Shown piece by piece: positions 1 to 64,000 of a stretch of 64,000 nucleotides of DNA; positions within the stretch are counted from its first letter, which is position 1; each line of letters begins with the position of its first letter. The notes under the pieces are model-generated. The model saw nothing but the letters and a program-made list of their open reading frames with translations. It was not told where the DNA came from and did no database searches. The stretch is taken from NCBI GenBank assembly GCA_002411005.1, contig DHQC01000013.1, forward strand, positions 68,586 to 132,585, in the 5' to 3' direction. The position numbers were made by a program, and so were the translations under genes. The DNA comes from Bacillales bacterium UBA5348 (GTDB lineage: Bacteria > Bacillota_I > Bacilli_A > RF39 > UBA660).

Positions 1-416
1 TTATTGCTAGAAGAATGATTTCCCGCATTAGAGTAGTTGATCCAGGTGATACCAAATTATTAATGGGTAAGATGATATCTGTTAATGAATTTACTGATGC
101 GAATAAAGAAGTTATCCTACAAGGAAAGAAACCAGCTACTGGTAGACCAATTTTGTTAGGAATTACAAAAGCTTCTTTAGAAACAGATTCATTCTTATCA
201 GCAGCTTCATTCCAAGAAACAACAAGAATATTAACTGATGCCTCTATAAAGGGTAAGGTTGATCATCTACTTGGCTTGAAAGAAAATGTTATTATTGGTA
301 AACTTATTCCTGCAGGTACAGGTGCTAAAAAGTATTCGGAAGTTAAATTTGATTTAGAAAATGAATTTATGGATGCCGATCCACTTGATGTATTAGAAGA
401 AAACTTAATGGAATAA
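1..416 (+). CDS. rpoC: DNA-directed RNA polymerase beta' subunit, C-terminal fragment (5' end outside window)
   Basis: C-terminal motif ...[17 protein letters not shown]... typical of RpoC; the ORF runs in from the window edge. Confidence 0.75.
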
Positions 417-524
417 GCAAATAAGGAGATAGTTTTAATAATTATCTCTTTTATTTGCAAATTATAGTAAATTATGTTAAATTAATAGTGCTAATATTTA
501 TAAGAAAGGTTATAATATATAAAG

Positions 525-746
525 GTGATAAATATGGATGTATTTTTAATTATTGTTTCAATTATCCTTATCATTATTGTTTTATTACAAAGTGGGAAGG
601 CTGAAAGTACTTCATCAGTAATTATGGGTGGAAATGCTGATTTGTTCAGCAACAGAAAAGAACGCGGAGGAGAATTATTTGTCAGTCGATTGACAATGGT
701 TTTAGGCATTACGTTCTTCTGTTTATGTCTATTCTTATCTTTTTAA
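525..746 (+). CDS. secG: preprotein translocase subunit SecG
   Basis: 73 aa, two TM helices, LQSGK..GG.....RG.E..L...T SecG signature; sits in the secG-rnr-smpB-ssrA synteny. Confidence 0.75.
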   Translation: MINMDVFLIIVSIILIIIVLLQSGKAESTSSVIMGGNADLFSNRKERGGELFVSRLTMVLGITFFCLCLFLSF

Positions 747-807
747 TGAAAAGGACTTATAAAATAGTCTTTTTTATTTTATAATGTAAATAAGGAGTAG
801 TGATAAC

Positions 808-2907
808 TTGGAAGAAAAAATTTTAGAAATATTAAAAAATAGAAAAAAACCATTAACAATTTATGAGTTGAACGATTTATTAGGCTTTAAAAGTTCTAAT
901 GAATTAAGAGAACTTCAAAATGTTTTAATGACACTAGAAGAAAAAATGGATATTCATAAAAGTAAGAAAAACAGATATTTGTTATTTGAAAATAGTAATT
1001 TTAAAAAGGGTCGTATATCTATTCATAAGAGTGGTCGTTTTGGTTTTGTTATAACAGGAGAAGGAAATTCTGATATAAGAATTGATCAATCTAATTTTAA
1101 TGGTGCTATTCATAATGATGTTGTTGCTGTGGAAATAACTAAAGCAAGAGATAATGAAGGTAGAGTTATTAAAATTTTAGAAAGAGAAAATCCTGACCTT
1201 GTAGGCGAATATATTGTTAAGGATGGTATTGGCTATGTTAAGATGGACAATCCTCGTTATAAAGAGTACTTAATAGCTCCAGAAGATAGTAAAGGAGCAG
1301 TAGAAGGACATAAAGTTTTAGTAAAAAGAACAAAAGAATTACTATCAGGGAATTTTCAAGGTGAAGTTCTTAAAATATTGGGGCATAAAGATGATGTTGG
1401 AGTAGATATATTATCTATTGTTTATGAATATGGAATACCAGATACTTTTAGTGAAGAAGTAATTTCTGAGCTAGAAACTATTCCAAGTAATGTAGAACTA
1501 AAAGATATTACCGGTAGACGTGATTTAAGAAATGAAGTTATATTTACCATTGATGGTGATGATGCAAAGGATTTTGATGATGCTGTCTCAATTAAAAAAT
1601 CAGATAATGGTAATTATTTTTTAGGTGTTCATATAGCAGATGTTAGCCATTATGTTAAAGAAGACAGTGCTATAGGAAAAGAGGCATATGAAAGAGGAAC
1701 TAGTGTATATTTAGTTGATAGAGTTATTCCGATGCTTCCACATCGCTTGTCAAATGGCATTTGTTCATTGAATGAAAAAGTTGATCGTCTAACTTTGAGC
1801 TGTGATATGGAAATTGATGCTAAGGGAAAAGTTGTAAGTTATGATATATATACTAGTGTAATTAATTCCAAGAAGAGAATGACTTATAATAATGTTAATA
1901 AAATTCTAGATAAAAACGAAATACCAGAAGGTTATGAACCTTTTGCCAATGATCTTATGATGATGAAAGAATTGGCAGATTTATTAAGAAAGAATAAAGT
2001 GGCTCGTGGTTATTTAGACTTTGATATCGATGAAATGAAAATTATCGTCGATAAAGAAGGTGAACCTATTGAAATAGGTAAAAGGGAAAGCGGCTCAGGC
2101 GAAAAACTAATTGAGGATTTTATGATTGCAGCAAATGAAACTATTGCTACTCATTTTCATTGGTTGGATGATACTCCTTTAGTTTATCGTATCCACGAAA
2201 AGCCAGATACTAAGAAAATAGAACAATTTATTATATTTTTAAATAGTTTAGGTTATCGTGTTAAAGGTAAAAGTAAAGATTTTAACTCAAAAGCTATGCA
2301 AGAAATATTGAAAATCTTACAAGAAACAGAAGAATGGCGTGTTTTAGGAAATATGGCTTTAAGAACCATGAAAAAAGCACGTTATAGTCCTGTGAATGTA
2401 GGCCACTTTGGTCTAGGTAGTAAATATTATACCCACTTTACTTCGCCGATTAGAAGATTGCCTGATTTAATTGTACATAGAGAAATTAAAGGTCTTCAAG
2501 CTGAACTGGGTTACAAAAAGAATTATTCATTAGATGAACTGACTGTATATGCTAATCATGCTTCGTTAATGGAGGATCGTTCTGTTAAATGTGAACGAGC
2601 AGTTGAAAAATATATGTCAGTCAAATATATGGAGGGTCATATTGGTGAAGAATATGACGCAATTATATCAAGTATTAGTAGAGATGGTATTTGGGTTCAA
2701 TTAGATAATTTAATAGAGGGTTTAATTAAAATAAGTGAAATAGGTAATGATTATTTTGAATTCGATGAAACTATTCAAATAGTTAAAGGTAGAAAATCTG
2801 GTAAAGTTTATCGTATTGGTGAAAAGATAAGGGTTGTTGTAACTGATGCTTCTAAAGTGGATAGTGAAATTGACTTTGCATTTGTTAAAAAAATAAGTAA
2901 AAAGTAG
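808..2907 (+). CDS. rnr: ribonuclease R (RNB family 3'-5' exoribonuclease, C-terminal S1 domain)
   Basis: 699 aa; RNB catalytic region (DFDDAVS, HIADVSHYV, ERGTSVYLVDRVIPMLP); TTG start with AAGGAG RBS; conserved position before smpB. Confidence 0.9.
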   Translation: MEEKILEILKNRKKPLTIYELNDLLGFKSSNELRELQNVLMTLEEKMDIHKSKKNRYLLFENSNFKKGRISIHKSGRFGFVITGEGNSDIRIDQSNFNGAIHNDVVAVEITKARDNEGRVIKILERENPDLVGEYIVKDGIGYVKMDNPRYKEYLIAPEDSKGAVEGHKVLVKRTKELLSGNFQGEVLKILGHKDDVGVDILSIVYEYGIPDTFSEEVISELETIPSNVELKDITGRRDLRNEVIFTIDGDDAKDFDDAVSIKKSDNGNYFLGVHIADVSHYVKEDSAIGKEAYERGTSVYLVDRVIPMLPHRLSNGICSLNEKVDRLTLSCDMEIDAKGKVVSYDIYTSVINSKKRMTYNNVNKILDKNEIPEGYEPFANDLMMMKELADLLRKNKVARGYLDFDIDEMKIIVDKEGEPIEIGKRESGSGEKLIEDFMIAANETIATHFHWLDDTPLVYRIHEKPDTKKIEQFIIFLNSLGYRVKGKSKDFNSKAMQEILKILQETEEWRVLGNMALRTMKKARYSPVNVGHFGLGSKYYTHFTSPIRRLPDLIVHREIKGLQAELGYKKNYSLDELTVYANHASLMEDRSVKCERAVEKYMSVKYMEGHIGEEYDAIISSISRDGIWVQLDNLIEGLIKISEIGNDYFEFDETIQIVKGRKSGKVYRIGEKIRVVVTDASKVDSEIDFAFVKKISKK

Positions 2908-2914
2908 GGATAAT

Positions 2915-4090
2915 ATGAGAAAGAGAAAACCTAATTATAAGAAAATTATTAGTTTTTTACTTTTGCTATGTTTAGTTATTGGTTTTCCTGTTTATTGGTT
3001 TCTATTTAAGGGTAACGAAAATGGAAATGATACAGAAAGTCCAGTAGTAGATAAAAAAGACAAAAAGGATATGGAAAAAGAAGACGACAAAAAAGAATAT
3101 AGTTTAGATATGATTATGGTAGGAGATGCTTTAATTCACGCTAATGTATTTAATGACGCTAAGTCATCAAATGGTTATAATTTTAAACCTATGTTTGAAT
3201 ATGTTAGTGATACTATAAAAAGTTATGATTTAGCATTCTATAATCAAGAAACACCTTTTGCGGGTAAGGATATTGGTTATAGTGGATATCCAAGTTTTAA
3301 TACACCTTCTAAATATGGAGATGATATGCTTGATATGGGCTTTAATCTAGTTTCTTTAGCAACTAACCATACTATGGATAAAGGCGCAACAGGTGCTATT
3401 AATTCTCTTGAATATTGGAATTCAAAAGATGTTCTTGCTGTTGGTTCTTATTTATCGTTAGAAGATCGTAATAAAATAAATATCAAGGAAAAAAACAATA
3501 TAAAATATACTATGTTAGCATATACCCTGACTACAAATTCAGCTATTCCGGCAGGAAAATCATATTTATTAAATATGTATGATAAAGCAAAAGCTACAGA
3601 AGACATAAACAAAGTTAAAGATCAGGTTGATTTATTAATTGTTTCTATGCATTGGGGAGATGAATACCAATTACAACCTAATGCTAGACAAAAAGAAATA
3701 GCAACATATTTAGCATCTCTTGGGGTAGATATTATAATTGGAACTCATACTCACTCTGTTCAACCGATCGAGTATATAGATGGCACATTAGTTATATACT
3801 CATTAGGTAATTTTATTTCTAGTCAATTATATGAAGATAATTTAATAGGGTTAATGCCAACCCTAAAGGTGACAAAAACAATTGAAGATAATGAATCAGC
3901 AATAGAAATAAGTGACTTAGAAGCAACTTTAATATACACATATTATGATAATCATAGAAATCATAAAGTTATTCCTTTTGATAAGTTAACATCTAACGAG
4001 TTTACTAAATATAAAACATATTACGAAAAATATAAGGAGGTACTTACAAGTATGGATGAAACTATAACTGTAGGTTCTGTTAATGAATAA
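2915..4090 (+). CDS. CapA/PGA_cap family metallophosphatase-like membrane-anchored protein
   Basis: N-terminal TM helix; calcineurin-like motifs (MIMVGDALIH, GTHTH, YSLGNFIS) typical of the CapA family. Confidence 0.6.
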   Translation: MRKRKPNYKKIISFLLLLCLVIGFPVYWFLFKGNENGNDTESPVVDKKDKKDMEKEDDKKEYSLDMIMVGDALIHANVFNDAKSSNGYNFKPMFEYVSDTIKSYDLAFYNQETPFAGKDIGYSGYPSFNTPSKYGDDMLDMGFNLVSLATNHTMDKGATGAINSLEYWNSKDVLAVGSYLSLEDRNKINIKEKNNIKYTMLAYTLTTNSAIPAGKSYLLNMYDKAKATEDINKVKDQVDLLIVSMHWGDEYQLQPNARQKEIATYLASLGVDIIIGTHTHSVQPIEYIDGTLVIYSLGNFISSQLYEDNLIGLMPTLKVTKTIEDNESAIEISDLEATLIYTYYDNHRNHKVIPFDKLTSNEFTKYKTYYEKYKEVLTSMDETITVGSVNE

Positions 4091-4101
4091 GGTGATAAAT
4101 A

Positions 4102-4545
4102 GTGGAAATAAATAATAGAAAAGCGACCTATAATTATTTTATTGAGAATACATATGAGGCAGGTATTGCATTAAAAGGAACTGAAATTAAGTCTATCAGA
4201 GAAGGTAGTGCTAATTTGCAGGATAGCTATGCTGTAATTAGGAAAAATGAAGTTTTTCTTCTTAATATGTATGTTTCTCATTATAAAGAAGGAAATCAAT
4301 TTAATCACGAAGAACGACGTACTAGAAAATTACTACTTCATAAAAATGAAATTCTTAAAATATCTAATAAAATAAATACAGAAGGTTATACCTTAATTCC
4401 ACTCAAGCTTTATTTTAAACGTAATAAGGTTAAAATATTATTAGGTTTAGCTAAAGGGAAAAAAATATTTGATAAAAGAGAAACAATAAAGAAAAGAGAT
4501 TTAGAAAGAGAAGCTAAAAAAGAAGCTAAGTATAGTTTTAGGTGA
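4102..4545 (+). CDS. smpB: SsrA-binding protein SmpB
   Basis: 147 aa; GIALKGTEIKSIR / RTRKLLLHK motifs; lies just upstream of the tmRNA gene. Confidence 0.9.
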   Translation: MEINNRKATYNYFIENTYEAGIALKGTEIKSIREGSANLQDSYAVIRKNEVFLLNMYVSHYKEGNQFNHEERRTRKLLLHKNEILKISNKINTEGYTLIPLKLYFKRNKVKILLGLAKGKKIFDKRETIKKRDLEREAKKEAKYSFR

Positions 4546-4549
4546 TAAA

Positions 4550-4957
4550 ATGAAAATATTTATTATATGTAGCAAGGCATTCTATGATAGAATCCCCGAT
4601 ATTAAGCAAAAGCTAGAGGAAAACCATCACATGGTTTTTTTACCTAATTGTTATGACAATCCTGGTATGGAAGCTGAAATGCGTAATCTTGGTGCTGAAG
4701 AGCATTCGAAATTTAAAGCTAAAATGTTTAAACAAAGTGAAAAATTAACTAAAGATATGGACGCTGTGCTTGTTTTAAACTTTAATAAAAATGGTGTTGA
4801 TAATTATATAGGTGGAGCAACCTTTTTGGAAATGTATGATGCTTTCAGAATGAATAAAAAGATATATTTATATAATTCAATCCCTAAAGGAATGTTAGAA
4901 GATGAAATTATAGGTTTTAATCCCATATTGATTAATACTGATATTAATCAATTGTAA
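4550..4957 (+). CDS. small Rossmann-like protein, nucleoside 2-deoxyribosyltransferase-like (YtoQ-like) fold suspected
   Basis: 135 aa; MKIFIICS strand, DAVLVL strand, GGATFLEMYDAF resembles the D.GT.FE.G.A motif of the NDT family; no TM. Confidence 0.3.
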   Translation: MKIFIICSKAFYDRIPDIKQKLEENHHMVFLPNCYDNPGMEAEMRNLGAEEHSKFKAKMFKQSEKLTKDMDAVLVLNFNKNGVDNYIGGATFLEMYDAFRMNKKIYLYNSIPKGMLEDEIIGFNPILINTDINQL

Positions 4958-4961
4958 AAAT

Positions 4962-4992
4962 ATTTACATATAAACAATTGTGTGTTATAATC
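4962..4992 (+). promoter_or_regulatory. sigma-A type promoter for ssrA
   Basis: ttgtaa ... gttataat about 10 nt upstream of the tmRNA 5' end. Confidence 0.4.
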
Positions 4993-5002
4993 TTTCACAC
5001 AT

Positions 5003-5344
5003 GGGGCTGCTTGGTTTCGACGGGAACTATAAAGCTTAGATGGCAAGTCGTAGGCATGCGTTAAATCCATCAGTTTAATAACTGGAAATAATAAATTAGC
5101 ATTCGCTGCTTAATTAAGCATTAGCGAGCTCTTCTTATCGTTTTTCTCACGAAGGATATTAAGGGCACATTAAAGTGAGATATATCATTGTCTTGTTTGG
5201 GTGCAATGATGAAAATTACCAAACTAGTTAGTGATTGGTTGTTAATTTCTATAATTACTAATGAATTTAATAAATTAACTAAACTTGTAGAAGTCTCTGA
5301 AGTTATATTTTCGGACAGGGGTTCAATTCCCCTCAGCTCCACCA
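5003..5344 (+). ncRNA. ssrA: tmRNA (SsrA)
   Basis: 5' GGGGCTGCTTGGTTTCGACGGG and 3' GGACAGGGGTTCAATTCCCCTCAGCTCCACCA tRNA-like ends; internal tag reading frame ...GNNKLAFAA* (gga aat aat aaa tta gca ttc gct gct taa); immediately downstream of smpB. Confidence 0.9.
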
Positions 5345-5399
5345 ATAATTTTAAAATAAATGATAAAAACAATGAAGAGAAATAGTAATAAATTTATTA

Positions 5400-5587
5400 C
5401 TTAAAAGAGAGTTAGCGGCTGGTGCAAGCTAATAAGGGTAGTTTATGAACGTGTCTTGGAGTTGAATATTGAATTAAGTAAATATTCCGCATAGCTGTGT
5501 TAAAGTTTTGAGAGATAGTATTCATATACTATAATTAAGGTGGTACCGCGTTATAACGTCCTTTCAGGATTTTTATGACGTTTTTTT
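5400..5587 (+). promoter_or_regulatory. T-box riboswitch leader upstream of argS
   Basis: conserved T-box sequence aattaaggtggtaccgcg at 5533-5550; terminator hairpin acgtcctttcaggatttttatgacgt + T-run at 5556-5587 directly before the argS RBS. Confidence 0.75.
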
Positions 5588-5604
5588 ATAGAAGGAGAGA
5601 TAAG

Positions 5605-7317
5605 ATGATAACGGATGAATTAGAGGAAATATTTAGTAAAAATATAAATGAATTAGGTTATATTGGTGAGTATGGTAAGATAGCTACATCAAACCGAGCA
5701 GAGCTTTGTGATTATCAATGTAATGATATTTTTAAAATATCAAAAGAATATCATGAGAATCCAGTAGAAATTGGTGAAAAGATAGTTGAAAAAATAAAAT
5801 CATTAACAAATTACAGTGATTATTTTGATAATGTTGAATTTTCAAAACCAGGATTTATAAATATAACATTAAGTAATACTTTTATAAATAAACATGTTTT
5901 AAATATAATAACTAAATATAATTTAGGTGTTGAACAAAGCAAAAGTGAAAGAATATACTTTTTAGACTATGGTGGTCCAAATATAGCTAAGCCGTTACAT
6001 GTTGGTCATTTAAGAGCTGCAATAATTGGTGAATCACTTAAAAGAATTATTGAGTTTAAAGGATATAAAACAGTTGGCGATGTTCACTTAGGTGATTATG
6101 GCTTACAGATAGGTCAGGTTATTTATGGCTTGTTAGATGATTTTAAAGGTACAGCTTCAAAGGATATTGTTTTTGATTTAGCGTACTTGGATGAGTTATA
6201 TCCTAGAATGTCTAAATTATGCAAAGAGGATGAAGAGGTATTAAAGAGTGCCCAAAGAATAACTAAGGATCTTCAAGATGGTAATGAAGATTACCAAATA
6301 TTATGGAAAAAGATTTGTGAATTGTCTTCCGCTGATATAAAGGAGATATATAAATTTTTAGATGTATCATTTACTTTGTGGAATGGTGAAAGTGATAGTT
6401 ATCCTTACATACCCAAAATTATTAAATATTTAGAAGATAAAAACTTAATAGAATTAAGTGAAGGCGCTAAAATAGTTCAAGTAGGTGAAGAAACTGATGC
6501 AAAGGAAATGCCTCCATTCATATTACAAAAAAGTGATGGAGCATTCTTATATAGCACCACTGATTTAGCTACTATTTATGAAAGAATGGAAAAATATAAT
6601 CCGAGTCATATTCTATATGTTGTAGATGCAAGACAAAAATTACATTTTGAACAATTGTTTAGAGTTTGTAAAAAATCATTATTAGTAACTGATACTTCAT
6701 TAGAACATATTGGATTTGGTACTGTAAATGGTGTTGATGGTAAACCTTTTAAAACAAGAGATGGTGGATCTCTAAAACTTACTGATTTATTTTTACAAGT
6801 TAGGGAAGAATTTATTAATAAAAAAGAATCTAATCAAGAAATGTCATTTGAAGATGTAGATAAGATCGTTAATGCGATTATAAAGTTTGCTGATCTACAA
6901 AATAGCTTGGAAAACAATTATATATTTGATATAAAGAAATTTTCAGATGTGATTGGAAAGACAGGGCCATATATTTTGTATACTTATTTAAGAATTAATA
7001 AAATTCTAAGTAGTGAAAATTATAATATTAATTTATCTAATCAAATATATAACATTTATGATCGAAACTTAAGACTTAAATTATTAGAATTAAATTCATA
7101 TATAGACAAAGCTTTTAATGAGAGAAAACCAAGCTTTGTAGCTGATTATGTATATGAGTTATGTGTAACAGCAAATGCTTTTTATCAAAATAATTATATA
7201 GTTAATCTTGAAGATAATGAAAATAAGAGCGATTGGCTCAGTGTATTAAATATTTCAAATCAAGTAATTAAGAAGATGTTAGAATTATTAATTATTGAAA
7301 TTCCTACTCAAATGTAA
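5605..7317 (+). CDS. argS: arginine--tRNA ligase
   Basis: HIGH-region PNIAKPLHVGHLRAAIIG, class I ArgS length; GAAGGAGAG RBS before the ATG at 5605. The upstream ATG at 5575 lies inside the T-box terminator. Confidence 0.9.
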   Translation: MITDELEEIFSKNINELGYIGEYGKIATSNRAELCDYQCNDIFKISKEYHENPVEIGEKIVEKIKSLTNYSDYFDNVEFSKPGFINITLSNTFINKHVLNIITKYNLGVEQSKSERIYFLDYGGPNIAKPLHVGHLRAAIIGESLKRIIEFKGYKTVGDVHLGDYGLQIGQVIYGLLDDFKGTASKDIVFDLAYLDELYPRMSKLCKEDEEVLKSAQRITKDLQDGNEDYQILWKKICELSSADIKEIYKFLDVSFTLWNGESDSYPYIPKIIKYLEDKNLIELSEGAKIVQVGEETDAKEMPPFILQKSDGAFLYSTTDLATIYERMEKYNPSHILYVVDARQKLHFEQLFRVCKKSLLVTDTSLEHIGFGTVNGVDGKPFKTRDGGSLKLTDLFLQVREEFINKKESNQEMSFEDVDKIVNAIIKFADLQNSLENNYIFDIKKFSDVIGKTGPYILYTYLRINKILSSENYNINLSNQIYNIYDRNLRLKLLELNSYIDKAFNERKPSFVADYVYELCVTANAFYQNNYIVNLEDNENKSDWLSVLNISNQVIKKMLELLIIEIPTQM

Positions 7318-7323
7318 ATATAA

Positions 7324-7352
7324 GAAAAAGATCTTGATGTTCAAGATCTTTT
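7324..7352. terminator. bidirectional rho-independent terminator between argS and the HerA-like gene
   Basis: aaaagatcttgatgttcaagatctttt perfect hairpin flanked by A/T runs on both sides. Confidence 0.7.
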
Positions 7353-7354
7353 AT

Positions 7355-9136
7355 TTACTTAAAATGTCCACTCCATATATCAAACACAAGAGCATTACTA
7401 CTTTGTGGCGGTGGAGTTGGAGCCTCCAATTTGATAATCATTGGAATTTTGAAAGCTTTTCCTAAACCAACACAGTATCCTGGTTGAATGCTTCTTTGTT
7501 TCTCAATGATATCGGTATTTATGTTTGGTATTGCTTTTTTCATATATTCTAAGTCCCTAGGATGATTTGTTCTAAATAATAGGAAAGAAGAGCATTGTGA
7601 TAAAACAGTTTCAGAAAGTTCTGTTGGTCTTTGTGAAATTAATGTTAAAATTATTCCATATTTACGTCCTTCTTTAGCGATACTTTCAAAAACATTATTT
7701 CCATATATGATATTATAATCGTCTTTAACAAAACGGTGAGCTTCTTCTAAAAAGATATGAACAGGGATAGAGGCTCTGTTTTTTAAATTTGCAACAAAAT
7801 CAAACATTAATTTAGAATACGTTCGTGTAATAAAATATGCAAATTGGTCTTCAAGACCCTCAATATTAAAATCAATTATTTGTGTTCTTGCTTGACCGTT
7901 TTCGGTCACCAAGTCTGCAATATACCCTTCTAAATTAACATAATTTTGGTATTCAAAGTATTTGCTATATCCACCTACAACAAGTGCGTGTAATCTCATC
8001 TTTAGCATCATTGCACTATTATAGAGCTTTTCGTTACTTAATATATTTTCTGATATTATTACAAAATTAAGTGCATCTTCTAGATCTGTCAGGCTACATT
8101 TACCAACCATTTTAGTGGCTTGTTTTTCTAAATCATCATTTATAAATTGTTCAATATATTCACTTACTAGAATGTTTTCGGCAAATGTTCCTGTTTTATT
8201 AATGTCAAAACATTTTCTAAATTCTCTTGTGTAGCCTATGCCCGGGATTTCTATATTCATTGATAATTCATTTGTTGAACAAATACTAAGAATATCAAAT
8301 ATTTCACTTCTAATTCTGGTTGCTGACAGATTTGAATACATTAATGTTTGGATAGATTTTGCAATAATATGATTTTTGTATTTAGCAGCATTATCATTCC
8401 CTTGTGTTAAAATAGCTAGAACAAAAATTGTTTTCTCAATAATAGATAATTGGCTATATTCTGTCGCTCCAAGGAGGCATGCAATATCATCTATATCAAG
8501 TAGCCATAAAGGTATTGACATTAAATTTGCCTCATCGCTTGTATCTGTAGAATAACGTTTAACTTTATAATTTTGATTAATTGTATTTATATTTTTAAAT
8601 GCAGATGTATATTCCCCATGAGCATCAAAAAGTAGAATCATAGAGTTAAGTGCTATATTATTAGGATTCTGGTATAAAGATTGTAATATTCTAGCAACTC
8701 CATAGGATTTACCACTACCTGTATTACCAAAGATTGCAACATGGCCACTAAACAAATCATCAACATTAACATTTACAGGACGATTATATAAGACAGATGT
8801 ACCAAAAGAAAAACTCTTCTTATCGTTTGTATTCATAATGATATTTAACTCATCATCAGAAATTAATCTAACACTTGAATTTAACTTGGGCTTTCTTATT
8901 ACTCCGGGTACTAAAGTATTATCTTTAAATTCGCCTAAAAATTGTACATTAACAATGTCCCCATCTATTTCTTCTATTTCACCTAAAATTCTGCGTTCTC
9001 CGTCATCAAAAATAAGGTGTAAATTCATTAAATCTTTAGAAAAGGTTTCATTTGTTGTAATTTTCATTTTAGCTTCATTATCGTTTATAAATATTATCTT
9101 TTCTAACATAGTAATCACCTCTATCATCTCTTCCAT
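7355..9136 (-). CDS. HerA-like (DUF87) FtsK/HerA-superfamily ATPase, standalone
   Basis: 593 aa; N-terminal HAS-barrel-like region (GEIEEIDGDIVNVQFLGEF...PGVIRKP), Walker A VAIFGNTGSGKSYGV, Walker B IFLEEAHRFV, sensor region LISQRPTELSETVLSQCSSFLLFR. Confidence 0.7.
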   Translation of the reverse strand: MEEMIEVITMLEKIIFINDNEAKMKITTNETFSKDLMNLHLIFDDGERRILGEIEEIDGDIVNVQFLGEFKDNTLVPGVIRKPKLNSSVRLISDDELNIIMNTNDKKSFSFGTSVLYNRPVNVNVDDLFSGHVAIFGNTGSGKSYGVARILQSLYQNPNNIALNSMILLFDAHGEYTSAFKNINTINQNYKVKRYSTDTSDEANLMSIPLWLLDIDDIACLLGATEYSQLSIIEKTIFVLAILTQGNDNAAKYKNHIIAKSIQTLMYSNLSATRIRSEIFDILSICSTNELSMNIEIPGIGYTREFRKCFDINKTGTFAENILVSEYIEQFINDDLEKQATKMVGKCSLTDLEDALNFVIISENILSNEKLYNSAMMLKMRLHALVVGGYSKYFEYQNYVNLEGYIADLVTENGQARTQIIDFNIEGLEDQFAYFITRTYSKLMFDFVANLKNRASIPVHIFLEEAHRFVKDDYNIIYGNNVFESIAKEGRKYGIILTLISQRPTELSETVLSQCSSFLLFRTNHPRDLEYMKKAIPNINTDIIEKQRSIQPGYCVGLGKAFKIPMIIKLEAPTPPPQSSNALVFDIWSGHFK

Positions 9137-9312
9137 TATAAAGTAGATTTGTATTTAAGACAATATTTAATCACAATTTAATTATTTATAGGTTTATCTC
9201 TTAACAAAAAACAAAATCTATAAAAATGTCAAAAAGCAAAAGTTTGTTAGAATAACATAATTATTAGTAATATTTAAATTCTTAGGCTATAATATAATAA
9301 GGGTGATAAGAT

Positions 9313-11118
9313 ATGGAAATAAGGCTAAAAGAGCGTAGTGAAATAGAAGAAAAATATAAGTGGGATTTATCAATAATGTATAAAGATGATATGGAGTGGA
9401 ATAACGATTTTGATAAATTGCGTAATGATATGCAGGAGTTTTCAAAATATAAGGGAGTGTTAGGAAACAGTTCAAGTGATTTGTTATTAGCATTACAGGA
9501 AAAGGATAACTTAAATAGAAGGTTTGAAAAACTGGCTTCCTACGCAATGAGGAAAAGTGATGAAGACACTAGGGATATGGATGGAGCTAAGCTAAAAAAT
9601 ATGATCTTTAGTTTAGGGGCTGAGTTTGTTGAAATATCTTCATTTTTTGATCCTGAAATAATTAGTATTGGTAGGAATAAAATAGAACAGTTTATAGATG
9701 AAAAAGAAGCTCTTATGACTTATTGTCATTATTTAGAAAATATTATTCGTTTTAAAGAACACACTTTATCTTTGGAAGAAGAAAAAATCATGGCTAATGC
9801 GAGTGAAGTTTTATCTGCCCCTAGCAAGATCTTTACAATGCTTAATAATGCAGATATTAAATTTGAAAACATTAAAGATGAAGACGGTAACGTTGTTGAA
9901 TTAACTAATGGCAATTATAGTAAGTACATTTCATCTCATGATAGGAATGTTAGAAAGGATACTTTTAAAGTCTTGTATAAAGGTTATAAAGGTCTAAAAA
10001 ATACTTTTACTGAGGTTCTTATTGGGGATATTAAAGCTCATTATTTTGAATCTAAAAACAGAAAATTTTATAGTCCTTTAGAAATGTCACTTTTCAATAA
10101 TAATATTGATATTAAAATTTATTATAATGTTATAAAAGTAGTAAATATGAATTTAAATAAAATGCATAAGTATGTCAAAATGAAGAAAGATCTTTTAGGG
10201 CTAGAAGAGCTACATATGTATGATTTTTATGTTGCATTAATTAAGGAATATGATATTGAATACACATATGATGAAGCATTAAATCTTGTTTTTAAGGCAC
10301 TTACACCATTGGGGGAAGAATATATTAAAAATACTAAAGAGGCTTTTGATAAACGCTGGGTTGATGTGTATGAAAATAGGGGAAAGAGGACTGGTGCTTA
10401 TAGTTCTTTCGGTTATGATACCCCACCATATATTCTCTTAAATTATAATGGTAAGCTTCATAGTGTGAGTACTATTGCTCACGAGTTAGGACATTCACTG
10501 CATTCATATTATTCGGCTTTAAAACAACCATATATATATCATGAATATTCAATTTTCGTTGCTGAAGTAGCTTCTAATGTAAATGAAGTACTTTTAAACA
10601 TGTATATGATTGATAATGCTAAAAACAGGCAAGAAAAGATGTCTCTTATAAATGATTTTTTAGAAAGTGTAAAAGGATCAATATATCGTCAGACTATGTT
10701 TGCTGAATTTGAGAAAAAAATATATGAGCTTGAAAAGGACAAAAAGCCTTTAACAGAGCAAGCATTTAGTGATTTATATTACGAATTAAATAAAAAATAT
10801 TATGGAGAGGACATTATATCTGACGAAGAAATAAGATATGAATGGATGAGAATACCCCATTTTTATTATCAATTTTATGTTTACCAATATGCTACTGGTT
10901 TAGCAACTGCATTCTTTATAGCGAACAACATTTATAATGGTGATATTGCTTTTAGAGATAAATATATAAAATTTTTATCTAGTGGTAGTAGTGATTATCC
11001 AGTAGAACTCCTAAAAATACTTGGCGTAGATATGAAAAACGAAAAAACAATGCAGTGTATTCTTGATTACTTTGATACACAAATTGAGGAATTTCTTAAA
11101 CTAGCAAAAGAAAAATAA
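9313..11118 (+). CDS. pepF: oligoendopeptidase F (M3B family)
   Basis: 601 aa; zinc motif HELGHSLH; overall PepF-like. Confidence 0.85.
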   Translation: MEIRLKERSEIEEKYKWDLSIMYKDDMEWNNDFDKLRNDMQEFSKYKGVLGNSSSDLLLALQEKDNLNRRFEKLASYAMRKSDEDTRDMDGAKLKNMIFSLGAEFVEISSFFDPEIISIGRNKIEQFIDEKEALMTYCHYLENIIRFKEHTLSLEEEKIMANASEVLSAPSKIFTMLNNADIKFENIKDEDGNVVELTNGNYSKYISSHDRNVRKDTFKVLYKGYKGLKNTFTEVLIGDIKAHYFESKNRKFYSPLEMSLFNNNIDIKIYYNVIKVVNMNLNKMHKYVKMKKDLLGLEELHMYDFYVALIKEYDIEYTYDEALNLVFKALTPLGEEYIKNTKEAFDKRWVDVYENRGKRTGAYSSFGYDTPPYILLNYNGKLHSVSTIAHELGHSLHSYYSALKQPYIYHEYSIFVAEVASNVNEVLLNMYMIDNAKNRQEKMSLINDFLESVKGSIYRQTMFAEFEKKIYELEKDKKPLTEQAFSDLYYELNKKYYGEDIISDEEIRYEWMRIPHFYYQFYVYQYATGLATAFFIANNIYNGDIAFRDKYIKFLSSGSSDYPVELLKILGVDMKNEKTMQCILDYFDTQIEEFLKLAKEK

Positions 11119-11123
11119 GCGTT

Positions 11124-12398
11124 TTAGGAATGCTTATTTTTTGTGTTGAAAATATTTTTCAAAGAGCTTAGTCTTAAATATGTATTGTAGGTTTGTTTGT
11201 TAATAATTAAATTAAATTCTCCAATATATTCTACAACCTCTACGTTAAACCCTTTTTTAAATTCGTATAGTCCATAAAGAGGATCGCTTTTGTCAAAATT
11301 GCCTGTTATCCCATTGTGGTGAACAGAGGAATACCCTTTTTTTGTGAATTCATTTATTACAGCCCATTTAATTAAATGATTTGCAGAAAATGATTTAAAC
11401 TTTTCGTTGTATCCATCAATTAAAAAGAATGCCTCTTTATTATATTTAATAACGGCAGATGTAGCTATTACAACTTCATTTGGGTAGGCCTTAAATAAAT
11501 TGTTAGCATTAACAACATCGTTTTTATATACACTAAGTAATCTATCTGAGCTCATTTTTAAACTGATATATTTATTTTTCTTTTTACTCTTGGTGTTCTT
11601 TTGAACTAAATTTGTTATTTCACTGTTATATTTTAATTCATTTTCATATAAATTCTTACTTGTTTTCATATAAACTGCAGGATCTAATTTAGCAAAATAA
11701 ATGTCAAACATATCGTTTTTTGAGAATATTTCGTAATAATCAAAATAATAATTTAATTTTCTTGAATGTTTTTTACCAACCAAACTATAAAAGAGTTTTA
11801 AATCATTTCTATTACCCTTATATATTGTGACACCTCTTTTATAACTTTTTCTTATTTTATTTCTTGTTTCTTTATTAAATGAAGAAAAGGTTTGAGTAGA
11901 TGAGTTGTTTAACTTTGTAACAATATTCCATCTTGGTTTTGCTGTTTCAAAATTAAGATTAAATCCAAAATGAATATAATTCAGTTTTCCCAGAAGCTCA
12001 ATTAGATTTTCGTTATTAACACCACTTGGAATTGGGTTGCCCTTAATATCTCGCTCAACATGTATAACGTAGGGATCGATTGTAATATATATATAGCCTA
12101 GGCGAAACAAATAATTTTTAAGTAATTTTGTAAAGGTAGCTACTAAATTAAAATCATTAAAATCAATCAAAAAACCACGCGGTGCATAGCCAACTTTAAA
12201 ATTTCCTAATTTTTTATAACTTAGGATAAGGGTTGCTCCAATCAAATTATTACCATCATCTAACAAACCAACGTAAATATCAATATAGCCGTGACGATTC
12301 ATCAAAGCCCCATATTGACTAGTTTGGTAGAAATTATGATTTTTATGATTAAAAGCAAATTTATCAAATTGTTCTTTAGTTAATTCTATTATTTGCAT
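11124..12398 (-). CDS. FemAB-family peptidoglycan interpeptide-bridge aminoacyltransferase
   Basis: ~425 aa; FemA/FemX/MurM-like sequence throughout; probable start MQIIELTKEQ with AGGAA RBS (the track ORF extends 3 codons further to 12407). Confidence 0.7.
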   Translation of the reverse strand: MQIIELTKEQFDKFAFNHKNHNFYQTSQYGALMNRHGYIDIYVGLLDDGNNLIGATLILSYKKLGNFKVGYAPRGFLIDFNDFNLVATFTKLLKNYLFRLGYIYITIDPYVIHVERDIKGNPIPSGVNNENLIELLGKLNYIHFGFNLNFETAKPRWNIVTKLNNSSTQTFSSFNKETRNKIRKSYKRGVTIYKGNRNDLKLFYSLVGKKHSRKLNYYFDYYEIFSKNDMFDIYFAKLDPAVYMKTSKNLYENELKYNSEITNLVQKNTKSKKKNKYISLKMSSDRLLSVYKNDVVNANNLFKAYPNEVVIATSAVIKYNKEAFFLIDGYNEKFKSFSANHLIKWAVINEFTKKGYSSVHHNGITGNFDKSDPLYGLYEFKKGFNVEVVEYIGEFNLIINKQTYNTYLRLSSLKNIFNTKNKHS

Positions 12399-12531
12399 AT
12401 TCACCATTCCTATTCTTTATTATAACAAAAAAAGCTTTAAAAATAAAGGAATATGTTTTACATTTTTTTGCTCTATGTGATTAACAATTTAAAGCAAATA
12501 TAGTATACTGGATATTAGGAAAAGAGTTGGT

Positions 12532-13872
12532 ATGGTGGATAATAAAAAAAAAGCTTTTGTTTTAGGGATGGCAAGAAGTGGTTATGAAGCCGCTAAATTT
12601 TTAATTAGTAAGGGATATGATGTTACACTTAACGATTCTAAAGCTGAACAGGCAAAAGACCAGATGGAGGAACTTGAATCTTTAGGCGTAAAAATGAATT
12701 TAGGTAGTCATCCAGATGACTTATTTGATGATACTTTCGACATCATAGTGAAAAATCCTGGTATTCCAAATGATCATAAATATGTTGTAAAGGCTCATTA
12801 TTTAAATATTCCTGTAATTAATGAAGTTGAGCTTGCTTTTCGTTATTTCAATCCGGGAGTGAAAATTGTTGGGGTTACAGGGACGAATGGCAAAACAACA
12901 ACGACAACAATAATTTATGAAATCTTAAAATTTGCTGGAAAGAGTGCATATTTAATGGGAAATATAGGTTATCCAATATGTTCATTTGTGTCCAAATTAG
13001 AAGATGGTGATATAGCTGTTATGGAGATTTCAGATCATCAGCTATGTAATCTCTCTGATTTTAAAACTGACATTTCAGTTTTAACTAATTTGTCAGAGGC
13101 TCATCTTGATTTTCACGGTTCTTATACTGCTTATAAAGAAATGAAAAAAAGGATTTTTAATCATCATGATAAAAGTGATATAGCTATTCTTAATTTGGAT
13201 GATAGTGAGGTTTTAGATTTAACTAAAGATATTAATTCTACTAAAAAATATTTTTCGTCTCAGTCTCCTAATGAGAATGGCTGCTCAATTGTCGATGGAT
13301 ACATTTCTTATAACGATGAAAAAATAATAAATGTTGGGGAAATAAAAGTTAAAGGAATGCACAACTATGAGAATGTAATGGCTGCTATCGTTGTAGTTAA
13401 AGAATTTGACGTATCAAATGAGGTTATAGTTTCAGTTTTAAAGAGTTTCGGTGGTGTTGAACATCGTATTGAATATGTTAATAAAATAAATAATAGAGAG
13501 TTTTATAATGATTCTAAAGCCACTAATGTAACATCAACCCAAATAGCATTATCTTCATTTACTAAACCAACAATTTTATTGCTTGGTGGTTTGGATAGAG
13601 GACATAGTTTTGATGAATTAGAAGATTATCTGAAACACGTAAAATTAATTGTTGCTTATGGTGAAACTAGATATAGGATTAATGACTTTGCTAACGAACA
13701 TAATATTAAATGTGGAAATGTCGAGACATTAGAAGAAGCTACTAATATAGCTTATGAAATGTCTGAAGAGGGTGATGTCATTCTTCTTAGTCCGGCTTGT
13801 GCTTCATGGGATCAATTTAAATCTTTTGAAATTCGTGGTAAAATGTTTAAAGAGTTTGTAAATAAGTTATAA
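12532..13872 (+). CDS. murD: UDP-N-acetylmuramoyl-L-alanine--D-glutamate ligase
   Basis: 446 aa; GVTGTNGKTTTTT P-loop, Mur ligase middle and C-terminal domains. Confidence 0.9.
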   Translation: MVDNKKKAFVLGMARSGYEAAKFLISKGYDVTLNDSKAEQAKDQMEELESLGVKMNLGSHPDDLFDDTFDIIVKNPGIPNDHKYVVKAHYLNIPVINEVELAFRYFNPGVKIVGVTGTNGKTTTTTIIYEILKFAGKSAYLMGNIGYPICSFVSKLEDGDIAVMEISDHQLCNLSDFKTDISVLTNLSEAHLDFHGSYTAYKEMKKRIFNHHDKSDIAILNLDDSEVLDLTKDINSTKKYFSSQSPNENGCSIVDGYISYNDEKIINVGEIKVKGMHNYENVMAAIVVVKEFDVSNEVIVSVLKSFGGVEHRIEYVNKINNREFYNDSKATNVTSTQIALSSFTKPTILLLGGLDRGHSFDELEDYLKHVKLIVAYGETRYRINDFANEHNIKCGNVETLEEATNIAYEMSEEGDVILLSPACASWDQFKSFEIRGKMFKEFVNKL

Positions 13873-15111
<1,239 letters not shown>

Positions 15112-15232
15112 CAAATATAAAAGTGAGATTGAAAAAGCTCACTTTTTATCTAATAATCATATATAAGGGTTATATTATATCTTTATAAAAATTTTAACTC
15201 GTGTTATAATTTAAAAATAAGGGTGATGAAAA

Positions 15233-15694
15233 ATGAAAAATGTTAAGAAAAAGAAAATAACTAAAGTTATTGTTATTGATGAGGAATCCTCTGGTGATAA
15301 AATTGGAATAAACAAATTTATTGATTGGCTAATATATATGTTTGGCTATACAGTGATTTTGATTTTTGTATCTATAATATTTAACGAAACATTTATTATT
15401 GATAATAGTTATTTTGGAATTTGGGCCTTTTTAGCTAGTATTATTATTTATATTTTAAATAAAACTATAAAACCAATAATATTTTTATTGACACTTCCTA
15501 TTACCGGTATAACGTTAGGCTTATTTTATCCTTTTATAAATGTGTTTATAATTAAAATAGCAGACTTTATTTTAGGTAGTTATTTAGATACAAATAATAT
15601 ATTTACTTTATTTTTTGTTGCTATTGCTATATCTTTAATGAATTTTCTTTTAGAAAAAACAGTTATTGAACCACTAAAGAGAAGGGAGAATTAA
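15233..15694 (+). CDS. DUF360 / phage-holin-4-like family membrane protein
   Basis: 153 aa, 4 TM segments, LPITGITLGLF / IKIADFILGSYL pattern of the YvlD-like family. Confidence 0.45.
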   Translation: MKNVKKKKITKVIVIDEESSGDKIGINKFIDWLIYMFGYTVILIFVSIIFNETFIIDNSYFGIWAFLASIIIYILNKTIKPIIFLLTLPITGITLGLFYPFINVFIIKIADFILGSYLDTNNIFTLFFVAIAISLMNFLLEKTVIEPLKRREN

Positions 15695-15695
15695 C

Positions 15696-16514
15696 ATGAA
15701 TCCATATTTAATCGACGTTGGTTTCTTTCAAATAAGTTGGTATTCTGTTTTTATATTGTTAGGGCTTTTTGTTGGTGGAACACTGTTAATTTGGGAAGCT
15801 AGAAAATTTAGAATTAATGAAGAATTCCTTTCAAATTTAATATTTTGGACTTCCATAATATCGATTATTGGAGCTAGGCTTTATTATGTAGCTTTTAATT
15901 GGGATTATTATGGAGCTAATACAATGGATATTTTAAGGATTTGGGAGGGAGGTTTAGCTATTCATGGTGCAATCCTCTTCGGTTTTATCTTTATTTGTTT
16001 TTATACAATGAAATATAAAGTTAAGTTAGTTCGCATTCTTGATATTATCGCGCCAAGCCTTATAATAGGCCAAGCTATAGGTAGATGGGGTAATTTCTTT
16101 AATCAAGAGGCCTTTGGCAGTGAAGTAACAAGAGGCTTTTTAGAAGGATTGCATATTCCTGAATTTATTATTGAAGGAATGAATATAGGTGGTATTTATT
16201 ATCATCCAACCTTTTTTTATGAGTCGTTGTGGTGTTTGCTAGGCTTTATTATCTTATTGTTTGTTAGAAGATTTTATAAATATCTTAAAAATAGCCAACT
16301 AACTGGTTTATATTTCATGTGGTATTCCTTTGGTCGCTTCTTTATAGAAGGCCTTAGAACAGATAGTTTAATGATTGGTGAATTTAAAGTTGCCCAATTA
16401 GTTTCGATAGGGTTATTTATAATTGGTTTTATTATAGTGATTTCCAAATTCAAAGGTTCAAAATTTGAAGGACTTTATAAGGAGGGGGATAATGCAAAAT
16501 CAATTAATTTTTGA
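15696..16514 (+). CDS. lgt: prolipoprotein diacylglyceryl transferase
   Basis: 272 aa polytopic; GARLYYV, WEGGLAIHG, GRWGNFFNQE Lgt signature. Confidence 0.9.
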   Translation: MNPYLIDVGFFQISWYSVFILLGLFVGGTLLIWEARKFRINEEFLSNLIFWTSIISIIGARLYYVAFNWDYYGANTMDILRIWEGGLAIHGAILFGFIFICFYTMKYKVKLVRILDIIAPSLIIGQAIGRWGNFFNQEAFGSEVTRGFLEGLHIPEFIIEGMNIGGIYYHPTFFYESLWCLLGFIILLFVRRFYKYLKNSQLTGLYFMWYSFGRFFIEGLRTDSLMIGEFKVAQLVSIGLFIIGFIIVISKFKGSKFEGLYKEGDNAKSINF

Positions 16515-17415
16515 TGTAATAGTTGTAGGTAGTGGTCCAGCTGGTATAACAGCAGCTATATATCTAAAAATGGCCAATCTGAATGTTTTAATGATAGATA
16601 GCAACGCCCCAGGTGGTCAAGTGAATAAAATATCGGTAATCGAAAATTATCCTGGTTTTTCTCATATTTCTGGCGCTGATTTAGCATATAATATGTTTGC
16701 TCAAACCCAAGATTTAGATATACCATATAAGTATGGTAAAGTTGTTGATATTATAAATGATGGAAATCAGAAGATTATAAAAACTGAAAAAGAATCTTTA
16801 CAATGTAAGGTTGTTATTATTGCGACAGGTCGTAAACCTAAAGAATTGGGTTTGCCAAATGAAAAGAACTTAATTGGAAAGGGAATAAGTTGGTGTGCCA
16901 TTTGTGACGGAGCACTATTCAAAAATAAAGATGTTATTGTTGTAGGTGGTGGAAATAGCGCTTTAGAGGAAAGTTTATATTTAAGTAATATAGCTAATAA
17001 AGTTAGTATTATTCATCGTTCAAAGGAACTATCTTGTGATGAAATATTCAAAGATCGTGTTCTTAAAAGTCCTAAAATTGATATATATCATAATGCTGAG
17101 GTTATTAAATTAAATGTTTTTAAAAATAAGCTTGAGAGTGTTGAAATAGAACAACTTGGTGAAAAACAAAAAGTAAGTGCCTCAGGAGTGTTCATATATA
17201 TTGGTTTTGAACCATCTATTTTTTATGCAGAAGGTTTAGACCTTGATGTTCATGATGGCTATATCAATGTAGATAAGGATATGAGGACGAATGTTGCTGG
17301 TGTATATGCCTGTGGTGATGTGATAAAAAAAGATTTATATCAAATTACAACTGCTATATCCGATGGTAGTGTGGCAGCTACTAGTGCTATAAAATATTTA
17401 AAAGAAATTGAATAA
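16492..17415 (+). CDS. trxB: thioredoxin-disulfide reductase
   Basis: FAD motif VVGSGPAG, redox-active CAICDG, NADPH motif VVGGGNSA; start at MQNQ after GGAGGGGG RBS (track ORF starts 9 codons upstream, inside lgt). Confidence 0.9.
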   Translation: MQNQLIFDVIVVGSGPAGITAAIYLKMANLNVLMIDSNAPGGQVNKISVIENYPGFSHISGADLAYNMFAQTQDLDIPYKYGKVVDIINDGNQKIIKTEKESLQCKVVIIATGRKPKELGLPNEKNLIGKGISWCAICDGALFKNKDVIVVGGGNSALEESLYLSNIANKVSIIHRSKELSCDEIFKDRVLKSPKIDIYHNAEVIKLNVFKNKLESVEIEQLGEKQKVSASGVFIYIGFEPSIFYAEGLDLDVHDGYINVDKDMRTNVAGVYACGDVIKKDLYQITTAISDGSVAATSAIKYLKEIE

Positions 17416-17445
17416 TTATAAACAATTTTTGGAAAGGTTGATGTT

Positions 17446-18021
17446 ATGTACAACTATGATAAAGATTTTATTAATGTATCCCAAAAAATGTTTTTTTCTG
17501 AAGAGGAAAGACAAGAGTTATATCCGATAATAGATGAGATATTAAACCACGAGCGATGGGAAGACATGAGAATTTATAAACATCATTTAGAAACGAGAGC
17601 AGTTCACTCTCTGGAAGTTTGTTGTATTGCATGGCGAAAAGCTGTTAGGAATCCTAAATGTGATGCTTCATCGGTTGCAATTGGGGCCTTACTTCATGAT
17701 TTTTTCTTTTATGATTGGCAAAAGGAGAAATCCGATCTTGATCAACATGATATTAAACTCAAAGTATATTCCCCAAAATTACATGGTTTTGTTCATCCTT
17801 TAATTGCTTATGATAATGCTAGTAAATTTTTCCCCCATCTTATGAACAAAACGATTAAGGACATCATTATCAAACATATGTGGCCGCTCACAGTTAATCC
17901 GCCTAGATATAAAGAATCATGGCTTGTTACCTTTGCTGATAAGAGTTGTTCCTTAAATGTATTAAAGTCTCCTAGAGAATTACCGTTATATATAGGAATC
18001 AAAATAAGTAATAGAAATTGA
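17446..18021 (+). CDS. HD-domain phosphohydrolase family protein
   Basis: 191 aa; H..E and GALLHDFFFYD His-Asp motif. Confidence 0.5.
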   Translation: MYNYDKDFINVSQKMFFSEEERQELYPIIDEILNHERWEDMRIYKHHLETRAVHSLEVCCIAWRKAVRNPKCDASSVAIGALLHDFFFYDWQKEKSDLDQHDIKLKVYSPKLHGFVHPLIAYDNASKFFPHLMNKTIKDIIIKHMWPLTVNPPRYKESWLVTFADKSCSLNVLKSPRELPLYIGIKISNRN

Positions 18022-18083
18022 CAATATTGGTAGTTAAAAACTAATTTGGTCAAATTGGCTTTAATTAGTTTTTTTATAGTATA

Positions 18084-19052
18084 ATGATTATGGAGTTGGT
18101 TTGTATGCAAAGAATAGTTGTTTTAGGTGGTGGGCATGGTTTATCCGTTTTACTTAAGGGCTTAAAATTATTTCCAGTTGAACTTACTGCTGTAGTAGCT
18201 GTCTCTGATGATGGTTCATCAACAGGAAAATTACGTAAGGAATATAATATTCCTGCTGTTGGTGATTTGCGTAACGTTGTTATTTCTCTCTCTGAATCAG
18301 AACCATTATTTGAAAAGTTATTTCAATATCGTTTTAAAGGTTCTAGTGATTTAGCGGGCCATCCAGTTGGCAACTTGTTACTTGCTGCTCTTACTGATAT
18401 AAATGGCAGCTTAACCGAAGCGGTAGCTTCTTTTAGTGAAATTCTTAATCTTAAAGGAAAAGTATTGCCTTTAACAGAAGATACGGTAACACTCGTTGCT
18501 CATACTAAACAAGGAGAGGTGCTAGAAGGGGAAGAGCACATTCGTAAAAGTGGTAAGGAAATTGAACGTGTTGAGTATAAAGAAAAACCTAATGTTTTAG
18601 ATGAAGTAATTACTGAAATAGAAAATGCTGATTTAATTATTTTGGGATTGGGTAGTCTTGTTACTAGTATTATCCCAAATCTTATTTGTCCTGAGGTAGT
18701 ACAAGCTATTAAAAAGAGTCAGGCAAGAGTTCTATATGTTTGCAATGCTATGACAGAACACGGTGAAACAGACAATTTCACTGTAAGTGATCATATAAAA
18801 ACACTTAATAAATATTTAGGCGAAGGTGTTGTTAATGCCGTTTTAGCTAATTCTAAACATATAGATGTTGATATTCAAGAAAGATATAAAAAACTTGAAC
18901 ATAGTGAGCCTGTTGTTGTTGATGATGAGGAAATGGAAAAACTGAAAACAAAATTAATCAAAGAAGATTTAATTGTTATTCAAGATCAAATGGTAAGACA
19001 CGATCCGATGAAAACAGCCTTTGTAATTTTTTCCTATCTTTTAAGGGAGTGA
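18084..19052 (+). CDS. yvcK: gluconeogenesis factor / YvcK (UPF0052, CofD-like) protein
   Basis: VVLGGGHGLSVLLKGLK ... VSDDGSSTGKLR motifs; followed by whiA as in Bacilli. Confidence 0.85.
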   Translation: MIMELVCMQRIVVLGGGHGLSVLLKGLKLFPVELTAVVAVSDDGSSTGKLRKEYNIPAVGDLRNVVISLSESEPLFEKLFQYRFKGSSDLAGHPVGNLLLAALTDINGSLTEAVASFSEILNLKGKVLPLTEDTVTLVAHTKQGEVLEGEEHIRKSGKEIERVEYKEKPNVLDEVITEIENADLIILGLGSLVTSIIPNLICPEVVQAIKKSQARVLYVCNAMTEHGETDNFTVSDHIKTLNKYLGEGVVNAVLANSKHIDVDIQERYKKLEHSEPVVVDDEEMEKLKTKLIKEDLIVIQDQMVRHDPMKTAFVIFSYLLRE

Positions 19053-19056
19053 TAAC

Positions 19057-19986
19057 ATGTCTTTTTCAACAGATGTAAAAAATGAGGTTGTTAGAATAGA
19101 TAACACAAATTTAGAAAATGTCGCTTTATTATCGGCATATATTAGGCAAAATGCATATATAGATAATAAAATAATAAGAATACATACTGAAAACGCTGCT
19201 ATATGTCGCTACTTATTTAAAATTGTTAAAAATGTTTATGATGTTACAAGTAAAATTATAATAAGAAAGAATTTTAATTTTAAAAAGAATTTGGTATACA
19301 TAATGGAAGTTAGTGATAAAAAAGACTTTATTTTAAAGGATTTATCTCTTTTAAATGATCAAAGTTATTTTATTAACATTCCAAAGGAATATATTATAGG
19401 TGATGATGAACTAAAAAAAGTTTATTTAAGAGGTTGTTTTATAGCTAGTGGTAGTATAAATAATCCTAAAACGTCTAGATACCATTTAGAGTTTTTAATT
19501 GATGATGCTGAATATGCTGCTTTTATTAACGATTTGTTAAATGAGTATGAGCTTAATAGCCGTATAATTAAAAGAAAGAATGGATATATGGTTTATATTA
19601 AGGAAGCTGAAAAAATCAGTGATTTTTTAAAAATTATTAAATCCTATAATGGTGTTTTGTATTTTGAAAATGTAAGGATTTATAGAGATCAGAAAAATAC
19701 AACTAATCGTCTTAATAATTGTGAACAAGCAAATATTGAGAAAACGATAAATACTGCTCTAAGACAAATTGATGATATAAAGGTTATATCTGATATGATT
19801 GGTCTTGATGCTATAGATGAAAAATTAGCCATAGTAGCTGATTTTCGTCTTAAATATCCTGAATCATCATTATTAGAACTTAGTGAAATAATAAGTCATG
19901 AATCATCCAAAAAAATTACTAAATCGTGTTTGAATCACCGCTTTAGAAAGTTAAAAGAAATAGCTGATAAAATGAGAGACCAATAA
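19057..19986 (+). CDS. whiA: sporulation/cell-division transcription regulator WhiA
   Basis: 309 aa; LAGLIDGDG-like homing-endonuclease-like domain and C-terminal HTH; conserved yvcK-whiA pair. Confidence 0.85.
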   Translation: MSFSTDVKNEVVRIDNTNLENVALLSAYIRQNAYIDNKIIRIHTENAAICRYLFKIVKNVYDVTSKIIIRKNFNFKKNLVYIMEVSDKKDFILKDLSLLNDQSYFINIPKEYIIGDDELKKVYLRGCFIASGSINNPKTSRYHLEFLIDDAEYAAFINDLLNEYELNSRIIKRKNGYMVYIKEAEKISDFLKIIKSYNGVLYFENVRIYRDQKNTTNRLNNCEQANIEKTINTALRQIDDIKVISDMIGLDAIDEKLAIVADFRLKYPESSLLELSEIISHESSKKITKSCLNHRFRKLKEIADKMRDQ

Positions 19987-20074
19987 AAGATATTTAGAGA
20001 ACATTTGATAAAAGCATTCAAAAAGGACATTATTTTTGATAAAATAGAAATATATATATAATTAGTGAAAGTAA

Positions 20075-20869
20075 GTGATTGCAATGGGAAAGGTAATATC
20101 AATTGTCAACCAAAAGGGTGGCGTTGGCAAAACAACCAGTAGTATTAATTTAGCGTCTTCTTTAGGGCTTTTAGGCAAACGAGTTCTACTTATAGATTTA
20201 GATCCTCAAGGAAATGCTTCGACTGGAGTTGGTTTTGACAAAGGTGATATTGATAAAAGTATCTATGATGCTTTAATAGGTAGAGCAGATATTAAACAAG
20301 TTATTTTTAAAACAGATTTTAAAAATCTTTATCTGACACCAGCAACAATTAATTTAGCAGGTGTTGATATTGAACTTATCGAACGAAGTAGAAATGAAGA
20401 GGGTTTCTCTAAAGTTGGACAATTAAAGAAGTGTTTGGATTCTATAAAGGACAAGTTTGATTACCTTATAATTGATTGCCCACCGTCTTTAGGAATTTTA
20501 ACGACTAATGCTTTAACTGCTTCTGATTCGGTTATTATCCCTGTACAATGTGAGTTTTTTGCTTTAGAAGGTATAACCCAATTGCTTAACACTATAATGC
20601 TAGCTCAGCGTAACCTTAATCCTGAATTAGATATAGAAGGTGTATTGTTAACAATGTTTGATTCCCGTACAAATTTAGGTTTAGAGGTAGTTGAGGATAT
20701 TAGAAGTTATTTTAAGGAAAGAGTATATGATACTATCGTTCCACGTTTGATTAGGTTATCGGAAGCGCCATCACATGGTAAACCAATAGCTGAGTATGAT
20801 TCTTCAAGTAAAGGACACCATGCTTATTTAAATTTAGCAAAGGAAGTGATTATTCGTAATGGAAAATAA
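20075..20869 (+). CDS. parA: chromosome partitioning ATPase ParA/Soj
   Basis: deviant Walker A NQKGGVGKTT; 264 aa. Confidence 0.9.
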   Translation: MIAMGKVISIVNQKGGVGKTTSSINLASSLGLLGKRVLLIDLDPQGNASTGVGFDKGDIDKSIYDALIGRADIKQVIFKTDFKNLYLTPATINLAGVDIELIERSRNEEGFSKVGQLKKCLDSIKDKFDYLIIDCPPSLGILTTNALTASDSVIIPVQCEFFALEGITQLLNTIMLAQRNLNPELDIEGVLLTMFDSRTNLGLEVVEDIRSYFKERVYDTIVPRLIRLSEAPSHGKPIAEYDSSSKGHHAYLNLAKEVIIRNGK

Positions 20870-21737
20870 AAGAAGAGCTTTAGGTAAAGGCTTAGAACAA
20901 TTATTTAATGCTGAAAATCTCGATTTTAATCAACTGGAAACTAGCATTGTCGAAGGTGCTGCAGAAAATGAGATTACAAAGGTAAAATTAACTGAACTTA
21001 GAAGTAATCCATATCAACCACGAAAGGTGTTTGATGAGACCGCACTAAAAGAGTTATCTGATTCAATAAAAGAGAATGGTGTTTTTCAACCAATAATTGT
21101 TAAAAAAAGTATTAAGGGTTATGAAATTATTGCTGGAGAACGCCGTGTAAAAGCTAGTATTATGGCGGGTCTAGAAACAATCCCAGCTATAATAAGAGAT
21201 TTTACTGATGAAGAAATGATGCAAATTGCTCTACTTGAAAATCTTCAAAGAGAAGATTTAAATGCAATCGAGGAGGCTAATGCTTATAAGTCAATGATTG
21301 ATTCTCTTGGTATTACACAAGAAGAACTAAGTAAAAAGCTCGGAAAGAGTAGAAGTCATGTTACTAATATGCTTGGTTTACTTCGCTTATCAGATTATGT
21401 TCAAAGTTTAGTTTTACATGGTAAAATTTCAATGGGACATGCAAGAGTTTTAAGTAAATTATCTGATAATGAGAAAATAGAAAGTCTTGCTAATAGAATT
21501 ATAAGAGAAGATTTAAGTGTTAGAACATTAGAAACGTTAGTTTCTGATGAAGGAAAAGAAATTGAAAAGAAAAAGCCTAAAGCTAACAACAGACAATATT
21601 CTTATATAGAGGAAACTTTAAGGGAAAAATTAGGTACCAAAGTAACTGTTAATAATCATAAGGTTCAAATTTCTTTTGCAAATGATGAAGAGTTAGAACG
21701 TCTATTGAAAATATTAAATGTAAAAATAGAGGAGTGA
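20859..21737 (+). CDS. parB: chromosome partitioning protein ParB/Spo0J
   Basis: ParB N-terminal box (GERRVKAS), HTH; overlaps the parA stop. Confidence 0.9.
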   Translation: MENKRRALGKGLEQLFNAENLDFNQLETSIVEGAAENEITKVKLTELRSNPYQPRKVFDETALKELSDSIKENGVFQPIIVKKSIKGYEIIAGERRVKASIMAGLETIPAIIRDFTDEEMMQIALLENLQREDLNAIEEANAYKSMIDSLGITQEELSKKLGKSRSHVTNMLGLLRLSDYVQSLVLHGKISMGHARVLSKLSDNEKIESLANRIIREDLSVRTLETLVSDEGKEIEKKKPKANNRQYSYIEETLREKLGTKVTVNNHKVQISFANDEELERLLKILNVKIEE

Positions 21738-21742
21738 TTTAA

Positions 21743-22516
21743 TTGATAAATATTTTCGCCTTTTTAATAAGTAAAAAAATTATTTACACTATTCTTATTC
21801 TTGTTGTTGGGTATTTTCTGTATAAAATATTATCAAATGTTATTAATAAATCTTTTAATCTTAGAATGAGGTTAATGAAGGTTGATAATCGTCGTCAAAG
21901 AACAATAAATGCAATAATACACAATGTTTTAAAATATACTTTTGTTGTCATCGTGTTTTTTTCTTTATTGGGAGTGTTTGGTGTTAATGCCGGTGCTATC
22001 GTAGCAAGTATAGGTGTTATAGGTTTGGCTATAGGTTTAGTTGTTCAAGATATTTTGAAAGATATACTTGCTGGTACATTTATTCTTATTGAAAATCAAT
22101 ATGCTATAGGTGATATTGTTATGATTGGTAATTTTAAGGGTGAAGTAATATTTCTTGGTTTAAAATCAACTAAACTTAGAAGCGCAACTGGTGAAATTAA
22201 AATTCTGTCTAATCGTAATATTTCTGACATAACTAACTATAGTTTAAATAATTCGACATTATATATTGATGTTGATTTGGCTTATGACAATGATGATACC
22301 TTAGTGGATAAAACTTTATCATCTTTAGCAACTAAATTATCAAAAAAGATTAAAAATTGTAAAAGTGATTTCCAATACTTAGGTATTGAAAAGTTAGGTG
22401 ATAAAACGACTTACCGTTTTAGTGTTGAGGCTGATATTAAATACCAAGAGGATATAAGACGTGAAACTTTAAGTGAAATAAAAAAAGCTATAAATGGAAC
22501 TGATATTAGGAGATAA
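21743..22516 (+). CDS. small-conductance mechanosensitive channel (MscS family)
   Basis: 257 aa; TM helices then the MscS beta-domain pattern (IGDIVMIGNFKGEVIFLGLKSTKLRSATGEI). Confidence 0.7.
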   Translation: MINIFAFLISKKIIYTILILVVGYFLYKILSNVINKSFNLRMRLMKVDNRRQRTINAIIHNVLKYTFVVIVFFSLLGVFGVNAGAIVASIGVIGLAIGLVVQDILKDILAGTFILIENQYAIGDIVMIGNFKGEVIFLGLKSTKLRSATGEIKILSNRNISDITNYSLNNSTLYIDVDLAYDNDDTLVDKTLSSLATKLSKKIKNCKSDFQYLGIEKLGDKTTYRFSVEADIKYQEDIRRETLSEIKKAINGTDIRR

Positions 22517-22521
22517 TCGAA

Positions 22522-22707
22522 GTGAAAAAAGATTATAAACTCAACTCAATTGTTATGATGAAGAAACCACATCCTTGTAAAAGTAATACTTTTCAAATAA
22601 CTAGAATAGGGGTAGACATAAAGATAAAATGTTTAAATTGTGGTAGGAGTATCATGCTTGATAGGGTGGATTTTGATAAAAAAATCAAAAAAGTGATGGA
22701 GGAGTAG
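22522..22707 (+). CDS. DUF951 family small protein (YyzM-like)
   Basis: 61 aa; CLNCGR zinc-ribbon-like; conserved position after mscS/parB in Bacilli. Confidence 0.5.
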   Translation: MKKDYKLNSIVMMKKPHPCKSNTFQITRIGVDIKIKCLNCGRSIMLDRVDFDKKIKKVMEE

Positions 22708-22709
22708 TA

Positions 22710-24248
22710 ATGAATACACCAAAAAAGAAACGAATATTTAGCAATATAATAGTTTCGTTTTTATGTTTAATATTTCTTATTATGCTTATTAGTTTAATAG
22801 GTAATAGTATGGGATGGCAAGCAACGTTTACAAGAGTAAATTCTGTAACAGGAGCTCTAGAAACAAATATTGTTACTGTCTCTAACCTTTTTAGTGGAGA
22901 TGAAATCCGAAATATTTTAGGTAATGCTATAACAAATTTTATTTCGTTTGCCCCCTTAGGATTTCTCCTAATTGCAGCAATAGCAATAGGTGTTGCTTAT
23001 AAATCCGGTTTCTTACCAATTGCTTTTACAACCATGGGCCGTCGTCTAAGTAAATTTTGGATAACATTTATGTTTGTTTCTCTAGGAATAATAACTAGTT
23101 TTGCTGGTGATTTTGGATATGTTATGCTAATTCCTTTAGCAGGTATTTTTTACCTTGTTAACAACCGAAACCCTTTAGCAGGTATTCTAGCAACGTTTGT
23201 TGCGGTATCAGCCGGGCAAGGTATTAGTTTTTTACTTTCTAGTTTGGATTATGGTTTAGCTCCATATACTGAGTTAGCGGCTCAATTGACAGATAAGAGT
23301 TTTAAGATGGGTGCGTATAGCAATATTTTCTTTACTATAGTTGGAACTATTTCTTTGGCATTTATGATAACCTATATAACAGAGAAAATTATTATTCCAA
23401 GAATTCCTAAATATAAAAGGGATGAGGAAATTATAGAGGAACTGGTCATTGGTCGTAAAGAAAAACGTGGTCTTGTAGTATCAGTTCTCGGATCGCTAAT
23501 AGTTTTTATTACATTTATATATATGCTTATACCAGGATTACCCGGCTCAGGTTTATTACTTGATAATACAGGAAAAGTATATAGCGCAATGTTGTATGGC
23601 TCAGGTTCTTATTTTAGCCAATCTATTGTTTATCTTTTATCGATAGTTTTATTAGTAGCTGGTTCATTGTATGGCTTTGCAGCTAAGACAATTAAAGTAA
23701 AAGAACAATTTAGTAGAGTTTTATATGATTCGCTTAATAACATGAGTAGTTTTATAGTTTTAATTTTCTTTGCATCTCAATTAATTGCTATATTTAAACG
23801 AAGTAATTTAGGAACAGTTATAACTGCTTGGCTTGTAGAACTCGTTCAGACACTTAATTTTACTTCCATACCGCTTATTCTATTAGTATTTGTATTTTTG
23901 GTTATTGCCAATCTTTTCTTACAAGCATCTGTTACTAAATGGACCATTGTAAGTCCTATTGTAATTCCTTTGTTTATGAATGCTAATATGACACCAGAAT
24001 TTGCACAAGCGGTATTTAGAGTTAGTGAAGGTGCTGCTAATATTATGACACCGCTTTCGGTATACTTTATAATTTTTGTAGGTTTTTTAGAAATGTATAA
24101 CAAAGGTGAAACGAGAATTTCGTTAGGTGATTGTTACAAAATGCTTTGGCCGTATAGTGTTGCTATAGCATTATTATGGATGTTTATTCTAATTACTTGG
24201 TATATTATAGGTTTACCAATTGGATTTGGAGTATATCCAACTGTTTAG
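22710..24248 (+). CDS. AbgT-family (p-aminobenzoyl-glutamate transporter-like) membrane transporter
   Basis: 512 aa polytopic; NFISFAPLGFLL and the C-terminal WYIIGLPIGFGVYP closely match AbgT conserved ends. Confidence 0.75.
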   Translation: MNTPKKKRIFSNIIVSFLCLIFLIMLISLIGNSMGWQATFTRVNSVTGALETNIVTVSNLFSGDEIRNILGNAITNFISFAPLGFLLIAAIAIGVAYKSGFLPIAFTTMGRRLSKFWITFMFVSLGIITSFAGDFGYVMLIPLAGIFYLVNNRNPLAGILATFVAVSAGQGISFLLSSLDYGLAPYTELAAQLTDKSFKMGAYSNIFFTIVGTISLAFMITYITEKIIIPRIPKYKRDEEIIEELVIGRKEKRGLVVSVLGSLIVFITFIYMLIPGLPGSGLLLDNTGKVYSAMLYGSGSYFSQSIVYLLSIVLLVAGSLYGFAAKTIKVKEQFSRVLYDSLNNMSSFIVLIFFASQLIAIFKRSNLGTVITAWLVELVQTLNFTSIPLILLVFVFLVIANLFLQASVTKWTIVSPIVIPLFMNANMTPEFAQAVFRVSEGAANIMTPLSVYFIIFVGFLEMYNKGETRISLGDCYKMLWPYSVAIALLWMFILITWYIIGLPIGFGVYPTV

Positions 24249-24259
24249 GAGGGTTTATT

Positions 24260-25357
24260 ATGTCATTAACGGCTGGTATTGTGGGATTACCTAATGTAGG
24301 AAAATCAACATTATTTAATGCAATAACAAAGAAAAATATTTTAGCAGCTAATTATCCTTTTGCTACAATTGATCCAAATGTAGGAATTGTATTTGTACCA
24401 GATAATAGGCTTAGTATTTTAGAGAATATATATACTCCAGAAGATGTAATTTCTACATCTTTTGAGTTTAGAGATATTGCTGGTCTTGTGAAGGGAGCTT
24501 CATTAGGAGAGGGACTTGGAAACAAGTTTTTATCACATATTAGGGAAGTTGACGCTATATGTGAAGTAGTAAGATGCTTTGAGGATGAAGAAATTATCCA
24601 TGTTGAAAATTCGGTGGATCCAAAAAGAGATATTGAAATTATTAACTTAGAGCTTGTCCTTGCTGATTTAGAGGTTATTGAAAATAGAATTGGTAGAATT
24701 GAAAAAAAAGCACTTACAACAAAAGACAAGGACTCTTTAGCTGAACTTTCTGTTCTTAATAAAATTAAAGATGCTTTACTGAATGATATTCCTGCTAGAA
24801 AATTGGAATATACTGAGGATGAAGAACTTATTATCAAATCTTTTCATCTTTTGACGATGAAACCTATTATTTACTTAGCTAATATAAGAGAAAGTGATAT
24901 TGGTAAAGCGAATAAGTATGTTGATATAGTTAAGGATTATGCTAAAAAAGAAAATAGCGAAGTAATAGAGATGTGTGCTAAAATTGAATCTGAGTTAAGT
25001 GAATTAAATGATGATGATAAAGATTTGTTTTTAGAAGAGTTAGGTATTAATGAAAGTGGATTAGATCGATTAATCAGAGCTACCTATCATTTGTTAGGTT
25101 TAGCTACATTTTTTACTTGTGGTCCTAAGGAAGTTAAGGCTTGGACATTTGAAAAAGGAACAAAGGCTCCTGGATGCGCAGGTATTATTCATACTGACTT
25201 TGAACGTGGCTTTATTAGAGCAGAAGTTATAGGCTATGATGATTTAATAGCTTGTGGTAGTGAAAAAGAGGTTCGTGAAAAAGGAAAGATGAGACTTGAG
25301 GGAAAAGAATATATAATGCATGATGGCGATATCTGTCATTTTAGATTCAATGTTTAA
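24260..25357 (+). CDS. ychF: ribosome-binding ATPase YchF (Obg family)
   Basis: GIVGLPNVGKSTLFNAIT G1, DIAGLVKGAS G3, C-terminal TGS domain; start at MSLTAG after GGAGGG (track ORF begins upstream within the abgT end). Confidence 0.9.
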   Translation: MSLTAGIVGLPNVGKSTLFNAITKKNILAANYPFATIDPNVGIVFVPDNRLSILENIYTPEDVISTSFEFRDIAGLVKGASLGEGLGNKFLSHIREVDAICEVVRCFEDEEIIHVENSVDPKRDIEIINLELVLADLEVIENRIGRIEKKALTTKDKDSLAELSVLNKIKDALLNDIPARKLEYTEDEELIIKSFHLLTMKPIIYLANIRESDIGKANKYVDIVKDYAKKENSEVIEMCAKIESELSELNDDDKDLFLEELGINESGLDRLIRATYHLLGLATFFTCGPKEVKAWTFEKGTKAPGCAGIIHTDFERGFIRAEVIGYDDLIACGSEKEVREKGKMRLEGKEYIMHDGDICHFRFNV

Positions 25358-25379
25358 TTAATATTAATTAGGAGGAAAA

Positions 25380-26192
25380 ATGATGGAAATTTTTGAAATA
25401 ATAAAGGCGTTTATTCTTGGTGTCGTTCAAGGTATAACAGAATGGCTACCTATAAGTAGTACTGGTCATTTAATAATTATAGAAGATATTTTTAAATTTA
25501 ATTTGTCAGATTCTTTTGTTAATACTTTTTTTGTACTTATTCAGTTAGGCTCTATAATTGCAGTAGTTGTTCTATTTTTCAAAAAATTAAATCCTTTTAA
25601 GAGAGAAGAGAAAGAACGCAACGATACTATAAATTTGTGGTTAAAAATAGCTGTTGCAACAATCCCGGCCGGAATAGCTGGTTTCTTGTTTGAAGAGCAA
25701 ATAGATACGTTATTATATAATTCTGTAACTGTTGCAATAATGTTGATTTTTTATGGTGTTATTTTCATTCTTTTGGAGAGCAAAAACAAAAAGCCGCTAA
25801 CAACAGAGTTGCCTCAAATATCATTTAAATTGGCCTTAGGTATTGGATTATTTCAAATGCTAGCTTTAGTACCTGGAACTTCTAGATCGGGTGCTACTAT
25901 AATTGGCGCAGTATTTTTAGGTACATCACGTTACATTGCTTCGGAGTTTTCATTCTTTTTAGCTATACCAACAATGTTAGGAGCTAGTTTTTATAAGCTT
26001 ATGAAATCTGGATTTGTTTTTAGTTCACTAGAAATAATGGTTTTAGTTGTCGGTTCTATTACTGCTTTTGTAGTTTCACTTTGGGCTATAAAGTTTCTTC
26101 TAGATTATATTAAAAATCATGATTTTAAAGTATTTGGTTATTACAGAATAATTCTTGGTTTATTGGTATTATTTTTCTACTTTTTTATATAA
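25380..26192 (+). CDS. uppP: undecaprenyl-diphosphate phosphatase
   Basis: 270 aa; GITEWLPISSTGHL and PGTSRSGATI BacA motifs. Confidence 0.9.
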   Translation: MMEIFEIIKAFILGVVQGITEWLPISSTGHLIIIEDIFKFNLSDSFVNTFFVLIQLGSIIAVVVLFFKKLNPFKREEKERNDTINLWLKIAVATIPAGIAGFLFEEQIDTLLYNSVTVAIMLIFYGVIFILLESKNKKPLTTELPQISFKLALGIGLFQMLALVPGTSRSGATIIGAVFLGTSRYIASEFSFFLAIPTMLGASFYKLMKSGFVFSSLEIMVLVVGSITAFVVSLWAIKFLLDYIKNHDFKVFGYYRIILGLLVLFFYFFI

Positions 26193-26212
26193 ATTTAAAG
26201 GAGGATATTTAA

Positions 26213-26434
26213 ATGAATGAATTTAAAGTATGCGACATATGCGAGGCAGTTGATAGTGAATCAATGATTAAGAGGCTTAAAGAAATAGACCCTGAAGCAG
26301 AAATAGTTGTTGGTTGTACTGGTTTCTGTGGAATTGGTGCTACGAAGCCTTTTGTAATTGTTAATGGTATTCCTGCTATTGCAGTAACAGAAGATGAGGT
26401 TATTAATAAAGTGAAGGAGATACTTAATAATTAG
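26213..26434 (+). CDS. DUF1450 family small protein
   Basis: 73 aa; CDIC...GCTGFCG cysteine pattern. Confidence 0.5.
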   Translation: MNEFKVCDICEAVDSESMIKRLKEIDPEAEIVVGCTGFCGIGATKPFVIVNGIPAIAVTEDEVINKVKEILNN

Positions 26435-26536
26435 TATCTCCTTTGCTTTACATACTTTCTAAAAAAGGACTTAATTATTATGACTTTTATGGCAAAACAT
26501 AGTATATTGTATAGTGTATGAGAGAGGTGATTTGTT

Positions 26537-27538
26537 ATGGAATTGATGAAAGATTTATGGCTTAGGGTTACTCAACAAAAAAAGACAATCGTTCTTCCTG
26601 AAGGGGAAGAAGAAAGAACAATAGAAGCTGCAGCCATCATTTTAAAAAATAATTTGGCATCAATTATTCTTATAGGTGATGAAGAGATTATTAGGGATAA
26701 GGCTTTAAAATTAGATGTTAATATAGATAAAAGCACTATAATTAATCCTTTAATTTCTGATAAAAGGAATTTTTATGCGGAGAAACTATATGAATTAAGA
26801 AAAGCAAAAGGAATGACAATAGAAATTGCGAAAAAACTAGTTTTGAATAATATTTATTTTGGTGTAATGATGTTGAAATTAGGAGATGCTGACGGCTTGG
26901 TAGCAGGTGCAGTTAATTCCACTAGTGATTTGCTTAGAGCAGGATTACAAATAATAAAAACAGCTCCAGGCACCTCGCTTGTTTCAAGTTATTTTTTAAT
27001 GATAGTACCAAATTGTAAATATGGGAGCGAAGGTGTATTTTTATTTGCAGACTGTGGGTTAATTATAAATCCTAATGCTTCTGAACTTGCTTTAATTTCA
27101 TTACAAACAGCAGAAACTGCCAGAAAATTATTTAATTTAGATCCTAAAATAGCGCTTTTATCTTTTTTAACAAAAGGAAGCGCTGAGCACGAATTGATAA
27201 ATAAGGTGAGAGAGGCATTAAGTATTGCTAAAACTGTCGCTCCCTCTTTAAAAATTGATGGGGAGTTACAATTAGATGCTGCTATTGTTCCTAGTATTGC
27301 TAATAAAAAAGCACCTAACAGTAAAGTTGCAGGTGACGCTAATATATTAATATTTCCCGATTTAAATTCTGGCAATATTGGATATAAATTAGTTGAAAGA
27401 CTAGCTAAAGCGCAAGCAATCGGGCCATTATGTCAAGGATTTTCTAAGCCTATTAACGATCTTTCAAGAGGTTGTTCGGTTGACGATATTGTTAAGTCAG
27501 TTGTTATAACTGCAATACAAGCACAGACTGATAATTAG
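26537..27538 (+). CDS. pta: phosphate acetyltransferase (or phosphate butyryltransferase)
   Basis: 333 aa; PTA_PTB family pattern (TIVLPEGEEERTI, ADCGLIINP, SRGCSVDDI). Confidence 0.8.
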   Translation: MELMKDLWLRVTQQKKTIVLPEGEEERTIEAAAIILKNNLASIILIGDEEIIRDKALKLDVNIDKSTIINPLISDKRNFYAEKLYELRKAKGMTIEIAKKLVLNNIYFGVMMLKLGDADGLVAGAVNSTSDLLRAGLQIIKTAPGTSLVSSYFLMIVPNCKYGSEGVFLFADCGLIINPNASELALISLQTAETARKLFNLDPKIALLSFLTKGSAEHELINKVREALSIAKTVAPSLKIDGELQLDAAIVPSIANKKAPNSKVAGDANILIFPDLNSGNIGYKLVERLAKAQAIGPLCQGFSKPINDLSRGCSVDDIVKSVVITAIQAQTDN

Positions 27539-27601
27539 TGGTTTTAAAATTGACTATGACACCTTATTATGCTATTATTTTAGTTAGAATTAGGTGAGAT
27601 T

Positions 27602-28588
27602 ATGCAGTTTAAAATAGGAAATTTAGTCATTGATAATCAGGTCTGTTTGGCACCTATGGCCGGTATTTCTAATAGTGCTTTTAGACGTATTGTAAAAGAA
27701 ATGGGTTGTGGTTTAGTTTTTGCTGAAATGGTTAGTGATAAAGCCGTTATTTATGATAATGTAAAAACAAAAAAGATGTTATATTTTACCAAATCAGAAA
27801 GACCAATAGCCCAACAAATATTTGGAAGTGACAAAGAGTCATTTGCATCAGCTGCCAAAATAATTTATCAAGAAATGAAGCCGGATATAATAGATATAAA
27901 TATGGGGTGTCCTGTACCTAAAGTAGCGTTAAGGGCTCAAGCTGGAGCAGCACTTTTGAAAAATCCTAATAAAATATATGATATTGTTAAGGCGGTTAGA
28001 GAGGTAGTTCCGTGCCCAGTTACTATTAAAATTCGTAGTGGTTGGGACGCTAATAGCATAAATGCTGTTGAAGTGGCTCAGGTTTGCGAAAAAGCGGGCG
28101 CTAGTGCTATTACTGTTCATGCGAGAACTCGTGCTCAAGGATATAGTGGTTTAGCTGATTGGAAGGTCATAAAAGGCGTTAAAGAGGCTGTTTCTATTCC
28201 GGTAATTGGTAATGGCGATATAAAAAGTCCCCAGGATGCTAAAAGAATGATTGAAGAAACTGGGTGCGATGCTATTATGATTGGCCGTGGAGTTTTGGGT
28301 AATCCTTGGCTTATAAAAAATGCCGTTAAGATTTTAAACAATGATTCTTTTGAAGAAAAGGTTGATAATAAAACCAAAATTTCTATGGCAATAAAACATT
28401 TAGATTATTTAGCAGAGACAAAAACAGATAAGCAAGCTGTGTTAGAAATGAGAGGCCATATTGCTTGGTATTTAAAAGGTATCCAACACAGTAACGAGAT
28501 TAAGGAACAAGTTTATATGACAACTAGTCTTGAGAATCTTAGAAAATTGTTATATAACTATTTAGAGGAGATGAATTATAATGAGTAA
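27602..28588 (+). CDS. dusB: tRNA dihydrouridine synthase
   Basis: LAPMAGISNSAFRRI, NMGCPVPKV Dus motifs; 328 aa. Confidence 0.85.
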   Translation: MQFKIGNLVIDNQVCLAPMAGISNSAFRRIVKEMGCGLVFAEMVSDKAVIYDNVKTKKMLYFTKSERPIAQQIFGSDKESFASAAKIIYQEMKPDIIDINMGCPVPKVALRAQAGAALLKNPNKIYDIVKAVREVVPCPVTIKIRSGWDANSINAVEVAQVCEKAGASAITVHARTRAQGYSGLADWKVIKGVKEAVSIPVIGNGDIKSPQDAKRMIEETGCDAIMIGRGVLGNPWLIKNAVKILNNDSFEEKVDNKTKISMAIKHLDYLAETKTDKQAVLEMRGHIAWYLKGIQHSNEIKEQVYMTTSLENLRKLLYNYLEEMNYNE

Positions 28589-29030
28589 AATATTATTAAA
28601 ATTAAGTAGTATAGTAGCTTTTGTTACAGCAGGAATTTATTTATTTATTTTTGTTGTTGTTCATTTAGCTATACCATATAATTATATATCAAATAACTTC
28701 TATGATTATAAATGTATATTAATTATAGGAGCATTATCATTAGTAATTGCTTTTGGAGGTATCCTATTTAATCATTATAAGGAGTTGCCTTATAATAAAA
28801 TTATAAAAAAGAAAAATTATATTCTGGCATGGTCAATTTTTCTAACGATAGTAACTGGCTTACCTGGAATTTTAGGACTTGCAGCTTATGTTGGTTTGAC
28901 AGAAGAGAAACCAGGTGATGGCAAAGTTATTTATATTGAAGAGATAAAGAAATTGGATGAATTAAGAAAAGAAGGCTTAATAACGGAAGAAGAGTTTGCA
29001 CTTAAGAAGAAAAAGATATTAGATCTTTAA
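28581..29030 (+). CDS. membrane protein with C-terminal SHOCT domain
   Basis: 149 aa; 3-4 TM then KKLDELRKEGLITEEEFALKKKKIL (SHOCT). Confidence 0.6.
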   Translation: MSKILLKLSSIVAFVTAGIYLFIFVVVHLAIPYNYISNNFYDYKCILIIGALSLVIAFGGILFNHYKELPYNKIIKKKNYILAWSIFLTIVTGLPGILGLAAYVGLTEEKPGDGKVIYIEEIKKLDELRKEGLITEEEFALKKKKILDL

Positions 29031-29053
29031 TTATAAAAATAAAGATTTACTGT

Positions 29054-29452
29054 ATGATAAATAAGGAGGTTAAAATGGAAAAGAGTTTATTAAAAATATC
29101 AGGGATAATTGCTATTGTTTTAGGAATATTTATGTGTATTACGATTTTTTTAGCAATTGTTGGAATCTTTCTTATTATTGGTGGTTCTACTATGATGGGG
29201 TACACAAAATTGTCAGATAAAGAGATTGTAAATAAGAAAAACTCAATTTTAGGTTGGTCAATTTTCTTTTTATTCTTTTCATTTATATCTGGGGTATTAG
29301 GTTTGATATTTTATTTTACAATGGATAATAATGTTTTTCAAAAGAAAACGGATTATGTTACGGAAATTAAGAAGCTTGATGAAATTAGAAAACAAGGCCT
29401 TATTAGTGAGGAAGAGTATACAGCTAAAAAGAAAAAAATCCTTGATATATAA
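29054..29452 (+). CDS. membrane protein with C-terminal SHOCT domain (tandem paralog)
   Basis: 132 aa; same architecture, KKLDEIRKQGLISEEEYTAKKKKIL. Confidence 0.6.
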   Translation: MINKEVKMEKSLLKISGIIAIVLGIFMCITIFLAIVGIFLIIGGSTMMGYTKLSDKEIVNKKNSILGWSIFFLFFSFISGVLGLIFYFTMDNNVFQKKTDYVTEIKKLDEIRKQGLISEEEYTAKKKKILDI

Positions 29453-29563
29453 ATATTAAAAAGCGATCATGACATTGAGTTATTGATTGCTTTTTTAATT
29501 CATAAAGGTCTTTTTCTCTTTACTTTACAAGGAATATGTTATAAAATTAAATTAGGTGATAGA

Positions 29564-31066
29564 ATGAGGGAATTGACAGAACAAGAAATTGTAAGAAGAA
29601 ACAAATTAGTTGAATTAAGAAACCATGGTGTTGATCCTTTTGGAGAAGCTTACAAAGTGACTTCTAATTCTAAAGAAATAAAGGATTTATATGACTCTTA
29701 TACTATTAAGGAATTAGAAGAGAAAAATATTGAAGTCTCTGTTGCGGGTCGAATTATGACTAAGAGAGGCAAGGGTAAGGCCGGCTTTATGAATCTTCAA
29801 GATAAATTCGGTCAAATTCAGATATATGTCAAATTAGATAATGTTGGTGAGGATAAATATCAGATATTTGATAAGGGAGACTTGGGCGATATTGTTGGTA
29901 TTAAAGGTAAAGTATTTAGAACACATATGGGAGAACTTAGTGTTAAAGCTCTTGAGTACACTCATTTATCTAAAGCTTTAAGACCCCTTCCAGATAAATT
30001 TCATGGTTTGGTTGATGTTGAGGAACGTTTTAGAAGACGTTATGTTGATTTAATTATGAATGAAGATTCTAGAAGAATAGCTTTTATGAGACCTAGAATT
30101 ATTAGGGAAATTCAAAATTATTTGGATAGTCAAGGTTATGTTGAAGTAGAAACCCCAATTTTGGGTAGAATCTTAGGCGGTGCAGCTGCAAGACCTTTTG
30201 TTACCCATCATAATGCACTTGATTTAGATATGTATTTACGTATTGCTACTGAATTACCATTAAAAAGACTTATAGTTGGTGGTATGGATGCAGTTTATGA
30301 AATTGGTCGTATCTTTAGAAATGAAGGTATGGACCGTAAACACAATCCTGAATTTACTACTATTGAGCTTTACAAAGCTTATAGTAATATGGAAGGGATG
30401 ATGGAAATTACCGAAAATATATTTAAGAATGTAATCTTTAATGTGTTAGGAACCTACGAAGTTGAGTGGAAAGAGCATACACTTGATTTTAGTAAGCCGT
30501 TCCCAAGAATACATATGGTTGATGCTATCAAGAAAGAATGTGGGGTTGATTTCTTTGAAGAAATGAGCCTAGATGAGGCAAAAAAACTTGCTAAAGAGCA
30601 TAGAGTTGAAATAGAACCACATTTTAGTATTGGCCACATAATTAACTCATTCTTTGAAAAATATGTTGAGGAAACATTAGTGGACCCTGTATTTATATAT
30701 GGGCACCCCCTTGAAATAAGCCCATTAGCCAAAAAAAGCAAAGATGAGCGCTTTACCGAACGTTTTGAAATGTTTATTTGTGGTGATGAATATGCCAATG
30801 CTTTTACTGAATTAAATGATCCTATCGATCAACGAGAAAGATTTGAGGCACAATTAGAAGAGCGTGACCTTGGAAATGAAGAAGCTAATGATATGGATGA
30901 GGATTTTGTTGAAGCATTAGAATATGGTATGCCACCGGCTGGGGGACTAGGAATTGGGATTGACAGAATGATCATGTTAATAACAGGTGCACAAACGATT
31001 AGAGAGGTAATTTTATTTCCTCATATGAAAGATAAGAAAAAAGGAGTGGATTCTGATGAAGAATAA
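29564..31066 (+). CDS. lysS: lysine--tRNA ligase (class II)
   Basis: OB anticodon-binding domain then class II motifs (FRNEG, GGLGIGIDR); start MRELTEQE after AGGTGA (track ORF starts upstream at an alternative codon). Confidence 0.9.
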   Translation: MRELTEQEIVRRNKLVELRNHGVDPFGEAYKVTSNSKEIKDLYDSYTIKELEEKNIEVSVAGRIMTKRGKGKAGFMNLQDKFGQIQIYVKLDNVGEDKYQIFDKGDLGDIVGIKGKVFRTHMGELSVKALEYTHLSKALRPLPDKFHGLVDVEERFRRRYVDLIMNEDSRRIAFMRPRIIREIQNYLDSQGYVEVETPILGRILGGAAARPFVTHHNALDLDMYLRIATELPLKRLIVGGMDAVYEIGRIFRNEGMDRKHNPEFTTIELYKAYSNMEGMMEITENIFKNVIFNVLGTYEVEWKEHTLDFSKPFPRIHMVDAIKKECGVDFFEEMSLDEAKKLAKEHRVEIEPHFSIGHIINSFFEKYVEETLVDPVFIYGHPLEISPLAKKSKDERFTERFEMFICGDEYANAFTELNDPIDQRERFEAQLEERDLGNEEANDMDEDFVEALEYGMPPAGGLGIGIDRMIMLITGAQTIREVILFPHMKDKKKGVDSDEE

Positions 31067-32462
31067 AAATTTATGGTTATCGTTACTTATTTTTATTGGA
31101 GTTATGTTTTTGTTGACATGGGTTATCCCTTCAACTAGTTATAATGACTCTGGAGCTTTAGTACTTGGAAACATCAAACCAACAGGTATATGGGATGTGT
31201 TCTATTATTTATCAATGTTACCAGCATGGTTTGGACAAAATTTCATATTTGTATTGATTGTAGGAGTATTCTATGGAGTAATTAATAAAACTGGTGCACT
31301 GAGATCATTAGTAGAAAGAGTTTCTGCATATTTCAAAAAACGCGAAAAATTATTCTTGTTAATAAGCTCAAGTTCATTTATATTGATTGCTGGATTAACT
31401 GGAATTGATTTTCCACTGCTAGTATTTGTTCCATTATTCATGGCTATTATTTTAAAAATGGGATATAGCAAAATAACTGCTTTAGTGGCTACTATTGGTT
31501 CTATCCTAGTTGGTATTATGGGTAGTTTATATTCAGTTACATTATTTTCTGCAATAGCTAGTTATGTAGATGCTGGTATAACGTATGGATGGTATAAGTT
31601 TGGTCTAATAGTTGTTGGATTACTTATTACTGAATTATATTTATATTTCAAGGCTGACATTTTAAAGGGTAAAAATAAAGTAGAACTTAACGAAGAAATG
31701 TTATTTATTGAAAAAGAAGAAGGTTCAAAAACACAAAAGATATGGCCTCTTGTTACGACATTTATTTTAATTTTAGTGTTCTATATTTTAGGGCTAACTC
31801 CTTGGAGTAATATGTATAGCTTCGCTGGATTTGAAAATTTTCATAATTCTTTAATGGAAGTACATATTGGAAACTTTGCCGTATTTAAAAGTTTTCTAGG
31901 TAATAGTTTAGCTTCTTTAGGAACTTGGACTATTGCTGATGCTTGCTCATTAATTTTAATTTTTGCAGCTGTTTTAGTATTAGCTTATAAAGTTAAATGG
32001 GAAGAAGCATATAAAGGAATTATTTCAGGACTTACTAAAATGTTACCAACAGCAATGTTAGTTTTAGTTGCTAGTTTAGCTTTTGTAATAGTTTCACAAT
32101 CAGGAGCTCTTAATACTGTAATCAAAGTGTTAGCAGAAATAACAGAGGGTATAAATGTATTTACATACTCTTTAGCATCGTTTATTGGAGCGGCATTAGT
32201 TAATGACGTTTATATTACTAGTTATATTACAGGTATTTTAAGTACTGTTCTAGGTGAATCTGCTAATATGCCATTGCTAATATTGATTCAACAAGTTATG
32301 TATGGTCTTGCAATGTTAACAGTTCCTACTAGTGTTATTCTATTAGCTGGTTTATCTTACTTAGAAGTTGGATATACAGAATGGTTAAAAAACATCTGGA
32401 AGTTTTTGTTAATCTTAGCAGCAGCGTCTATTCTAATATTAGTTTTAGCAGTTGTTCTATAA
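31056..32462 (+). CDS. polytopic membrane transporter, YfcC/DcuC-like family suspected
   Basis: 468 aa, more than 10 TM helices; family assignment from overall pattern only. Confidence 0.35.
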   Translation: MKNKNLWLSLLIFIGVMFLLTWVIPSTSYNDSGALVLGNIKPTGIWDVFYYLSMLPAWFGQNFIFVLIVGVFYGVINKTGALRSLVERVSAYFKKREKLFLLISSSSFILIAGLTGIDFPLLVFVPLFMAIILKMGYSKITALVATIGSILVGIMGSLYSVTLFSAIASYVDAGITYGWYKFGLIVVGLLITELYLYFKADILKGKNKVELNEEMLFIEKEEGSKTQKIWPLVTTFILILVFYILGLTPWSNMYSFAGFENFHNSLMEVHIGNFAVFKSFLGNSLASLGTWTIADACSLILIFAAVLVLAYKVKWEEAYKGIISGLTKMLPTAMLVLVASLAFVIVSQSGALNTVIKVLAEITEGINVFTYSLASFIGAALVNDVYITSYITGILSTVLGESANMPLLILIQQVMYGLAMLTVPTSVILLAGLSYLEVGYTEWLKNIWKFLLILAAASILILVLAVVL

Positions 32463-32583
32463 TACAAAATTAGTTTAGAATCGTTTTTAAAAAGAAGAAA
32501 GAATATTTCTTCTTTTTTTGTTGATTAAAAAATAGTTATTTAGTTCATTATAAGCATAGGATATCATGAGAGGAGACATATAA

Positions 32584-34890
32584 ATGTTTGGTAAATTTGA
32601 CGAAGATGCTCAAAAAACATTGCTTCTTGCAAAAAAGGAAATGATTGAGTTGAAGCATCCTTATGTTGGTAGTGAACATTTACTTCTTGCATTATTGAAA
32701 TTTGATAATGAAGTTAGTAGGAAATTAAAGGGTTTAGATGTAACTTATAAAGCTTTTAAAAATAAATTAGTATCTGTTATAGGAGTCGGGTCTAAAAAGA
32801 GTGAATGGTTTTTATATACACCATTATTAAAAAGAGTAATAGAGAATGCGGTTATTGATAGTAGGGAAAATAACGCTGGTGAAGTCACGAGTGAGCATTT
32901 ATTTTTTGCTCTCTTAGAAGAAGGCGAAGGTGTTGCAATTAGAATTTTACTTAGTATGAATGTAGATATCGATAAGATTCATAATTCGTTTTCAAAAAAA
33001 ATCATAGGTAAAAAGAAACAGAAGAAGAATTTATTAATTGAAGAGCTTGCAGTCGATATTACAAAGAAAGCAAAAGATGGTGAACTTGATCCTGTCGTTG
33101 GACGTGAAATGGAAATTAGAAGAATTCTTGAAATTCTTTGTCGAAGAACAAAAAATAATCCTTTATTAATTGGCGATGCAGGTGTTGGAAAAACAGCTAT
33201 TGTCGAGGAACTAAGTAGAATGATTATTGACGGAAATGTGCCTGAGGTATTAATGAATAAACGTATTTTATCACTTGATATGGCAACAATGGTTGCGGGA
33301 ACCAAATATCGTGGCGAATTTGAGGAACGAATGAAAAAGTTGTTAACTGAACTAGAAGAAGTGGATGACATAATATTATTTATTGATGAAATCCATACTT
33401 TAGTTGGAGCGGGTGGCGCTGAAGGTGCAATTGATGCTTCAAATATATTCAAACCGGCCCTAGCTCGTAACAAAATAAGATGTATTGGTGCAACTACAAC
33501 AAGTGAATATAAAAAATATATTGAGACTGATGGGGCCCTTGATAGAAGGTTTCAGAAAGTGTATGTTGAAGAACCGAGTGAAAACACAGTGAAAGAGATA
33601 TTAACTAAATTAAAGAGTACTTATGAAACTTATCACAACGTTCAAGTAGGCGAGGATATCATTGATTTAATAATAAAACTATCAAATAAATATATATATG
33701 ATCGTAATCAGCCGGATAAAACAATTGATATAATGGACGAGGTATGTGCCAGGGTATCTCTCCAACAAACTACTAACGGTAAACAATTATATAGATTACA
33801 AAAAGAATTAAACAGAGTTAAAATCAATAAGAATAGTTTAATAATAGAACAAGATTTTGATAGTGCGTATGAATATAGAAAAAAAGAAGAAGAATTAATG
33901 GATGAAATAAATAACATGGAATTAAAATTCCTTAATACAAAAACTGTTCGGGAAGTAAAAAAAGAGGATGTAGCGGATGTTATTCATCTTAGAACTAAAA
34001 TTCCAATCTATGAAATCTTAAATAATGATTTAAAAATATTTAAAAATATTAGTAAAGAATTAAAGGGAACTATAATTGGTCAAGATGATGCGATAAAGAC
34101 ATTAATTGATTTAACAAAACGCATAAAGATGGGACTCAAAGACAAAGGTAAATGTTATTCATACCTTTTTTGTGGACCAACTGGTGTTGGAAAAACAGGT
34201 CTTGCTAAAGCTTATGGTAAAGCTTTAGTTGGCGAAAATAATGTTTTGCGATTAGATATGAGTGAGTATTCAGAAGCTCATACAATTAGCAAAATAGTAG
34301 GGGCTCCTCCAGGGTATATTGGTTATGAAGATAATAAAAATGTTTTAGAAAGCATTAGAAATAAGCCGTATTCTGTAATTATATTAGATGAAATAGATAA
34401 AGCCCATCCAACTATTTTTAATTTATTTTTTCAAATTTTGGATGAGTCTTATATAAAGGACGCTAATGATAAAACAATTAGATTTGATAATGTTTTAATC
34501 ATAATGACAACTAATATTGGCTTTAATAAAAATACAGTAGGGTTTAATAATGATGATAATGAAAAAATATTATCTAAGTTGAAACGTAATTTAAGCCCAG
34601 AGTTTGTTAATCGTATTTATAAATATATAATTTTTAATAAATTAAACAAAAAGGAAATTATTAAAATAATTAATAATCGCATCAGGATTTTAAAAGAGCG
34701 TTTTGATAAAATAAATATAAAAATTGATAATCATGTCATCGATGAAGTAGCAGAGTTATCAAATTACAATGATTTTGGAGCTAGAAAGATCGATAAAATA
34801 ATAGAGGATAAAATAGAGGGGATTATTATCGATGCAATAATGAAGAATGAAAAAGAAGTTGTTATTAAAACTGTAAAGGAGTATGTCTAA
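32584..34890 (+). CDS. clpC: ATP-dependent Clp protease ATP-binding subunit, ClpC-like
   Basis: two Clp_N repeats at the N-terminus, two AAA+ modules (GDAGVGKT; GPTGVGKT), 768 aa. Confidence 0.7.
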   Translation: MFGKFDEDAQKTLLLAKKEMIELKHPYVGSEHLLLALLKFDNEVSRKLKGLDVTYKAFKNKLVSVIGVGSKKSEWFLYTPLLKRVIENAVIDSRENNAGEVTSEHLFFALLEEGEGVAIRILLSMNVDIDKIHNSFSKKIIGKKKQKKNLLIEELAVDITKKAKDGELDPVVGREMEIRRILEILCRRTKNNPLLIGDAGVGKTAIVEELSRMIIDGNVPEVLMNKRILSLDMATMVAGTKYRGEFEERMKKLLTELEEVDDIILFIDEIHTLVGAGGAEGAIDASNIFKPALARNKIRCIGATTTSEYKKYIETDGALDRRFQKVYVEEPSENTVKEILTKLKSTYETYHNVQVGEDIIDLIIKLSNKYIYDRNQPDKTIDIMDEVCARVSLQQTTNGKQLYRLQKELNRVKINKNSLIIEQDFDSAYEYRKKEEELMDEINNMELKFLNTKTVREVKKEDVADVIHLRTKIPIYEILNNDLKIFKNISKELKGTIIGQDDAIKTLIDLTKRIKMGLKDKGKCYSYLFCGPTGVGKTGLAKAYGKALVGENNVLRLDMSEYSEAHTISKIVGAPPGYIGYEDNKNVLESIRNKPYSVIILDEIDKAHPTIFNLFFQILDESYIKDANDKTIRFDNVLIIMTTNIGFNKNTVGFNNDDNEKILSKLKRNLSPEFVNRIYKYIIFNKLNKKEIIKIINNRIRILKERFDKINIKIDNHVIDEVAELSNYNDFGARKIDKIIEDKIEGIIIDAIMKNEKEVVIKTVKEYV

Positions 34891-34987
34891 AAATGTCATT
34901 TAAACAAAATTTTCTACACTAATTATGAAATCTTGCTTCAAGATATTGTCTTACTATTTTTTTAGAGTTATAATGAAGAAGAGCTAA

Positions 34988-36643
<1,656 letters not shown>

Positions 36644-36740
36644 AAACTGTATAAAAAAGTTTCAAAAACATATCATTAATTAGAGTAAGTATTGCAAAAA
36701 AATTATTTTGATGATATTCTTAAAATAGGAGGAAGAATAA

Positions 36741-37442
36741 ATGGGAGATATTTTTAATGAAATGGTGATATTTTTAGAAGACTATTATGTCTATGTAATA
36801 GGCGTTGGTTTAATTATTGTTTTGATGCTAATTGGTTTTTTAGCTAGTAGCAAAAAATCAAGGAAGGAATCAGGCGAAGGAGAAACAATGGCCAATATTA
36901 ATGATGTTAATACTGGTAGTATAAATGATGTAGCTAATACGTTACAAAATGACAATATGCAACCTGTTGATGTTGTTACGTTTCCAGAAACGAACAATTT
37001 AGACGTTAATGTTAATCCAAGTGAAACGGAGATAAATCAACTAGCTGGGAATGTTGAATCAAGCGTACAACAACCTGTTGAACCAATTGCGCCGCAACCT
37101 GTTGAGCTAACATCTATATTTGAGCAAAAAGAAGTTGAACCAGTTGCTCCAGCTATAGATCCAGTTAGTATTATATCAACTGACACTGCTCCACTTATTC
37201 CTACACCGGGTGTGGATAATGTGGATACTAAGCCAATAGTTGAAGAAATTACACCAATTAATGAAAATAATTTTGATAAAACTGAAATTATTGATTTGTC
37301 GACGGTACAACCAGAAAAATCTGTCGAGGTTAAACCTACTGATTTTACACCTTTTGTTGTTAATAACCCCCAAAATGCTGAAACTGATAGTATTTTGAAC
37401 GGTGAAACAAGTCCTATTGATAAACCTGAAAACCAACAATAA
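36741..37442 (+). CDS. membrane-anchored low-complexity acidic, Pro/Val-rich protein, unknown function
   Basis: one N-terminal TM helix then 200 aa of D/E/P/V/N-rich sequence; no recognisable domain. Confidence 0.4.
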   Translation: MGDIFNEMVIFLEDYYVYVIGVGLIIVLMLIGFLASSKKSRKESGEGETMANINDVNTGSINDVANTLQNDNMQPVDVVTFPETNNLDVNVNPSETEINQLAGNVESSVQQPVEPIAPQPVELTSIFEQKEVEPVAPAIDPVSIISTDTAPLIPTPGVDNVDTKPIVEEITPINENNFDKTEIIDLSTVQPEKSVEVKPTDFTPFVVNNPQNAETDSILNGETSPIDKPENQQ

Positions 37443-37575
37443 TTATTCAAAAAGTTCTTAATTAAGAACTTTTTTATTTTACTATAATTAGACTCCTTAT
37501 TATACTTTTAGATATTATTTTTCTATTTTATGTGGTATAATTTTTATGTAGAAATATATTATACAGGAGGATATT

Positions 37576-38397
37576 ATGACCATAGATTTTATTGTCTCAA
37601 CCCTTATGAAAATTATAGATGTTGCATTAGTGTGGTATTTTTTATACTATATATTTAAGAATGTACGTAACAATGTTAAAATGAGTTTGTTATTTAAAGG
37701 AATTTTGTTTATTTTAATTGTTAAACTTGTAAGTGACTGGCTAGGTTTAGTTACAATTGGATTATTGCTTGAATATGTTATTATGTGGGGACCATTAGCT
37801 TTAATAATAATCTTCCAACCGGAGATTAGGAATGTTTTAGAGCAATTAGGTAAGACACAATTACTTGGCAGACATAAAGTTCTTAGCGTTGGTGAACGTG
37901 AAAAGCTAGTTCACGAAATAACTCTTGCAGTCGAATATTTAAAAAAGACACGTATTGGTGCTTTAATTGTTATAGAACGTGATGTTAGTTTAAGAGATTA
38001 TATTGAAAGATCAAAGAAGATTTATGCGGATATAACTAGTGAGTTATTAATAGCTATATTTTTCCCAAATAACCCATTACACGATGGTGGTGTTATTATT
38101 CAGGGTGATAGAATTAGTTGTGCCGGGGCTGTTTTTCCGACAAGCGTTGATATGAAGATTGTTAAACGTCTTGGAACAAGACATAGAGCTGCTTTAGGCA
38201 TAAGTGAAGAAACGGATTGTATCTCAATTATTGTTTCTGAAGAGACAGGTCGTATTTCTATCGCTAGTAATGGTGAATTAAATTATAATCTAACTATTGA
38301 TGACTTTACTGAAATTCTTCTTGATGAGTTAAAACCCAAAAATGACATCGTGGTTGAAGAAGAAGTGGAGGGCATAAACGATGAAGATAATCAATAA
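37576..38397 (+). CDS. cdaA: diadenylate cyclase CdaA (DisA_N/DAC domain)
   Basis: 3 TM then DAC motifs (LHDGGVIIQG, RHRAALG). Confidence 0.9.
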   Translation: MTIDFIVSTLMKIIDVALVWYFLYYIFKNVRNNVKMSLLFKGILFILIVKLVSDWLGLVTIGLLLEYVIMWGPLALIIIFQPEIRNVLEQLGKTQLLGRHKVLSVGEREKLVHEITLAVEYLKKTRIGALIVIERDVSLRDYIERSKKIYADITSELLIAIFFPNNPLHDGGVIIQGDRISCAGAVFPTSVDMKIVKRLGTRHRAALGISEETDCISIIVSEETGRISIASNGELNYNLTIDDFTEILLDELKPKNDIVVEEEVEGINDEDNQ

Positions 38398-39736
38398 AAT
38401 TAAATCCATTTTTAAAGGCATCGGTCATTTTATAGATCGATATATCATTGTCCCAATTACTAAATTTGCATTATTTATAAAAGACGGCTTTTCTACTGAT
38501 AATAAAAAATTAGAGAAAGTAATAAATAGAAAAAGCAGCTTATTAATACTTACTTTAATTCTTGCAATTGGAACATTTATTGCGGTTGATTCTAAGTCTA
38601 TAGAGATGATTGAGACATCAGCTGAAGTATTATATAATCAACCAGTCATAGTACAGTATAATGAGGAAGCATATGTTTTGGAAGGTGTTCCAGAAAAAGT
38701 AGATATCACATTAATTGGTCGAAATTCTGATTTATATTTAGCAAAGCAAATTTCAGTTCATGAAATAATTCTTGATTTATCAGGCTTAAAACCCGGTGTT
38801 CATAAAGTTGCTTTAAAATATAAAAGAGCGCTTGATACAATTGACTATAAATTAGACCCTTCTGTTGTAACGGTCACAATATATCCGAAAATTTCAGAGG
38901 CTAGGTCTGTTTATTCTGATTTATTAAATACTGATAACCTTGATTCTAAATTGGTTCTCGAAAAAGTCGAACTAGAACGTGATGAGGTTATTGTAAAAGA
39001 ATCAGAAGAAACTATTAAAGAAGTATCAACAATAAAAGCGTTAATTGATGTTAATAATTTTGTTGATCCTAAGGTTGGAAACTTAGAATTAAGAGATATA
39101 CCTTTAATTGCTTATGATCAAACTGGTAATGTTATTGATGTTGAGATTGTACCATCAAAGATAAATGCTATAATCACAATCACATCACCACAAAAAACAG
39201 TTCCAATTAAATTTGTTCCAACTGGTACATTGAACTTTGGAAAGGCGATAAGTACTATTAGCGGTAACATTAATGAACTTACGATTTACGGAAAAACCGA
39301 AGTCCTAGAAGGCATTTCAAATGTTCAAGTTGAAATACCTGTTAATGGGTTAAAAGAAAGCAAGACTTATAATTTAACAATTAAAAGACCAATTGGTGTT
39401 GGTTATATGAGTGAAGCAGTAGCGAATGTTGAAGTTACTGTTGGTGATGAATCAACAATAGAGTTAAATAATATCGATGTGGAATATGAAAACTTAGGTA
39501 GTAATTACACGGTTAATGCTAAATCAGCAGAGGATCGTAGTATTCCTGTAATTGCTAAGGGTGTTGAATCTGTAATTCAAGCTTTAGATCCTACTACTAT
39601 AAGAGCTTATGTTGATCTTAAAGGTTATGGTGTTGGCGAACATGAAGTAGATGTAATGGTCGAAAGAACTGATTTACGTGTAAATTATGTTCCAAAGGTT
39701 AAAAAAGTAACTTTGGTAATTAATGCTAAAAAATAA
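38381..39736 (+). CDS. cdaR: CdaA regulatory protein CdaR (YbbR-like repeats)
   Basis: N-terminal TM plus repeated YbbR-like beta domains; overlaps the cdaA stop. Confidence 0.8.
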   Translation: MKIINKIKSIFKGIGHFIDRYIIVPITKFALFIKDGFSTDNKKLEKVINRKSSLLILTLILAIGTFIAVDSKSIEMIETSAEVLYNQPVIVQYNEEAYVLEGVPEKVDITLIGRNSDLYLAKQISVHEIILDLSGLKPGVHKVALKYKRALDTIDYKLDPSVVTVTIYPKISEARSVYSDLLNTDNLDSKLVLEKVELERDEVIVKESEETIKEVSTIKALIDVNNFVDPKVGNLELRDIPLIAYDQTGNVIDVEIVPSKINAIITITSPQKTVPIKFVPTGTLNFGKAISTISGNINELTIYGKTEVLEGISNVQVEIPVNGLKESKTYNLTIKRPIGVGYMSEAVANVEVTVGDESTIELNNIDVEYENLGSNYTVNAKSAEDRSIPVIAKGVESVIQALDPTTIRAYVDLKGYGVGEHEVDVMVERTDLRVNYVPKVKKVTLVINAKK

Positions 39737-39878
39737 TAATTGCTTTGGAAGAGGAATATAATATAGTTATATTCCTTTTTAATGTTGAAAAGAGATTAAA
39801 CTACATTTGATAAATCAATTACATTTCCTATATATCTTAAAAAGGGGGCGTTTATCACTGAATTTGATACATTTTAAT

Positions 39879-39982
39879 TGACAACCTCTATAATTTCTAG
39901 TAAAATTCAAGTTGGTACATTTATAAAAACCCCACATAGGTGGATTGCCGGGTCCGCTTATATGAATGGAAGGAGATAAAGA
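39879..39982 (+). promoter_or_regulatory. rplM promoter and 5' leader (possible L13 ribosomal-protein leader)
   Basis: ttgaca-17-taaaat promoter, then a structured ~75-nt leader (ccccacataggtgg...ccgggtccgc) before the rplM RBS. Confidence 0.35.
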
Positions 39983-40414
39983 ATGAGAACGTTCATGCAA
40001 AGAAAAGAAGATATAGCTCGAAACTGGTATGTAATTGATGCTAATGGACTTCCTTTGGGTCGTTTGGCATCAAAGGTTGCTCATACGTTACGAGGTAAAC
40101 ATAAAGCTGTTTTTACACCTCATGTTGATTGTGGTGATTTTGTCATTGTTATTAATGCTTCAAAAGTTAATTTAACAGGTTCAAAATTAGATAAGAAAAT
40201 TTACTATAATCATAGTGGATATCCTGGTGGCTTAAGAGAAAGAACTGCTAGAGTTATGAGAGATAAATATTCTACAGAAATGATTGAAAGAGCTGTAAAA
40301 GGAATGCTACCTAACGGTAGGCTTGGTAGACAAATGTATAAAAAATTATTTGTTTATGAAGATGAAAATCATCCTCATGTAGCCCAACAACCTGCAGTAT
40401 TAAATTTAAAGTAA
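39983..40414 (+). CDS. rplM: 50S ribosomal protein L13
   Basis: 143 aa; NWYVIDA..LGRLAS N-terminus. Confidence 0.9.
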
Positions 40415-40427
40415 GGAGATAAATATA

Positions 40428-40847
40428 ATGGTAGAAAAGAAAGTTTATATAGGTACTGGTCGTCGTAAGAGCTCAGTTGCTAGAGTAAGAATGACTCCTG
40501 GCAAAGGTAAAATTATAATTAATGGAAAAGATGTAAATGAATATTTACCTTTCCCAACATTAGTAATGGATTTGATGCAACCTTTAGAAGTTACTGGTAC
40601 AAGAGATCAATTTGATATCGAAGTAGATGCTTTTGGTGGTGGTTTTTCTGGTCAAGCAGGAGCAACTCGTTTAGGAATAGCTAGAGCATTAATGGATTTT
40701 GATAGTCCTAATGATGCAACTCGTGAAGATTCTTTTAGACGTATATTAAAAGCTCATGGTTTTATTACCAGAGATGCTCGTGTTAAAGAACGTAAAAAGT
40801 ACGGTTTGAAAAAAGCTCGTCGCGCACCTCAATTCTCAAAACGATAA
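40428..40847 (+). CDS. rpsI: 30S ribosomal protein S9
   Basis: 139 aa; C-terminal ...[12 protein letters not shown]. Confidence 0.9.
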
Positions 40848-40850
40848 TTT

Positions 40851-40877
40851 TAAGCACTTTAAGTGCTTTTTTTGTTT
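40851..40877 (+). terminator. rho-independent terminator after rpsI
   Basis: aagcactttaagtgctt hairpin + T7. Confidence 0.7.
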
Positions 40878-40921
40878 ACTAATAAATTTATATATTTCAT
40901 ATAATTATAATAGGTGATTTA

Positions 40922-41584
40922 GTGAAACAATATAAAGCATTAATTGTTATTTTTTTAATTATTTCTATATTTCTAATGAATAAAGTTAATGGTTATATAA
41001 ATGAGCTACCATTGTTAGGAAAAGTTATTTATATCGATCCTGGTCATGGTGGGGTAGACCCTGGTGCAAATTATAAAAACATCTTAGAGAAGGACATTAA
41101 TTTAGAAATAAGTAAAACATTATCAACGTTATTAATAGAAAAGGGTGCGATTGTTTATCTTACAAGAGAGGATGACTATGATTTGTCACCACCCCATGCT
41201 TATTTAAGAAAACGTAGTGATTTATCAAGGCGAGTTAAACTTATTAACGAGTCTTTGTGTGACGTTTATTTATCTATTCATTTAAACGCAACACTTTCAA
41301 CAACTTGGAGAGGTGCACAAGTCTTTTATGATGATGTCAACAACCAAAATATTATCCTTGGTGAAAAAATACAAGAAAGTTTCAAAAAAAATCTTGGTTC
41401 TAAACGAAAATTAAAAAGAATAAGCGATTTATATATGTATAAAGATGTTGATAGACCCGGGGTTTTATTAGAGGTGGGTTTTTTGTCGAATCAAAATGAG
41501 CGTTATATATTAAGAAAACCATATTATCAAAAGAGAATATCAAATGCTATTGTAGAGGGGTTAATTAGTTATTTTGATAAATAA
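40922..41584 (+). CDS. cwlD: N-acetylmuramoyl-L-alanine amidase CwlD-like (Amidase_3)
   Basis: 220 aa, N-terminal TM, IDPGHGGVDPGA motif; sits after rpsI exactly as cwlD does in Bacillus. Confidence 0.75.
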   Translation: MKQYKALIVIFLIISIFLMNKVNGYINELPLLGKVIYIDPGHGGVDPGANYKNILEKDINLEISKTLSTLLIEKGAIVYLTREDDYDLSPPHAYLRKRSDLSRRVKLINESLCDVYLSIHLNATLSTTWRGAQVFYDDVNNQNIILGEKIQESFKKNLGSKRKLKRISDLYMYKDVDRPGVLLEVGFLSNQNERYILRKPYYQKRISNAIVEGLISYFDK

Positions 41585-41613
41585 AAAGCGATTCCTTCTG
41601 GAACCGTTTTTGT

Positions 41614-42171
41614 TTATAGACCTTTTGCTTTATATTCTTTATATAAATCTAAAAATCTTTCGAAATGTATTATCTCCCTTTGCCTTAAAAAGGATAGTGG
41701 TGCAATGACATCGGGGTCGTTTGTAAGATTAATTAGATTCTCATATACAGCTCTTGCTTTTTGCTCTGCTGCCATATCTTCAACTATATCTGCAATAGGG
41801 TCGCCCGTTGTTGCAAAATAAGCTACTGTAAAAGGCACACCATTAGCATCTGTTGGGTAAATAGCATTTCCATGTTCAGCATAATGTGATCCTATTCCAG
41901 CTTCTTTTAGCTCCTCGGGGGTGGCACCTTTCATAAGTTGATAAGCCATAGCAGAAATCATTTCAACATGAGCTAATTCTTCAGTAGCTATATCGGTAAG
42001 CACAGCTTTTCCCTTTTCATTAGGCATTGTATATCTTTGATTTAGGTATCTTAGAGCAGCAGCTAATTCACCATTGCTGCCACCGTATTGAGTGATCAAA
42101 TACTTTGCCATCTTTAAATCCTTATTTCTAATATTTACTGGATATTCCAGTTTTTTTTCGTATTTCCACAT
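41614..42171 (-). CDS. cotJC: spore coat protein CotJC (manganese-catalase-like)
   Basis: 185 aa; ferritin-like Mn-catalase motifs (EELAHVEMI, HYAEHG). Confidence 0.8.
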   Translation of the reverse strand: MWKYEKKLEYPVNIRNKDLKMAKYLITQYGGSNGELAAALRYLNQRYTMPNEKGKAVLTDIATEELAHVEMISAMAYQLMKGATPEELKEAGIGSHYAEHGNAIYPTDANGVPFTVAYFATTGDPIADIVEDMAAEQKARAVYENLINLTNDPDVIAPLSFLRQREIIHFERFLDLYKEYKAKGL

Positions 42172-42172
42172 A

Positions 42173-42613
42173 TTAATTCACCTCCCATGGCCATGGGGAT
42201 GATATCCAAGCCCACGGATATGAATTTAATGTTTCACTTTCTAAAGAAAGTGGACCATATCTATTTTCATACTCGTTTCTTGTATTTTTGTATTGTGTCA
42301 TGCTTTGATTGAAGGCTCTTATTTTTTCCCCGTCCTGTGGATGGGTATCGAGATATAAACCTAAGTCAATCACTGAAAAATCGTATTCTCTAACTTTATT
42401 CAAAAGTGCTTCTCGTTCGTCTCTTGGATTTAAATTAAAAGGTTCCCCAGCTATATAAGGTTCGTATAAATCAGTAAATATATTTCCTCTAATAAATCCT
42501 TCGTAGGAATTAGTTATATTTGGACTATGTTGGTTACTAGTTGGAAGTAAATATTTATTTGTATTCCTTGGTATCAAATAGTCATTTTGATTATAATTTG
42601 AATAATTATACAT
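42173..42613 (-). CDS. fused CotJA-CotJB spore coat protein
   Basis: N-terminal EGFIRGNIFTDLYEPY (CotJA-like) and C-terminal FSVIDLGLYLDTHPQD (CotJB) in one 146-aa ORF directly upstream of cotJC. Confidence 0.6.
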   Translation of the reverse strand: MYNYSNYNQNDYLIPRNTNKYLLPTSNQHSPNITNSYEGFIRGNIFTDLYEPYIAGEPFNLNPRDEREALLNKVREYDFSVIDLGLYLDTHPQDGEKIRAFNQSMTQYKNTRNEYENRYGPLSLESETLNSYPWAWISSPWPWEVN

Positions 42614-42683
42614 TATAATCCTCCTTCAAATTATACTATGTTAATCATCCAAGTGTGAACATGGCAAATATCCTTCTTACAGT

Positions 42684-43658
42684 TTAAAAGCTGAAATAAC
42701 TGCCTGTTCCAAGTTTGCAATCACGTCCTGTCAAGTATGAAAGGTTGGGAAATACTTTATATAAAAATTTGATACTTTTTTGGTCAAGTAAAACCTTATC
42801 TACTTCGTTAATTATTTGTTCAGCTTTAGATAGCGCAATTGAATAAAGTTCTATAAAAGAATAATTATAAATATCGTTTTTATCTAGAGGGTGATACCAA
42901 TAGTCTTTGCTTAAGTTTAAATAATAATCATTATTATTTAGTTTAATATTATAGGAGATAACGTCCATTTTAACGTTAAACGGGAACACTTTCATTATCT
43001 TATAGGCACTTTTTTTAAAGCCTGTACGATCATTCCTGAAAATTGAATAAAATGTTTTCATTTGTTTAATAGTTGTTTTATATTTGTTTCCAATTGAATT
43101 CTCATCAAATGTCTTTTTAAAGACAATGTCAATTATTTCTATTAAATTATCGGATACGTTAGTATCTTGAAAACAAAACCGATGACTATTAAAATTATGT
43201 GGTTTAACCTTGCCTCTAACTAGCATAAAATAAGCATCTATATATGCTTCCATTTGATCGTGCCCTCCAAAATACTTATGGGTTGATTTCCTGTTTTTAT
43301 CAAAAATACCAGTTTTATAAAGAACCATAGGGTGAATGGTCATATCTAATACATAGTGAGCTATAAAACCATATAAAAATGCTCTTACTTCAGGATTATT
43401 ATGTAATTTTTTTTGTTTAATAGTATCAACTAAATTAACAAAGAATAATTGAGTTTTATTTTTTTGCATAAAATGTCCGAGTTCTCTAATTCTTTTTCCT
43501 CTCTTTAAATTCATAAGATTATAAAAAAAGAAAACATCAGGTCCTTGTGCAAACACCTTAAATTGTTCCTTAGCAGACTTTAATAGTTTTTGTTTATTAA
43601 CGTCGAAACGATCATATAAATCCATGCTGAAATAAGCATGTGTAATAGTACTAGGCAT
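42684..43658 (-). CDS. zinc-dependent phospholipase C / P1-nuclease-like fold protein (cytoplasmic)
   Basis: 324 aa; THAYFSMDLY near the N-terminus and FLYGFIAHYVLDMTIHPM resemble the Zn-PLC H/D metal ligands; no signal peptide. Confidence 0.4.
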   Translation of the reverse strand: MPSTITHAYFSMDLYDRFDVNKQKLLKSAKEQFKVFAQGPDVFFFYNLMNLKRGKRIRELGHFMQKNKTQLFFVNLVDTIKQKKLHNNPEVRAFLYGFIAHYVLDMTIHPMVLYKTGIFDKNRKSTHKYFGGHDQMEAYIDAYFMLVRGKVKPHNFNSHRFCFQDTNVSDNLIEIIDIVFKKTFDENSIGNKYKTTIKQMKTFYSIFRNDRTGFKKSAYKIMKVFPFNVKMDVISYNIKLNNNDYYLNLSKDYWYHPLDKNDIYNYSFIELYSIALSKAEQIINEVDKVLLDQKSIKFLYKVFPNLSYLTGRDCKLGTGSYFSF

Positions 43659-43748
43659 ATGACACTCCTTTTTACATTATACAATTATAACATAAATAAT
43701 ATTAAAAAAAGGCAGAATATATGTTATAATTTATAGTAGGTGAATGAC

Positions 43749-44681
43749 ATGATTAGAAAAAAAGTTTTTAAAAATTTAGATGAACAAATCGAAATTTTAC
43801 AAAGCAAAGGCCTGACAATTAACGATATAGAAAAAACAAAAGAAATTCTTCTTCGAGAAAATTATTTTTTTATAAGTGGTTATCGTTACATTTTTATGAA
43901 ATCAGTGAAAAATAAGGTTTTCTTAGATGGAACAACATTTGAGGAATTATATGCTTTTTTTACGTTCGATCGCAGCTTACGAAACATATTTTTTAAACAT
44001 TTATTAGTCGTAGAGAATAATTTAAAATCAATTTTTAGTTATCAACTATCTAAACAATATGGTATAAGAGAAAAAGACTATTTAAAAGCTTCAAATTTTA
44101 CAAAAGATATAACGAAAGCAAGGCAGGTCGCTGATGTTCTTCACAAAATGAAGAGACAAGTCAGGGTTAATGGCTCACAGCATTCAGCAACAAGACATTA
44201 TATGATAAATTATGGATATATTCCACTATGGATATTAGTTAAAGTTTTATCTTTTGGTATAATCGGCGAACTATATTGTATTTTAAAACCCGAAGATCAA
44301 CAGGTAATAGCTGATTATTATGATTTAGATGTAGAAAGTTTTATGATATTTTTGCCATTGCTTTCTAATTGTAGAAATTTATGTGCACATGAAGATATTC
44401 TATTTGATCATCGCACCCAAAGATCAATCCTTGATAATGAATATCATTTAAAACTTAAAATACCAATGGAAAATGATGAATATATTTATGGGAAAAACGA
44501 TTTGTTTGCTTATATCCTTATTTTTAAATCAATGTTAAGAGAAGAGGAATTTAGACACTTAGTATATGAAGTAGATTATGAGATAGCTAGATTAGATGGT
44601 AAGGTATCAGTTATCCCTGTTGAGAAAATCTTAAACAGGATAGGATTTCCTAATAATTGGCGTGAAATTGTAGATTTGTAA
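43749..44681 (+). CDS. Abi_2 (AbiD/AbiF-like) abortive-infection family protein
   Basis: ~310 aa; LDEQIEILQSKGLTI, NYFFISGYRY, FDRSLRNIFFKHLLVVENNLKSIFSY match the Abi_2/Abi-alpha family N-terminal signature; AGGTGA RBS. Confidence 0.7.
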   Translation: MIRKKVFKNLDEQIEILQSKGLTINDIEKTKEILLRENYFFISGYRYIFMKSVKNKVFLDGTTFEELYAFFTFDRSLRNIFFKHLLVVENNLKSIFSYQLSKQYGIREKDYLKASNFTKDITKARQVADVLHKMKRQVRVNGSQHSATRHYMINYGYIPLWILVKVLSFGIIGELYCILKPEDQQVIADYYDLDVESFMIFLPLLSNCRNLCAHEDILFDHRTQRSILDNEYHLKLKIPMENDEYIYGKNDLFAYILIFKSMLREEEFRHLVYEVDYEIARLDGKVSVIPVEKILNRIGFPNNWREIVDL

Positions 44682-44693
44682 GGAGGATATTTT

Positions 44694-45782
44694 ATGAGAA
44701 AAAGGATAATTATTAGTATAGTTATAATTTTGACTTTCTTTTTAGGTGGAGCAACTAATTATTTAATTATTAGAGAATTACCTCTACCAACACAAGAGGT
44801 GCAAAAAGTAATTACTGAGCATAAGATTGAGGAAACCGCAACATTTGAAGCTATCGATAAGATTTATGATGCAGTTGTAGTTGTAGAAACATTTAATAAT
44901 GAACAGTCATCATCTAGCGGAACAGGTTTTGTTTATAAAAAGGATGATAAAAAGGGATATATTATAACTAATAATCATGTTGTTACTGGAGCAGATAAAG
45001 TTGAAATCATATTGACTAGTGGGGAAAGAGTCTCTGCAACTGTTCTTGGTAGTGATGATATTGGAGATATCGCAGTTTTAAGCATACCAGCAGATAAAGT
45101 TATTAAAGTTGCTGAAATAGGCAATACAAAAAATACTAAGGTTGGAAGTACTGTTTTTGCAATAGGTGCTCCTATGGGTAGTGAATACAGTGGTACAACT
45201 ACTAGAGGATGTGTTTCTGCTAAAGATAGAATGGTTAGTTTTAGTTTAAGCGATATTGGATCTAACGACATTTTAATGCGCGTTATTCAAACAGATGCTG
45301 CAATTAATCCGGGGAATAGTGGAGGTCCACTTATTAATCTTGCTGGTGAAGTAATAGGTGTTACATCATTAAAATTAGTTCAGGAACAAATAGAAGGAAT
45401 TGGTTTTGCGATTCCTATTGAGGACGCCTTAAAACATATGGATCTACTTGAAAAAGGTGAAAAAATTAAGAGACCTGTTTTAGGTGTACAACTTCTTGAT
45501 TTGGATGAGGTTTATGCTTTGTTTTATAGTAATATATATATCGATGAGCAAGTTAAGACAGGAGCAGTTATTCAAAGTGTTTTAGCTGACACTTCGGCGT
45601 CAGAAGCCGGACTTAGAAAAGGAGACGTTATTTTACAGGTGGGAGACGTTAAAGTTGAAGATAAAGCTGAGTTACGTTATGAATTGTATAAATATAGTGC
45701 TGGAGATAAAATAAAAATCATATATTATCGTGATGGCAAAACAGAAAATGTAGAAGTCATTTTAAAGAGTAGTGATGAATAA
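44694..45782 (+). CDS. htrA: HtrA/DegP-like serine protease (trypsin-like + PDZ)
   Basis: N-terminal TM; catalytic H (ITNNHVV), D, S (GNSGGPLIN); C-terminal PDZ. Confidence 0.85.
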   Translation: MRKRIIISIVIILTFFLGGATNYLIIRELPLPTQEVQKVITEHKIEETATFEAIDKIYDAVVVVETFNNEQSSSSGTGFVYKKDDKKGYIITNNHVVTGADKVEIILTSGERVSATVLGSDDIGDIAVLSIPADKVIKVAEIGNTKNTKVGSTVFAIGAPMGSEYSGTTTRGCVSAKDRMVSFSLSDIGSNDILMRVIQTDAAINPGNSGGPLINLAGEVIGVTSLKLVQEQIEGIGFAIPIEDALKHMDLLEKGEKIKRPVLGVQLLDLDEVYALFYSNIYIDEQVKTGAVIQSVLADTSASEAGLRKGDVILQVGDVKVEDKAELRYELYKYSAGDKIKIIYYRDGKTENVEVILKSSDE

Positions 45783-45843
45783 CACTACTTTTTTTATATC
45801 AAAATGCAATAAAAAGAATACTATATTGTGAGGAGGGATACTT

Positions 45844-47376
45844 ATGATAGTGGTAGATGCTGGTCATGGTGGAAACGATCCTGGTACAAGTGGAAATGGT
45901 ATTATAGAAAAAAATTATACTTTAGATATTTCTAGATATATGGTTAATCGTTTTAATGAACTTGGAGTTCCTGTTACACTTACTAGGGATAGTGATGAGA
46001 CATTAACTCCAGAGGAAAGGGTATCGCGTATATTAAATGCATATGGTGATAGTCCTGAGGTAGTAGTTATATCTAACCACTTAAATGCAGGTGGTGGTGA
46101 TGGGGCGGAGGCAATATATGCACTTAGAAATACGGATACATTATCAAGAATAATTTTAGAAGAAATAGCTAAAGAAGGGCAAAATATAAGAAAATGGTAT
46201 CAACGTCGATTACCATCGGATACATCTAAAGATTATTATTTTATTCATCGTAATACAGGTCAAACAGAGCCTGTTATTGTTGAATATGGTTTTGTAGATA
46301 ATGCTAATGACGCAGAAAAAATTAGAAATAATTGGCAAGATTATGCTGAGGCGGTTGTTAGGGCAGTTGCGCTATATAAAGGGATGCCTTATGATAAAGG
46401 AATAGAAGAGGGTTATTATGTTGTTGAAAGAGGTGATACATTATGGGGTATTGCCAAGAAATTTAATGTTGGTGTTGCTGAATTAAAAGAACTAAACAAT
46501 ATGACTACAAATACAATTGCTGTTGGTCAGTCACTTAAAATACCTGGATATGTTCCGCCAGAACAGGCAAAGACAACTTATGTTGTACAAAGGGGTGACT
46601 CACTATATAGTATTGCTACAGCCTATAATACAACTGTTGATGAGCTTATGAAATTGAATAACTTGACTAGTCCATCCTTGAGTATAGGTCAAGTTCTAAA
46701 TATTCCGTCACCTACTGAGCCAATACCAACACCTGTTCCTAGTGATAATACTTACATGGTAATTAGCGGAGATTCGCTATGGAGTATTGCTAACAGGTTT
46801 GGTGTCACTGTTGGGGAAATAAGAAATTTGAATAATTTACAAAGTGATACGTTAGAGGTGGGGCAAGTACTAATTATACCTATAACGCAACCAACCCTAC
46901 CAAGTGCTACAACTACGTATACTGTAGTTAGTGGAGATAATTTATACTCCATTGCTAATAGATTTGATGTTACAATTGATGAGATAAGAGATCTTAACAA
47001 CCTTACTTCAAACAATTTGAGTATAGGTCAAACCTTATTAATACCTGGAGTCCCAATTGCGACTCCTAGTGATACAACAAAATATATTGTAAAAAGAGGT
47101 GATAGTTTATATTCTATTGCAGGTAGATATAGAACTACACCAGAGGAATTAATCAGAATGAATAATTTAAGTAGCAGTCTTTTGAGTATAGGTCAGGAAC
47201 TGACTGTTCCTGCAGTAGGTTCTGCTGAACCACCAGGTCAAATCTATGTTGTTAGAAGTGGGGATTCATTGTGGAGTATAGCTAATAAATTTGGTACTAC
47301 AGTGAATGATCTTAGAATAGCTAATAATTTAACAATAGACTTATTAAGTATAGGCCAAATCATTCAAATACCTTAA
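45844..47376 (+). CDS. N-acetylmuramoyl-L-alanine amidase (Amidase_3) with six C-terminal LysM repeats
   Basis: VVDAGHGGNDPG amidase motif; six ~50-aa repeats of Y.V..GD.L..IA..F......L...N.L.......GQ.L.IP. Confidence 0.8.
   Translation: MIVVDAGHGGNDPGTSGNGIIEKNYTLDISRYMVNRFNELGVPVTLTRDSDETLTPEERVSRILNAYGDSPEVVVISNHLNAGGGDGAEAIYALRNTDTLSRIILEEIAKEGQNIRKWYQRRLPSDTSKDYYFIHRNTGQTEPVIVEYGFVDNANDAEKIRNNWQDYAEAVVRAVALYKGMPYDKGIEEGYYVVERGDTLWGIAKKFNVGVAELKELNNMTTNTIAVGQSLKIPGYVPPEQAKTTYVVQRGDSLYSIATAYNTTVDELMKLNNLTSPSLSIGQVLNIPSPTEPIPTPVPSDNTYMVISGDSLWSIANRFGVTVGEIRNLNNLQSDTLEVGQVLIIPITQPTLPSATTTYTVVSGDNLYSIANRFDVTIDEIRDLNNLTSNNLSIGQTLLIPGVPIATPSDTTKYIVKRGDSLYSIAGRYRTTPEELIRMNNLSSSLLSIGQELTVPAVGSAEPPGQIYVVRSGDSLWSIANKFGTTVNDLRIANNLTIDLLSIGQIIQIP
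46420..47370 (+). repeat. six tandem LysM-encoding repeats (~150 nt each) within the amidase gene
   Basis: periodic protein repeat visible in translation. Confidence 0.7.
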
Positions 47377-47475
47377 AAGATGAGAAATCATCTTTTTTAT
47401 AAATCATACTTTATTGTTTGACAAATAGTAGAAAAAAATGCTATTATAAATTTGGTTATTTTAAAAATTATTTAT

Positions 47476-47549
47476 GCAGATGTGGTTCAATGGTAGAATG
47501 CCACCTTGCCAAGGTGGAGACGCGGGTCCGATTCCCGTCATTTGCTCCA
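47476..47549 (+). tRNA. tRNA-Gly (anticodon GCC)
   Basis: GCAGATGTGGTTCAATGGTAGAATGCCACCTTGCCAAGGTGGAGACGCGGGTCCGATTCCCGTCATTTGCTCCA; 7-bp acceptor stem, anticodon loop cTTGCCAa, encoded CCA. Confidence 0.85.
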
Positions 47550-47550
47550 A

Positions 47551-47590
47551 ACGAAAGCAAACCCTTATAAAATAAGGGTTTTTTATCTTG
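47551..47590 (+). terminator. rho-independent terminator after tRNA-Gly
   Basis: aaacccttataaaataagggtttttt. Confidence 0.7.
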
Positions 47591-47600
47591 AAATGTTGTT

Positions 47601-47620
47601 TAGGTACTAACTAGGTACTA
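47601..47620 (+). repeat. tandem 9-mer taggtacta-ac-taggtacta (left-end subterminal repeat)
   Basis: seen directly; the same dimer recurs at 49993-50012. Confidence 0.7.
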
Positions 47621-47895
47621 TGTTCATCTTATTTCACTATATTTTTTGGTTGTATTTAACTATTTTTAAAGCAAATGTATGTATTTTGCACCACCTCATA
47701 TAATATGATGATTTAAATTTTCAAACCCCCTATTTTGCACCGAATGATGAATAGTCCTTAGAATACTAGACTTTTTTATTTTGTATGTTATATTTATGCT
47801 AAAAATTTGTAAAATAATCTTTAATTGATAATAATAAGGGTAGTATAAAACTACTCTTTAATAAAAATAAGAATAGAATAAGGTAGGTGAATAGA

Positions 47896-48453
47896 ATGAC
47901 AAACATTTTTAAATTAATTTACAAGAGGCTGAAAAAAATGTATAATAGAAATACAAGTATGCGTGAGGTGATAGGTGTGTTTGATGTTAAAGAATTAGCT
48001 TGTTACATAAAAAAACAATATTTTGACTTTGCAAGCGAGGAAATATCTCCAATTAAATTACAAAAATCTCTATATTTTCTTTTTGCATATTGGGGTGGCT
48101 TTGTTCAAAAAGGTATAAATAACCCAGATTTTTCTGAAGAAAAGTTTTCTGAGAACGATAGGTATTTATATAATGCGAGAATAGAAGCTTGGATTTATGG
48201 ACCAGTTATTCCAGATGTATATCGAGATATCAACCTAGATAGCCATTGTAATGATAATTTGTTTGATACTCGAGATGATATAAAAAAATATGTAGATGAT
48301 TTTTTGAGAGATACGTTTGAAGTGAGTGACTTTAAATTAGTAGAATCTGCGCATAATGATGAGGCCTGGAAAAGCAAATTTTCTCTTTCTAATGAATTTC
48401 ACAATAGAGAAATTGATAAAGAGGAACTTATAAACGAGTATGCACTTAAGTAA
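47896..48453 (+). CDS. Panacea-domain (DUF4065) protein, putative PanA/SocA-like antitoxin
   Basis: FDVKELACYIKK...ISPIKLQKSLYFLFAYWGG...IEAWIYGPVIPDVYRD matches the Panacea domain core (KLQKLLY ... AW..GPV...VY); ATG at 47896 after AGGTAGGTG. Confidence 0.65.
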   Translation: MTNIFKLIYKRLKKMYNRNTSMREVIGVFDVKELACYIKKQYFDFASEEISPIKLQKSLYFLFAYWGGFVQKGINNPDFSEEKFSENDRYLYNARIEAWIYGPVIPDVYRDINLDSHCNDNLFDTRDDIKKYVDDFLRDTFEVSDFKLVESAHNDEAWKSKFSLSNEFHNREIDKEELINEYALK

Positions 48454-48979
48454 TAGTATTTATTCTCATCAAAATCGCACAAAATTCGGTGGTCCCATTC
48501 AAGAAAGATTCGCTGAAAAAACAAAGAAGATAGACTTTACTTTCGCTTTGAGTTCGTTCAGATACCCAGAGGAATTTTTTACAAACTTTTCCAAAAGTGA
48601 TAATTTTGGTAGATTTCAGAAATTGAAGGGAATATATTTGGAAAACGAAGAGGGAAAGGACATATTAAAAAAATTTAGAAGACGCTATGTTGAAAATATT
48701 GATAAACATTATTTTGATAGAATAATAAGAATACTAAATTACCATAATAGATTTAATATCACAGAAGAGCAAGTAGTAAATATGTTAAAATGTAAATATA
48801 GGGAAGATCCTCGGATACAATTATTCATTATGAGCGATAATGGCGTTTCGAAAGTATATTTAGTTGATCTACACCACTTGGGATTTCCAGGAGATGCAGA
48901 TGGTCGTCGCTATGATATGAATGATATGTATAGAAAGTTTGAAAATGCAGAATACAATATTTCACATATATTAGATTAG
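48440..48979 (+). CDS. hypothetical protein overlapping the Panacea gene by 14 nt; candidate cognate toxin
   Basis: 179 aa, no TM, no recognisable domain; possible Rx4H (RILNYH) motif; translationally coupled arrangement. Confidence 0.4.
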   Translation: MHLSNSIYSHQNRTKFGGPIQERFAEKTKKIDFTFALSSFRYPEEFFTNFSKSDNFGRFQKLKGIYLENEEGKDILKKFRRRYVENIDKHYFDRIIRILNYHNRFNITEEQVVNMLKCKYREDPRIQLFIMSDNGVSKVYLVDLHHLGFPGDADGRRYDMNDMYRKFENAEYNISHILD

Positions 48980-49010
48980 ATATAATTAGTTAGCTAGTAT
49001 TTTTATTGTT

Positions 49011-49040
49011 GACAAGCATAAAATATAGAGTATAATAAGT
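49011..49040 (+). promoter_or_regulatory. near-consensus sigma-A promoter inside the islet
   Basis: ttgaca-17-tataat; a second extended -10 (tgtggtataat) ~49122-49134; AT-rich direct repeats (atgaaaatgta / atgtaaaaatgtg) lie between them. Confidence 0.5.
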
Positions 49041-49161
49041 GAAACCGCGTAACATATGAAAATGTACATAATTTTATATGTAAAAATGTGTAAAAAAGAG
49101 ATTTTTATTAATTTTTCGATTTTGTGGTATAATATAATTATAATAATAGGGAGGAATAACT

Positions 49162-49326
49162 ATGAAAGAAAAAAAGGACTTTGTTTCTTTACGCCTAGAA
49201 AAAGAAGAATTGGCTAAGAAACTACGTCCAAATATTAAAAAAGTAGATGAAAGTGATCCTCAACTTAGTATTATGCTAAAATCATTTGAGAAAGATGACT
49301 GCAAAGAATATAGAAAGCTTTTGTAG
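49162..49326 (+). CDS. small (54 aa) putative ribbon-helix-helix-like protein, candidate antitoxin
   Basis: MKEKKDFVSLRLEKEELAKKL...; GGGAGGAA RBS; not in the ORF track (under 60 aa); directly upstream of the MazF-like ORF. Confidence 0.4.
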   Translation: MKEKKDFVSLRLEKEELAKKLRPNIKKVDESDPQLSIMLKSFEKDDCKEYRKLL

Positions 49327-49336
49327 GAGGTTGTTT

Positions 49337-49810
49337 ATGCAAGTTGGACAAGTTATATTGATTAATAATATTGATAAAATAGGTGGCGCGCCACAAAAGT
49401 CTTCTATAAGACCTGCCATAATTAGGGAAATTTATGCACCAAATTTGATAGATGTTAGATTAGTATCAACTATCTATGTTAATGGCGATGTAAAAGCACA
49501 AAGTCTTGAAGAAGCCAGTGAAGCTATAAAAAATAATTTAAGAGGGCTTTTCCCACACTGCGAGCAATATATTATTATCACACCAGAGGAAAAAGGAATT
49601 TTGAACTTTAGTTATGTTTATGGAAATATGTATACCGACATAATAAACACCGATAAAACAGAAATTACTATTCTTAAAGATAGAAAAACAAATGTTCCTT
49701 TTGTAATAAGTAGCGATGTTAAGGCCAAGATAGAAGAAAAAGAAATAGAAGCAATGATAAAGGATATAATAAAGCAATATGATATAGAGTACAAAAAAAT
49801 AAACAGATAG
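49337..49810 (+). CDS. MazF/PemK-like (CcdB/MazF fold) protein with an internal insertion, candidate endoribonuclease toxin
   Basis: MQVGQVILINNIDKIGGAPQKSSIRPAIIREIY...IDVRLVST aligns with MazF's [29 protein letters not shown]...AIVAAIT. The C-terminus SSDVKAKIEEKEIEAMI aligns with MazF's DEMMDKVDEAL. AGGAGG RBS before the ATG at 49337. Confidence 0.5.
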   Translation: MQVGQVILINNIDKIGGAPQKSSIRPAIIREIYAPNLIDVRLVSTIYVNGDVKAQSLEEASEAIKNNLRGLFPHCEQYIIITPEEKGILNFSYVYGNMYTDIINTDKTEITILKDRKTNVPFVISSDVKAKIEEKEIEAMIKDIIKQYDIEYKKINR

Positions 49811-49835
49811 TGTCAACGAAGAATTTGATGAAAAC

Positions 49836-49866
49836 AAAAAAACAATGTTAGTATAGATTGTTTTTT
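49836..49866 (+). terminator. rho-independent terminator after the MazF-like gene
   Basis: aacaatgttagtatagattgtt + T8. Confidence 0.6.
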
Positions 49867-49922
49867 TTGATTTATAGGAATATCTCAATTATACCTCGAA
49901 CAATACATTAGGAGGTGGAATC

Positions 49923-49979
49923 ATGTTTGAATTAATTAGTGATGCAGAGTTGATGATATATATGTTAGAACTAGAATAA
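49923..49979 (+). other. 18-codon mini-ORF (MFELISDAELMIYMLELE) with a strong RBS, followed by a perfect 9-bp palindrome
   Basis: AGGAGGTGG 5 nt before the ATG; gaactagaa-taat-ttctagttc hairpin (49964-49985) overlaps the stop codon. Confidence 0.3.
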
Positions 49980-49992
49980 TTTCTAGTTCTTT

Positions 49993-50012
49993 TAGGTACT
50001 ATTTAGGTACTA
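49993..50012 (+). repeat. tandem 9-mer taggtacta-tt-taggtacta (right-end subterminal repeat)
   Basis: copy of the motif at 47601-47620, same orientation. Confidence 0.7.
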
Positions 50013-50116
50013 AAAAACAAGATTGATGCGTGTTGGTAAATTATAACGAGTAAGCAAACCTTTTAAAATCAACGTGTTAATGGTGGATAGTAGTGCGAAA
50101 TGATGTATCTTTAAAA

Positions 50117-50175
50117 TCCCGTCATTTGCTCCAAATGAAAGTAAGCCCTTATAAAATAAGGCTTTTTTATATTTG
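50117..50175 (+). repeat. direct repeat of the tRNA-Gly 3' end + terminator (attR-like)
   Basis: tcccgtcatttgctccaaatgaaagtaagcccttataaaataaggcttttttat versus tcccgtcatttgctccaaacgaaagcaaacccttataaaataagggttttttat at 47533. Confidence 0.75.
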
Positions 50176-50195
50176 GAGGGTTTGCTTTACTTTTT

Positions 50196-50930
50196 TTGGG
50201 AGGAAAGAGTATAAATCATACTTTTTTAAAAACGAAAGATTATATTTCCATAGAAGCTACTTTTGTTGGTGTTGATTTTTGTTCAATAAATGATTATGGT
50301 GAGACATGTACCCTTATATATCAATATATTGTTGATGGTGAGCAATATTTTGTAAGTACAGATTATAAGACGGGAATAATTCGTGAAATTGGGATAACCA
50401 AAACAGTAAAATATAATCTGAATAATCCTGCTGAATCAGTAGTTGGTGAATTCAATTCCGCTGGCGCATTATTATTTGTCGGATTTATGTTTGTTGTTGT
50501 TCCCTTAATTATGTTGGTTGATAGTCGTTTGCGTTTTAATTCCTCTAATGCTAAAAAAGATGTCATTAAAAATAAAGTGTTTCGTGTTTTTATTGGACTG
50601 GTGTTTACGATATTGGGTGGTGTTACTTATTATAGTATTTGTGCTAATGGAGATTCTCTATCTATTATTGTGGCATTTCAAAATGCAGGTTTCTGGTTGA
50701 TAATTCTGCTAATGTTTATAGTTGTTGGTTTACTTATGACATTTGGAAGTGTCTTTTCAAAAGGTAAATCTATAAAATTTAACTCTTATGATGTTACAAC
50801 ACCAGATTATGTGTCATTACCTCAGTCAATTTTTCTTGAGAAGATAATTCGTTTTTTGCCACTTTTTAATTACGTTATGCTGTTGATTGTAAGTATGATT
50901 TTCTTGATAATCCTTGTTATGTTGGTTTAG
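50196..50930 (+). CDS. membrane protein with a DUF3592-like beta-rich domain
   Basis: soluble region ATFVGVDFCS..YGETCTLIYQYIVDGEQYFVSTDY...TKTVKYNLNNP then 4 TM helices; TTG start is uncertain. Confidence 0.4.
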   Translation: MGGKSINHTFLKTKDYISIEATFVGVDFCSINDYGETCTLIYQYIVDGEQYFVSTDYKTGIIREIGITKTVKYNLNNPAESVVGEFNSAGALLFVGFMFVVVPLIMLVDSRLRFNSSNAKKDVIKNKVFRVFIGLVFTILGGVTYYSICANGDSLSIIVAFQNAGFWLIILLMFIVVGLLMTFGSVFSKGKSIKFNSYDVTTPDYVSLPQSIFLEKIIRFLPLFNYVMLLIVSMIFLIILVMLV

Positions 50931-51286
50931 TTTTCTTATTATAGTGAATTATGTTGTAATTAAAGATATGGTTGATAAAGAACTTGCTATATTAGATAAT
51001 CCGGCTGGTATTTATTTTTTACTTTTTACAATTCCGTTCTGGATTGTTGGTATTATAGTTGCCTATTGAGAGTTGTTTAAAAAGAGCAAATAGTATGAAC
51101 CTCGTTTAGGAAAACCACTAAACTGTCAATGTTAAAAATTTTTATGATAATGTATTAAAGTAAATTCTTACCTCTCTATATAAAAAGTTTAGACATCTTG
51201 CTATATAAAAAAATCTGTTTATAGTATTATAATATAAACTATATAATTGTGGTGCTGTTAAAAAGAAAAGGTTAATTACATAGTGT

Positions 51287-51352
51287 TTGATTAATTGTAG
51301 AAAACAGGGTATAATGTAATTGTTAACTACTTTGTAGAGGAGTAGTTTTTTT
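51287..51352 (+). promoter_or_regulatory. consensus promoter (TTGATT-17-TATAAT) followed directly by a terminator-like hairpin, upstream of the ABC-F gene
   Basis: ttgatt aattgtagaaaacaggg tataat; then taactactttgtagaggagtagtt + T7 starting ~8 nt after the -10. Confidence 0.5.
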
Positions 51353-51376
51353 AATGAATTGATTGGAGGTACACTT

Positions 51377-53002
51377 ATGATTACAGTTAGTAATGTGAGT
51401 TTAAATTTTTCGGATAAGAAATTATTTGAAGATATAAATGTTAAATTTTTACCTGGGAATTGTTATGGTGTTATTGGAGCTAATGGTGCTGGGAAGTCTA
51501 CATTTTTAAAAATATTGTCAGGTGAGATTGATTCTAATAAAGGAAATGTTTACATTGAACCAGGTCAAAGAATGGCTGTTCTTAAGCAAAATCACTATGA
51601 ATTTGATGATTATACTGTTCTTGATACTGTTATTATGGGACATAAAAGACTTTATGAAATAATGAAAGCTAAAGAAGAATTGTATAGTAAAGAGGAATTT
51701 ACAAATGAGGATGGTATTTTAGCTGGTGATTTAGAGGCTGAATTTGCGGAACTTAATGGCTGGGATGCAGAGTATAATGCTAATAAATTATTAAGTAATT
51801 TGGGCGTTGACAAGGATTATTGTAATAGTAAGATGAGTGAACTTTCTGGGAAAGATAAAGTCAAGGTTTTATTAGCTCAATCATTATTTGGTAATCCAGA
51901 TATTATACTTATGGATGAACCAACAAACCACTTAGATTTTAAGGTTATAAATTGGCTTGAGGACTTTTTAATCGATTATGACAAAACAGTGATTGTTGTA
52001 TCCCATGATAGACATTTCTTGAATAAAGTATGTACACATATGCTAGATATTGATTTCAATACTGCAAAATTATATCCTGGTAACTATGATTTTTGGTATC
52101 AATCAAGTCAACTAGCACTTCAATTAGCAAAAGAGTCTAATAAGAAGAAAGAACAAAAAATAAAAGAGTTAGAAGACTTTATTGCGCGTTTTAGTGCTAA
52201 TGCCTCTAAATCAAAACAAGCAACTTCTAGAAAAAAGAGTCTTGAAAAGATAGAATTAGAAGAAATTAGACCTTCAAGTAGAAAATATCCATATATAGGA
52301 TTTACGTTAAATAGAGATTTAGGAAAAGATATATTAACGGTTGAAGGAATTACAAAAACGATCGAAGGTAAGAAAGTACTTGATAATGTAAGTTTTACTC
52401 TTAATAGAGGGGATAAGGCGGTATTGTTAGGGCACGATGATGTTGCTAAGACAACATTATTAAAAATTTTAGCTGGTGAAATGAAACCTGATAAAGGAAC
52501 GTTTAAATTTGGACAAACAGTGGAATTTGATTATTTTCCGCTTGATAATTCAGCATATTTTGAAGGTAGTCATCTAAATCTAATAGAATGGTTAGCTCAA
52601 TATTCAAAAGATACATCCGAGATTTTTTTAAGAGGCTTTTTAGGAAGAATGTTATTTTCTGGAGAACAACCACTTAAAATGGTAAGTGTTTTATCTGGTG
52701 GAGAAAAAGTACGATGCATGTTTTCTAAATTAATGCTTAGTGGTGCTAATCTACTAATGCTAGATCAGCCAACAAATCATTTAGATTTGGAATCTATTCA
52801 AGCTGTAAATGATGGTTTGGTTGCTTATAAAGGTTGTTTGCTTTTCACTTCGTACGATCACAGTTTCATTGATACTGTTGCTAACAAAGTAATAGAAATC
52901 ACTGATAATGGTGCATTTTCTATTGATATGTCATTTAGTGATTATTTAGCTGATGAAAAAATACAAAGTAAGATAGAGGTTATGTACGGCAAGAAAAACT
53001 AA
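51377..53002 (+). CDS. ABC-F family ATPase, YbiT-like (two NBDs, no TMD)
   Basis: near-collinear with E. coli YbiT (NCYGVIGANGAGKSTFLKIL; PtIM-like linker KKKEQKIKELEDFIARFSANASKSKQATSRKK; LSGGEK x2); second Walker A is degenerate (LLGHDDVAKTT); ATG at 51377 after GGAGGT. Confidence 0.8.
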   Translation: MITVSNVSLNFSDKKLFEDINVKFLPGNCYGVIGANGAGKSTFLKILSGEIDSNKGNVYIEPGQRMAVLKQNHYEFDDYTVLDTVIMGHKRLYEIMKAKEELYSKEEFTNEDGILAGDLEAEFAELNGWDAEYNANKLLSNLGVDKDYCNSKMSELSGKDKVKVLLAQSLFGNPDIILMDEPTNHLDFKVINWLEDFLIDYDKTVIVVSHDRHFLNKVCTHMLDIDFNTAKLYPGNYDFWYQSSQLALQLAKESNKKKEQKIKELEDFIARFSANASKSKQATSRKKSLEKIELEEIRPSSRKYPYIGFTLNRDLGKDILTVEGITKTIEGKKVLDNVSFTLNRGDKAVLLGHDDVAKTTLLKILAGEMKPDKGTFKFGQTVEFDYFPLDNSAYFEGSHLNLIEWLAQYSKDTSEIFLRGFLGRMLFSGEQPLKMVSVLSGGEKVRCMFSKLMLSGANLLMLDQPTNHLDLESIQAVNDGLVAYKGCLLFTSYDHSFIDTVANKVIEITDNGAFSIDMSFSDYLADEKIQSKIEVMYGKKN

Positions 53003-53062
53003 GATATCTTAGTTTTTTTGTAGGCAAAATTATCAAGTGATATTTGTTGTGTATCATATACT

Positions 53063-53347
53063 ATGTTAGAGATGATGACCATGGATTACCTTTTTAATTT
53101 TATATATACATTGCCACCTAAAAGTGCAACTATAATAGCAGTTCTTTTGGGTTTTATATTGATTGATGATTTGCCGGCAGAGAAACAAAATGTTCTTGGC
53201 AATTTTTTGGTTCTAGTTGGTCAAGTTGTAGCAACTAATGCTGCTCAACAAGATTATTCCGACGGGTTAAAACCTGATAAAGAGAAGGAACAAATGAAAA
53301 ATGATATTGAGAGGTTAAAAAAGCAAATAGAAGAATTACGAAGATAA
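53063..53347 (+). CDS. small membrane protein with a C-terminal coiled coil, unknown function
   Basis: one TM helix, EKEQMKNDIERLKKQIEELRR tail; start codon uncertain. Confidence 0.3.
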   Translation: MLEMMTMDYLFNFIYTLPPKSATIIAVLLGFILIDDLPAEKQNVLGNFLVLVGQVVATNAAQQDYSDGLKPDKEKEQMKNDIERLKKQIEELRR

Positions 53348-53405
53348 CCTTATTGACTAGATACCTTTATTATATTACTATTATAAGGGACTGTAGGAGG
53401 GGACA

Positions 53406-55547
53406 ATGAACGAAGAAATTATTAAACAAATAAGTGCTGGACTTAATGTTAAAGCAACGCAGGTATCAAGCACATTAAAACTATTAAGTGAGGGAAATAC
53501 CATCCCTTTTATTGCCAGATATCGTAAAGAAGTAACTGGTAATTTAGATGAAGAGCAAATTAGAAAAATAAATGATGTATACGAATATCAAGTTAATTTA
53601 TTAAAGAGAAAAGAGGATGTAATTCGTTTAATTGCGGAGAAAGATCTTATGACCCCTGAACTTGAAAAGAAAATTATGGATGCTTCAAAACTGGTTGAAG
53701 TTGAAGATATATATAGGCCCTTTAAAGAAAAGAAAAAGACTAAAGCAACTGATGCGATTAATAATGGCTTAGAGCCTTTAGCTAAAATGTTTATGATGTT
53801 TCCGGATAAAATTGATTGTGGTAACTTTATCAATGATAAAGTAAAAAATGAAGAAGAAGCTATTGAAGGCACTAAATATATTATTGCTGAATGGATTAGT
53901 GATAATGCTTATTACCGCAAATGGATAAGAGGATATTTCTTTAGAAATGGTGTAATTATTTCTAAAATGAAGAAGAATGCTCTTGATGAATTGAAAGTAT
54001 ATGAGATGTATTATGATTATAGCGAGGCGGTTAAAATGATAAAGCCTCATCGTATCTTAGCCATGAATCGTGGTGAAAAAGAGAAAATATTAAATATAAG
54101 TATTGATGTTGACACTAATGACATACTGTCATATTTAGAAGAACGAATCGTAAAAAATAAGAATAATGTAACTTATAAATATGTAGTTGAAGCTATAGCA
54201 GATAGTTATAAAAGATTAATTTCGCCTAGTATTGAAAGGGAAGTTCGTAGTGAACTTACTGAGGAAGCATCAGATGTTGCTATTGATGTGTTTGCAAAAA
54301 ACCTAGAAAAATTATTACTACAACCTCCGATGAAGGAAAAAATAGTGTTAGGTTTTGACCCTGCATATCGAACTGGGTGTAAATTAGCTATTGTTGACAA
54401 TACAGGCAAGAATATAAATGTAAGTGTTATCTATCCACATGAACCGAGGAATGAATATGATAAGAGTAAGAAACGTGTCTTGGATTTAATTGATAAATAT
54501 AAGATTGATATTATTGCTATTGGTAATGGTACTGCTTCTCGTGAAAGCGAAGCCTTTATTGTTGATGTTATAAAGGAAGCAAAAAGAAAGGTTGAATTTA
54601 TCATTGTTAGTGAGGCGGGGGCTTCTGTGTATTCTGCAAGTCCCTTAGCAATTGAAGAATTCCCCGATTTACACGTTGAAGAACGAAGTGCTATAAGTAT
54701 TGCTAGAAGACTGCAAGATCCTTTAAGCGAACTTGTTAAGATAGACTCTAAAAGTATTGGCGTAGGTCAATATCAACATGATGTTGCCCAAAACAAGTTG
54801 AATGAATCTTTAGATTTTGTTGTTACCAAAGCGGTTAATCAAGTTGGGGTAAATGTTAATACAGCAAGTAATTCTCTTTTGAAATATGTTTCTGGTTTAT
54901 CTAAGAAAATGATTTCAAATATTCTTGAATATCGTAATACTAACGGAAAAATAAATTCGCGTGAGGAATTAAAAAAGAAAAAGATTTTAACTCCTAAAGC
55001 ATATGAACAGGCTATTGGTTTTATTAGAGTTGTTGATGGTGTTAATCCTCTTGATAAAACAAGTATTCATCCTGAGAGTTATGATGTTACGATTAAACTC
55101 TTAAAATCACTTGATTTGGCAGCTGATGAAATAGGTTCTGATAAAATGATTGAGAAATTAGAACTTTTAAATATAGAGGGATATTCTAACAAATTAGGTG
55201 TGGACATCTATACTTTAGAAGATATTGTAAAATCTTTAAAACAGCCTAATAGAGATCCACGTGAAGAGTTTGATAAACCTTTGTTAAAAAGTGACATTCT
55301 AAATATAGAAGATCTTAAAAAAGGAATGAAACTTCAAGGGACAGTTAGAAATGTAGTTGATTTTGGTGTTTTCATTGACATTGGTCTTAAAAATGATGGC
55401 CTAGCTCATATTTCCAAACTTACTAATCATTTTATAAAACATCCTTTGGAAGTAGTTAGTGTCGGAGATATAGTTGATTGTTATGTAGAAGATATTTTTG
55501 TTGATAAAAAGAAAGTTAGTTTATCGCTAATTGAACCAAAAAGTTAA
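53406..55547 (+). CDS. tex: transcription accessory protein Tex (YqgF/HhH/S1 domains)
   Basis: 713 aa; N-terminal IPFIARYRKE, central YqgF and HhH repeats, C-terminal S1 domain. Confidence 0.9.
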   Translation: MNEEIIKQISAGLNVKATQVSSTLKLLSEGNTIPFIARYRKEVTGNLDEEQIRKINDVYEYQVNLLKRKEDVIRLIAEKDLMTPELEKKIMDASKLVEVEDIYRPFKEKKKTKATDAINNGLEPLAKMFMMFPDKIDCGNFINDKVKNEEEAIEGTKYIIAEWISDNAYYRKWIRGYFFRNGVIISKMKKNALDELKVYEMYYDYSEAVKMIKPHRILAMNRGEKEKILNISIDVDTNDILSYLEERIVKNKNNVTYKYVVEAIADSYKRLISPSIEREVRSELTEEASDVAIDVFAKNLEKLLLQPPMKEKIVLGFDPAYRTGCKLAIVDNTGKNINVSVIYPHEPRNEYDKSKKRVLDLIDKYKIDIIAIGNGTASRESEAFIVDVIKEAKRKVEFIIVSEAGASVYSASPLAIEEFPDLHVEERSAISIARRLQDPLSELVKIDSKSIGVGQYQHDVAQNKLNESLDFVVTKAVNQVGVNVNTASNSLLKYVSGLSKKMISNILEYRNTNGKINSREELKKKKILTPKAYEQAIGFIRVVDGVNPLDKTSIHPESYDVTIKLLKSLDLAADEIGSDKMIEKLELLNIEGYSNKLGVDIYTLEDIVKSLKQPNRDPREEFDKPLLKSDILNIEDLKKGMKLQGTVRNVVDFGVFIDIGLKNDGLAHISKLTNHFIKHPLEVVSVGDIVDCYVEDIFVDKKKVSLSLIEPKS

Positions 55548-55570
55548 TAATAATTATTAAAATGTAGAGA

Positions 55571-55596
55571 ATCGCTTTAAAAGGCGATTTTTTATA
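55571..55596 (+). terminator. terminator after tex
   Basis: aatcgctttaaaaggcgatt + T-run. Confidence 0.6.
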
Positions 55597-55662
55597 TGTC
55601 TACTGTTGTTTTTATGTGGAAAAAACAGTGGAATAATGATAAAATAATGGTAGGTGATATAA

Positions 55663-57096
55663 ATGAAAGAAGTTAGAACAAGATTTGCACCAAGCCCAAC
55701 TGGCTTTATGCACATTGGTGGCGTTAGAACAGCTTTGTATGCATATTTAGTTGCAAAACAAAACAATGGTAAATTTATTCTTAGAATAGAGGATACTGAC
55801 CAATCAAGATTTGTTGAGGGTGCAACTGAGGTTATATATAATACACTTAGGGATTTAGGATTGATTTGGGATGAAGGACCTGATATTGGTGGTCCCGTTG
55901 GTCCTTATGTTCAAAGTGAGAGAAAAGGCCATTACCTTGAGTATGCTAAAAAATTAGTTAACGAAGGAAAGGCTTATTATTGCTTTTGTAACGAAGAACG
56001 TTTAGAAGAGCTGAAAAAAGCAGCAGAATTATCTCGCATTGCGTATAAATACGATGGACATTGTCGCAGTTTCTCGCTTGAAGAAGCTCTAAAACGAGTT
56101 GAAGCTGGGGAAGAATATGTAATAAGGTTTAAGATGCCTAATGAGGGAACAACTGTTTTTGAAGATTGTGTGTATGGTACAATTGTTGTTAATAATGATG
56201 AATTAGAAGATTTAATTATGATTAAATCTGATGGAATGCCTACATATAATTTTGCAAATATTATTGATGATCACGAAATGGGGATTTCTCATGTTATACG
56301 TGGTAATGAGTATGTATCATCAACTCCTAAGTATGTCTTGATGTATCAAGCATTAGGTTTTGAAGTTCCTGAGTTTATACATTTGCCAGTTATTAAAAAA
56401 AATAAGGATTCAGATAAAAAACTTAGTAAGAGAGATGGAGATGCTACAGTTGATGTATTGAAGGCTAAAGGTTATTTAAATGCGGCTATAATAAACATGT
56501 TAGCATTGACAGGTTGGAGTTCTGGCAAAGAACAAGAAATTTTTACTCTAGAGGAGTTAGTAGAAGTTTTTGCTGTTAAGGGTATTGGCAAAGGTAATGC
56601 CATATTTGATATTGAAAAATTAAATTGGTTAAATAGTCACTATATTAAAGAATTAGCAAAAGAAGATTTATATAATTTCCTTTATCCTTTTGTTTCCAAA
56701 AATTATAACTTGGAAGACAAATCAAGAGAATGGCTTGATGAGTTATTCGAATTATTTAAAAGGCAATTATCTTTCGGTCAAGAAATAGTTGATTTGGTAT
56801 CAATCTTCTTTACTGATGATTATACAATCGATGATGATGCTAAAGAGTTTATGGAACAAGAGGGTATTAATAAAACAATAGAAGTGTTTACAAATGAAAT
56901 TAAAAAGATGAGTGAATGGAGTCTTGAAAATATCAACAATGCAATAACTGCAACCAAGGAAAAAGCTTTGGTTAAAGGGAAAATGCTTTATATGCCTATT
57001 ATGATAAAATTAATTGGCCAAATGCATGGACCTGAATTACCAAATATTGTTTACTTATTTGAGAGGGGAAAAGTGCTTGATAGGTTATCAAAATAA
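55663..57096 (+). CDS. gltX: glutamate--tRNA ligase
   Basis: RFAPSPTGFMHIGGVRTALY HIGH region; KLSKR KMSKS-equivalent; 477 aa. Confidence 0.9.
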   Translation: MKEVRTRFAPSPTGFMHIGGVRTALYAYLVAKQNNGKFILRIEDTDQSRFVEGATEVIYNTLRDLGLIWDEGPDIGGPVGPYVQSERKGHYLEYAKKLVNEGKAYYCFCNEERLEELKKAAELSRIAYKYDGHCRSFSLEEALKRVEAGEEYVIRFKMPNEGTTVFEDCVYGTIVVNNDELEDLIMIKSDGMPTYNFANIIDDHEMGISHVIRGNEYVSSTPKYVLMYQALGFEVPEFIHLPVIKKNKDSDKKLSKRDGDATVDVLKAKGYLNAAIINMLALTGWSSGKEQEIFTLEELVEVFAVKGIGKGNAIFDIEKLNWLNSHYIKELAKEDLYNFLYPFVSKNYNLEDKSREWLDELFELFKRQLSFGQEIVDLVSIFFTDDYTIDDDAKEFMEQEGINKTIEVFTNEIKKMSEWSLENINNAITATKEKALVKGKMLYMPIMIKLIGQMHGPELPNIVYLFERGKVLDRLSK

Positions 57097-57141
57097 TTAT
57101 TAAATGGATGTTTATAATATACTTAATGTAAGGAGGTAAAT

Positions 57142-58551
57142 ATGAAGATATATAATACACTTTCTAAGAGTATTGAGGAGTTTGTTCCTCGTGATCAAGA
57201 TGAGGTTAAAATGTATACCTGTGGTCCTACAGTTTATAATTATGCTCATGTAGGTAATTTACGCACTTATATTTTTGAAGATATATTTGAAAAAACTTTG
57301 AACTATATAGGTTACAAAGTAAAACGTGTTATGAATATAACGGATGTAGGTCATATGACGTCTGATGCTGATGCTGGTGAGGATAAAATGCTAAAAGGGG
57401 CTAAGAGAGAGGGCAAAGATGTTCTTGAAATAGCAGCATTTTATACAGAAGCTTTCTTTAATGATCTAAATAAATTAAATATAAAAAAACCAGACATTAT
57501 TGTTAAAGCAACAGATTTAATTGATGAATATATTAAAATTATTTCTAAATTATTAGAAACAGGGCATGCCTATATTTCTAACGGTAATATCTATTTTGAT
57601 ATTACTAAAGCTAATGATTATTATAAATTGTCAGGTCTAAAAGAGAGTGATCTATTAGTAGGGGCTAGAGATAATGTAGACGAAGATAAAAACAAGCATA
57701 ATGTTTTTGATTTTGGTTTGTGGTTTACTTCATCTAAATTCGATAAACAAGCTTTAAAATGGGATTCACCCTGGGGTGTTGGTTATCCTGGTTGGCATAT
57801 AGAATGTTCTGGGATTAGTATGAAGTATTTAGGTGAATATCTAGATATTCATTGTGGAGCTGTGGACAACATATTTCCACATCATACTAATGAGATTGCT
57901 CAAAGTGAAGCTTATTTAGGCCATAAATGGTGTAATTATTGGGTTCATGGGGAATTCTTGAATGACGAAACAGGTAAAATGAGTAAATCAAAAGGAGAGT
58001 TTTTAATTCTTTCACTGTTAGAAAATAAAGGATATAAACCACTTGCATATCGTTTCTTTTGCTTAGGCTCACATTATCGTAGACAACTTGTATTTTCATA
58101 TGAATCTTTAGATATAGCAGCTGCTTCTTATGAAAAACTTTTGAATAGGGTGAAAAACATTACTTCTGATGATAGTATAATCGATAAAGAAAAAGCAGAG
58201 TCATATCAAGCAACAATTAAGAAAGCTTTGGAAGATGATTTAAATACAGCTAACGCTTTAACAACTCTATTTGAAGTTATAAAAGATTCAAATTTGAATA
58301 ATAATACAAAACTTTTCTTAATTGAAGACTTTGACGAAGTTCTTTCACTTGATTTATTAAAAAAAGAAACTAAAGTTATTGAAGATGAATTAGTATCAGA
58401 AATAGAATCGTTAATTAAGGAAAGAAATGCTGCTAAAGAGCAAAAAGATTACAATAGAGCAGATAAAATAAGAGAGTATTTACTATCTAAGGGTGTTGTT
58501 ATAAATGATAGTAGAGAAGGTACAACTTATGTTGTAAAGGAGGTAAAATAA
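57142..58551 (+). CDS. cysS: cysteine--tRNA ligase
   Basis: CGPTVYNYAHVGNLRTY HIGH region, KMSKS; 469 aa. Confidence 0.9.
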   Translation: MKIYNTLSKSIEEFVPRDQDEVKMYTCGPTVYNYAHVGNLRTYIFEDIFEKTLNYIGYKVKRVMNITDVGHMTSDADAGEDKMLKGAKREGKDVLEIAAFYTEAFFNDLNKLNIKKPDIIVKATDLIDEYIKIISKLLETGHAYISNGNIYFDITKANDYYKLSGLKESDLLVGARDNVDEDKNKHNVFDFGLWFTSSKFDKQALKWDSPWGVGYPGWHIECSGISMKYLGEYLDIHCGAVDNIFPHHTNEIAQSEAYLGHKWCNYWVHGEFLNDETGKMSKSKGEFLILSLLENKGYKPLAYRFFCLGSHYRRQLVFSYESLDIAAASYEKLLNRVKNITSDDSIIDKEKAESYQATIKKALEDDLNTANALTTLFEVIKDSNLNNNTKLFLIEDFDEVLSLDLLKKETKVIEDELVSEIESLIKERNAAKEQKDYNRADKIREYLLSKGVVINDSREGTTYVVKEVK

Positions 58552-59225
58552 TGGGACTAGATATATTATTATTTATTGTTTCACTTGTTTTAGTATTAGG
58601 TGCTCAAGGAATTGTTAGTGCATCTTATGCAAAATATAAGGTTAAAGAAAATAAAAAAGGAGTAACAGGTTTTGATGTAGCTCGTGCTATATTAGATAAA
58701 AACGGATTGAAGGGTATTTTGATAGTTGAAACACCTGACAAATTATCAGATCATTACGATCCTACACGTAAGACAGTTAGATTATCAACTGATGTATATC
58801 ATAACGCTACTATTGCTTCTGTTGCTATAGCAGCTCATGAATGTGGACACGTTATCCAACATAAAGAAAAATATGTTCCAATGATGATAAGAAGTGCTAT
58901 TGTTCCAATCGTTAATCTTGCATCTAAGATAGGTTATGTAGTGTTATTCATTGGTATAATTGCATCATTATTTGATTTAACTATGTTGGGAATAATACTA
59001 TTATGTGCAACATTAGTATTTCAATTAATAACATTACCAGTTGAGTTTAATGCTTCAAAGAGAGCTGTAAAAATATTGGAAAGTGAAAAATTAATTGAGC
59101 AACAAGAAAAAAGTGGTGTCAAGACAATGCTTACAGCAGCAGCTTTCACATACGTAGCATCTCTACTTGCAAACTTGCTCGAAATTCTACGTTTGTTTTT
59201 AATGGCAAGCAGAAGTCGCGATTAG
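58551..59225 (+). CDS. YugP-like zinc metallopeptidase (Zn_peptidase_2)
   Basis: 224 aa; near-collinear with B. subtilis YugP incl. HECGHVIQH zinc motif and LPVEFNAS. Confidence 0.8.
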   Translation: MGLDILLFIVSLVLVLGAQGIVSASYAKYKVKENKKGVTGFDVARAILDKNGLKGILIVETPDKLSDHYDPTRKTVRLSTDVYHNATIASVAIAAHECGHVIQHKEKYVPMMIRSAIVPIVNLASKIGYVVLFIGIIASLFDLTMLGIILLCATLVFQLITLPVEFNASKRAVKILESEKLIEQQEKSGVKTMLTAAAFTYVASLLANLLEILRLFLMASRSRD

Positions 59226-59289
59226 TTATGTTTTAAAAATAGTAATAATAAATGTTATATATGTTATAATTTTGTGATGGAGGTATTGT

Positions 59290-60444
59290 ATGAAAGGATT
59301 TTTTAACAACCAAAAAGTAGACGCAAAAAATTTAAATGAAGTACTAAAGTTAACCAATAAAATTTTAAAGGTTCTGTATGTATTACTAGTAATTGTTGGA
59401 ATTTATGCGGTTACACTTATTTTTAAAGAGTGGAAAATAATTTCGTTTATTTTGTTGCTATTGAAAATATTCTCACCATTCTTTATAGGGCTTATAATAG
59501 CATGGCTTCTTGCTCCATCTGTTAAATTCTTAGAAAAAAGAGGAATAAATAGAGTAGTTGGAACAGTAATGGTTTATTTTGTTTTGTTAGTTATCCTATA
59601 TTTAACAACAACAAGTATTTTCCCTTTATTGTTAAGTCAAGTTAATGAATTTATTTCTACATTCCCAGCTATTTTTGATAGTATAACAGCATGGTCGAAT
59701 AATTTTGTTGATCGTTTTAGAGATATTAGCTTTATAGATGTAGAGGCTGTTAAGGCTGACACTGTTGCATCTATTAATGGTTTGGTTGCATCTCTTACAA
59801 CTGATATTCCAACCACGGTTATGTCTTTAGTTAAGGGATTATTCTCAGCAATTGGTGTATTTGCAATTGGGCTTATGGTAGGCTTTTATTTATTGTTTGA
59901 TTTTGATAATGTTGGTAGAGTTTTATTATCAATGGTTCCAGAAAAAGCAAGAAAAGATGCTATGGGTTTGTTTATGGAAGCGAATGATTCATTACTTAAT
60001 TATATCAAAGGAACAATTTTTGTATCATTAATAATATTTGTATTTAGTTCAATAATATTTTCTCTTGCTGGTTTAAAAGCCCCATTATTGTTTGGTTTAA
60101 TATGTGGAATTACTAATGTTATTCCTTACGTTGGGCCATATCTAGGAGCTATTCCTGCAGCTATTGTAGCCTTTTCTCAAAGCGTAACAGTAGGTCTTGT
60201 TACACTTGGAGGTATTGTTATTATTCAATTTGTAGAAGGTAATTTTATTCAACCACTTGTTATGAGTAAAACAATGAAGTTACATCCTGTTACTATTTTA
60301 CTAGGATTATTAGTATTTGGTTATTTCTTCGGAATTTGGGGAATGATTCTTGCAACACCTTTAGTTGCTATAATTAAATCAATTACTATATTTGCTGAAA
60401 ACAAATATAAACTGTTAAAATTTAGAGAAGAAACAGAAGAATAA
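59290..60444 (+). CDS. AI-2E family transporter (PerM/UPF0118)
   Basis: 384 aa, 8 TM, typical AI-2E layout. Confidence 0.7.
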   Translation: MKGFFNNQKVDAKNLNEVLKLTNKILKVLYVLLVIVGIYAVTLIFKEWKIISFILLLLKIFSPFFIGLIIAWLLAPSVKFLEKRGINRVVGTVMVYFVLLVILYLTTTSIFPLLLSQVNEFISTFPAIFDSITAWSNNFVDRFRDISFIDVEAVKADTVASINGLVASLTTDIPTTVMSLVKGLFSAIGVFAIGLMVGFYLLFDFDNVGRVLLSMVPEKARKDAMGLFMEANDSLLNYIKGTIFVSLIIFVFSSIIFSLAGLKAPLLFGLICGITNVIPYVGPYLGAIPAAIVAFSQSVTVGLVTLGGIVIIQFVEGNFIQPLVMSKTMKLHPVTILLGLLVFGYFFGIWGMILATPLVAIIKSITIFAENKYKLLKFREETEE

Positions 60445-60456
60445 GGAGGAATCTTT

Positions 60457-61035
60457 ATGGAAGCAGTATATAGAAACCCAAAAATATATTTTATAGCTGG
60501 TAAAGCTAAAAATGGGAAAACAACAGCAGGTTCAATAATAAAAGAAGAATATGAAAAAAGAGGCAAGAAAGTTGCCTCTACTCTTTATGCTAAATATCTG
60601 AAAGATTATGCTAAAACATTTTTCGGCTGGGATGGCTCTGAGAAAACAAAACCGCGTGAATTATTACAACAATTAGGGACGAACATCATTAGACAAAAAT
60701 TAAATATGGAATGTTTTTTTGTTGATCGCACAATTGAGGACATTAAAATATTATCATATTTCTTCGATGTGATAGTTGTTGATGATGTTCGTTTTGAAAT
60801 AGAGATTGAAAAGCCTAATACTGTTTTTGATAATCTTGTAACTATTAGAATAGAAAGACAAAATTTTGATAATCTTCTTACTGAGGAGCAGAAAAAACAT
60901 CCGACTGAAACAGCTTTAGATAATTATGATAAGTTTGATTATTATATTTATAATAATGGTTCAATCGATGATTTGAGAACTGAAATAATCTCAATTATTG
61001 AAAAGGAGGAATCAAAAGATGAAGAAAATGAGTAG
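60457..61035 (+). CDS. P-loop kinase, T4 gp1 dNMP-kinase-like family suspected
   Basis: Walker A IAGKAKNGKTT; RELLQQLGTNIIRQ and VVDDVRFEIE resemble T4 gp1 RRLMQALGTDLI / VPDTRQDHE; 3' end overlaps the alaS start. Confidence 0.4.
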   Translation: MEAVYRNPKIYFIAGKAKNGKTTAGSIIKEEYEKRGKKVASTLYAKYLKDYAKTFFGWDGSEKTKPRELLQQLGTNIIRQKLNMECFFVDRTIEDIKILSYFFDVIVVDDVRFEIEIEKPNTVFDNLVTIRIERQNFDNLLTEEQKKHPTETALDNYDKFDYYIYNNGSIDDLRTEIISIIEKEESKDEENE

Positions 61036-63709
61036 CACTGAAATAAGAAATATGTTTTTAAACTTTTTTGAAGAGAGGGGACATTTAATTGTTCCGAGCG
61101 CTTCTTTAATACCACTTAATGATCCTAGTTTATTATGGATAAATGCTGGTGTAACTCCACTTAAAAATTATTTTGATGGTAGTACTGTACCACAAAATAA
61201 GAGAATGGTAAGCTCTCAAAAATGCATTAGAACTAACGACATAGAGAATGTTGGGAAAACAGCAAGACATCATACATTTTTTGAAATGTTAGGTAATTTT
61301 TCAATAGGGGATTATTTTAAAGAAGAAGCTATTGCGTATTCTTTTGAACTTCTTACTAGTGAAAAATATTTTGGATTTGATAAAGAAAAACTTTATATGA
61401 CTATATATGCACAAGATGAGGATTCATATAATTTATGGATTAAAGAAGGTGTTGATCCAAGCCATATTATAAGATTAGAAAGTAATTTTTGGGAAATAGG
61501 GGAAGGACCTTCAGGCCCAGACAGTGAAATATTTTATGATCGTGGAGTAGAATTTGATCCTGAAAATAAAGGAATTGCTTTATTAGAAGAAGAAATAGAT
61601 AATGAACGTTATATTGAAATATGGAATAATGTATTTAGTATGTATAATGCTAAAGAAGGAGTCGAACGCCAAAATTATCAAGAATTACCTAGTAAAAATA
61701 TAGATACAGGTATGGGTTTGGAGAGAATGGCATCAATTATTCAAGGAACTAAGACTAACTTTGAAACTGATCTTTTTATGCCAATCATTGAAGAAACCGA
61801 AAAACTTTCTGGCAAAAAATATAACGATGAAATGGCTTTTAAAGTTATTGCTGATCATGTTAGGACGCTTACTTTTGCAATAAGTGATGGAGCAGCTTTC
61901 TCAAATGAAGGTTGTGGTTATGTTTTACGTAGACTATTGCGCAGGGCAGTTCGTTTTGGCAAAAAGCTTGAGATTGAGGGACCTTTTATGTATAAATTAG
62001 TCCCTACAGTTTTATCTATTATGGGAGATGCGTATCCTAATTTGATTGATAAAGAAGAATTAGTTTGTAATTTAATTATAAAAGAAGAGGAATTATTCCG
62101 CAAAACACTTGCTAGTGGTGAACAGAAACTAGAAGATTTAATTGAAAATGCCGATTCAAATGTTATAAGTGGGTTAGATGCCTTTAAACTTTATGATACA
62201 TATGGTTTCCCGTGCGAATTAACAATTGAATGTCTTGAGGAAAAAGGTTTTACAATAGATAAAGATGAATTTGATAGTTGTATGCTTAAACAAAAGGAAA
62301 TGGCACGAAATGCTAGAAGCAAAGAGGGTGGCATGAGTGATCAAAGTGAAGTCCTCTTAAATTTAAAAGATGAAAGTGCTTTTGATGGCTATAATGCTTT
62401 AGAGCTTGATGCGGAAGTTATTTGTTTAATAAAAGATAAAGAACTTGTTGATGAGTTTAATGGTGAGGGTTATATTGTTCTCAATAAAACCCCTTTCTAT
62501 GCTGAAATGGGTGGTCAAGTAGCAGATACAGGGATTATAAATGGTTCAAACTTTAAAGTTGATGTTACAAACGTCATTAGGGCTCCTCATAAACAACATT
62601 TGCATTTTGGGAATGTAGAAGGAACAGTTAGGGTTGGAGATAAAGTTACAGCTAAGGTAGATGAAGCAAAGAGGTGTGCTATTGCTAAGAATCATAGTGC
62701 TACCCATTTGCTACAAGAGGCTCTAAAAGAAGTCTTAAATGCGGATATCATGCAAGCTGGCTCAAAGGTTGATGAAAATAGCTTGCGTTTTGATTTTACT
62801 TATCAGGGTAAAATAACTGATCAAGAGATTATTTTAGCTGAGCAACTTGTTAATGAAAAAATAGCTACAAATGTAGATTCTGTTACTGAAACAATGTCTT
62901 TAGAAGAAGCTAAGAAAAAAGGTGCTGTAGCATTATTCGAAGAAAAATACGAAGATAATGTTAGAGTAGTTACTTTATATGATTCGATTGAATTATGTGG
63001 AGGTACCCATGTTAATAATATTGGAGACATTAAGAGGTTCGCTATTAAATCATTTGAATCTAAAGGTTCAAATGTTTATAGAATAGAAGCTACAACAAAT
63101 GCTAATATTGAAAGTGAATTATATAGTGTTATTAAGCCTTACAATGAAGAAATGTTGAAATTATTAACAAAAGCTAAAAGGATAATTAAAGAAGCTCAAG
63201 TTGAGGGCATTAAATTAGATTTTGATGTTCATATAGATAATAGTGTTCCTACATCATATGCAGCAATTTTATATAATCGTTTAGAGGTAAATAATGTTCG
63301 TGAAAAAGTAAAAGCCTTAGAAAAAGCTTATACTGTTGCTAAAGAACAAAAAACTTTAGAAGATCTAACATCTTTTGATGAGTATATATCTGAAGGAACT
63401 ATTGGTAAATATATAGTTGCTAAAACATCAAACTACGAAATTTCGTTTTTAAAACAATTAGTAGATAGATTGCTAGAAAAGATAGGAGTTGGTTTGGTCT
63501 TTATAGCTAATGTTACAGATGGTAATGTTAATTTTATAGCTAAAGCTCATAAGGATTTGGTTGATAAGGTTGATTGTGGAGCACTTATTAAAGAAGCTTC
63601 TACTAAATCGTCTGGTAATGGTGGTGGTTCTAAGTTATTTGGCCAAGGTGGCGGAACAGATATAAGTAATTTAGATGAAATTTTAGAAAATATAAAATAT
63701 AATTTATAA
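61019..63709 (+). CDS. alaS: alanine--tRNA ligase
   Basis: class II AlaS motifs, editing-domain HSATHLL, C-terminal DHHA1; ATG at 61019 after GGAGGA. Confidence 0.9.
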   Translation: MKKMSSTEIRNMFLNFFEERGHLIVPSASLIPLNDPSLLWINAGVTPLKNYFDGSTVPQNKRMVSSQKCIRTNDIENVGKTARHHTFFEMLGNFSIGDYFKEEAIAYSFELLTSEKYFGFDKEKLYMTIYAQDEDSYNLWIKEGVDPSHIIRLESNFWEIGEGPSGPDSEIFYDRGVEFDPENKGIALLEEEIDNERYIEIWNNVFSMYNAKEGVERQNYQELPSKNIDTGMGLERMASIIQGTKTNFETDLFMPIIEETEKLSGKKYNDEMAFKVIADHVRTLTFAISDGAAFSNEGCGYVLRRLLRRAVRFGKKLEIEGPFMYKLVPTVLSIMGDAYPNLIDKEELVCNLIIKEEELFRKTLASGEQKLEDLIENADSNVISGLDAFKLYDTYGFPCELTIECLEEKGFTIDKDEFDSCMLKQKEMARNARSKEGGMSDQSEVLLNLKDESAFDGYNALELDAEVICLIKDKELVDEFNGEGYIVLNKTPFYAEMGGQVADTGIINGSNFKVDVTNVIRAPHKQHLHFGNVEGTVRVGDKVTAKVDEAKRCAIAKNHSATHLLQEALKEVLNADIMQAGSKVDENSLRFDFTYQGKITDQEIILAEQLVNEKIATNVDSVTETMSLEEAKKKGAVALFEEKYEDNVRVVTLYDSIELCGGTHVNNIGDIKRFAIKSFESKGSNVYRIEATTNANIESELYSVIKPYNEEMLKLLTKAKRIIKEAQVEGIKLDFDVHIDNSVPTSYAAILYNRLEVNNVREKVKALEKAYTVAKEQKTLEDLTSFDEYISEGTIGKYIVAKTSNYEISFLKQLVDRLLEKIGVGLVFIANVTDGNVNFIAKAHKDLVDKVDCGALIKEASTKSSGNGGGSKLFGQGGGTDISNLDEILENIKYNL

Positions 63710-63874
63710 AATAAGACTTGTTAGTAATTTAATAATTACATAACAAGTTTTTTATGTTAAATCTTAAAGGAAATATTGTAACTATAGATTAGTTTTGGCA
63801 AAAAACTTTTACTTGCATTATATATTCAATAATGCTAAAATATAGTTGTAATCATTCTAAAGTGAGGTGGTTAA

Positions 63875-64000
63875 ATGCATTCTAATACAACTAGTTTATT
63901 TAGTGTTGAGGAGCTGGATGAAGCTTTGATTGCTAGAACTTTAAAAGAAGTTTATGAAGCGATTGAAGAAAGAGGCCATAACCCTGTCAATCAATTGGTT
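63875..64000 (+). CDS. IreB-family regulatory phosphoprotein (UPF0297/YrzL), 5' portion
   Basis: ...LKEVYEAIEERGHNPVNQLV matches the IreB family; follows alaS as yrzL does in Bacillus; truncated by the window end. Confidence 0.6.
   Translation, partial: MHSNTTSLFSVEELDEALIARTLKEVYEAIEERGHNPVNQLV

Follow-up and report, generated by a model that had tools for sequence, protein, structure and literature searches.

The HerA ATPases studied in bacteria to date are all half of a pair, the other half being SIR2, DUF4297 or NurA. Closest to the protein described here is the HerA of the Firmicute SIR2-HerA (Nezha-type) systems, for example WP_003728474 from pLM1-2cUG1 (Listeria) and SaHerA of Staphylococcus aureus (PDB 8YHO/8YHX); in these pairs the SIR2 gene overlaps the start of herA, and residues 1–35 of SaHerA, its N-terminal barrel segment, are required for Sir2 docking (PMC11514289). 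For the DUF4297-HerA systems (PDB 9C1M, 8XAU, 8ZIQ), translocation of double-stranded DNA by a spiral-staircase hexamer has been shown (8XAW; PMC11291478), and NurA-HerA, which carries out end resection in archaea and Deinococcus/Thermus (PDB 4D2I), is the one HerA system with a housekeeping role in DNA repair. The FtsK/SpoIIIE/SftA pumps of the same superfamily are stand-alone motors that work on the cell's own chromosome. Here we describe a HerA clade that differs from the paired systems in standing alone, represented by a gene in a 64,000-nucleotide stretch of a contig from Bacillales bacterium UBA5348, the whole of which is called the window below. The gene and its surroundings are laid out as follows:

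5575–7317, plus strand: argS, flanking gene given for context (TIGR00456, 359 bits)
7326–7352, no single strand: bidirectional intrinsic terminator common to herA and argS, a 12-bp stem with T-runs on both sides
7355–9109, minus strand: probable coding sequence of the stand-alone HerA-family ATPase, 584 aa, stop codon at 7355–7357
9110–9136, minus strand: nine extra codons of the longest herA open reading frame, with the GAGGTGA Shine-Dalgarno sequence inside (9115–9121)
9135–9163, minus strand: sigma-A-type promoter match, TTGTCT (9163–9158), 17-nt spacer, TATAAT (9140–9135)
9313–11118, plus strand: pepF, flanking gene divergent from herA, given for context (TIGR00181, 606 bits), its pairing with herA kept in the related loci L003 and L093

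The longest herA open reading frame runs over 7355–9136 on the minus strand (593 codons), and the true start is probably M10, the ATG at 9109, which is favoured because the homologues all begin there. Residues 1–9 of the longest frame are covered by no homologue, the GAGGTGA sequence sits 5 nt 5′ of the M10 ATG, and the ATG at 9136 falls within the −10 box of the top promoter match; 9110–9136 is thus probably the 5′ untranslated leader. The promoter match agrees with 10 of 12 consensus positions and is the top site of the region, as a consensus match only, in a region with no more such sites than its shuffled versions. The hairpin at 7326–7352 is rated a terminator whichever strand is read (fold −14.6 kcal/mol, z = −5.5), and herA is monocistronic in the window. 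A reading made from the sequence alone had already described a single minus-strand gene between two plus-strand genes with a bidirectional terminator, and this arrangement holds, as does its claim that no partner adjoins: the neighbours are argS and pepF, with no SIR2, DUF4297 or NurA gene next to herA. Across the other 58 open reading frames of the window there is no SIR2 or DUF4297 match in PADLOC, which has no NurA model, and the Pfam scan covered about half of the window's frames. The GC content, GC3 and codon usage of herA equal the window median and are native, and no integrase, repeats or mobile genes adjoin it. No LexA box was found upstream, and SOS regulation was set aside, the sole near-match to a LexA-type box being at the start of dinB in a related locus (L001). 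An Abi_2 gene is present in the window at 43740–44681, 35 kb from herA.

The protein matches the Pfam family PF01935 (DUF87/‘Helicase HerA central domain’) with 85.1 bits (cut-off 23.2), and the PADLOC HerA model PDLC04102 over residues 64–588 (E = 1.6e-96). Its AlphaFold2 model (pLDDT 83.7) comprises a beta-barrel at the N-terminus, a core of RecA type, a helical insertion and a tail at the C-terminus, and in Foldseek matches HerA chains over the full length with E about 1e-30, both from SIR2-HerA (8YHX, 8WLD, 8SUB) and from DUF4297-HerA (9C1M, 8XAU, 8ZIT). Judged by sequence and predicted fold, the product is confirmed as a full-length HerA-family ATPase (FtsK-HerA superfamily, HerA clade) with intact catalytic motifs, in agreement with the family assignment made earlier. 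Its domains and motifs, numbered as in the longest frame, are encoded at the following positions:

8792–9109, minus strand: N-terminal beta-barrel (HAS-barrel), residues 10–115, with model beta strands at 11–114, conserved in the clade
8705–8728, minus strand: Walker A (P-loop) GNTGSGKS with K143, read from the sequence, residues invariant
7901–8494, minus strand: helical insertion (helical-bundle) domain, residues 215–412, with model helices at 215–410
7736–7759, minus strand: Walker B HIFLEEAH with E464 and E465, read from the sequence, invariant in the clade
7655–7672, minus strand: EGRKYG, trans-acting arginine finger (R491/K492), aligning with EGRKYG of 8XAU, invariant
7619–7639, minus strand: ISQRPTE motif (Q502, R503, P504), conserved across HerAs
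7358–7426, minus strand: C-terminal tail with a P-x-P-x-P-x-S-S ... W motif, in which P573, P575, P577, S579 and W588 are invariant

The Walker A residues G137, G140, G142 and K143 do not vary within the clade and are also carried by the outgroups, and the counterparts of the arginine finger in the 8XAU HerA, R455/K456, have been described as such (PMC11291478). The C-terminal motif also aligns in the DUF4297-HerA HerAs 9C1M and 8XAU, and by analogy with the brace reported for SaHerA and SsHerA (PMC11514289), the tail likely braces onto the adjacent subunit. The enlarged helical insertion is found in all bacterial HerAs of 560–700 aa and accounts for the ‘extra ∼90 aa’ in which an effector had been suspected; structure prediction shows no extra fold there, and the whole chain superposes on these HerAs, ruling out an effector domain. 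Terminal extensions of ∼160–360 aa, N- or C-terminal, in some clade members (P0122, P0123, P0126, P0128, L064) were considered as clues to function, but these Ser/Asn/Thr/Pro-rich, low-complexity stretches have no Pfam match and are uninformative, apart from possible short motifs.

Compared with the HerA of SIR2-HerA, the solo HerA has the same barrel, RecA core, large helical bundle, C-terminal brace and catalytic motifs, with 28–31% identity over residues ∼53–579, and 8YHX is its best structural match (E = 8e-31, TM 0.72–0.76). The two differ in that the solo gene has no adjacent SIR2 gene, is chromosomal and sits in housekeeping operons, is vertically inherited and evolves slowly. The solo N-terminus is also ∼30 residues shorter than in SIR2-linked HerAs, and its first ∼50 residues do not align with theirs. 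A further difference is a set of 20 clade-specific invariant residues, mostly in the helical insertion domain, where 9 of the 20 were counted, including E234, R276, G301, Y302, R304 and C309. Among solved structures, the best profile matches are the DUF4297-HerA HerAs (8.9e-60 and 3.4e-54), which share the EGRKYG arginine finger, the SQRP motif and the C-terminal P-x-P...W; unlike them, the solo HerA has neither an adjacent DUF4297 nuclease gene nor a defence context, and the insertion domains cannot be aligned by sequence. NurA-HerA shares the superfamily and the logic of a ring translocase (E = 4e-38), whereas the solo HerA has no adjacent NurA and, in place of the four-helix bundle of archaea, a helical domain of the enlarged form seen in bacterial defence HerAs. 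The NCBIfam equivalog models are all far from reached, for anti-phage HerAs (NF042944, 169.8 bits against a cut-off of 850; NF042943, 148.6 against 800) and for repair HerAs (NF040937, 116.5 against 800; NF040819, 107.6 against 970).

Homologues number more than 4,291, and the top 120 are all about 580–590 aa long with at least 48% identity; of at least 412 genome matches, the 80 that were kept are all full length at about 585 aa. The species-level genomes with a full-length orthologue thus number at least 80. The carriers are uncultured, low-GC, small-genome gut Bacilli, with no cultured carrier among them, and include complete genomes of 1.20 and 1.34 Mb; a literature search returned nothing on this stand-alone clade. 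Between the window and L003/L093, HerA identity is 78–85%, and the same pairs give 81–87% for enolase, 75–76% for murD, 71–78% for femAB and 65–71% for pepF. For these pairs herA has a dN/dS of about 0.04–0.06, with dS saturated; it is under strong purifying selection and evolves as slowly as enolase. Averaged over all pairs of 61 species, identity is 64% for HerA, 70% for FtsY and 52% for YlxM, and HerA and FtsY distances are correlated (Mantel r = 0.64, with 0 of 999 permutations as high): herA is vertically inherited, together with ftsY.

The commonest gene order is ftsY-ylxM-herA(-ffh), with ylxM (Pfam UPF0122, 1.4e-24) directly 5′ of herA and ftsY before it in 60 of 78 loci, and a median gap of about 12 nt between ylxM and herA. 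This linkage is tighter than that of ylxM with ffh, which lies directly 3′ of ylxM in just 13 of 74 of the same genomes. At six of the 78 loci herA lies between rnpA or ltaS and dnaA-dnaN-recF, directly upstream of dnaA; other repeated sites place it after dinB, downstream of ruvAB-queA-tgt, or in a divergent pair with pepF, as in the window. Both L003 and L093 keep this pair, at 78–82% identity; their other flank varies (towards smpB) and argS is absent there. No linkage between herA and ylxM is seen in the subclade to which the window belongs, nor in the dinB and dnaA types. Across the clade it occupies at least four chromosomal sites, and an adjacent partner is therefore not required; a hidden recurrent partner among the neighbours was ruled out, since those that recur are limited to ftsY, ylxM, ffh, RNase J and a small membrane protein. 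The 150 distinct neighbour families are housekeeping ones, with defence matches only as singletons and no recurrent defence gene, and no SIR2, DUF4297 or NurA gene lies beside a clade herA in the related loci examined, where the neighbours are ylxM, ffh, dnaA and dinB. No member of the clade occurs in 2.9 million viral contigs or in the phage records, and plasmids hold just distant, SIR2-linked HerAs of about 31% identity; a phage or plasmid origin was set aside. The sequence-only reading had named, as what would overturn its defence view, a core gene with uniform synteny and no defence-island association. This is largely what we see: conservation and the lack of a recurrent defence gene bear it out, with core status based on match counts and synteny, but the synteny is dominant, not uniform.

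Since no SIR2, DUF4297 or NurA gene adjoins herA, and since it would be expressed like a growth gene, with ftsY-ylxM in most species and from its own sigma-A-type promoter in the window, we infer with a probability of roughly 0.55 that the solo HerA is a housekeeping motor working on the cell's own DNA, either alone or with a partner encoded elsewhere. By homology, the N-terminal barrel, RecA-like core and C-terminal brace would assemble a hexameric ring in which ATP, held at the subunit interfaces by Walker A K143 and Walker B E464/E465, would be sensed by R491/K492 of the neighbouring subunit. Sequential hydrolysis would then drive double-stranded DNA through the central pore, with the helical insertion domain as the presumed entry gate, and the task served could be repair, recombination or chromosome handling. 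Several observations weigh against this reading: the close characterised relatives are all anti-phage proteins and the PADLOC HerA match is strong, herA has relocated among its sites as accessory genes do, the SRP operon, its commonest context, has no evident link to DNA metabolism, and herA has no upstream LexA box.

The first two of these points are also what could be expected if the solo HerA were still an anti-phage protein, acting as a single-gene system or as half of a split system with its effector (SIR2, a nuclease) elsewhere, a reading we regard as unlikely though not far-fetched. Where the genomic context of the nearest relatives is known, they belong to SIR2-HerA pairs, located in defence islands or on plasmids, and the Abi_2 gene shares the window, albeit at a distance that counts against any connection. 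The HerA of a type III Sir2-HerA system has been reported to have nickase activity of its own (PMC13434337), and an effector-less HerA could therefore in principle damage DNA. Defence association, or a novel single-gene defence system, had been the earlier proposal, and it fits poorly with a gene kept full length at fixed housekeeping positions in so many species, co-inherited with ftsY and held at the rate of enolase. It fits no better with the lack of recurring defence neighbours, the absence from viral contigs and phages, or scores so far below the anti-phage equivalog cut-offs, and the segment with which SaHerA docks Sir2 may lack a counterpart in the shorter solo N-terminus, which does not align.

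It is improbable that the solo HerA is instead a chromosome segregation or replication-origin DNA pump like FtsK, SftA or SpoIIIE. Membership of the FtsK-HerA superfamily, the six species in which herA immediately precedes dnaA in the origin region, and a basal member that follows a ParA/AAA_31-like ATPase would all suit such a pump, but the dnaA context is confined to those few loci, and the Pfam FtsK_SpoIIIE match scores 19.6 bits where 24 are required, while neither the alpha nor the gamma domain is matched. The solo HerA differs from FtsK in having a HAS-barrel and in lacking the alpha and gamma domains and the membrane anchor or segments. One related locus (L014) encodes a complete FtsK, with alpha, motor and gamma domains, 2.6 kb from herA, which counts against such a pump and rules out that herA replaces FtsK.

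The tight spacing of ylxM and herA raises the idea of a partner of YlxM or the SRP pathway, either a protein-translocating or membrane-associated ATPase or a motor loaded on DNA by the helix-turn-helix protein YlxM, and the FtsK-like ATPases EssC and VirB4 do move proteins. We consider this quite improbable, given that YlxM is common in Firmicutes without a solo HerA, that herA is unlinked from ylxM in several types including the window's own, and that the characterised proteins of the HerA clade all act on DNA. Least credible of all is a recent horizontal insertion or mobile-element cargo at the argS–pepF junction: herA does run opposite to nearly all its neighbours, has its own promoter and terminator and has a variable smpB-side flank in relatives, but the pepF–herA pair kept in those relatives already contradicts an ‘inserted’ gene, as do its native composition, the lack of adjoining mobile genes and the clade's absence from phage and viral sets, with only distant HerAs on plasmids.

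If the solo HerA is a housekeeping motor, its ancestry may still lie in immunity. The clade is monophyletic in 300 of 300 neighbour-joining replicates with an arbitrary root, and its nearest branch is formed by SIR2-linked HerAs at about 30% identity; the outgroups with a visible upstream gene are all SIR2-paired (P0134, P0135, P0146 and the Listeria plasmid), and in a copy on an Enterococcus plasmid the corresponding overlapping position is taken by a gene of comparable size that carries no annotation. On these sequence comparisons the clade appears sister to, or nested within, the SIR2-linked HerAs, and most likely shares a recent ancestor with the HerA of SIR2-HerA or descends from it, ‘derived from’ and ‘sister to’ being indistinguishable in a neighbour-joining tree of this kind. 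Tentatively, and with more doubt than conviction, we suggest a domesticated immune motor: a HerA once partnered by a SIR2 NADase that lost its effector and became fixed, without a nuclease partner, as a slowly evolving, essential-like housekeeping gene across an order-level lineage of small-genome gut Bacilli. It would there have been built into the ftsY-ylxM-ffh operon or, in some species, placed beside dnaA, and would serve a housekeeping DNA transaction.

The clade, kept solo under enolase-like constraint in genomes of 1.2–1.3 Mb, indicates that a HerA motor can function without an adjacent effector. Annotation pipelines count DUF87/HerA matches as defence-linked, and this clade warns against calling defence from a HerA match alone. 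It is a specific candidate for the exchange of genes between immune and housekeeping roles, and it brings to light a gene, so far unstudied and probably important, of a gut lineage that is abundant and uncultured; should the domestication be true, no earlier stand-alone HerA with a housekeeping role would be on record in bacteria.

The herA ORF is real: it runs for 593 codons on the minus strand (7355-9136), scores 85 bits with Pfam DUF87/'Helicase HerA central domain' (cut-off 23), matches the PADLOC HerA model PDLC04102 (E = 1.6e-96, residues 64-588), and contains both Walker motifs. A hairpin at its end is terminator-like in both directions, as the sequence-only reading had proposed.

Features of herA and its flanks, motifs read from the sequence:
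5575-7317, plus strand: argS, flanking gene
7326-7352, both strands: terminator-like hairpin (-14.6 kcal/mol, z = -5.5)
7655-7672, minus strand: EGRKYG arginine-finger motif
7736-7759, minus strand: Walker B, HIFLEEAH
8705-8728, minus strand: Walker A, GNTGSGKS
9313-11118, plus strand: pepF, flanking gene

Since residue 10 is the first residue in all homologues, GAGGTGA stands 5 nt upstream of the ATG at 9109, and the best promoter match (TTGTCT-17-TATAAT, 9163-9135) has the ATG at 9136 within its -10 hexamer, the true CDS is most likely 7355-9109, whose 584 aa fit the 580-590 aa of the orthologues. The gene carries the expression signals of a growth gene. It is not of foreign origin: its GC of 0.28-0.29 is like that of its flanks, its GC3 of 0.19 equals the window median, and it ranks 21st of 47 genes in synonymous-codon likelihood.

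The herA protein has more than 4,291 matches in a collection of 5.8 billion proteins, the best 120 of which are all full length (~580-590 aa) and at least 48% identical, the named ones being 'Bacilli bacterium' metagenome-assembled genomes. Scanning one genome per species gave at least 412 herA-encoding loci; the 80 retained of these are full length at 44-51% identity, with complete chromosomes of 1.20 and 1.34 Mb among them, and are labelled uncultured Bacilli, Tenericutes or Mollicutes, Clostridium sp. CAG:451 or Candidatus Onthousia. Between the window and the loci of its closest relatives, L003 and L093, identity is 78-85% for HerA, 65-71% for PepF, 75-76% for MurD, 71-78% for FemAB and 81-87% for enolase, and HerA dN/dS is ~0.04-0.06, with dS saturated. 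For 61 species compared pairwise, identity averages 64% for HerA, 70% for FtsY and 52% for YlxM, and HerA distances follow those of FtsY (Mantel r = 0.64, a value reached by none of 999 permutations). herA behaves as a vertically inherited, strongly constrained gene. Two species have a second full-length solo herA, in tandem at L048:10001-13621 and with two prepilin-type (N_methyl) genes between the copies at L029:10028-14564. A Bacilli-type ftsY-ylxM-herA order also appears on contigs titled Muribaculaceae, Sphaerochaetaceae, Roseburia or Ignavibacteriales (L008, L009, L012, L044, L045, L055), and the homologue P0113, found on 134 contigs as long as 238 kb, is called 'Bacteriophage sp.' in nr; the probable cause is mislabelling or contamination of bins.

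For synteny, the ORFs of all loci were called mechanically and grouped by single-linkage clustering. ylxM (Pfam UPF0122, 1.4e-24) directly precedes herA in the same orientation at 60 of 78 species loci, ftsY lying upstream of both, and the same upstream genes occur at two more loci cut by contig ends. Since the median ylxM-herA gap is ~12 nt, co-transcription of the two genes is almost certain. The next gene 3' of herA is ffh in 13 of 74 loci, and in 23 ffh lies within four genes. In six species (L051, L058 and L082, at about 7800-16600, with L023, L049 and L067), herA is directly upstream of dnaA-dnaN-recF and is preceded by opposite-strand jag-yidC-rnpA (three species) or ltaS (three species). 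These loci lie in the replication-origin region and have the order dnaA-dnaN-(ComK-like)-recF, with herA-dnaA spacers of mostly ~260-450 bp. Relatives 63-67% identical have dinB immediately followed by herA, downstream of ruvAB-queA-tgt. At one locus (L001), a LexA-type box with one mismatch (CAAACAAGCGTTCG, L001:6681) lies at the dinB start just upstream of herA; herA itself has no LexA-type box there and has its own sigma-A-like promoter. At L094:10142-15350, the order is comN-like, secDF, relA, dtd, with recJ and apt absent between secDF and relA, where Bacillus subtilis has them.

pepF is divergent from herA in the window and in L003 and L093, whose identity to it is 78-82%. Since the pepF side is constant in these relatives while the smpB side varies (L003:9789-15079 and L093:8872-14754 versus window 4550-7317), the supposed insertion of herA between argS and pepF did not take place; the variable part is the flank beyond herA, which in the relatives holds small ORFs with no Pfam match, a sigma-70 factor and a LysM-CAP gene, and in the window argS instead. 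Right after smpB, the window has a 135-aa ORF (4550-4957, plus strand), found in the same position in L003, with no Pfam match.

The claim that no partner gene is adjacent held throughout, herA being solitary in every context in the window and its relatives. The suggested association with defence found little support. Among the 150 distinct gene families within four positions of herA, Pfam returned housekeeping functions (for example DnaA, RecA, EzrA, Lon, tRNA synthetases and acetate kinase) and PADLOC only singletons (AbiLi, SspH and PDC-S01, one each) and generic ATPase matches. No SIR2 or DUF4297 was matched by PADLOC among the other 58 window ORFs; for NurA, PADLOC holds no model and the Pfam scan covered about half of the window ORFs. 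Searches of 50,697 phage records and 2.9 million viral contigs found no member of the solo clade, and plasmids carry only SIR2-linked HerAs ~31% identical to herA. herA falls far below all cut-offs of the NCBIfam anti-phage HerA and repair-HerA equivalogs, and no curated model captures the solo clade. The sole clear defence-type gene in the window is an Abi_2/AbiD-like abortive-infection gene (43740-44681, plus strand; Pfam Abi_2 1.7e-38, PADLOC AbiD 7.1e-55), 35 kb from herA.

An AlphaFold2 model from 30 homologues (pLDDT 83.7, pTM 0.83) has a beta-barrel at the N-terminus (residues ~10-115), a RecA-like core that a large helical insertion (~215-412) interrupts and that resumes at ~413-570, and a short C-terminal tail. 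Foldseek aligned the entire chain with HerAs of SIR2-HerA (8YHX, 8WLD, 8SUB, 8J4U) and DUF4297-HerA (9C1M, 8XAU, 8ZIT) systems at E ~1e-30 and 18-24% identity, and a family profile search found the same proteins (9C1M 8.9e-60, 8XAU 3.4e-54). Because the whole chain aligns with bacterial HerAs, the 'extra ~90 aa' once considered a possible effector are the enlarged helical bundle typical of these proteins, with no effector domain. R491/K492 align with R455/K456 of the 8XAU HerA, its trans R finger, in a complex where dsDNA is threaded through a spiral-staircase hexamer (PMC11291478). Like the DUF4297-HerA HerAs (9C1M, 8XAU), solo herA has a C-terminal P-x-P-x-P-x-S-S...W motif, corresponding to the 'C-terminal brace' (PMC11514289). 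The fold is that of a complete HerA, and all its catalytic residues are strongly constrained.

An exhaustive search of 1.84 billion representatives gave 5,053 matches, with only about a dozen 50%-identity clusters covered over full length at 35-47% identity and the rest at ~30% and longer (600-700 aa). In a distance-based neighbour-joining tree with an arbitrary root, the solo clade, including the basal homologues P0129, P0130 and P0137, comes out as monophyletic in all 300 bootstrap replicates; Listeria and Enterococcus plasmid HerAs with P0134, P0133 and P0143 group in 291, and both groups plus P0135 in 288. A SIR2 gene overlaps the herA start in every outgroup with a visible upstream gene (P0134, P0135, P0146 and the Listeria plasmid), and an unannotated gene of like size occupies that position for the Enterococcus plasmid HerA. 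Basal P0129 (beside ltaS and enolase) and P0130 (after a ParA/AAA_31-like gene, near cotE) are solitary. Because of these groupings and SIR2-paired outgroups, the solo clade is sister to, or nested within, the SIR2-linked HerAs, any direction of change read from the arbitrarily rooted tree being putative. The N-terminal ~50 residues of solo proteins do not align with SIR2-linked HerAs, and solo proteins are ~30 residues shorter there; in S. aureus HerA, Sir2 docks onto the N-terminal barrel, and deletion of residues 1-35 abolishes activity (PMC11514289). Twenty positions are invariant in the solo clade yet rare elsewhere, nine of them (E234, I258, R276, G301, Y302, R304, C309, L349, S362) in the helical insertion domain, which in 8XAW contacts DNA at the pore entrance (PMC11291478).

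Some members of the solo clade (P0122, P0123, P0128, P0126, P0127 and L064:9953-12532) have long Ser/Asn/Thr/Pro-rich disordered tails with no Pfam match, ~75-360 aa at the C-terminus or, in P0126, ~160 aa at the N-terminus instead. The P0122 tail contains 'EHNPALDFG' three times, and the C-termini of P0123 and P0128 share a similar 'FI(E/D)NM' peptide resembling a tethered docking motif. In long-tailed P0128 both Walker motifs are degenerate (A, GNDGFGKS; B, LLIDNAH), so that it may be an inactive paralogue.

We infer that the herA protein would form a hexameric ring using ATP to pull dsDNA through its pore, that its substrate would be the bacterium's own DNA, and that its role may be a housekeeping one: repair, recombination or chromosome handling. 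The dnaA and dinB/ruvAB contexts lend mild support to a DNA role, while the dominant SRP-operon context lends none. The main rival is a residual defence role, to which the ancestry of the solo clade and a report of one HerA type with nickase activity of its own (PMC13434337) point, set against its housekeeping neighbourhoods and absence from phage and viral collections. It is also possible that herA works with a partner encoded elsewhere. A role as a substitute for FtsK is rejected, since one complete genome, of 1.34 Mb, encodes a full FtsK 2.6 kb away from herA.

Because the window has a minus-strand three-gene block (41614-43658) encoding a CotJC-like Mn-catalase, CotJB and a Zn-dependent phospholipase C-like protein, and relatives have CotE (L089) and, after ffh, a weak CotD-like gene, spore-coat genes seem to have been kept in this small-genome lineage, along with the peptidoglycan genes femAB and murD. 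The literature searched holds no description of the solo clade, which is a HerA that no longer follows the two-gene format.

Follow-up and report, generated by a model that had tools for sequence, protein, structure and literature searches.

What is the short DNA segment that follows the tRNA-Gly(GCC) gene in this genome, and how could it have reached this site with no integrase of its own? The window (the whole 64-kb stretch of DNA that was analysed) contains two copies of a repeat, and the islet that they enclose measures 2,584 bp. The features at its borders are as follows.

47476..47549, + strand: tRNA-Gly(GCC), the integration target (ARAGORN; Rfam RF00005, 65.9 bits); its final 17 nt lie inside the attL repeat
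47533..47589, + strand: attL, a 19-bp identity core, then a terminator hairpin with T-run brought in by the element (47552-47589)
50117..50173, + strand: attR, an identical 19-bp core and, after it, the host's own terminator

Insertion into tRNA-Gly

The initial annotation had described the tRNA 3′ end and its terminator as recurring at 50117. ARAGORN and Rfam agree on the tRNA, and the two copies (47533-47589 and 50117-50173) are identical at 52 of 57 positions (91%), so that a direct repeat including the tRNA 3′ end sits at both borders, as in a tRNA-integrated element. The attL core (47533-47551) comprises the 3′ strand of the T-stem, the 3′ strand of the acceptor, CCA and AA. These initial 19 nt of the repeat, TCCCGTCATTTGCTCCAAA, are exact in both copies and occur twice in 64 kb against 0.01 expected. 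The mismatches are indeed few (five, at 47552, 47558, 47561, 47578 and 47587); the description of some of them as compensatory in the terminator stem is only roughly right. Both copies form a hairpin with a U-run, but that of attL folds at -10.7 kcal/mol and that of attR, which is bulged, at -7.3 kcal/mol. The repeat is not a generic terminator motif, which would have undermined the insertion, since it has only two copies in the window. The flanks are housekeeping genes as first described, with an Amidase_3 and LysM gene upstream and a DUF3592-like gene and then an ABC-F gene downstream.

The site is unoccupied in two conspecific ‘Bacilli bacterium’ MAGs, L004 and L006 (NCBI GCA_028680775.1 and GCA_028704935.1). 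Here the amidase gene, tRNA-Gly, the sequence aaatgaaagtaagccc... (the attR flank of the window) and the DUF3592-like gene are directly joined with no insert, and the flanks share 99.5-99.7% identity with the window. By inspection and flank alignment, attR is the sequence that follows tRNA-Gly in these MAGs; the unoccupied attB is thus the tRNA plus the attR flank. The attL flank 3′ of 47551 is unlike the empty-site allele, and therefore arrived with the element. These conspecific empty sites prove that the islet is a site-specific insertion into tRNA-Gly, and bear out the attL/attR assignment made at the outset. Other strains carry different, unrelated inserts at the same nucleotide positions; the tRNA-Gly site is a hot spot, for which a single species shows four or more alleles.

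The islet was found in seven contigs from four collections (ENA, Logan, NCBI and JGI), at a single locus in a single species, in every case in the same integrase-less form. One of these, Logan contig L002 (SRR22315502), spans exactly 47522-50146. Its ends fall where a k=31 graph should branch when the occupied and the empty allele are both present, and a unitig of the empty allele (L010) was also found.

Arm-type dimers and their integrase family

The motif TAGGTACTA has exactly four copies in the window (0.43 expected), arranged as two 11-nt-spaced dimers.

47601..47620, + strand: left putative arm-type dimer, TAGGTACTA-AC-TAGGTACTA, 51 nt past the tRNA CCA end, the P′ position
49993..50012, + strand: right putative arm-type dimer (P arm), TAGGTACTA-TT-TAGGTACTA, 124 nt before the attR core

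A search of phage sequences for the dimer, proposed in the initial annotation, was productive. The pattern is present in 13 IMG/VR loci, and at 16 viral or metagenomic loci an int gene ends no more than about 50 nt from the dimer. The attP of L015, L016 and L019 has dimers on both sides of the core, and reads P-dimer, 113-114 nt, tRNA-like core and terminator, 41 nt, P′-dimer and int on the minus strand. The P′ position of the left dimer in the window is where int ends in these intact relatives. Integrated attL forms with a window-like layout are found at tRNA-Ser (L014), tRNA-Ala (L154) and tRNA-Gly (L025). The reconstructed attP of the window has the family geometry, each arm exceeding its phage counterpart by around one helical turn. 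Its dimer spacing of 192 nt recurs in L171, where AATAAGACCT dimers are 192 nt apart and a gene pair homologous to ORF1-ORF2 of the islet sits immediately upstream of an attP and int of analogous design. On the strength of these sequence arrangements, we assign the TAGGTACTA dimers as arm-type sites of a phage tyrosine integrase family. One of its integrases (int15) has Phage_integrase and SAM-like domains with a sub-threshold match to Arm-DNA-bind_4, and identity of the family to Bacillus phage integrases is at most 34%. This defines how attP is built, and with which arm motif, in a phage integrase family known from metagenomic contigs only.

Some relatives are decayed: L073 has tRNA-His and a dimer, with int reduced to its final ~65 codons, and L096 has tRNA-Ala and a dimer but no int. 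A contig with two dimers 1.16 kb apart (L095) was set aside as a terminally redundant, unrelated marine sequence. Most high-GC matches in the metagenome dimer scan are probably due to chance.

An internal att copy

A third att-like sequence, overlooked in the first reading, lies inside the islet.

47726..47782, + strand: att2, an internal degenerate att copy with a decayed core and its own hairpin and T-run

It matches the attR copy at 39 of 57 positions; the next best segment in the window reaches 31 and the best of 200 shuffles 34. The core is conserved at 13 of 19 positions and is far more decayed than that of attR, which matches attB. Its distance from the left dimer, 125 nt, equals the P-arm spacing, and the surrounding segment (47591-47785) aligns with 49985-50176 with a score of 130, compared with 77.6 +/- 6.7 in shuffles. 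This suggests that att2 is a scar, recording a tandem or accretion event that came earlier. Since att2 is decayed beyond attR, the accretion would predate arrival at the tRNA-Gly locus. Such an order equally fits an element that was already integrase-less on arrival.

The missing integrase

Using a related integrase in tblastn, no homologue was detected in the islet or in the 64-kb window (best E 0.14), and none of the four islet ORFs matches a recombinase family, in agreement with what had been noted from the sequence. With no cognate integrase in the islet or window, the islet is a remnant or CIME-like element (see below) and not an autonomous one. After the left dimer, tblastn gave no recognisable int pseudogene fragment; a short minus-strand reading there, ending ...AKYIHLL*, was judged to be chance. 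Neither a full-length progenitor phage with the cargo and arms of the islet, nor an attP-junction contig, nor a helper prophage was found. Exact-pattern searches with the element-derived attL flank and with core plus dimer gave no match in viral or metagenome contigs. In genome contigs they gave one, L025, which is from another species and ends at the dimer. By blastn the islet has no DNA match among cultured phages. We note that the lack of a progenitor and of an int fragment both count against reading the islet as a phage remnant.

Two gene pairs as cargo

The first pair is a Panacea-domain gene and an overlapping partner.

47918..47946, + strand: sigma-70-type promoter of module 1, TTTACA-17-TATAAT, 11/12 consensus
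47938..48453, + strand: ORF1, Panacea-domain (PanA/SocA-like) putative antitoxin; called gene, 171 aa
48440..48979, + strand: ORF2, putative PanT toxin of a ~180-aa family; 14-nt overlap with PanA

ORF1 itself scores 23.5-23.7 bits against PF13274, just below the cut-off of 25.7. The domain is matched by 27 of 28 ORF1 homologues (46-57% identity; best E 1.4e-9), and ORF1 matches phrog_1281 (E 9e-19). Because of the position of the promoter, the true start of PanA is probably within 47959-47977, either ATG 47959 or GTG 47977 (with GAGGTG before), giving ~158-164 aa like the homologues. Homologues of ORF2 came from a full phmmer scan; a k-mer-seeded search returned ORF2 alone. The family has invariant residues S39, L141, D143 and H146 (LIDLYHLG motif), and its pairing with PanA is conserved in L037 and 18 viral loci. 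The Panacea protein and overlapping partner recognised in the initial annotation are thus secure.

Panacea proteins are documented antitoxins (PMC8832971). The islet pair resembles the PanAT type II toxin–antitoxin systems (Kurata et al. 2022, PMC8832971) in the Panacea (DUF4065/PF13274) domain of one protein, the conserved two-gene operon, the variable partner and the frequent occurrence in prophages. It differs in the partner, which has no sequence match in Pfam, PHROG, PADLOC, NCBIfam or PDB and a predicted structure with a RelE/ParE-like core and an N-terminal extension. Relative to these databases, ORF2 represents a putative new and conserved PanT partner family for a Panacea antitoxin.

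49009..49036, + strand: sigma-70 promoter of module 2, TTGACA-16-TATAAT, 12/12 consensus
49162..49326, + strand: ORF3, 54-aa putative antitoxin or regulator with a conserved DPQL..L..F motif, upstream of ORF4
49337..49810, + strand: ORF4, 157 aa, from a conserved, uncharacterised protein family in uncultured Bacilli

Both modules thus have the near-consensus promoters first reported for them. In module 2, a homologue of ORF3 always precedes that of ORF4 (L026, L027, L028-31 and L032-34), making a strictly conserved two-gene cassette in at least five unrelated contexts. These include a prophage end, where the pair follows tail, holin and lysin genes (L026); elsewhere it sits between sigF and spoVA genes (L027) or near spoIIP (L032). 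No relatives of the ORF4 family were found in IMG/VR. The earlier proposal that the small ORF is RHH-like is unsupported, as ORF3 has no family match, including to RHH (CopG/Arc/MetJ). The MazF-like label for ORF4 is at most tentative. ORF4 may be a Kid/MazF-like SH3-barrel toxin; its structure model is poor and of low confidence, and a ~50-residue insertion and a C-terminal helix set it apart from the Kid/PemK/MazF (CcdB/MazF-fold) toxins with small upstream antitoxins. No match was found in Pfam, NCBIfam or PDB sequences, nor any significant sequence or profile match to MazF/Kid/PemK (PF02452); hhalign against MazF and EndoA gave a probability below 1%. ORF3 and ORF4 are probably a second toxin–antitoxin or defence pair.

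There is some chance, which we put well below even, that ORF3-ORF4, and possibly module 1 too, form some other accessory module, for example one related to phage defence or sporulation. The want of family matches for ORF3 and ORF4, the quality of the ORF4 model, the non-significant hhalign result and the placement of the pair beside sporulation genes in L027 and L032 would fit this. Strict conservation of the cassette in so many unrelated contexts, its own consensus promoter and its small upstream partner argue against it, as does the documented antitoxin role of Panacea proteins for module 1. Both the PanT family and the ORF3-ORF4 cassette offer concrete candidates for toxicity or defence roles.

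Origin of the islet

We judge it likely (probability roughly 0.7) that the islet is a CIME-like remnant of a temperate phage, retaining both att sites and arm dimers with att-proximal morons as cargo. A decayed integrated element or one mobilised in trans had been offered as alternatives; the former, as a temperate-phage remnant, is favoured and mobilisation in trans is possible. A lambda-type tyrosine integrase from a temperate-phage family of low-GC Bacilli would have inserted the element at the tRNA-Gly(GCC) 3′ end. In this family attP consists of a tRNA-3′-end core and terminator with a direct TAGGTACTA dimer on each side, and recombination would have occurred inside the 19-bp core. At attL the element brought its own tRNA 3′ end and terminator to replace those of the host, whose terminator was displaced downstream (attR). 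The cargo would have been captured first, by tandem accretion beside an older islet, as suggested by the P-arm geometry of att2 relative to the left dimer. The phage body would have been lost next, via deletion between the two 20-bp dimers. The integrase and all other phage genes would thus be gone, with complete att sites, arm dimers and att-proximal cargo persisting. As all seven islet contigs are integrase-less, we infer rather than observe that int was lost after arrival. PanA would be translationally coupled to PanT, and each two-gene cassette has its own promoter. The most likely role of the cassettes is to stabilise the segment through addiction, to abort phage infection, or both.

It is unlikely that the islet is instead a functional, minimal hitchhiker (a CIME-like or satellite-like att cassette) that lacked int on arrival at attB. 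A TAGGTACTA-type phage, resident in the same cell or infecting it, would provide the Int/Xis for integration and excision, acting in trans or, once accretion had placed the two in tandem, in cis. The toxin–antitoxin or defence cargo of the islet would spread by such mobilisation. Intact att sites and arm dimers, a reconstructed attP of family geometry and the uniform integrase-less form of every islet contig are consistent with this. So are the occupied and unoccupied alleles together in one sample series. The identity of attR with attB and flanks more than 99.5% identical to those of empty-site strains indicate a recent insertion event, yet no trace of int is left. The old internal scar would mean that the unit had travelled as a composite on at least one earlier occasion. 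Confinement to one locus in one species and the failure to find an attP-junction contig or helper prophage weigh on the other side. Continuity of the L002 unitig across 50135-50146 speaks against a circular junction being abundant in that sample, and the truncated or missing int of L073 and L096 points to simple decay being common in the family.

A bolder reading, that the islet is active and belongs to a hitherto unrecognised class of integrase-less ‘att cassettes’ parasitising a family of temperate phages of uncultured Bacilli, is distinctly doubtful. If true, such cassettes would keep only the phage core and TAGGTACTA arms, be integrated and excised by helper Int/Xis and grow by tandem accretion. 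They would ferry toxin–antitoxin or defence cargo, including the RelE-fold PanT family, between strains at the tRNA-Gly hot spot.

That there was no insertion at all, only a local duplication or generic terminator with the ‘empty’ strains arising by deletion between the repeats, is barely tenable: deletion between the 19-bp direct repeats could also regenerate attB but would still presuppose an earlier insertion, the repeat, which has no further match in the window, starts within the tRNA, and the reading is effectively refuted by an attL flank unlike attB, as for element-derived DNA, by the unrelated inserts at the same nucleotide positions in other strains and by arm dimers matching the attP of integrase-bearing phages.

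Comparison with known elements

Cis-mobilizable elements (CIMEs) have lost their integration and transfer genes and kept attL and attR (PMC5704250); the definition comes from islands related to ICESt1/ICESt3 in Streptococcus thermophilus (Pavlovic 2004; Bellanger 2011; reviewed in PMC5704250). The islet shares this gene loss with retention of both att sites, its place at the 3′ end of a conserved gene and, in the att scar, evidence of tandem accretion. It differs in that the parent would be a temperate phage family and not an ICE, the target is a tRNA gene and mobilisation is only putative.

With prophage remnants in tRNA genes and lambda/P4-type attP it shares a duplicated tRNA 3′-end core, a replacement tRNA end, arm repeats and morons beside att. 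The islet is unusually clean by comparison, having both arms and cores and no phage gene fragment, and its TAGGTACTA arm motif and phage family are known from metagenomic contigs only. As a phage remnant it would be a clean natural example of att-proximal cargo outliving its phage. Current concepts are unchanged. The remnant would be a fairly ordinary, if well documented, one.

One small feature lies beside the right dimer.

49923..49990, + strand: 18-codon ORF (MFELISDAELMIYMLELE) with an AGGAGG ribosome-binding site

A 10-bp hairpin with a T-run (-12.0 kcal/mol, z -4.95) contains the stop codon of this ORF and adjoins the dimer.

Results and discussion

The following features of the window lie at the islet borders:

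47476-47549: tRNA-Gly(GCC), called by ARAGORN; Rfam agrees
47601-47620: left TAGGTACTA dimer
49993-50012: right TAGGTACTA dimer

The initial annotation had proposed that the tRNA 3′ end and its terminator are duplicated at the islet borders, and this was confirmed: 47533-47589 (attL) and 50117-50173 (attR) are identical at 52 of 57 positions. In each copy the 3′-terminal 17 nt of the tRNA lead into AA, a hairpin and a T-run. Both copies agree exactly over their first 19 nt, TCCCGTCATTTGCTCCAAA, a sequence present just twice in the 64 kb against 0.01 expected. Both terminators fold as a hairpin with a U-run, at −10.7 kcal/mol for the left copy and −7.3 kcal/mol, with a one-base bulge, for the right. 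The window contains four copies of TAGGTACTA (0.43 expected), arranged as the two dimers. The earlier description also holds for the four ORFs with their promoters and for the genes on either side (amidase, DUF3592-like and ABC-F).

The exact islet proteins were located in seven contigs, with records in ENA, Logan, NCBI and JGI. Several ‘Bacilli bacterium’ MAGs were reached by way of a DUF3592-like allele nearly identical to the protein encoded downstream of the islet. In two comparison loci, L004 and L006, tRNA-Gly comes after the amidase gene and is immediately succeeded by ‘aaatgaaagtaagcccttataaaataaggctttttt’, the attR flank of the window, which leads into the DUF3592-like gene. Since their flanks are 99.5-99.7% identical to those of the window and the tRNA-Gly is joined directly to the attR flank, these loci are conspecific empty sites (attB), and they bear out the predicted site-specific insertion at tRNA-Gly. 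It follows from the empty-site sequence that attR is the original host flank, that the attL flank (47552-47589) is element-derived and that crossover occurred inside the 19-bp core. One Logan contig of 2,625 bp (SRR22315502) covers exactly window 47522-50146; its ends are the k=31 de Bruijn branch points that a sample containing both occupied and unoccupied alleles must produce. A unitig, L010, starts in the tRNA and runs into attR-type flank, and is thus an empty allele. Together with contigs L009 and L011, these sequences show a population-level occupied/unoccupied polymorphism within one sample series. The islet is a real, recent, site-specific insertion.

In two further loci of the same species this tRNA-Gly site is occupied by inserts unrelated to the islet:

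L005, ~5900-5960 (site equivalent to window 50117-50125): insert of >5.9 kb, encoding ABC-transporter/FtsX proteins and an unknown protein of 270 aa
L007, 1-1450 (site equivalent to window 50117-50125): insert with a 389-aa unknown protein

This makes the site a hot spot, for which four or more alleles are now seen. Different integrases appear to use it, because these two inserts are without TAGGTACTA dimers and their attB identity begins 4-6 nt later than in the window.

The dimer pattern was found at 13 IMG/VR loci. Three of the comparison loci (L015, L016 and L019) have an intact attP, comprising a P dimer, 113-114 nt, a core resembling a tRNA 3′ end with its terminator, 41 nt and a P′ dimer, after which comes the stop codon of a tyrosine integrase gene on the minus strand. 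This integrase has Phage_integrase and SAM-like domains; its arm-DNA-binding match is sub-threshold. At 16 viral and metagenomic loci the integrase gene ends within ~50 nt of a dimer. Integrated forms are seen at tRNA-Ser (L014), at tRNA-Ala (L154) and at tRNA-Gly of another species (L025), in the order tRNA, terminator, dimer and, where the contig extends further, integrase. The window shares this arrangement; its arms, at 51 and 124 nt, both exceed those of the intact attP sites by ~10 nt. Neither an integrase nor a remnant of one was found 3′ of its left dimer, in agreement with the islet having been described as integrase-less. Decayed relatives exist: in L073 (4559-4899) a tRNA-His and dimer are followed by the C-terminal ~65 codons of the integrase only, and in L096 (955-1735) tRNA-Ala, terminator and dimer are followed by 630 nt free of integrase. 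L073 4559-4899 also has an HNH/NUMOD homing-endonuclease gene. The arm-site and attP design of this uncultured phage family is modestly new.

A degenerate internal att copy, att2 (47726-47782), is identical to attR at 39 of 57 positions; the next best match in the window has 31 and the maximum over 200 shuffles was 34. Its start lies 125 nt past the left dimer, a distance equal to the P-arm spacing, and 47591-47785 aligns throughout with 49985-50176 (score 130 vs 77.6 ± 6.7 for shuffles). On account of this spacing and the long alignment, the left dimer fits a double role as P′ arm of attL and P arm of att2. A phage may have joined an older cargo-bearing islet by tandem accretion, and a later deletion between the prophage's two 20-bp dimers would leave the double-role left dimer. 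att2 is far more decayed than attR, whose sequence agrees with attB; any such accretion must therefore predate arrival at the tRNA-Gly locus.

ORF1 (PanA) scores 23.5-23.7 bits against Panacea PF13274 (cut-off 25.7). PF13274 is matched by 27 of 28 ORF1 homologues (46-57% identity), and ORF1 itself matches phrog_1281 (E 9e-19), so the Panacea assignment made earlier holds. The promoter at 47918-47946 and homologue lengths place the real ORF1 start at 47959-47977. As documented in PMC8832971, Panacea proteins serve as type II antitoxins to many toxins that are unrelated to one another; the family of ORF2, the putative PanT toxin, is modestly new. The PanA-ORF2 pair also occurs in L037 and 18 viral loci. 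In one viral locus (L171, 5001-7729) PanA-PanT immediately precedes an attP that is built alike but uses another arm motif: AATAAGACCT-N-AATAAGACCT dimers, separated by 192 nt, flank a tRNA-like core, and a minus-strand integrase with 33% identity to that of L015 comes next.

The most likely reading of the islet is that of a CIME-like temperate-phage remnant (CIMEs, cis-mobilizable elements, are defined in PMC5704250) in which the att sites are complete and toxin-antitoxin-type morons persist next to them. A putative helper integrase could plausibly mobilise it. The islet belongs to already known kinds, the prophage remnant or CIME and the PanAT system.

The ORF3-ORF4 cassette was also seen in other Bacilli MAGs, between sigF and the spoVAC/AD/AEB genes (L027, 7824-8492) and downstream of spoIIP and a LytR-family gene, beside relA (L032, 5813-6501); a sporulation link is possible. 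In another species (L028-L031, ~7200-11700) the region 3′ of ORF3-ORF4 is variable, with Mob_Pre relaxase and large serine recombinase genes, and is another integration hot spot.

Within the islet, an 18-codon ORF (MFELISDAELMIYMLELE; 49923-49990) has a strong ribosome-binding site, and its stop codon lies in the loop of a 10-bp hairpin that borders directly on the right dimer. The ORF may encode a leader peptide, represent a remnant or have arisen by chance. A gene of the Abi_2 family (PF07751, abortive infection; ~43749-44681, equivalent to 5812-6744 of comparison locus L001) sits shortly upstream of the genes for the HtrA-like protease and the amidase and is common to islet-positive and empty-site strains. 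A tmRNA gene with tag peptide GNNKLAFAA is located at 5003-5344.

What the first reader, a model, noticed from the sequence alone, without database searches (positions are those of the whole stretch)
47601..50012. Matching tandem 9-mers (taggtacta-NN-taggtacta) just inside both ends of the islet
The dimer at 47601-47620 is repeated in the same orientation at 49993-50012. Each dimer has 11-bp periodicity, which places both half-sites on one face of the helix, as expected for a dimeric DNA-binding protein. Their subterminal positions, about 10 nt inside attL and about 100 nt inside attR, suggest arm-type integrase or excisionase binding sites, or partition/replication iterons of the element. I did not see the motif elsewhere in the window.
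Basis: seen in the sequence. Interest (0 to 1): 0.5.

Follow-up and report, generated by a model that had tools for sequence, protein, structure and literature searches.

The report
Orphan phage integrase arm sites
The two matching repeat pairs are most likely the docking sites that a phage integrase uses on either side of its attachment site, left in a 2.6-kb prophage remnant at a tRNA-Gly gene that has lost the integrase; this is an ordinary feature of a well-known recombination system.

Summary
TAGGTACTA-NN-TAGGTACTA lies at 47601-47620 and 49993-50012 on the same strand. These are the only four exact copies in 64 kb, against 0.43 expected by chance.

The same dimer occurs in temperate phages and prophages of uncultured low-GC Bacilli. 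In free phage genomes two dimers lie about 170-195 bp apart. They flank a core that resembles a tRNA 3' end plus a hairpin, next to a tyrosine integrase with an N-terminal arm-binding domain. In bacterial genomes the dimer lies 42 or about 52 nt after the 3' end of 11 different tRNA species.

Related integrases found without using the motif keep the same layout but use other 9-mers. Phage mv4 has the same published layout: a 215-bp attP with two pairs of adjacent 11-bp direct repeats at the arm ends. The islet's rebuilt attP is 212 bp.

No integrase or clear integrase remnant exists in the window. The islet carries a third, decayed att core and phage-derived cargo, so it is best read as a decayed prophage scar. 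A metagenome unitig suggests a precisely empty allele in the same sample. It is a new member of a known kind, of modest interest.

The parts
47476..47549 (+). tRNA-Gly(GCC), the integration target
   Evidence: ARAGORN and Rfam tRNA at 65.9 bits.
47533..47589 (+). attL core plus terminator hairpin (repeat copy 1). The first 19 nt, TCCCGTCATTTGCTCCAAA (47533-47551), are identical to copy 2 and are the candidate crossover region. The perfect 10-bp hairpin at 47559-47581 was probably brought in by the element.
   Evidence: Repeat family D2, the identity check and the terminator scan.
47601..47620 (+). Left (short-arm) dimer TAGGTACTA-AC-TAGGTACTA, a putative pair of arm-type integrase sites, 52 nt after the tRNA end.
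   Evidence: The same position relative to tRNA genes is seen in L022, L027, L046, L049, L051, L057, L069 and L083.
47677..47697 (-). Possible trace of an integrase C-terminus: EVVQNTY here against EMVQNTY in the L057 integrase remnant. The evidence is weak.
   Evidence: The tblastn hit has E = 2.6 over the window. The DNA similarity after the dimer is no better than shuffles give (108 of 1000 shuffles reach it).
47726..47782 (+). Third, decayed copy of the att core plus hairpin. It lies 105 nt after the left dimer, the same geometry as an attR long arm.
   Evidence: Repeat family D2 at 63% identity. The local alignment scores 24 to copy 2 and 19 to copy 1, against shuffles of 8.1 +/- 1.5, with 0 of 1000 shuffles reaching the observed score.
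47938..48453 (+). Cargo gene: SocA/Panacea-domain protein, a putative antitoxin.
   Evidence: Pfam PF13274 at E = 9e-5, below its cutoff. phrog_1281 at E = 9e-19. NCBIfam SocA at E = 1.8e-8, below its cutoff. A 37% identical homologue sits in related element L049.
48440..48979 (+). Cargo gene overlapping the Panacea gene, of unknown family; a candidate toxin partner.
   Evidence: No hit in any family library. A 27% identical homologue lies next to the Panacea homologue in L049.
49162..49810 (+). Two cargo ORFs of 54 aa and 157 aa, function unknown, behind a perfect consensus promoter at 49009-49036.
49923..49988 (+). Small phage-derived ORF (MFELISDAELMIYMLELE) followed by a 9-bp hairpin. It marks the right end of the former phage genome.
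   Evidence: It shows 76% DNA identity to phage L008 4116-4187. That stretch lies between the L008 lysis region and the cysteine-rich zinc-finger-like gene next to attP.
49993..50012 (+). Right (long-arm) dimer TAGGTACTA-TT-TAGGTACTA, a putative pair of arm-type integrase sites.
   Evidence: The equivalent dimer in phage attP (L004, L005, L008, L085) and in attR (L006, L039, L050, L052, L062) appears.
50013..50116 (+). 104-nt long-arm spacer between the dimer and the core. Its length is conserved in relatives (about 93-107 nt) but its sequence is not.
50117..50173 (+). attR core (a duplicated tRNA 3' end) plus what is probably the native terminator (repeat copy 2).
   Evidence: Repeat family D2 at 91% identity. 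The predicted empty-site junction uses this flank.

Best explanation
The two dimers are most likely the arm-type binding sites of a heterobivalent tyrosine integrase, that is, the sites bound by its N-terminal domain. The integrase belongs to a family of temperate phages of uncultured low-GC Bacilli.

In the free phage, the attP is about 190-215 bp long. It reads: dimer, then about 93-107 nt, then a core matching a tRNA 3' end, then a hairpin, then a second dimer. All four half-sites point the same way. Integrase molecules would hold an arm dimer with the N-terminal domain and the core with the core-binding and catalytic domains. This folds attP into the complex that recombines with the tRNA gene.

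Integration splits the site. The short-arm dimer ends up just after the tRNA (attL). The long-arm dimer ends up about 105 nt before the duplicated tRNA end (attR). This is the arrangement in the window.

Here the phage body, including the integrase, has been lost. What remains is a 2.6-kb scar holding both arms, a third decayed att core that points to an earlier tandem insertion, and a few phage-derived cargo genes. The sites in this window are therefore orphans. They could act only if a related integrase with tRNA-Gly(GCC) core specificity, and its directionality factor, were supplied by another phage.

Shown: the sequence layout, its conservation, and its association with tRNA ends and integrase genes. 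Inferred: binding by the integrase N-terminal domain, and the history of decay.
For: 1. The dimers exceed chance.
2. Phage contigs L004, L005 and L008 have two dimers 171-173 bp apart, and L085 has them 193 bp apart. They flank a tRNA-3'-like core plus hairpin and abut the 3' end of a tyrosine integrase gene.
3. L004 looks like a complete temperate phage, with lysis genes, an ImmA-like peptidase, an HTH repressor-like protein and an integrase.
4. Ten of 14 family integrases match the Arm DNA-binding domain PF14657, with a best E-value of 1.1e-7. The nearest solved structures include the Int proteins 6emy/6emz, which I recall to be Tn1549 Int.
5. Of 47 low-GC dimers in bacterial genome loci, 31 lie next to a tRNA 3' end, an integrase gene or the zinc-finger-like gene. 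Twenty-three follow a tRNA end (11 tRNA species), 16 adjoin an integrase gene and 5 adjoin the zinc-finger-like gene. By eye, most of the rest still show partial tRNA ends or attR geometry.
6. Integrase relatives retrieved without using the motif keep the architecture of two dimers with an 11-bp period. Their repeat sequences differ by lineage: TAGTATCTA, TACGTAATA, TATATACCA, TAGGTACAT, CGTGGCATTA, TTTACGGCCAA and ATGACATTA. This is expected for protein-binding sites that evolve together with a phage protein.
7. mv4 attP was defined experimentally as 215 bp with two pairs of adjacent 11-bp arm-binding sites in direct repeat at the arm ends. It targets a tRNA-Ser 3' end and uses a Tn916-family integrase (preprint 10.1101/2023.11.06.565760). 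The islet's rebuilt attP is 124 + 88 = 212 bp.
8. The islet's right end holds a small ORF conserved in phage L008. Its Panacea gene pair has homologues next to the att site of related element L049.
9. No integrase was found in the window.
Against: 1. There are no binding or recombination data for this family, so the assignment rests on position and analogy.
2. The PF14657 hit of the reference integrase (L004) scores 20.9 bits, just under the 22.3-bit cutoff.
3. N-terminal domain sequence and 9-mer do not track each other cleanly. L082 and L106 use TAGGTACTA but carry a divergent WYF-K motif.
4. By my reading, about 8 of the 47 dimers have no recognisable att context. In contig JAQVKM010000001, for example, dimers flank a tyrosyl-tRNA synthetase gene.
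5. No phage with this exact tRNA-Gly core was found in the viral or metagenome collections.
6. The integrase-remnant signal beside the left dimer is not significant.
Confidence: 0.8

Rival explanations
1. The sites are arm-type sites, but the islet is not a dead scar. It is an integrase-less element that is still moved in trans, the phage counterpart of a cis-mobilizable element or a minimal satellite. It would borrow the integrase of a co-resident or infecting phage of the same family to excise and integrate, carrying its toxin-antitoxin-like cargo.
For: All four half-sites are perfect, and both arms have the canonical geometry. Logan unitig L090 spans window 47522-50146. That is exactly the span of 31-mers specific to the occupied site if a precisely empty site co-occurs in the same sample. 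The islet is identical in 8 contigs. The arm 9-mer is shared by integrases only 35-40% identical to each other, so many phages could in principle recognise the arms.
Against: The empty allele could simply be a lineage that was never lysogenised. The unitig shows no break at the positions that a circular junction would produce. No second small islet of the same kind was found. The only other close pair of dimers flanks a housekeeping gene rather than a tRNA. No helper phage with a matching tRNA-Gly core was found. The third, decayed att copy points to decay.
Confidence: 0.15
2. The dimers are bound by a different phage protein rather than by the integrase. Candidates are an excisionase or directionality factor, or the conserved cysteine-rich zinc-finger-like protein (phrog_7566) that always sits on the other side of attP.
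For: A dimer lies directly upstream of the start of the zinc-finger-like gene in both gene arrangements. No canonical Xis gene was seen next to int in L004, so the directionality factor is unidentified.
Against: By established knowledge of lambda and L5, directionality factors bind one arm only, whereas these dimers lie on both arms in the same orientation. The orientation of the dimer relative to the zinc-finger-like gene flips between arrangements (L004 against L069). One dimer always abuts the integrase 3' end or lies near it. The layout equals the arm-binding pairs of mv4.
Confidence: 0.08
3. The dimers are iterons or partition sites of a replicating element.
For: Only the tandem direct-repeat form with a helical period supports this.
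Against: No replication or partition gene is present in the islet. There are only two half-sites per cluster. In related phages the dimers bracket attP, not a replication module.
Confidence: 0.02
4. The match is a chance repeat in AT-rich DNA.
For: Single 9-mers with one mismatch are at background frequency.
Against: Four exact copies occur against 0.43 expected, and no shuffle reached 4. The same 20-mer recurs at att sites in dozens of other genomes.
Confidence: 0.01

Closest known systems
Lactobacillus phage mv4 Int/attP (Tn916-family heterobivalent tyrosine integrase)
   Same: Both integrate at the 3' end of a tRNA gene. The mv4 attP is about 215 bp with two pairs of adjacent 11-bp arm-binding sites, all in direct repeat, one pair at the end of each arm. 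The islet's rebuilt attP is 212 bp with the same layout.
   Different: The arm-site and core sequences differ. I did not compare the family integrases with mv4 Int itself. They are at most about 34% identical to any integrase in the phage record collection. The hosts are uncultured Bacilli. No binding data exist here, and the window copy has lost its integrase.
Phage lambda attP arm-type sites (P1, P2, P'1-P'3), bound by the Int N-terminal domain (established knowledge)
   Same: The proposed mechanism is the same: a bivalent integrase bridges arm sites and the core. The arm sites are distinct in sequence from the core and lie on both arms, so they end up inside attL and attR after integration.
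   Different: Lambda has five arm sites in an uneven arrangement and does not target a tRNA gene. Here there are two symmetric pairs, all in one orientation.
Tn916 DR2 repeats and Tn916/Tn1549 integrases (established knowledge; PDB 6emy and related entries)
   Same: They belong to the same broad integrase group. An N-terminal domain recognises direct repeats near both ends of the integrated element.
   Different: Tn916 and Tn1549 are conjugative transposons with relaxed target choice. This family is phage-borne and tRNA-specific.
CIMEs (cis-mobilizable elements) of streptococcal ICE families
   Same: These elements have lost their integration and transfer genes but keep attL and attR, and they often lie in tandem arrays built by accretion at a tRNA or gene end (PMC5704250). 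The islet keeps both att arms, lacks int, and has an internal third att core.
   Different: CIMEs derive from ICEs or IMEs and move with a conjugative partner. This islet derives from a phage, and its mobility is untested.

Membership tests
Arm-type sites of a heterobivalent tyrosine integrase attP (lambda / Tn916 / mv4 type) | Repeated sites, different in sequence from the core, on both sides of the core. After integration they lie just inside attL and attR. | tested here: met
   Dimers lie 11 nt after the left att repeat and 104 nt before the right one. In free phage genomes the two dimers flank the core.
Arm-type sites of a heterobivalent tyrosine integrase attP (lambda / Tn916 / mv4 type) | A core of identity with the bacterial target, here a tRNA 3' end. 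| tested here: met
   19 nt are identical at 47533-47551 and 50117-50135, and they include the last 17 nt of tRNA-Gly.
Arm-type sites of a heterobivalent tyrosine integrase attP (lambda / Tn916 / mv4 type) | An element-encoded tyrosine integrase with an N-terminal arm-binding domain. | tested here: not met
   The window has no integrase or significant remnant (tblastn). The feature is met in the related phages: the integrase gene abuts a dimer, and 10 of 14 integrases carry PF14657. The window therefore holds orphan sites, not a complete module.
Arm-type sites of a heterobivalent tyrosine integrase attP (lambda / Tn916 / mv4 type) | mv4-type geometry: two pairs of adjacent 11-bp direct repeats at the ends of an attP of about 215 bp. 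| tested here: met
   The rebuilt attP is 212 bp, and L085 has dimer starts 193 bp apart.
Arm-type sites of a heterobivalent tyrosine integrase attP (lambda / Tn916 / mv4 type) | Physical binding of the integrase N-terminal domain to the repeats, and a requirement for them in recombination. | not testable with these tools
   This needs EMSA or footprinting and recombination assays.
Arm-type sites of a heterobivalent tyrosine integrase attP (lambda / Tn916 / mv4 type) | Site sequence varies between integrase lineages while the architecture is kept. | tested here: met
   Relatives found through the integrase alone have dimers in the same positions but with other 9-mers. Residue-level covariation with the N-terminal domain is only suggestive.
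CIME-like integrase-less element | Keeps attL and attR but has lost the integration and transfer genes. | tested here: met
.
CIME-like integrase-less element | Is mobilised through the recombination machinery of a related element. | tested here: inconclusive
   The unitig breakpoints fit a co-occurring, precisely empty site. No circular junction and no helper were found.
Iterons or partition sites | A cluster of repeats next to a rep or par gene, or at an origin. | tested here: not met
   No rep or par gene is present in the islet or beside the dimers in the related phages.

The most novel reading that the evidence does not exclude
The islet may be a live, integrase-less hitchhiker, a phage-derived counterpart of a CIME or a minimal satellite. 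It would carry a Panacea-type toxin-antitoxin-like cargo and excise and re-integrate at tRNA-Gly using only its two arm-site pairs and core. It could borrow the integrase of any passing phage of this family whose core specificity matches. The unusually conserved arm 9-mer, shared by integrases only 35-40% identical that between them target at least 11 tRNA species, would act as a common handle for such piracy.
Probability: 0.12. Interest if true: 0.55.

Novelty: new member of a known kind. Interest (0 to 1): 0.3.

Why it matters
The result explains the repeats as a standard part of phage site-specific recombination. It also defines an uncharacterised family of tRNA-targeting integrases in uncultured gut and fermentation Bacilli. 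The family's attP can be read directly from sequence: an invariant 20-nt arm motif plus a core taken from a tRNA end.

This has two practical uses. It helps delimit prophages and their scars in metagenome-assembled genomes. It also gives a set of natural integrases that share arm sites but differ in core specificity, which may interest people who engineer integrases. The orphan islet shows how att arms can outlive the integrase. It reveals no new mechanism.

Tried and rejected
1. Integrase or integrase remnant in the window. tblastn with two divergent family integrases and four C-terminal fragments found nothing significant. The 7-residue match EVVQNTY beside the left dimer has no DNA-level support. 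I report it only as a weak trace.
2. A parent or helper phage with the same tRNA-Gly core. A viral scan with the 17-nt core gave only chance hits inside unrelated genes. Scans for core plus flank and for dimer plus spacer plus core found nothing in the viral or metagenome collections.
3. An empty site through the exact downstream protein. All 5 contigs that carry that protein also carry the islet.
4. A second mini-islet. The only other close dimer pair lies 3.4 kb apart in JAQVKM010000001 (L070 and L016). It flanks a tyrosyl-tRNA synthetase gene, has an extra inverted dimer and is not at a tRNA, so it is not comparable.
5. Similarity between the two ~105-nt spacers after each dimer: none.
6. 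Clean covariation between integrase N-terminal residues and the 9-mer: suggestive only.
7. Known RNA families in the islet: only the tRNA.
8. Defence-system models for the cargo: nothing meaningful.
9. Matches with CA or GG spacers in GC-richer genomes (Sphingobacteriales, Acidobacteriota and others) are unrelated tandem repeats and were set aside.
Full report
**Observation**

TAGGTACTAACTAGGTACTA lies at 47601-47620 and TAGGTACTATTTAGGTACTA at 49993-50012. Both are on the + strand with an 11-bp period.

The four 9-mers are the only exact copies in the 64-kb window. Dinucleotide-preserving shuffles give 0.43 on average and never reach 4. The 20-nt dimer pattern has 2 matches against 0.11 expected, even with three mismatches allowed.

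tRNA-Gly(GCC) lies at 47476-47549. A 57-nt direct repeat, made of the last 17 nt of the tRNA plus a terminator hairpin, lies at 47533-47589 and 50117-50173 (91% identity). Its first 19 nt are identical in both copies.

The left dimer begins 11 nt after the left repeat, which is 52 nt after the tRNA end. The right dimer ends 104 nt before the right repeat.

**What the islet contains**

Between the repeats lie five ORFs:
- a SocA/Panacea-domain protein at 47938-48453 (phrog_1281);
- an overlapping 179-aa ORF of unknown family;
- two further ORFs of 54 and 157 aa, function unknown;
- an 18-codon ORF followed by a hairpin, directly before the right dimer.

There is no integrase. tblastn with two divergent integrases of the relevant family finds nothing anywhere in the window.

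**Related sequences**

I scanned IMG/VR for TAGGTACTANNTAGGTACTA and found 13 loci. Eight belong to low-GC phages. The other five have a GG spacer in GC-richer repeat DNA and are unrelated.

In L004, L005 and L008, two dimers lie 171-173 bp apart. Between them are about 93 nt of spacer, a sequence that looks like a tRNA 3' end, and a hairpin. The second dimer is followed within 6-19 nt by the 3' end of a tyrosine integrase gene on the opposite strand. The first dimer abuts the start of a conserved cysteine-rich (zinc-finger-like) gene, phrog_7566.

L004 has the gene content of a temperate phage, from putative lysis genes (read from the ORF translations) to an ImmA-like peptidase and an HTH (Cro/C1-type) repressor-like protein. 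Its integrase carries the Phage_integrase and SAM-like domains and a near-threshold Arm DNA-binding domain. Ten of 14 family integrases match that arm domain, with a best E-value of 1.1e-7. The nearest solved structures include the Int proteins 6emy/6emz, which I recall to be Tn1549 Int.

**Distribution in bacterial genomes**

The same scan over one genome per species gave 75 loci. About 47 dimers carry TT, AA or AT spacers in low-GC DNA. Nearly all of these come from uncultured 'Bacilli', Erysipelotrichaceae or Tenericutes MAGs from ruminant, rabbit and human guts.

Of these 47 dimers:
- 23 lie 35-70 nt after the 3' end of a tRNA gene on the same strand, covering 11 tRNA species;
- 16 lie next to a family integrase gene;
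- 5 lie next to the zinc-finger-like gene.

In all, 31 of the 47 meet at least one of these criteria. Most of the other 16 still show a partial tRNA end plus hairpin before the dimer. Others show a tRNA-3'-like core about 105 nt after it, which is attR geometry.

Two offsets occur. Most loci with the L004-type integrase have 42 nt between tRNA end and dimer. Loci with a second integrase subfamily have about 52 nt, and the window has 52 nt. That subfamily includes L012, L037, L052 and L085 and is 35-40% identical to L004.

L085 is a free attP of the 52-nt type. Its dimer starts are 193 bp apart, with a 104-nt long arm. Joining the window's attR and attL across the core gives 124 + 88 = 212 bp, with dimer starts 192 bp apart. 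This geometry is essentially that of L085.

**Independent test of the architecture**

I retrieved relatives through the integrase protein alone, without using the motif. The loci with enough downstream sequence often show two 11-bp-period dimers about 190-250 bp apart beside the integrase 3' end. Their repeat sequences differ:
- TAGTATCTA (L102/L116);
- TACGTAATA (L101);
- TATATACCA (L125);
- TAGGTACAT (L143);
- CGTGGCATTA (L163 and L171);
- TTTACGGCCAA (L142);
- ATGACATTA (L167).

A constant architecture with lineage-specific repeats is what one expects of sites bound by a phage-encoded protein. Residue-level covariation with the integrase N-terminal domain is only suggestive.

**Comparison with known systems**

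The mv4 study defines its attP experimentally (preprint 10.1101/2023.11.06.565760). That attP is 215 bp with two pairs of adjacent 11-bp arm-binding sites in direct repeat, one pair at the end of each arm. It targets the 3' end of a tRNA-Ser gene and uses a Tn916-family heterobivalent integrase. That is the arrangement seen here.

By established knowledge of lambda, L5 and Tn916, the integrase N-terminal domain binds such arm sites while the rest of the protein binds the core. Directionality factors bind one arm only. Dimers on both arms, in one orientation, with one pair abutting int, therefore point to integrase arm sites rather than Xis sites.

Iterons or partition sites are not supported. 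No rep or par gene is present here or beside the dimers in the related phages.

**What the islet is**

Its right end derives from a phage. The 18-codon ORF before the right dimer, with its ribosome-binding site, is 76% identical in DNA to a stretch of phage L008. That stretch lies between the L008 lysis region and the zinc-finger-like gene. The Panacea gene and its neighbour have homologues (37% and 27% identity) next to the att site of related element L049.

A third copy of the core plus hairpin lies at 47726-47782. It is clearly real, scoring 24 against 8.1 +/- 1.5 for shuffles. It sits 105 nt after the left dimer, mirroring the 104 nt between the right dimer and its core.

This suggests a history of more than one insertion at this tRNA, followed by deletions. 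ICE and IME researchers describe the same pattern as accretion and decay into CIMEs (PMC5704250).

A possible trace of an integrase C-terminus beside the left dimer (EVVQNTY) is not statistically supported.

**Is the islet still mobile?**

The islet is identical in eight contigs. One of them, a 2625-bp Logan unitig (L090), equals window 47522-50146 exactly. That is precisely the run of 31-mers specific to the occupied site if the same sample also holds a precisely empty site, meaning the tRNA followed by the right-hand flank. A circular junction would have broken the unitig at other positions, and it is not broken there.

So an exact presence/absence polymorphism at the 19-nt core is likely. 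This does not distinguish excision in trans from a lineage that was never lysogenised. No helper phage with this core was found.

**Verdict**

Direct binding remains untested.

The sites belong to a previously undescribed but mechanistically ordinary family of tRNA-targeting phage integrases. The window copy is an integrase-less remnant. I rate it a new member of a known kind, with modest interest. There is a small chance that the islet is a functional integrase-less hitchhiker.

Noticed in passing
window 47726-47782: A third, decayed copy of the att core plus hairpin lies inside the islet, 105 nt after the left dimer. It implies tandem insertion or accretion at this tRNA.
   Followed up: partly
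window 47938-48979; L049 1688-2770: A SocA/Panacea-domain gene overlaps a 179-aa gene of unknown family, which may form a toxin-antitoxin pair. The pair recurs (37% and 27% identity) next to the att site of a related element at a tRNA-Ser gene.
   Followed up: partly
L052 2516-3643; L069, L027 and L049 near their dimers: In some relatives the attP cassette is inverted relative to its flanking genes. The integrase lies on the + strand before the long-arm dimer, and the cysteine-rich zinc-finger-like gene lies on the + strand after the short-arm dimer. In L052 the integrase ORF reads into the dimer and stops at the TAG of the second half-site.
   Followed up: partly
L070 7789-7840 and L016 3268-3287 (contig JAQVKM010000001, positions 39789-43287): Two dimers lie in inverted orientation 12 nt apart, and a third lies 3.4 kb downstream. 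Together they flank a 587-aa ORF and a tyrosyl-tRNA synthetase gene, with no tRNA nearby. This context is unexplained.
   Followed up: partly
L090 (Logan SRR22315502), equal to window 47522-50146: The unitig ends fall exactly at the k=31 branch points expected if a precisely empty tRNA-Gly site co-occurs in the sample.
   Followed up: yes
L004 7643-8176 and L008 4181-4645, with homologues in L005, L006, L028, L077 and L085: A conserved cysteine-rich (zinc-finger-like) protein (phrog_7566, unknown function) always lies next to attP on the side opposite the integrase. It is a possible recombination accessory factor.
   Followed up: partly
L035, L040, L045, L046, L057, L063 and L083 near their dimers: Many genomes keep tRNA, hairpin and dimer followed by only a few codons of the integrase 3' end. 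The arm dimer commonly survives as a prophage scar.
   Followed up: partly
window 49009-49036: A perfect sigma-70 consensus promoter (TTGACA, 16 nt, TATAAT) lies upstream of the 54-aa and 157-aa cargo ORFs.
   Followed up: no
window 43740-44681: An Abi_2 (abortive-infection-like) gene lies about 3 kb upstream of the tRNA, in the conserved flank.
   Followed up: no
window 5003-5344: A tmRNA gene has the tag peptide GNNKLAFAA.
   Followed up: no
L019 and L053 (Sphingobacteriales MAG): Long tandem arrays of the 11-mer CATAGGTACTA contain the same 9-mer. They are unrelated to the phage att sites.
   Followed up: no

Follow-up and report, generated by a model that had tools for sequence, protein, structure and literature searches.

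The two overlapping genes at 47896-48979 of the window, by which the whole 64,000-nucleotide stretch of Bacillales bacterium UBA5348 DNA analysed here is meant, are a new example of a PanAT type that was already catalogued in 2022. The first gene (ORF1, panA) encodes a Panacea protein, and the second (ORF2, the panT candidate) is, judged by its sequence, a distant member of the predicted putative PanT family T16. Overall, the pair would be explained by a PanT that acts as a growth-arresting toxin on a RelE/ParE-like core and is held in check by PanA; a probability of about 0.5 is assigned to this explanation as a whole. That the pair is a genuine TA-like PanAT module is in itself considered quite likely.

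Both open reading frames were present on the plus strand, the first at 47896-48453 (or from 47887) and the second at 48440-48979 (Table 1). The motifs KLQKSLYFLFAYW, AWIYGPV, VY and RILNYH were all found in their translations, and the stop codon of panA (48451-48453) ends 14 nt inside ORF2 (ATG 48440), as the initial annotation had stated. The ATG of the longest panA reading, 47896, is preceded at a distance of 6 nt by the Shine-Dalgarno-like sequence AGGTAGGTG (47881-47889). PanA homologues are about 160 aa long, and their alignment with the 185-aa reading starts only at residue 27. The conserved part of panA accordingly starts near 47974, and alternative starts are located at 47938, 47959 and 47977. 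Given these alignment limits, the choice of 47938 by the gene caller and the promoter-like site at 47918-47946, which would serve a shorter panA beginning at 47959 or 47977, the true start may be ATG 47959 or GTG 47977 instead of 47896. The finding is unaffected by this uncertainty.

Table 1. Sequence features of the panA-panT pair and of the surrounding tRNA-Gly islet (positions refer to the window).
Feature	Position	Strand	Remarks
tRNA-Gly (GCC)	47476..47549	+	ARAGORN; Rfam tRNA 65.9 bits; 3' end = left repeat copy
Left direct repeat (att-like)	47531..47590	+	Last ~19 nt of tRNA-Gly plus terminator hairpin
Terminator hairpin	47559-47581		Inside left repeat
Degenerate third repeat copy	47726..47782	+	63% identity
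panA	47896..48453	+	Longest reading, 185 aa; stand-alone Panacea (DUF4065) putative antitoxin
Promoter-like TTTACA-17-TATAAT	47918..47946	+	11/12 consensus match only
panT candidate	48440..48979	+	179 aa; T16-type family member, predicted RelE/ParE-like fold
panA/panT overlap	48440..48453	+	14 nt; reading frames offset
Sigma-70 consensus TTGACA-16-TATAAT	49009..49036	+	Perfect match; 5' of the other islet ORFs
54-aa islet ORF	49162-49326	+	No recognisable relative
157-174-aa islet ORF	49337/49286-49810	+	Alternative starts
Right direct repeat (att-like)	50115..50175	+	91% identical to 47533-47589

At the sequence level, the assignment of ORF1 as a Panacea/PanA-type protein is settled. In the proposed check against PF13274, the profile matched ORF1 directly over positions 11-113 of 113 with 23.7 bits (E 9.8e-5), narrowly below the gathering cut-off of 25.7 bits. 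The assignment follows from four other observations: (i) a match of phrog_1281 (PHROGs) at 7e-19; (ii) a local match of the NCBIfam model SocA_antitoxin to residues 86-112 (E 2.3e-8; 33.9 bits, which is far under the equivalog cut-off of 190); (iii) 488 homologues, with PF13274 being present in nearly all of the 120 listed (45-57% identity, E 1e-41 to 1e-53); and (iv) the invariant core motifs LQKxLYxLFA, EAWxYGPV..Y and DFxLVxxHxDxxW, which ORF1 has in common with Orf24 of Lactococcus phage bIL312 and gp24 of Brochothrix phage BL3. ORF1 is a PanA of the stand-alone type, as its N-terminus bears no further domain. When the PanA profile was compared with the PDB, only designed TIM proteins were matched, and these matches were judged spurious.

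The initial annotation had found no recognisable domain in ORF2, and this was borne out by searches of Pfam, PHROGs, NCBIfam and PADLOC, none of which gave a match. Isolated noise matches were all that a Pfam scan of 44 ORF2-family members returned at E values up to 5. A PDB sequence search with ORF2 alone gave nothing meaningful, and one with the family profile stayed empty up to an E value of 10. In a word-indexed homologue search ORF2 alone recovered itself and the profile recovered eight proteins; the family became visible only in an exhaustive HMMER search, in which 47 cluster representatives passed an E value of 1e-3; most of them measure 172-204 aa, with identities of 26-37%. The branch to which the ORF2 of the window belongs comprises uncultured Clostridia, Bacilli and Endomicrobia as well as gut viral contigs. 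In an alignment of 69 family sequences S39, D143 and H146 were invariant, F47, N49, R94, I98, K117, L141, L147 and Y164 were conserved in at least 94%, and T48 and K119 in 83%, which gives the family signature S-x7-FTNF ... R-x3-I ... K-x-K ... L-I-D-L-Y-H-L ... Y. ORF2 is a genuine gene, and the sizeable family to which it belongs is missing from the domain libraries.

A tblastn search of GenBank phages with ORF2 gave no match, and the connection to bIL312 and BL3 was reached through PanA combined with the ORF2-family HMM. Protein searches of the same phages with PanA led to a Streptococcus satellite phage as well as to bIL312 orf24/orf25 and BL3 gp24/gp25. The bIL312 proteins NP_076824/NP_076825 have an entry in Dataset S1 of Kurata et al. 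2022 (PMC8832971), where they stand as PanA and PanT under toxin cluster T16 (pT17), with the antitoxin first, a gap of -35 and the entries 'noNTD' and 'notest'. Apart from one phage and one Pasteurellaceae genome, the sources of the published T16 members (n = 12) are Bacilli, and the sole HHpred annotation in the cluster, which names a 50S ribosomal subunit entry at 51.5%, is not useful (PMC8832971). T16 accessions were not found in the NetFlax supplements covered here. The ORF2-family HMM scored 32.6 bits with bIL312 Orf25 (E 3.9e-9 among 927 ORFs); the alignment is full-length and contains every hallmark motif (S..FTNF, LID..HL.IP and Y...CIS.I). Moreover, a single jackhmmer family unites Orf25 (1.8e-30) with the ORF2 of the window (2.6e-16). 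ORF2 is thus connected to T16 via one of its 12 members, bIL312 Orf25, and the suggestion that it might represent an undescribed toxin family has to be withdrawn: the family is already in the catalogue, and its predicted fold, too, is of a known type.

Dozens of genomes and viral contigs that are independent of each other contain the same overlapping pair, and for this reason its arrangement is, on comparison of the sequences, far beyond chance. In the co-occurrence analysis suggested in the initial annotation, ORF2 homologues were the conserved overlapping partners of Panacea genes in genome, metagenome and viral loci alike. In a genome scan starting from PanA, the ORF directly downstream was an ORF2 homologue in 21 of 23 loci; the remaining two consisted of a contig end and an archaeal PanA with 28% identity. 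Look-ups starting from ORF2 relatives revealed an overlapping upstream gene of 160-166 aa in all six cases, five of which contain PF13274 while the sixth matches ORF1 at 6.2e-48 (phmmer). In a scan of IMG/VR viral contigs, PanA relatives turned up at 62 loci. A close PanA and enough downstream sequence made 52 loci assessable, and a family-HMM match was located directly downstream of PanA in 47 of these 52. Three further IMG/VR loci (L093-95) joined the ORF2 family by jackhmmer, in a run that gave 91 matches, one per locus, and zero off-targets. The most distant IMG/VR PanAs (L098-L102) have other partners, which is partner swapping as described for Panacea.

Overlaps of panA and panT measured 14-35 nt and always 3k+2 in genome and metagenome loci, and the spacing on viral contigs ranged from -38 to +3 nt. 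The flanking genes differ from locus to locus across the genome, metagenome and viral sets, which together comprise dozens of independent cases. Conservation and spacing of the pair are those by which PanAT loci were recognised by Kurata et al. 2022. At one locus (L004, 4497-5026) the toxin homologue contains an in-frame stop and a frameshift and the upstream panA is intact, which indicates either a decaying module or an assembly error in this MAG; barring the latter, this one-sided decay is what a harmful downstream gene would be expected to show. On two viral contigs, L089 and L090 (3001-3228), PanA is shortened to approximately 80 aa with no toxin homologue after it, and the module seems to have decayed on both.

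The structure of the ORF2 product was predicted with AlphaFold. Using the 44-sequence alignment a model with a pLDDT of 87.9 and a pTM of 0.82 was obtained (pLDDT 35 for the single sequence). Residues 1-25 of the model are disordered and are followed by short strands, a helix (57-70), a strand (79-83), a second long helix (89-103), three strands (116-120, 127-133 and 136-143) and two C-terminal helices (160-167 and 174-178). The core is formed by two helices on a three- to four-stranded sheet, and an N-terminal extension of about 50 residues and the C-terminal helices are added to it. On the strength of this model a RelE/ParE-like fold of PanT is held to be probable. Foldseek comparison of the model with the PDB gave no significant match. 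In BFVD there was one strong match, D7RWK8 (208 aa, E 1.4e-5, 193 columns), which is probably BL3 gp25 since both have the same length. The Pfam models ParE_toxin, HigB, YafQ, YoeB and similar ones did not match any of the 44 ORF2-family members at E up to 5, and alignment of the family with E. coli RelE and YafQ by hhalign resulted in a probability of 0.1%. Neither sequence models nor solved members therefore place the ORF2 family among RelE/ParE proteins.

In the model, K117-x-K119 is located in a core strand and D143/H146 where the last strand ends; a C-terminal helix holds Y164, and the second of the long helices carries R94. The catalytic residues of RelE are K52, K54, R81 and Y87, and HigB has a D-Y-H motif. 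K117/K119, D143/H146, Y164 and R94 of ORF2 presumably occupy the catalytic Lys/Arg/His/Tyr/Asp positions of RelE, YoeB, HigB and YafQ. Because of these conserved residues, PanT is tentatively regarded as a ribosome-dependent mRNA endonuclease; the odds of an mRNA-cleaving activity are put slightly below even. Alternatively, the RelE-like core of a PanA-neutralised toxin might serve as a scaffold only, with family-specific elements (S39/FTN and the N-terminal extension) performing another activity, such as an attack on another RNA target or a translation factor, or nucleotide chemistry. The missing sequence-level link of ORF2 to any RelE/ParE family, the non-significant Foldseek result with the PDB, the size of the ORF2 product (twice that of RelE) and the position of the strictest residues S39, F47 and N49 outside the canonical RelE catalytic positions are all in line with this alternative, which is nevertheless considered unlikely.

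In the window, the pair is part of an islet of approximately 2.6 kb that contains panA, panT and two orphan ORFs and is bounded by a direct repeat of 57-59 nt (Table 1). Repeats comprising the 3' end of the tRNA flank the presumably foreign genes. No integrase-sized ORF was found between the repeats, and as two pattern scans of metagenome contigs did not reveal an empty tRNA-Gly site, insertion is deduced from the repeats only. The two orphan ORFs had no relatives in any library or in the compared loci except for identical copies of the same contig, and Rfam detected nothing in the islet beyond the tRNA. The third repeat copy is possibly a relic of an older insertion. According to the simplest reading of the sequence, the islet would be either what is left of a prophage's lysin-distal end or a small element capable of mobilisation. 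Two places carry a doubled motif, TTTAGGTACTA-(ACT/TTT)-AGGTACTA, one (47599-47620) just inside the left repeat and the other (49991-50012) some 100 nt upstream of the right repeat; a recombinase or regulator may bind there. Other genes of the window include an AbiD/Abi_2 abortive-infection gene (43740-44681; Pfam 1.7e-38, PADLOC AbiD 7e-55), located amid housekeeping genes 3 kb upstream of the islet, a gene starting directly outside the right repeat (50196-50930), whose 244-aa product is a multi-pass membrane protein that matches DUF3592 weakly (E 3.6e-4), and an ordinary tmRNA gene (5003-5344) with the tag peptide GNNKLAFAA.

Elsewhere, the module is typical temperate-phage cargo. The order holin/endolysin, panA, panT, a few small genes and integrase was found repeatedly (BL3, L029/L030, L037 and L039), and cell-wall hydrolases (GH25, Amidase_2+CW_7, CHAP, VanY, M15 and C39-like+SH3) were encoded upstream of the module in nine of ten further loci. 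PBECR3-domain genes recur beside the module at L026-L028 (1-5137) and L037 (5987-6403). At L026-L028, an AIPR protein and a 1296-aa protein without domain match precede it, and this neighbourhood suggests a defence island. The strikingly constant slot directly after the endolysin would also suit a conserved phage accessory pair that is expressed after the lysis genes and has no intrinsic toxicity; its roles would be in lysis timing, superinfection control or anti-defence. In agreement with such a pair, many Panacea proteins are annotated merely as 'phage-associated', and one third of the tested PanT candidates were non-toxic in E. coli. However, the strict antitoxin-first overlap and the toxin-type predicted fold suit a TA module, the downstream gene and not panA appears decayed at L004, the features required of PanAT loci by Kurata et al. 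are present, and the module also occurs outside prophages, namely beside AIPR/PBECR3 genes and in the integrase-less islet of the window. A non-toxic accessory pair is therefore judged improbable.

Under the preferred reading, the PanA-PanT module would be a cargo of Firmicutes temperate phages that became stranded in the islet at tRNA-Gly. The two genes would be co-transcribed and translationally coupled. Complex formation has been published for PanA-PanT pairs, and direct neutralisation via the core for stand-alone Panacea (PMC8832971; PMC10440598), from which it is concluded that the stand-alone PanA of the window would neutralise PanT through direct binding (type II). Upon release of PanT, for example by phage infection or loss of the element, translation would stop. 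Gene structure, conservation of the pair, family membership, predicted fold and phage context come directly from the analysis; toxicity, direct neutralisation, RNase chemistry and biological role are inferred. The conserved disordered N-terminus of PanT is, speculatively, a candidate docking segment as in the Bartonella pair. The toxin of the same PanAT module might also be ParE-like and poison DNA gyrase without cleaving mRNA. ParE-type gyrase poisons are not known to share the conserved residue constellation described above; the mRNA endonuclease is favoured for this reason, and a gyrase poison appears improbable.

SocAB of Caulobacter is a type VI TA system whose antitoxin SocA, the founding Panacea protein, is a ClpXP adaptor. 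By analogy, PanA might pass the toxin to a protease instead of sequestering it, and both the founding role of SocA and the local SocA_antitoxin match of ORF1 agree with this. The score of that match, however, stays far below the equivalog cut-off. SocB was placed in PanT cluster T10 by Kurata et al. (PMC8832971), and, while the Panacea domain is common to both antitoxins, ORF2 is unrelated to SocB. Further, all experimentally examined PanAT pairs are reported to form stable complexes, i.e. are type II (PMC8832971). With nothing in the window data pointing to the ClpXP-adaptor mode, a SocAB-like mechanism is very unlikely. Finally, the initial annotation had seen in RILNYH (ORF2 residues 97-102) a possible Rx4H motif of HEPN-type RNases, a reading that fails because neither R97 nor H102 is conserved (N is most frequent in both columns, with 26% and 23%), and which is virtually discounted since the model is alpha/beta instead of all-alpha and neither domain libraries nor structure comparison gave a HEPN match for ORF2 or its family.

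By this work, a 'hypothetical' protein without Pfam domain is placed in a large and coherent family. Its members keep close company with Panacea antitoxins and are frequent among the temperate phages of Clostridia and Bacilli. The family receives its first (predicted, RelE/ParE-like) fold assignment together with a short list of candidate catalytic residues, and PanT cluster T16 becomes directly testable, for example with bIL312 in Lactococcus lactis IL1403 or with Brochothrix phage BL3. The picture of toxin-antitoxin biology is left unchanged, with one more case of Panacea promiscuity and of RelE/ParE-fold diversity being added. In a bolder and rather doubtful scenario, T16-type PanTs would be an unrecognised, double-sized branch of the RelE/ParE fold that a large share of gut-Firmicutes temperate phages carry directly after the endolysin. 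Together with PanA they would form a prophage switch for abortive infection or superinfection exclusion, with the N-terminal extension (S39, the FTN motif and the disordered first 25 residues) binding PanA or sensing a trigger; or else the RelE-like scaffold would have acquired a new catalytic activity.

Among known toxins, the predicted fold of ORF2 probably comes closest to that of the RelE/ParE superfamily, represented by M. jannaschii RelE3 (3BPQ), H. pylori HP0892, E. coli HigB and YafQ, T. thermophilus RelE and M. tuberculosis ParE1. ORF2 differs from these toxins in that it has no detectable sequence similarity to them, is about twice as long, and has additional helices at its C-terminus as well as the conserved N-terminal extension with S39 and the FTN motif. 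Its antitoxin is a Panacea protein, whereas RelE/ParE toxins are partnered by RelB, HigA, DinJ or ParD. Panacea antitoxins are also combined with RelE/ParE-fold toxins, again antitoxin first, in clusters T14 (HigB-2-like), T28 and T59 (ParE_toxin) of Kurata et al. Toxins of these clusters are recognised by HHpred or CDD (up to 99.7%), in contrast to the ORF2 family, which was recognised by no profile library tried, and several of their PanAs carry HTH domains, which the PanA of the window does not. bIL312 Orf25 and the ORF2 of the window are very distant from each other, so that single-sequence searches barely join them. bIL312 Orf24/Orf25 and the window pair consist of the same two families, which overlap in the same order (gap -35 versus -14). 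PanA is stand-alone in both ('noNTD'), with bIL312 Orf24 being 36% identical to the PanA of the window, and the bIL312 pair is phage-borne, as is typical of the pair type found in the window.

Follow-up and report, generated by a model that had tools for sequence, protein, structure and literature searches.

The gene pair and its control region

Two small co-oriented genes lie 10 nt apart on the forward strand of a contig of Bacillales bacterium UBA5348; the whole stretch of that contig that was analysed, 64,000 nucleotides in length, is referred to below as the window. The upstream gene encodes a basic protein of 54 amino acids and the downstream gene a protein of 157 amino acids, the putative antitoxin and the putative toxin, respectively, of the interpretation that is developed below. 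Both are real genes. Together with the signals that adjoin them, they are laid out as follows:

49149..49154, + strand: GGGAGG, ribosome-binding site (RBS) of the small gene, 7 nt 5' of its ATG (direct reading of the sequence)
49162..49326, + strand: small gene, an ORF for a 54-aa basic protein, putative antitoxin
49325..49330, + strand: AGGAGG, RBS of the large gene; the small gene's stop codon overlaps it (direct reading of the sequence)
49337..49810, + strand: large gene, putative toxin of 157 aa, predicted to adopt a CcdB/MazF (Kid/PemK) fold
49836..49867, + strand: AT-rich hairpin with a T-run behind it, at which the two-gene operon probably has its intrinsic terminator (predicted fold, an 11-bp stem and then Us)

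The original prediction of a 54-aa ORF with a strong RBS, followed after 7 nt by a 157-aa ORF, was correct with regard to both ORFs and to the RBS ahead of the first, but the gap between the genes is 10 nt. The small gene was also said to be unannotated; this is true of the first ORF track made for the window, whereas public gene callers do call it. The overlap of the second RBS with the first stop codon fits co-transcription, and possibly coupled translation, of the two genes. Since the homologues of the large gene all start M-x-(V/I)-G-Q, a longer reading of its ORF, from a TTG start (174 aa), is not used by them. The downstream hairpin was not called by a consensus scan for terminators and is weak evidence of one.

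Upstream of the pair lie two conserved elements, each of them shared by the two subfamilies into which the homologous loci fall (see below):

49009..49036, + strand: distal sigma-70 promoter, TTGACA-16 nt-TATAAT (12 of 12 consensus positions matched)
49123..49148, + strand: proximal block TGTGGTATAATATAATTATAATAATA, candidate second promoter or operator (recurs in both subfamilies; function putative)
49125..49133, + strand: extended -10 element (TGgTATAAT) inside the proximal block

The perfect consensus of the distal promoter had been noted before, with a spacer of 17 nt; the spacer is 16 nt long. The TTGAC of its -35 element is invariant in 10 aligned homologous loci of both subfamilies, at which it sits ~100-150 nt 5' of the small gene. 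Immediately 5' of the RBS, loci of both subfamilies share the sequence T(A/G)TG(T/G)TATA(A/G)T-nTAATTG-TAATA. Direct-repeat operators, which had also been proposed for this region, were not recovered by a repeat search of the leader, the yield of which was confined to AT-rich inverted repeats. What is left of that proposal is an imperfect ATATG..AAAATGT duplication at ~49054 and ~49076, and this is weak evidence because the DNA is only 30% GC. An RNA element in the long leader was considered and rejected: the leader has no Rfam match, few of its fold z-scores reach significance, and the homologous loci yield no consensus structure.

Genomic settings and distribution of the pair

The pair lies within an islet of ~2.6 kb (47590-50173) with att-like boundaries at the 3' end of a tRNA gene:

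47476..47549: tRNA-Gly gene
47533..47589, + strand: 3' end of the tRNA-Gly gene and terminator, left copy of the 57-nt direct repeat that bounds the islet
50117..50173, + strand: right copy of the 57-nt tRNA-Gly 3'-end repeat, 91% identical, att-like islet boundary

There is also a degenerate third copy of the 57-nt repeat. There is no integrase gene inside the islet, and a search of metagenomes for the empty tRNA-Gly site returned zero exact matches, so that the evidence for insertion of the islet consists of the 57-nt repeats. The islet also carries a Panacea/SocA-like gene and then, overlapping it, a gene for a 179-aa protein that has no family match. An Abi_2 gene lies ~3 kb further upstream.

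The gene pair was met in at least seven different neighbourhoods. It stands behind holin/lysin genes at the ends of prophages or beside a phage integrase; it adjoins a Mob_Pre/serine-recombinase element; it lies within a cluster of DUF1016/YhcG, KilA-N and SLFN_AlbA_2 genes; and it is found between core genes, with sigF and spoVAC as its neighbours in one setting, and divIC and tilS in another. The best explanation is that the two genes form a mobile cassette that prophages and small integrated islets of low-GC gut Bacilli carry as cargo.

Neither protein matches a family in Pfam, NCBIfam, PHROGs, PADLOC or the PDB sequence set. A word-indexed search yields 106 relatives of the 157-aa protein, 54-100% identical to it and nearly all 155-170 aa long; no Pfam domain is found in any of them, and their only name is 'hypothetical protein [Bacilli bacterium]'. 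When 1.84 billion cluster representatives were searched exhaustively with a HMMER profile, only 14 were returned (several of them fragments), and a second subfamily, ~32% identical to the first, came to light. Clustering at 90% identity divides the family into ~135 clusters, and clustering at 50% identity into 14. Its large gene is present in 11 of 185,579 species genomes, all of them gut MAGs and mostly labelled Bacilli; no member was found in annotated phages, PLSDB plasmids or IMG/VR.

An alignment of 40 sequences (A3), in which both subfamilies are combined, defines the invariant residues of the large protein: G4, Q5, I7, G17, R25, R30, R41, S44, T45, I46 and Y47 in the N-terminal part, followed by A60, Q77, P83, N90, S92 and G96. 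The C-terminus is long and variable across the family. The calculated pI ranges from 5.2 to 9.7, and many members are acidic or neutral. Several weak similarities of the large protein were set aside. Residues 27-108 match the T. africanus DarTG chain 7OMU (E 1.1 for the single sequence and 0.069 for the profile), but likeness to DarT and to ADP-ribosyltransferases is rejected as not significant and as absent from the fold searches; the match presumably spans two domains of the DarTG chain, which also counts against it. A thioredoxin-like Pfam match (TXNDC16, E 0.0012, 19 bits against a cut-off of 27) is confined to 1 of the 40 members and is spurious, and where CopM matches the C-terminal helix (E 0.01), the likeness is one of helix composition.

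The large gene rarely stands alone. At 26 of the 27 loci with enough upstream sequence to be counted, it is preceded on the same strand by a small ORF of 52-65 aa, 4-26 nt 5' of it; the original prediction of a small upstream partner is thus borne out by a linkage that is both tight and conserved. The division of the large proteins into two subfamilies is repeated in the small ones, which are recognizable by the motif D-(P/S)-Q-L or I-P-Q-Y and, at the C-terminus, by an aromatic-Lys motif. Between loci, the small ORF has a dN/dS of 0.12-0.3; it is under purifying selection and hence encodes a protein. That protein is basic (pI 9.1-9.9). Its supposed likeness to ribbon-helix-helix (RHH) proteins did not survive: with E values up to 1 admitted, eight small proteins yielded no match to an RHH family, nor does any member match an AbrB profile, and the one hint that the family profile gives against the PDB is a weak one (E 0.08) of an FF domain, which is an all-helical three-helix fold. 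As judged from its sequence, the small protein appears to constitute a new family of putative antitoxins.

The predicted fold of the large protein

The large protein had been thought to align residue-for-residue with EndoA, the MazF of B. subtilis, over its N-terminal 50 residues and its C-terminal tail. Smith-Waterman scores against EndoA (the query sequence is identical to 4ME7_A) lie within the distribution generated by shuffling, with z of 0.7 for the whole protein, 0.2 for the N-terminal 50 residues and -0.3 for the C-terminal part. Searches of PDB sequences with the 157-aa protein did not return a MazF. The protein of the window has no Pfam match, to PF02452 (PemK_toxin) or otherwise, and its N-terminal 50 residues alone do not match PemK either. 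Among the 40 family members there is one PemK_toxin match, which at E 0.15, amid 24 equally weak unrelated families, is noise. Excising residues 51-76, most of the segment that is extra relative to MazF (see below), from four members still produces no PemK match. By the Pfam criterion, which is one of sequence, the protein does not belong to the PemK family, with or without its insert.

Comparison of profiles recovers a trace of the proposed relationship. Nothing is found by hhalign when the family profile is set against EndoA alone. Set against an alignment of five MazF/Kid sequences (EndoA, Kid, 7bye, D. radiodurans and E. coli), the full family profile gives a single local match, of residues 2-29 to EndoA 4-29 (P 0.015, probability 3%), and its N-terminal 52 columns match residues 1-38 to EndoA 3-38 (P 0.0047, probability 7%). 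The stretches of the five-sequence alignment were checked against, or taken from, PDB alignments; of E. coli MazF this holds for residues 9-96. The register of the match is G4=G6, G17=G18, Q20=Q21, R25=R25 and P26=P26 (family=EndoA). This is the register that had been proposed, and the N-terminal match is in that sense upheld; it is a faint one, and likeness over the length of the protein is not seen. At the level of sequence, then, the MazF signal appears faint and N-terminal, and "residue-for-residue" overstates it.

AlphaFold2 was run template-free on input alignments of family sequences alone, with no MazF sequence included. The first subfamily by itself gave a poor model (pLDDT 58.8); both subfamilies together gave one with a pLDDT of 72.1 and a pTM of 0.64, in which most of the N-terminal 10-residue blocks and residues 101-150 stand at pLDDT 75-93 and residues 45-100 at 56-66. 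The same elements are found in both runs: β-strands at residues 5-9, 25-34 and 37-42/45-47, a helix at 57-68, β-strands at 78-81, 91-95, 100-104 and 110-112, and a helix at 126-147. Their order, β1-β2-β3-[helix]-β4-β5-β6-long C-terminal helix, is that of the MazF topology (PMC7354611, and established knowledge). In Foldseek comparisons of the model with the PDB, the top 10 matches are all PemK/MazF, with probabilities of 0.89-1.0 and target-normalised TM scores of 0.58-0.66, at E-values of only 0.02-0.4; against BFVD, the top two are each a 'PemK-like protein'. The best structural matches by two independent methods are MazF/Kid/PemK structures. The template-free model thus contains the SH3-like CcdB/MazF barrel, the presence of which had been put forward as the decisive check on the original prediction. 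On this model, which is of moderate confidence, the large protein has the SH3-like β-barrel and C-terminal helix that characterize the CcdB/MazF superfamily; it has no sequence match to the CcdB gyrase poisons (PF01845) and is not assigned to them.

The features of the large gene that bear on a putative active site are these:

49409..49411, + strand: codon for Arg25, invariant in the family and a candidate counterpart of the catalytic Arg25 in B. subtilis MazF (A3 and hhalign)
49466..49471, + strand: codons for Ser44-Thr45, an invariant pair with which β3 is predicted to end and which may correspond to MazF Thr48 (A3 and predicted strand)
49478..49564, + strand: residues 48-76, containing the helix 57-68, without a MazF counterpart (found in every member of the two subfamilies)

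In MazF, Arg25 acts as general acid/base, and Thr48, at the end of β3, stabilizes the transition state; Ser or Lys takes the place of the latter in some MazFs (PMC7354611). Arg25 of the family is invariant in the 40 sequences and is aligned to EndoA Arg25 by hhalign. The correspondence of Ser44/Thr45 to MazF Thr48 is suggested by the order of the predicted secondary-structure elements.

An insert of ~35 residues had been said to split the MazF fold. Residues ~48-76 are indeed extra in relation to MazF, but within the family they are universal and so do not constitute an insertion. In alignment A3, A60 of this segment is invariant and E59 and N66 are nearly so; the helix 57-68 is seen in both AlphaFold2 runs, at a pLDDT of only ~60. 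Because it directly follows Ser44-Thr45 at the end of β3, the segment would occupy the position of the β3-β4 loop of MazF, on the evidence of the model. The β1-β2 and β3-β4 loops of MazF contact both RNA and the antitoxin (PMC7354611).

A putative toxin-antitoxin cassette and its relatives

The arrangement of the pair is that of a type II toxin-antitoxin (TA) system: two small, co-oriented and tightly spaced genes that stay paired across different contexts. Which of the two might be the toxin is suggested by the loci at which the pair is broken. In a MAG from the Hadza gut (locus L029), the small gene is intact and the large gene has lost its RBS and codons 1 to ~84 in a clean deletion that takes out Arg25, Ser44/Thr45 and the insert; comparable 67-aa remnants of the large gene form separate clusters. 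If the large protein is the toxin, decay would be expected to strike its gene and to spare the small one, as it has here. At one other locus (L018) there is a large gene with unrelated sequence in place of the small gene. It is found on a single 1.6-kb contig at 3x coverage, which may be chimeric.

The best explanation of the locus, to which we assign a probability of roughly 0.58, is a type II TA-like cassette composed of a MazF-fold putative toxin and a small basic partner of a new family; together these probably make up a new type II TA family. The 157-aa product would be a very divergent member of the CcdB/MazF superfamily and most likely a metal-independent endoribonuclease of the MazF/Kid type, in which Arg25, at the start of β2, and Ser44/Thr45, with which β3 ends, would be placed where MazF has its catalytic Arg and Thr. 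The helical segment of ~29 residues would reshape both the choice of substrate and the surface on which the antitoxin docks, since the β3-β4 loop of MazF contacts RNA and antitoxin alike. The 54-aa basic protein, encoded 10 nt upstream, would be the cognate neutraliser, and probably also a DNA-binding autoregulator that acts on the conserved promoter block. A cassette that worked in this way might serve in phage defence or in stabilising the element that carries it.

A different reading, which we regard as unlikely, keeps the conserved mobile module and the MazF fold and dispenses with the RNase toxin: the large protein would be a binder of a protein target, a phage-encoded regulator or an exclusion factor, and the basic mini-protein a nucleic-acid-binding partner rather than a classical antitoxin. 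A precedent for a MazF-fold protein with a protein target is CcdB, which binds gyrase. Unlike CcdB (PF01845, 1VUB), to which it has no sequence match and with which its structural score is lower than with MazF/Kid, the family has the Arg and the Ser-Thr that would be expected for MazF-type catalysis, a combination that to our knowledge is not expected in CcdB; its C-terminus, moreover, is long and variable. More doubtful still is the notion that the MazF barrel has been rebuilt, with a conserved helical module of 29 residues in place of the loop, in a protein that is often acidic, for a new mode of neutralisation or for a new target; its partner would be a basic mini-protein of ~55 aa, perhaps with a three-helix, FF-like fold, and without kinship to known antitoxins. 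One form that this might take is that of a prophage-borne defence effector, set free when nucleic acid titrates its basic partner. The acidic tail of MazE is thought to mimic RNA, and a basic partner would not be capable of mimicry of that kind.

The fold itself might be an artefact of a moderate-confidence model and a shallow alignment, with a generic small β-barrel (SH3/Tudor/KOW-like) as the N-terminal domain, an unrelated C-terminal part, and some other function for the pair. We hold this to be improbable: generic barrels align over 46-70 residues of the model, whereas MazF/Kid chains align over 88-103, almost the whole of those chains, with the C-terminal helix included; the CcdB/MazF superfamily is the common answer of two algorithms and two libraries; the match is carried by the N- and C-terminal parts, which are modelled at pLDDT 75-93 in most of their 10-residue blocks; and the hhalign profile match is independent of the model and falls in the right register. 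A type III system of the ToxN/AbiQ/CptN kind, in which the region upstream of the toxin would furnish an RNA antitoxin, has been largely refuted and is scarcely credible. There are no tandem repeats in 48994-49336; the upstream region is a coding ORF under purifying selection with an RBS of its own; no terminator separates the small gene from the large one across their gap of 10 nt; and there is neither conserved RNA structure nor an Rfam match. ToxN/AbiQ/CptN toxins (4RMO), which have a role in phage defence, do resemble the large protein in their Kid/MazF-related fold, in size (155 aa) and in having elements added to the barrel; they differ in that their partner is a repeat-containing RNA, where here it is a protein.

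The reading as a type II cassette with a MazF-fold putative toxin invites comparison with MazF, PemK and Kid (PF02452; EndoA/MazF, 4MDX and 4ME7; Kid of plasmid R1, 1M1F; S. aureus MazF, 4MZM; PemK, 7EWI). Shared with these are the predicted fold and the order of its elements, a small gene that comes first and a toxin gene that comes second, tight spacing, a strong promoter, an invariant Arg aligned to the catalytic Arg25, an invariant Ser-Thr at the predicted end of β3, and carriage on mobile elements. The differences are also considerable. There is no significant sequence similarity and no Pfam match; the proteins of the family are 157-174 aa long, compared with ~110-120 aa; and a helix-containing segment of ~29 residues follows the putative catalytic Thr. 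The model further suggests extra residues ahead of a longer C-terminal helix and a tight turn in place of the short helix between β2 and β3. In the canonical pair, MazE is acidic and MazF basic; the large protein of this family is often acidic or neutral.

The antitoxins MazE, PemI and Kis have an N-terminal DNA-binding domain of the AbrB or RHH type and an acidic C-terminal tail that binds the toxin. The small protein resembles them in its size, in its position upstream of the putative toxin and in diverging in parallel with it. Near its C-terminus it also has a conserved aromatic residue (in E/D-Y-K-K or Y-Y-K-Y-L), which might serve for docking into the putative toxin. It differs from them in lacking an RHH or AbrB match, in being basic, and in being only 52-65 aa long.

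Type II TA systems on prophages and islets are a well-known kind of system, and the value of the present finding is for that reason incremental rather than conceptual; what is new is the family, with its insertion and its partner. It escapes all current HMM libraries and is consequently missed by the pipelines that annotate TA and defence genes. If the assignment is confirmed, a family that is an orphan by sequence would be added to the CcdB/MazF superfamily, and its conserved insertion right behind the putative catalytic Thr, together with a basic antitoxin candidate of neither the RHH nor the AbrB kind, would furnish a natural experiment on how much change in its loop for RNA and antitoxin the MazF scaffold can bear.

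A probable insertion at tRNA-Gly

Features referred to in this part (window positions)
5003-5344: tmRNA gene (tag peptide GNNKLAFAA)
43749-44681: gene with an Abi_2 (abortive infection) domain
47476-47549: tRNA-Gly(GCC)
47887-48979: probable second toxin-antitoxin pair
49123-49148: conserved nucleotide block before the small gene
49924-49980: 18-codon ORF

The last 17 nt of the tRNA-Gly gene, together with its terminator (47533-47589), recur at 50117-50173 with 91% identity, and a degenerate third copy lies at 47726-47782. Since the 3' end of the tRNA gene is repeated on both sides, the intervening ~2.6 kb, which hold the cassette, look like an insertion at tRNA-Gly, whether an islet lacking an integrase gene or a pair of nested remnants. 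A further repeat, TTTAGGTACTAnnTAGGTACTA, has copies at window positions 47599 and 49991. No match to an empty tRNA-Gly site was found in the metagenome scan. The 18-codon ORF (MFELISDAELMIYMLELE), which is preceded by a strong RBS (AGGAGGTGG), is located between the cassette terminator and the TTTAGGTACTA repeat.

A conserved block upstream of the small gene

Just 5' of the RBS of the small gene (the putative antitoxin), a nucleotide block, T(A/G)TG(T/G)TATA(A/G)T-nTAATTG-TAATA, is conserved in the window and, 25-45 nt before the small ORF, in six of the compared loci (L003, L007, L010, L016, L024 and L025). Its conservation extends across subfamilies with a protein identity of only ~33%. At L010, L016 and L025 an inverted repeat (CAGTTGCACT ... 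AGTGTAATTG) has the block as its 3' arm. The block possibly combines an extended -10 promoter and an operator; RNA structure in it is not supported.

Loci with one gene damaged or missing

Locus L029 (4838-5252) comes from a Hadza gut Bacilli MAG. It has kept a complete small gene, and a clean deletion has removed the RBS and the first ~84 codons of the large gene, which encodes the putative MazF-fold toxin. Two separate protein clusters, P0109 and P0113, consist of 67-aa remnants of the same kind. The converse arrangement is seen at L018 (1-726), where a subfamily-2 large gene is present and the small gene is replaced by unrelated sequence, the junction lying within the final codons of the small ORF. 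This locus, on a 1.6-kb contig at 3x coverage, is a genuine copy without the antitoxin or else a chimera produced in assembly. Another of the compared contigs, CAZBKY010000001.1 (L022/L006), is labelled 'uncultured Muribaculaceae bacterium'; it carries genes for a sigF-like sigma factor, spoVAC/AD/AEB, SpoVS, Ku and LigD, and is probably mis-binned or mislabelled, because its sporulation genes are typical of Firmicutes.

A weak DarTG likeness, and neighbouring genes of toxin-antitoxin and defence type

Residues 27-108 of the large protein (49337-49810) align, as a family profile, with residues 167-242 of the T. africanus DarTG fusion (7OMU; E 0.069), an R-x-(I/V)-S-x-I-Y-V motif included. This likeness is weak, not significant, and without backing from fold searches.

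Directly upstream of the cassette, the probable second pair begins with a Panacea/SocA-like protein of 171-188 aa (phrog_1281, E 9e-19; Pfam, E 9e-5, below cut-off; NCBIfam SocA, E 2.5e-8, far below cut-off). The gene for its 179-aa partner overlaps the first by 14 nt. The partner, which has zero matches across Pfam, NCBIfam, PHROGs, PADLOC and PDB sequences, is a candidate new Panacea-associated toxin. The Abi_2 gene, whose window position is deduced from the gene table of L001, an identical contig, lies upstream of the islet at a distance of ~3 kb. Genes of defence and toxin-antitoxin type are therefore abundant in this neighbourhood.
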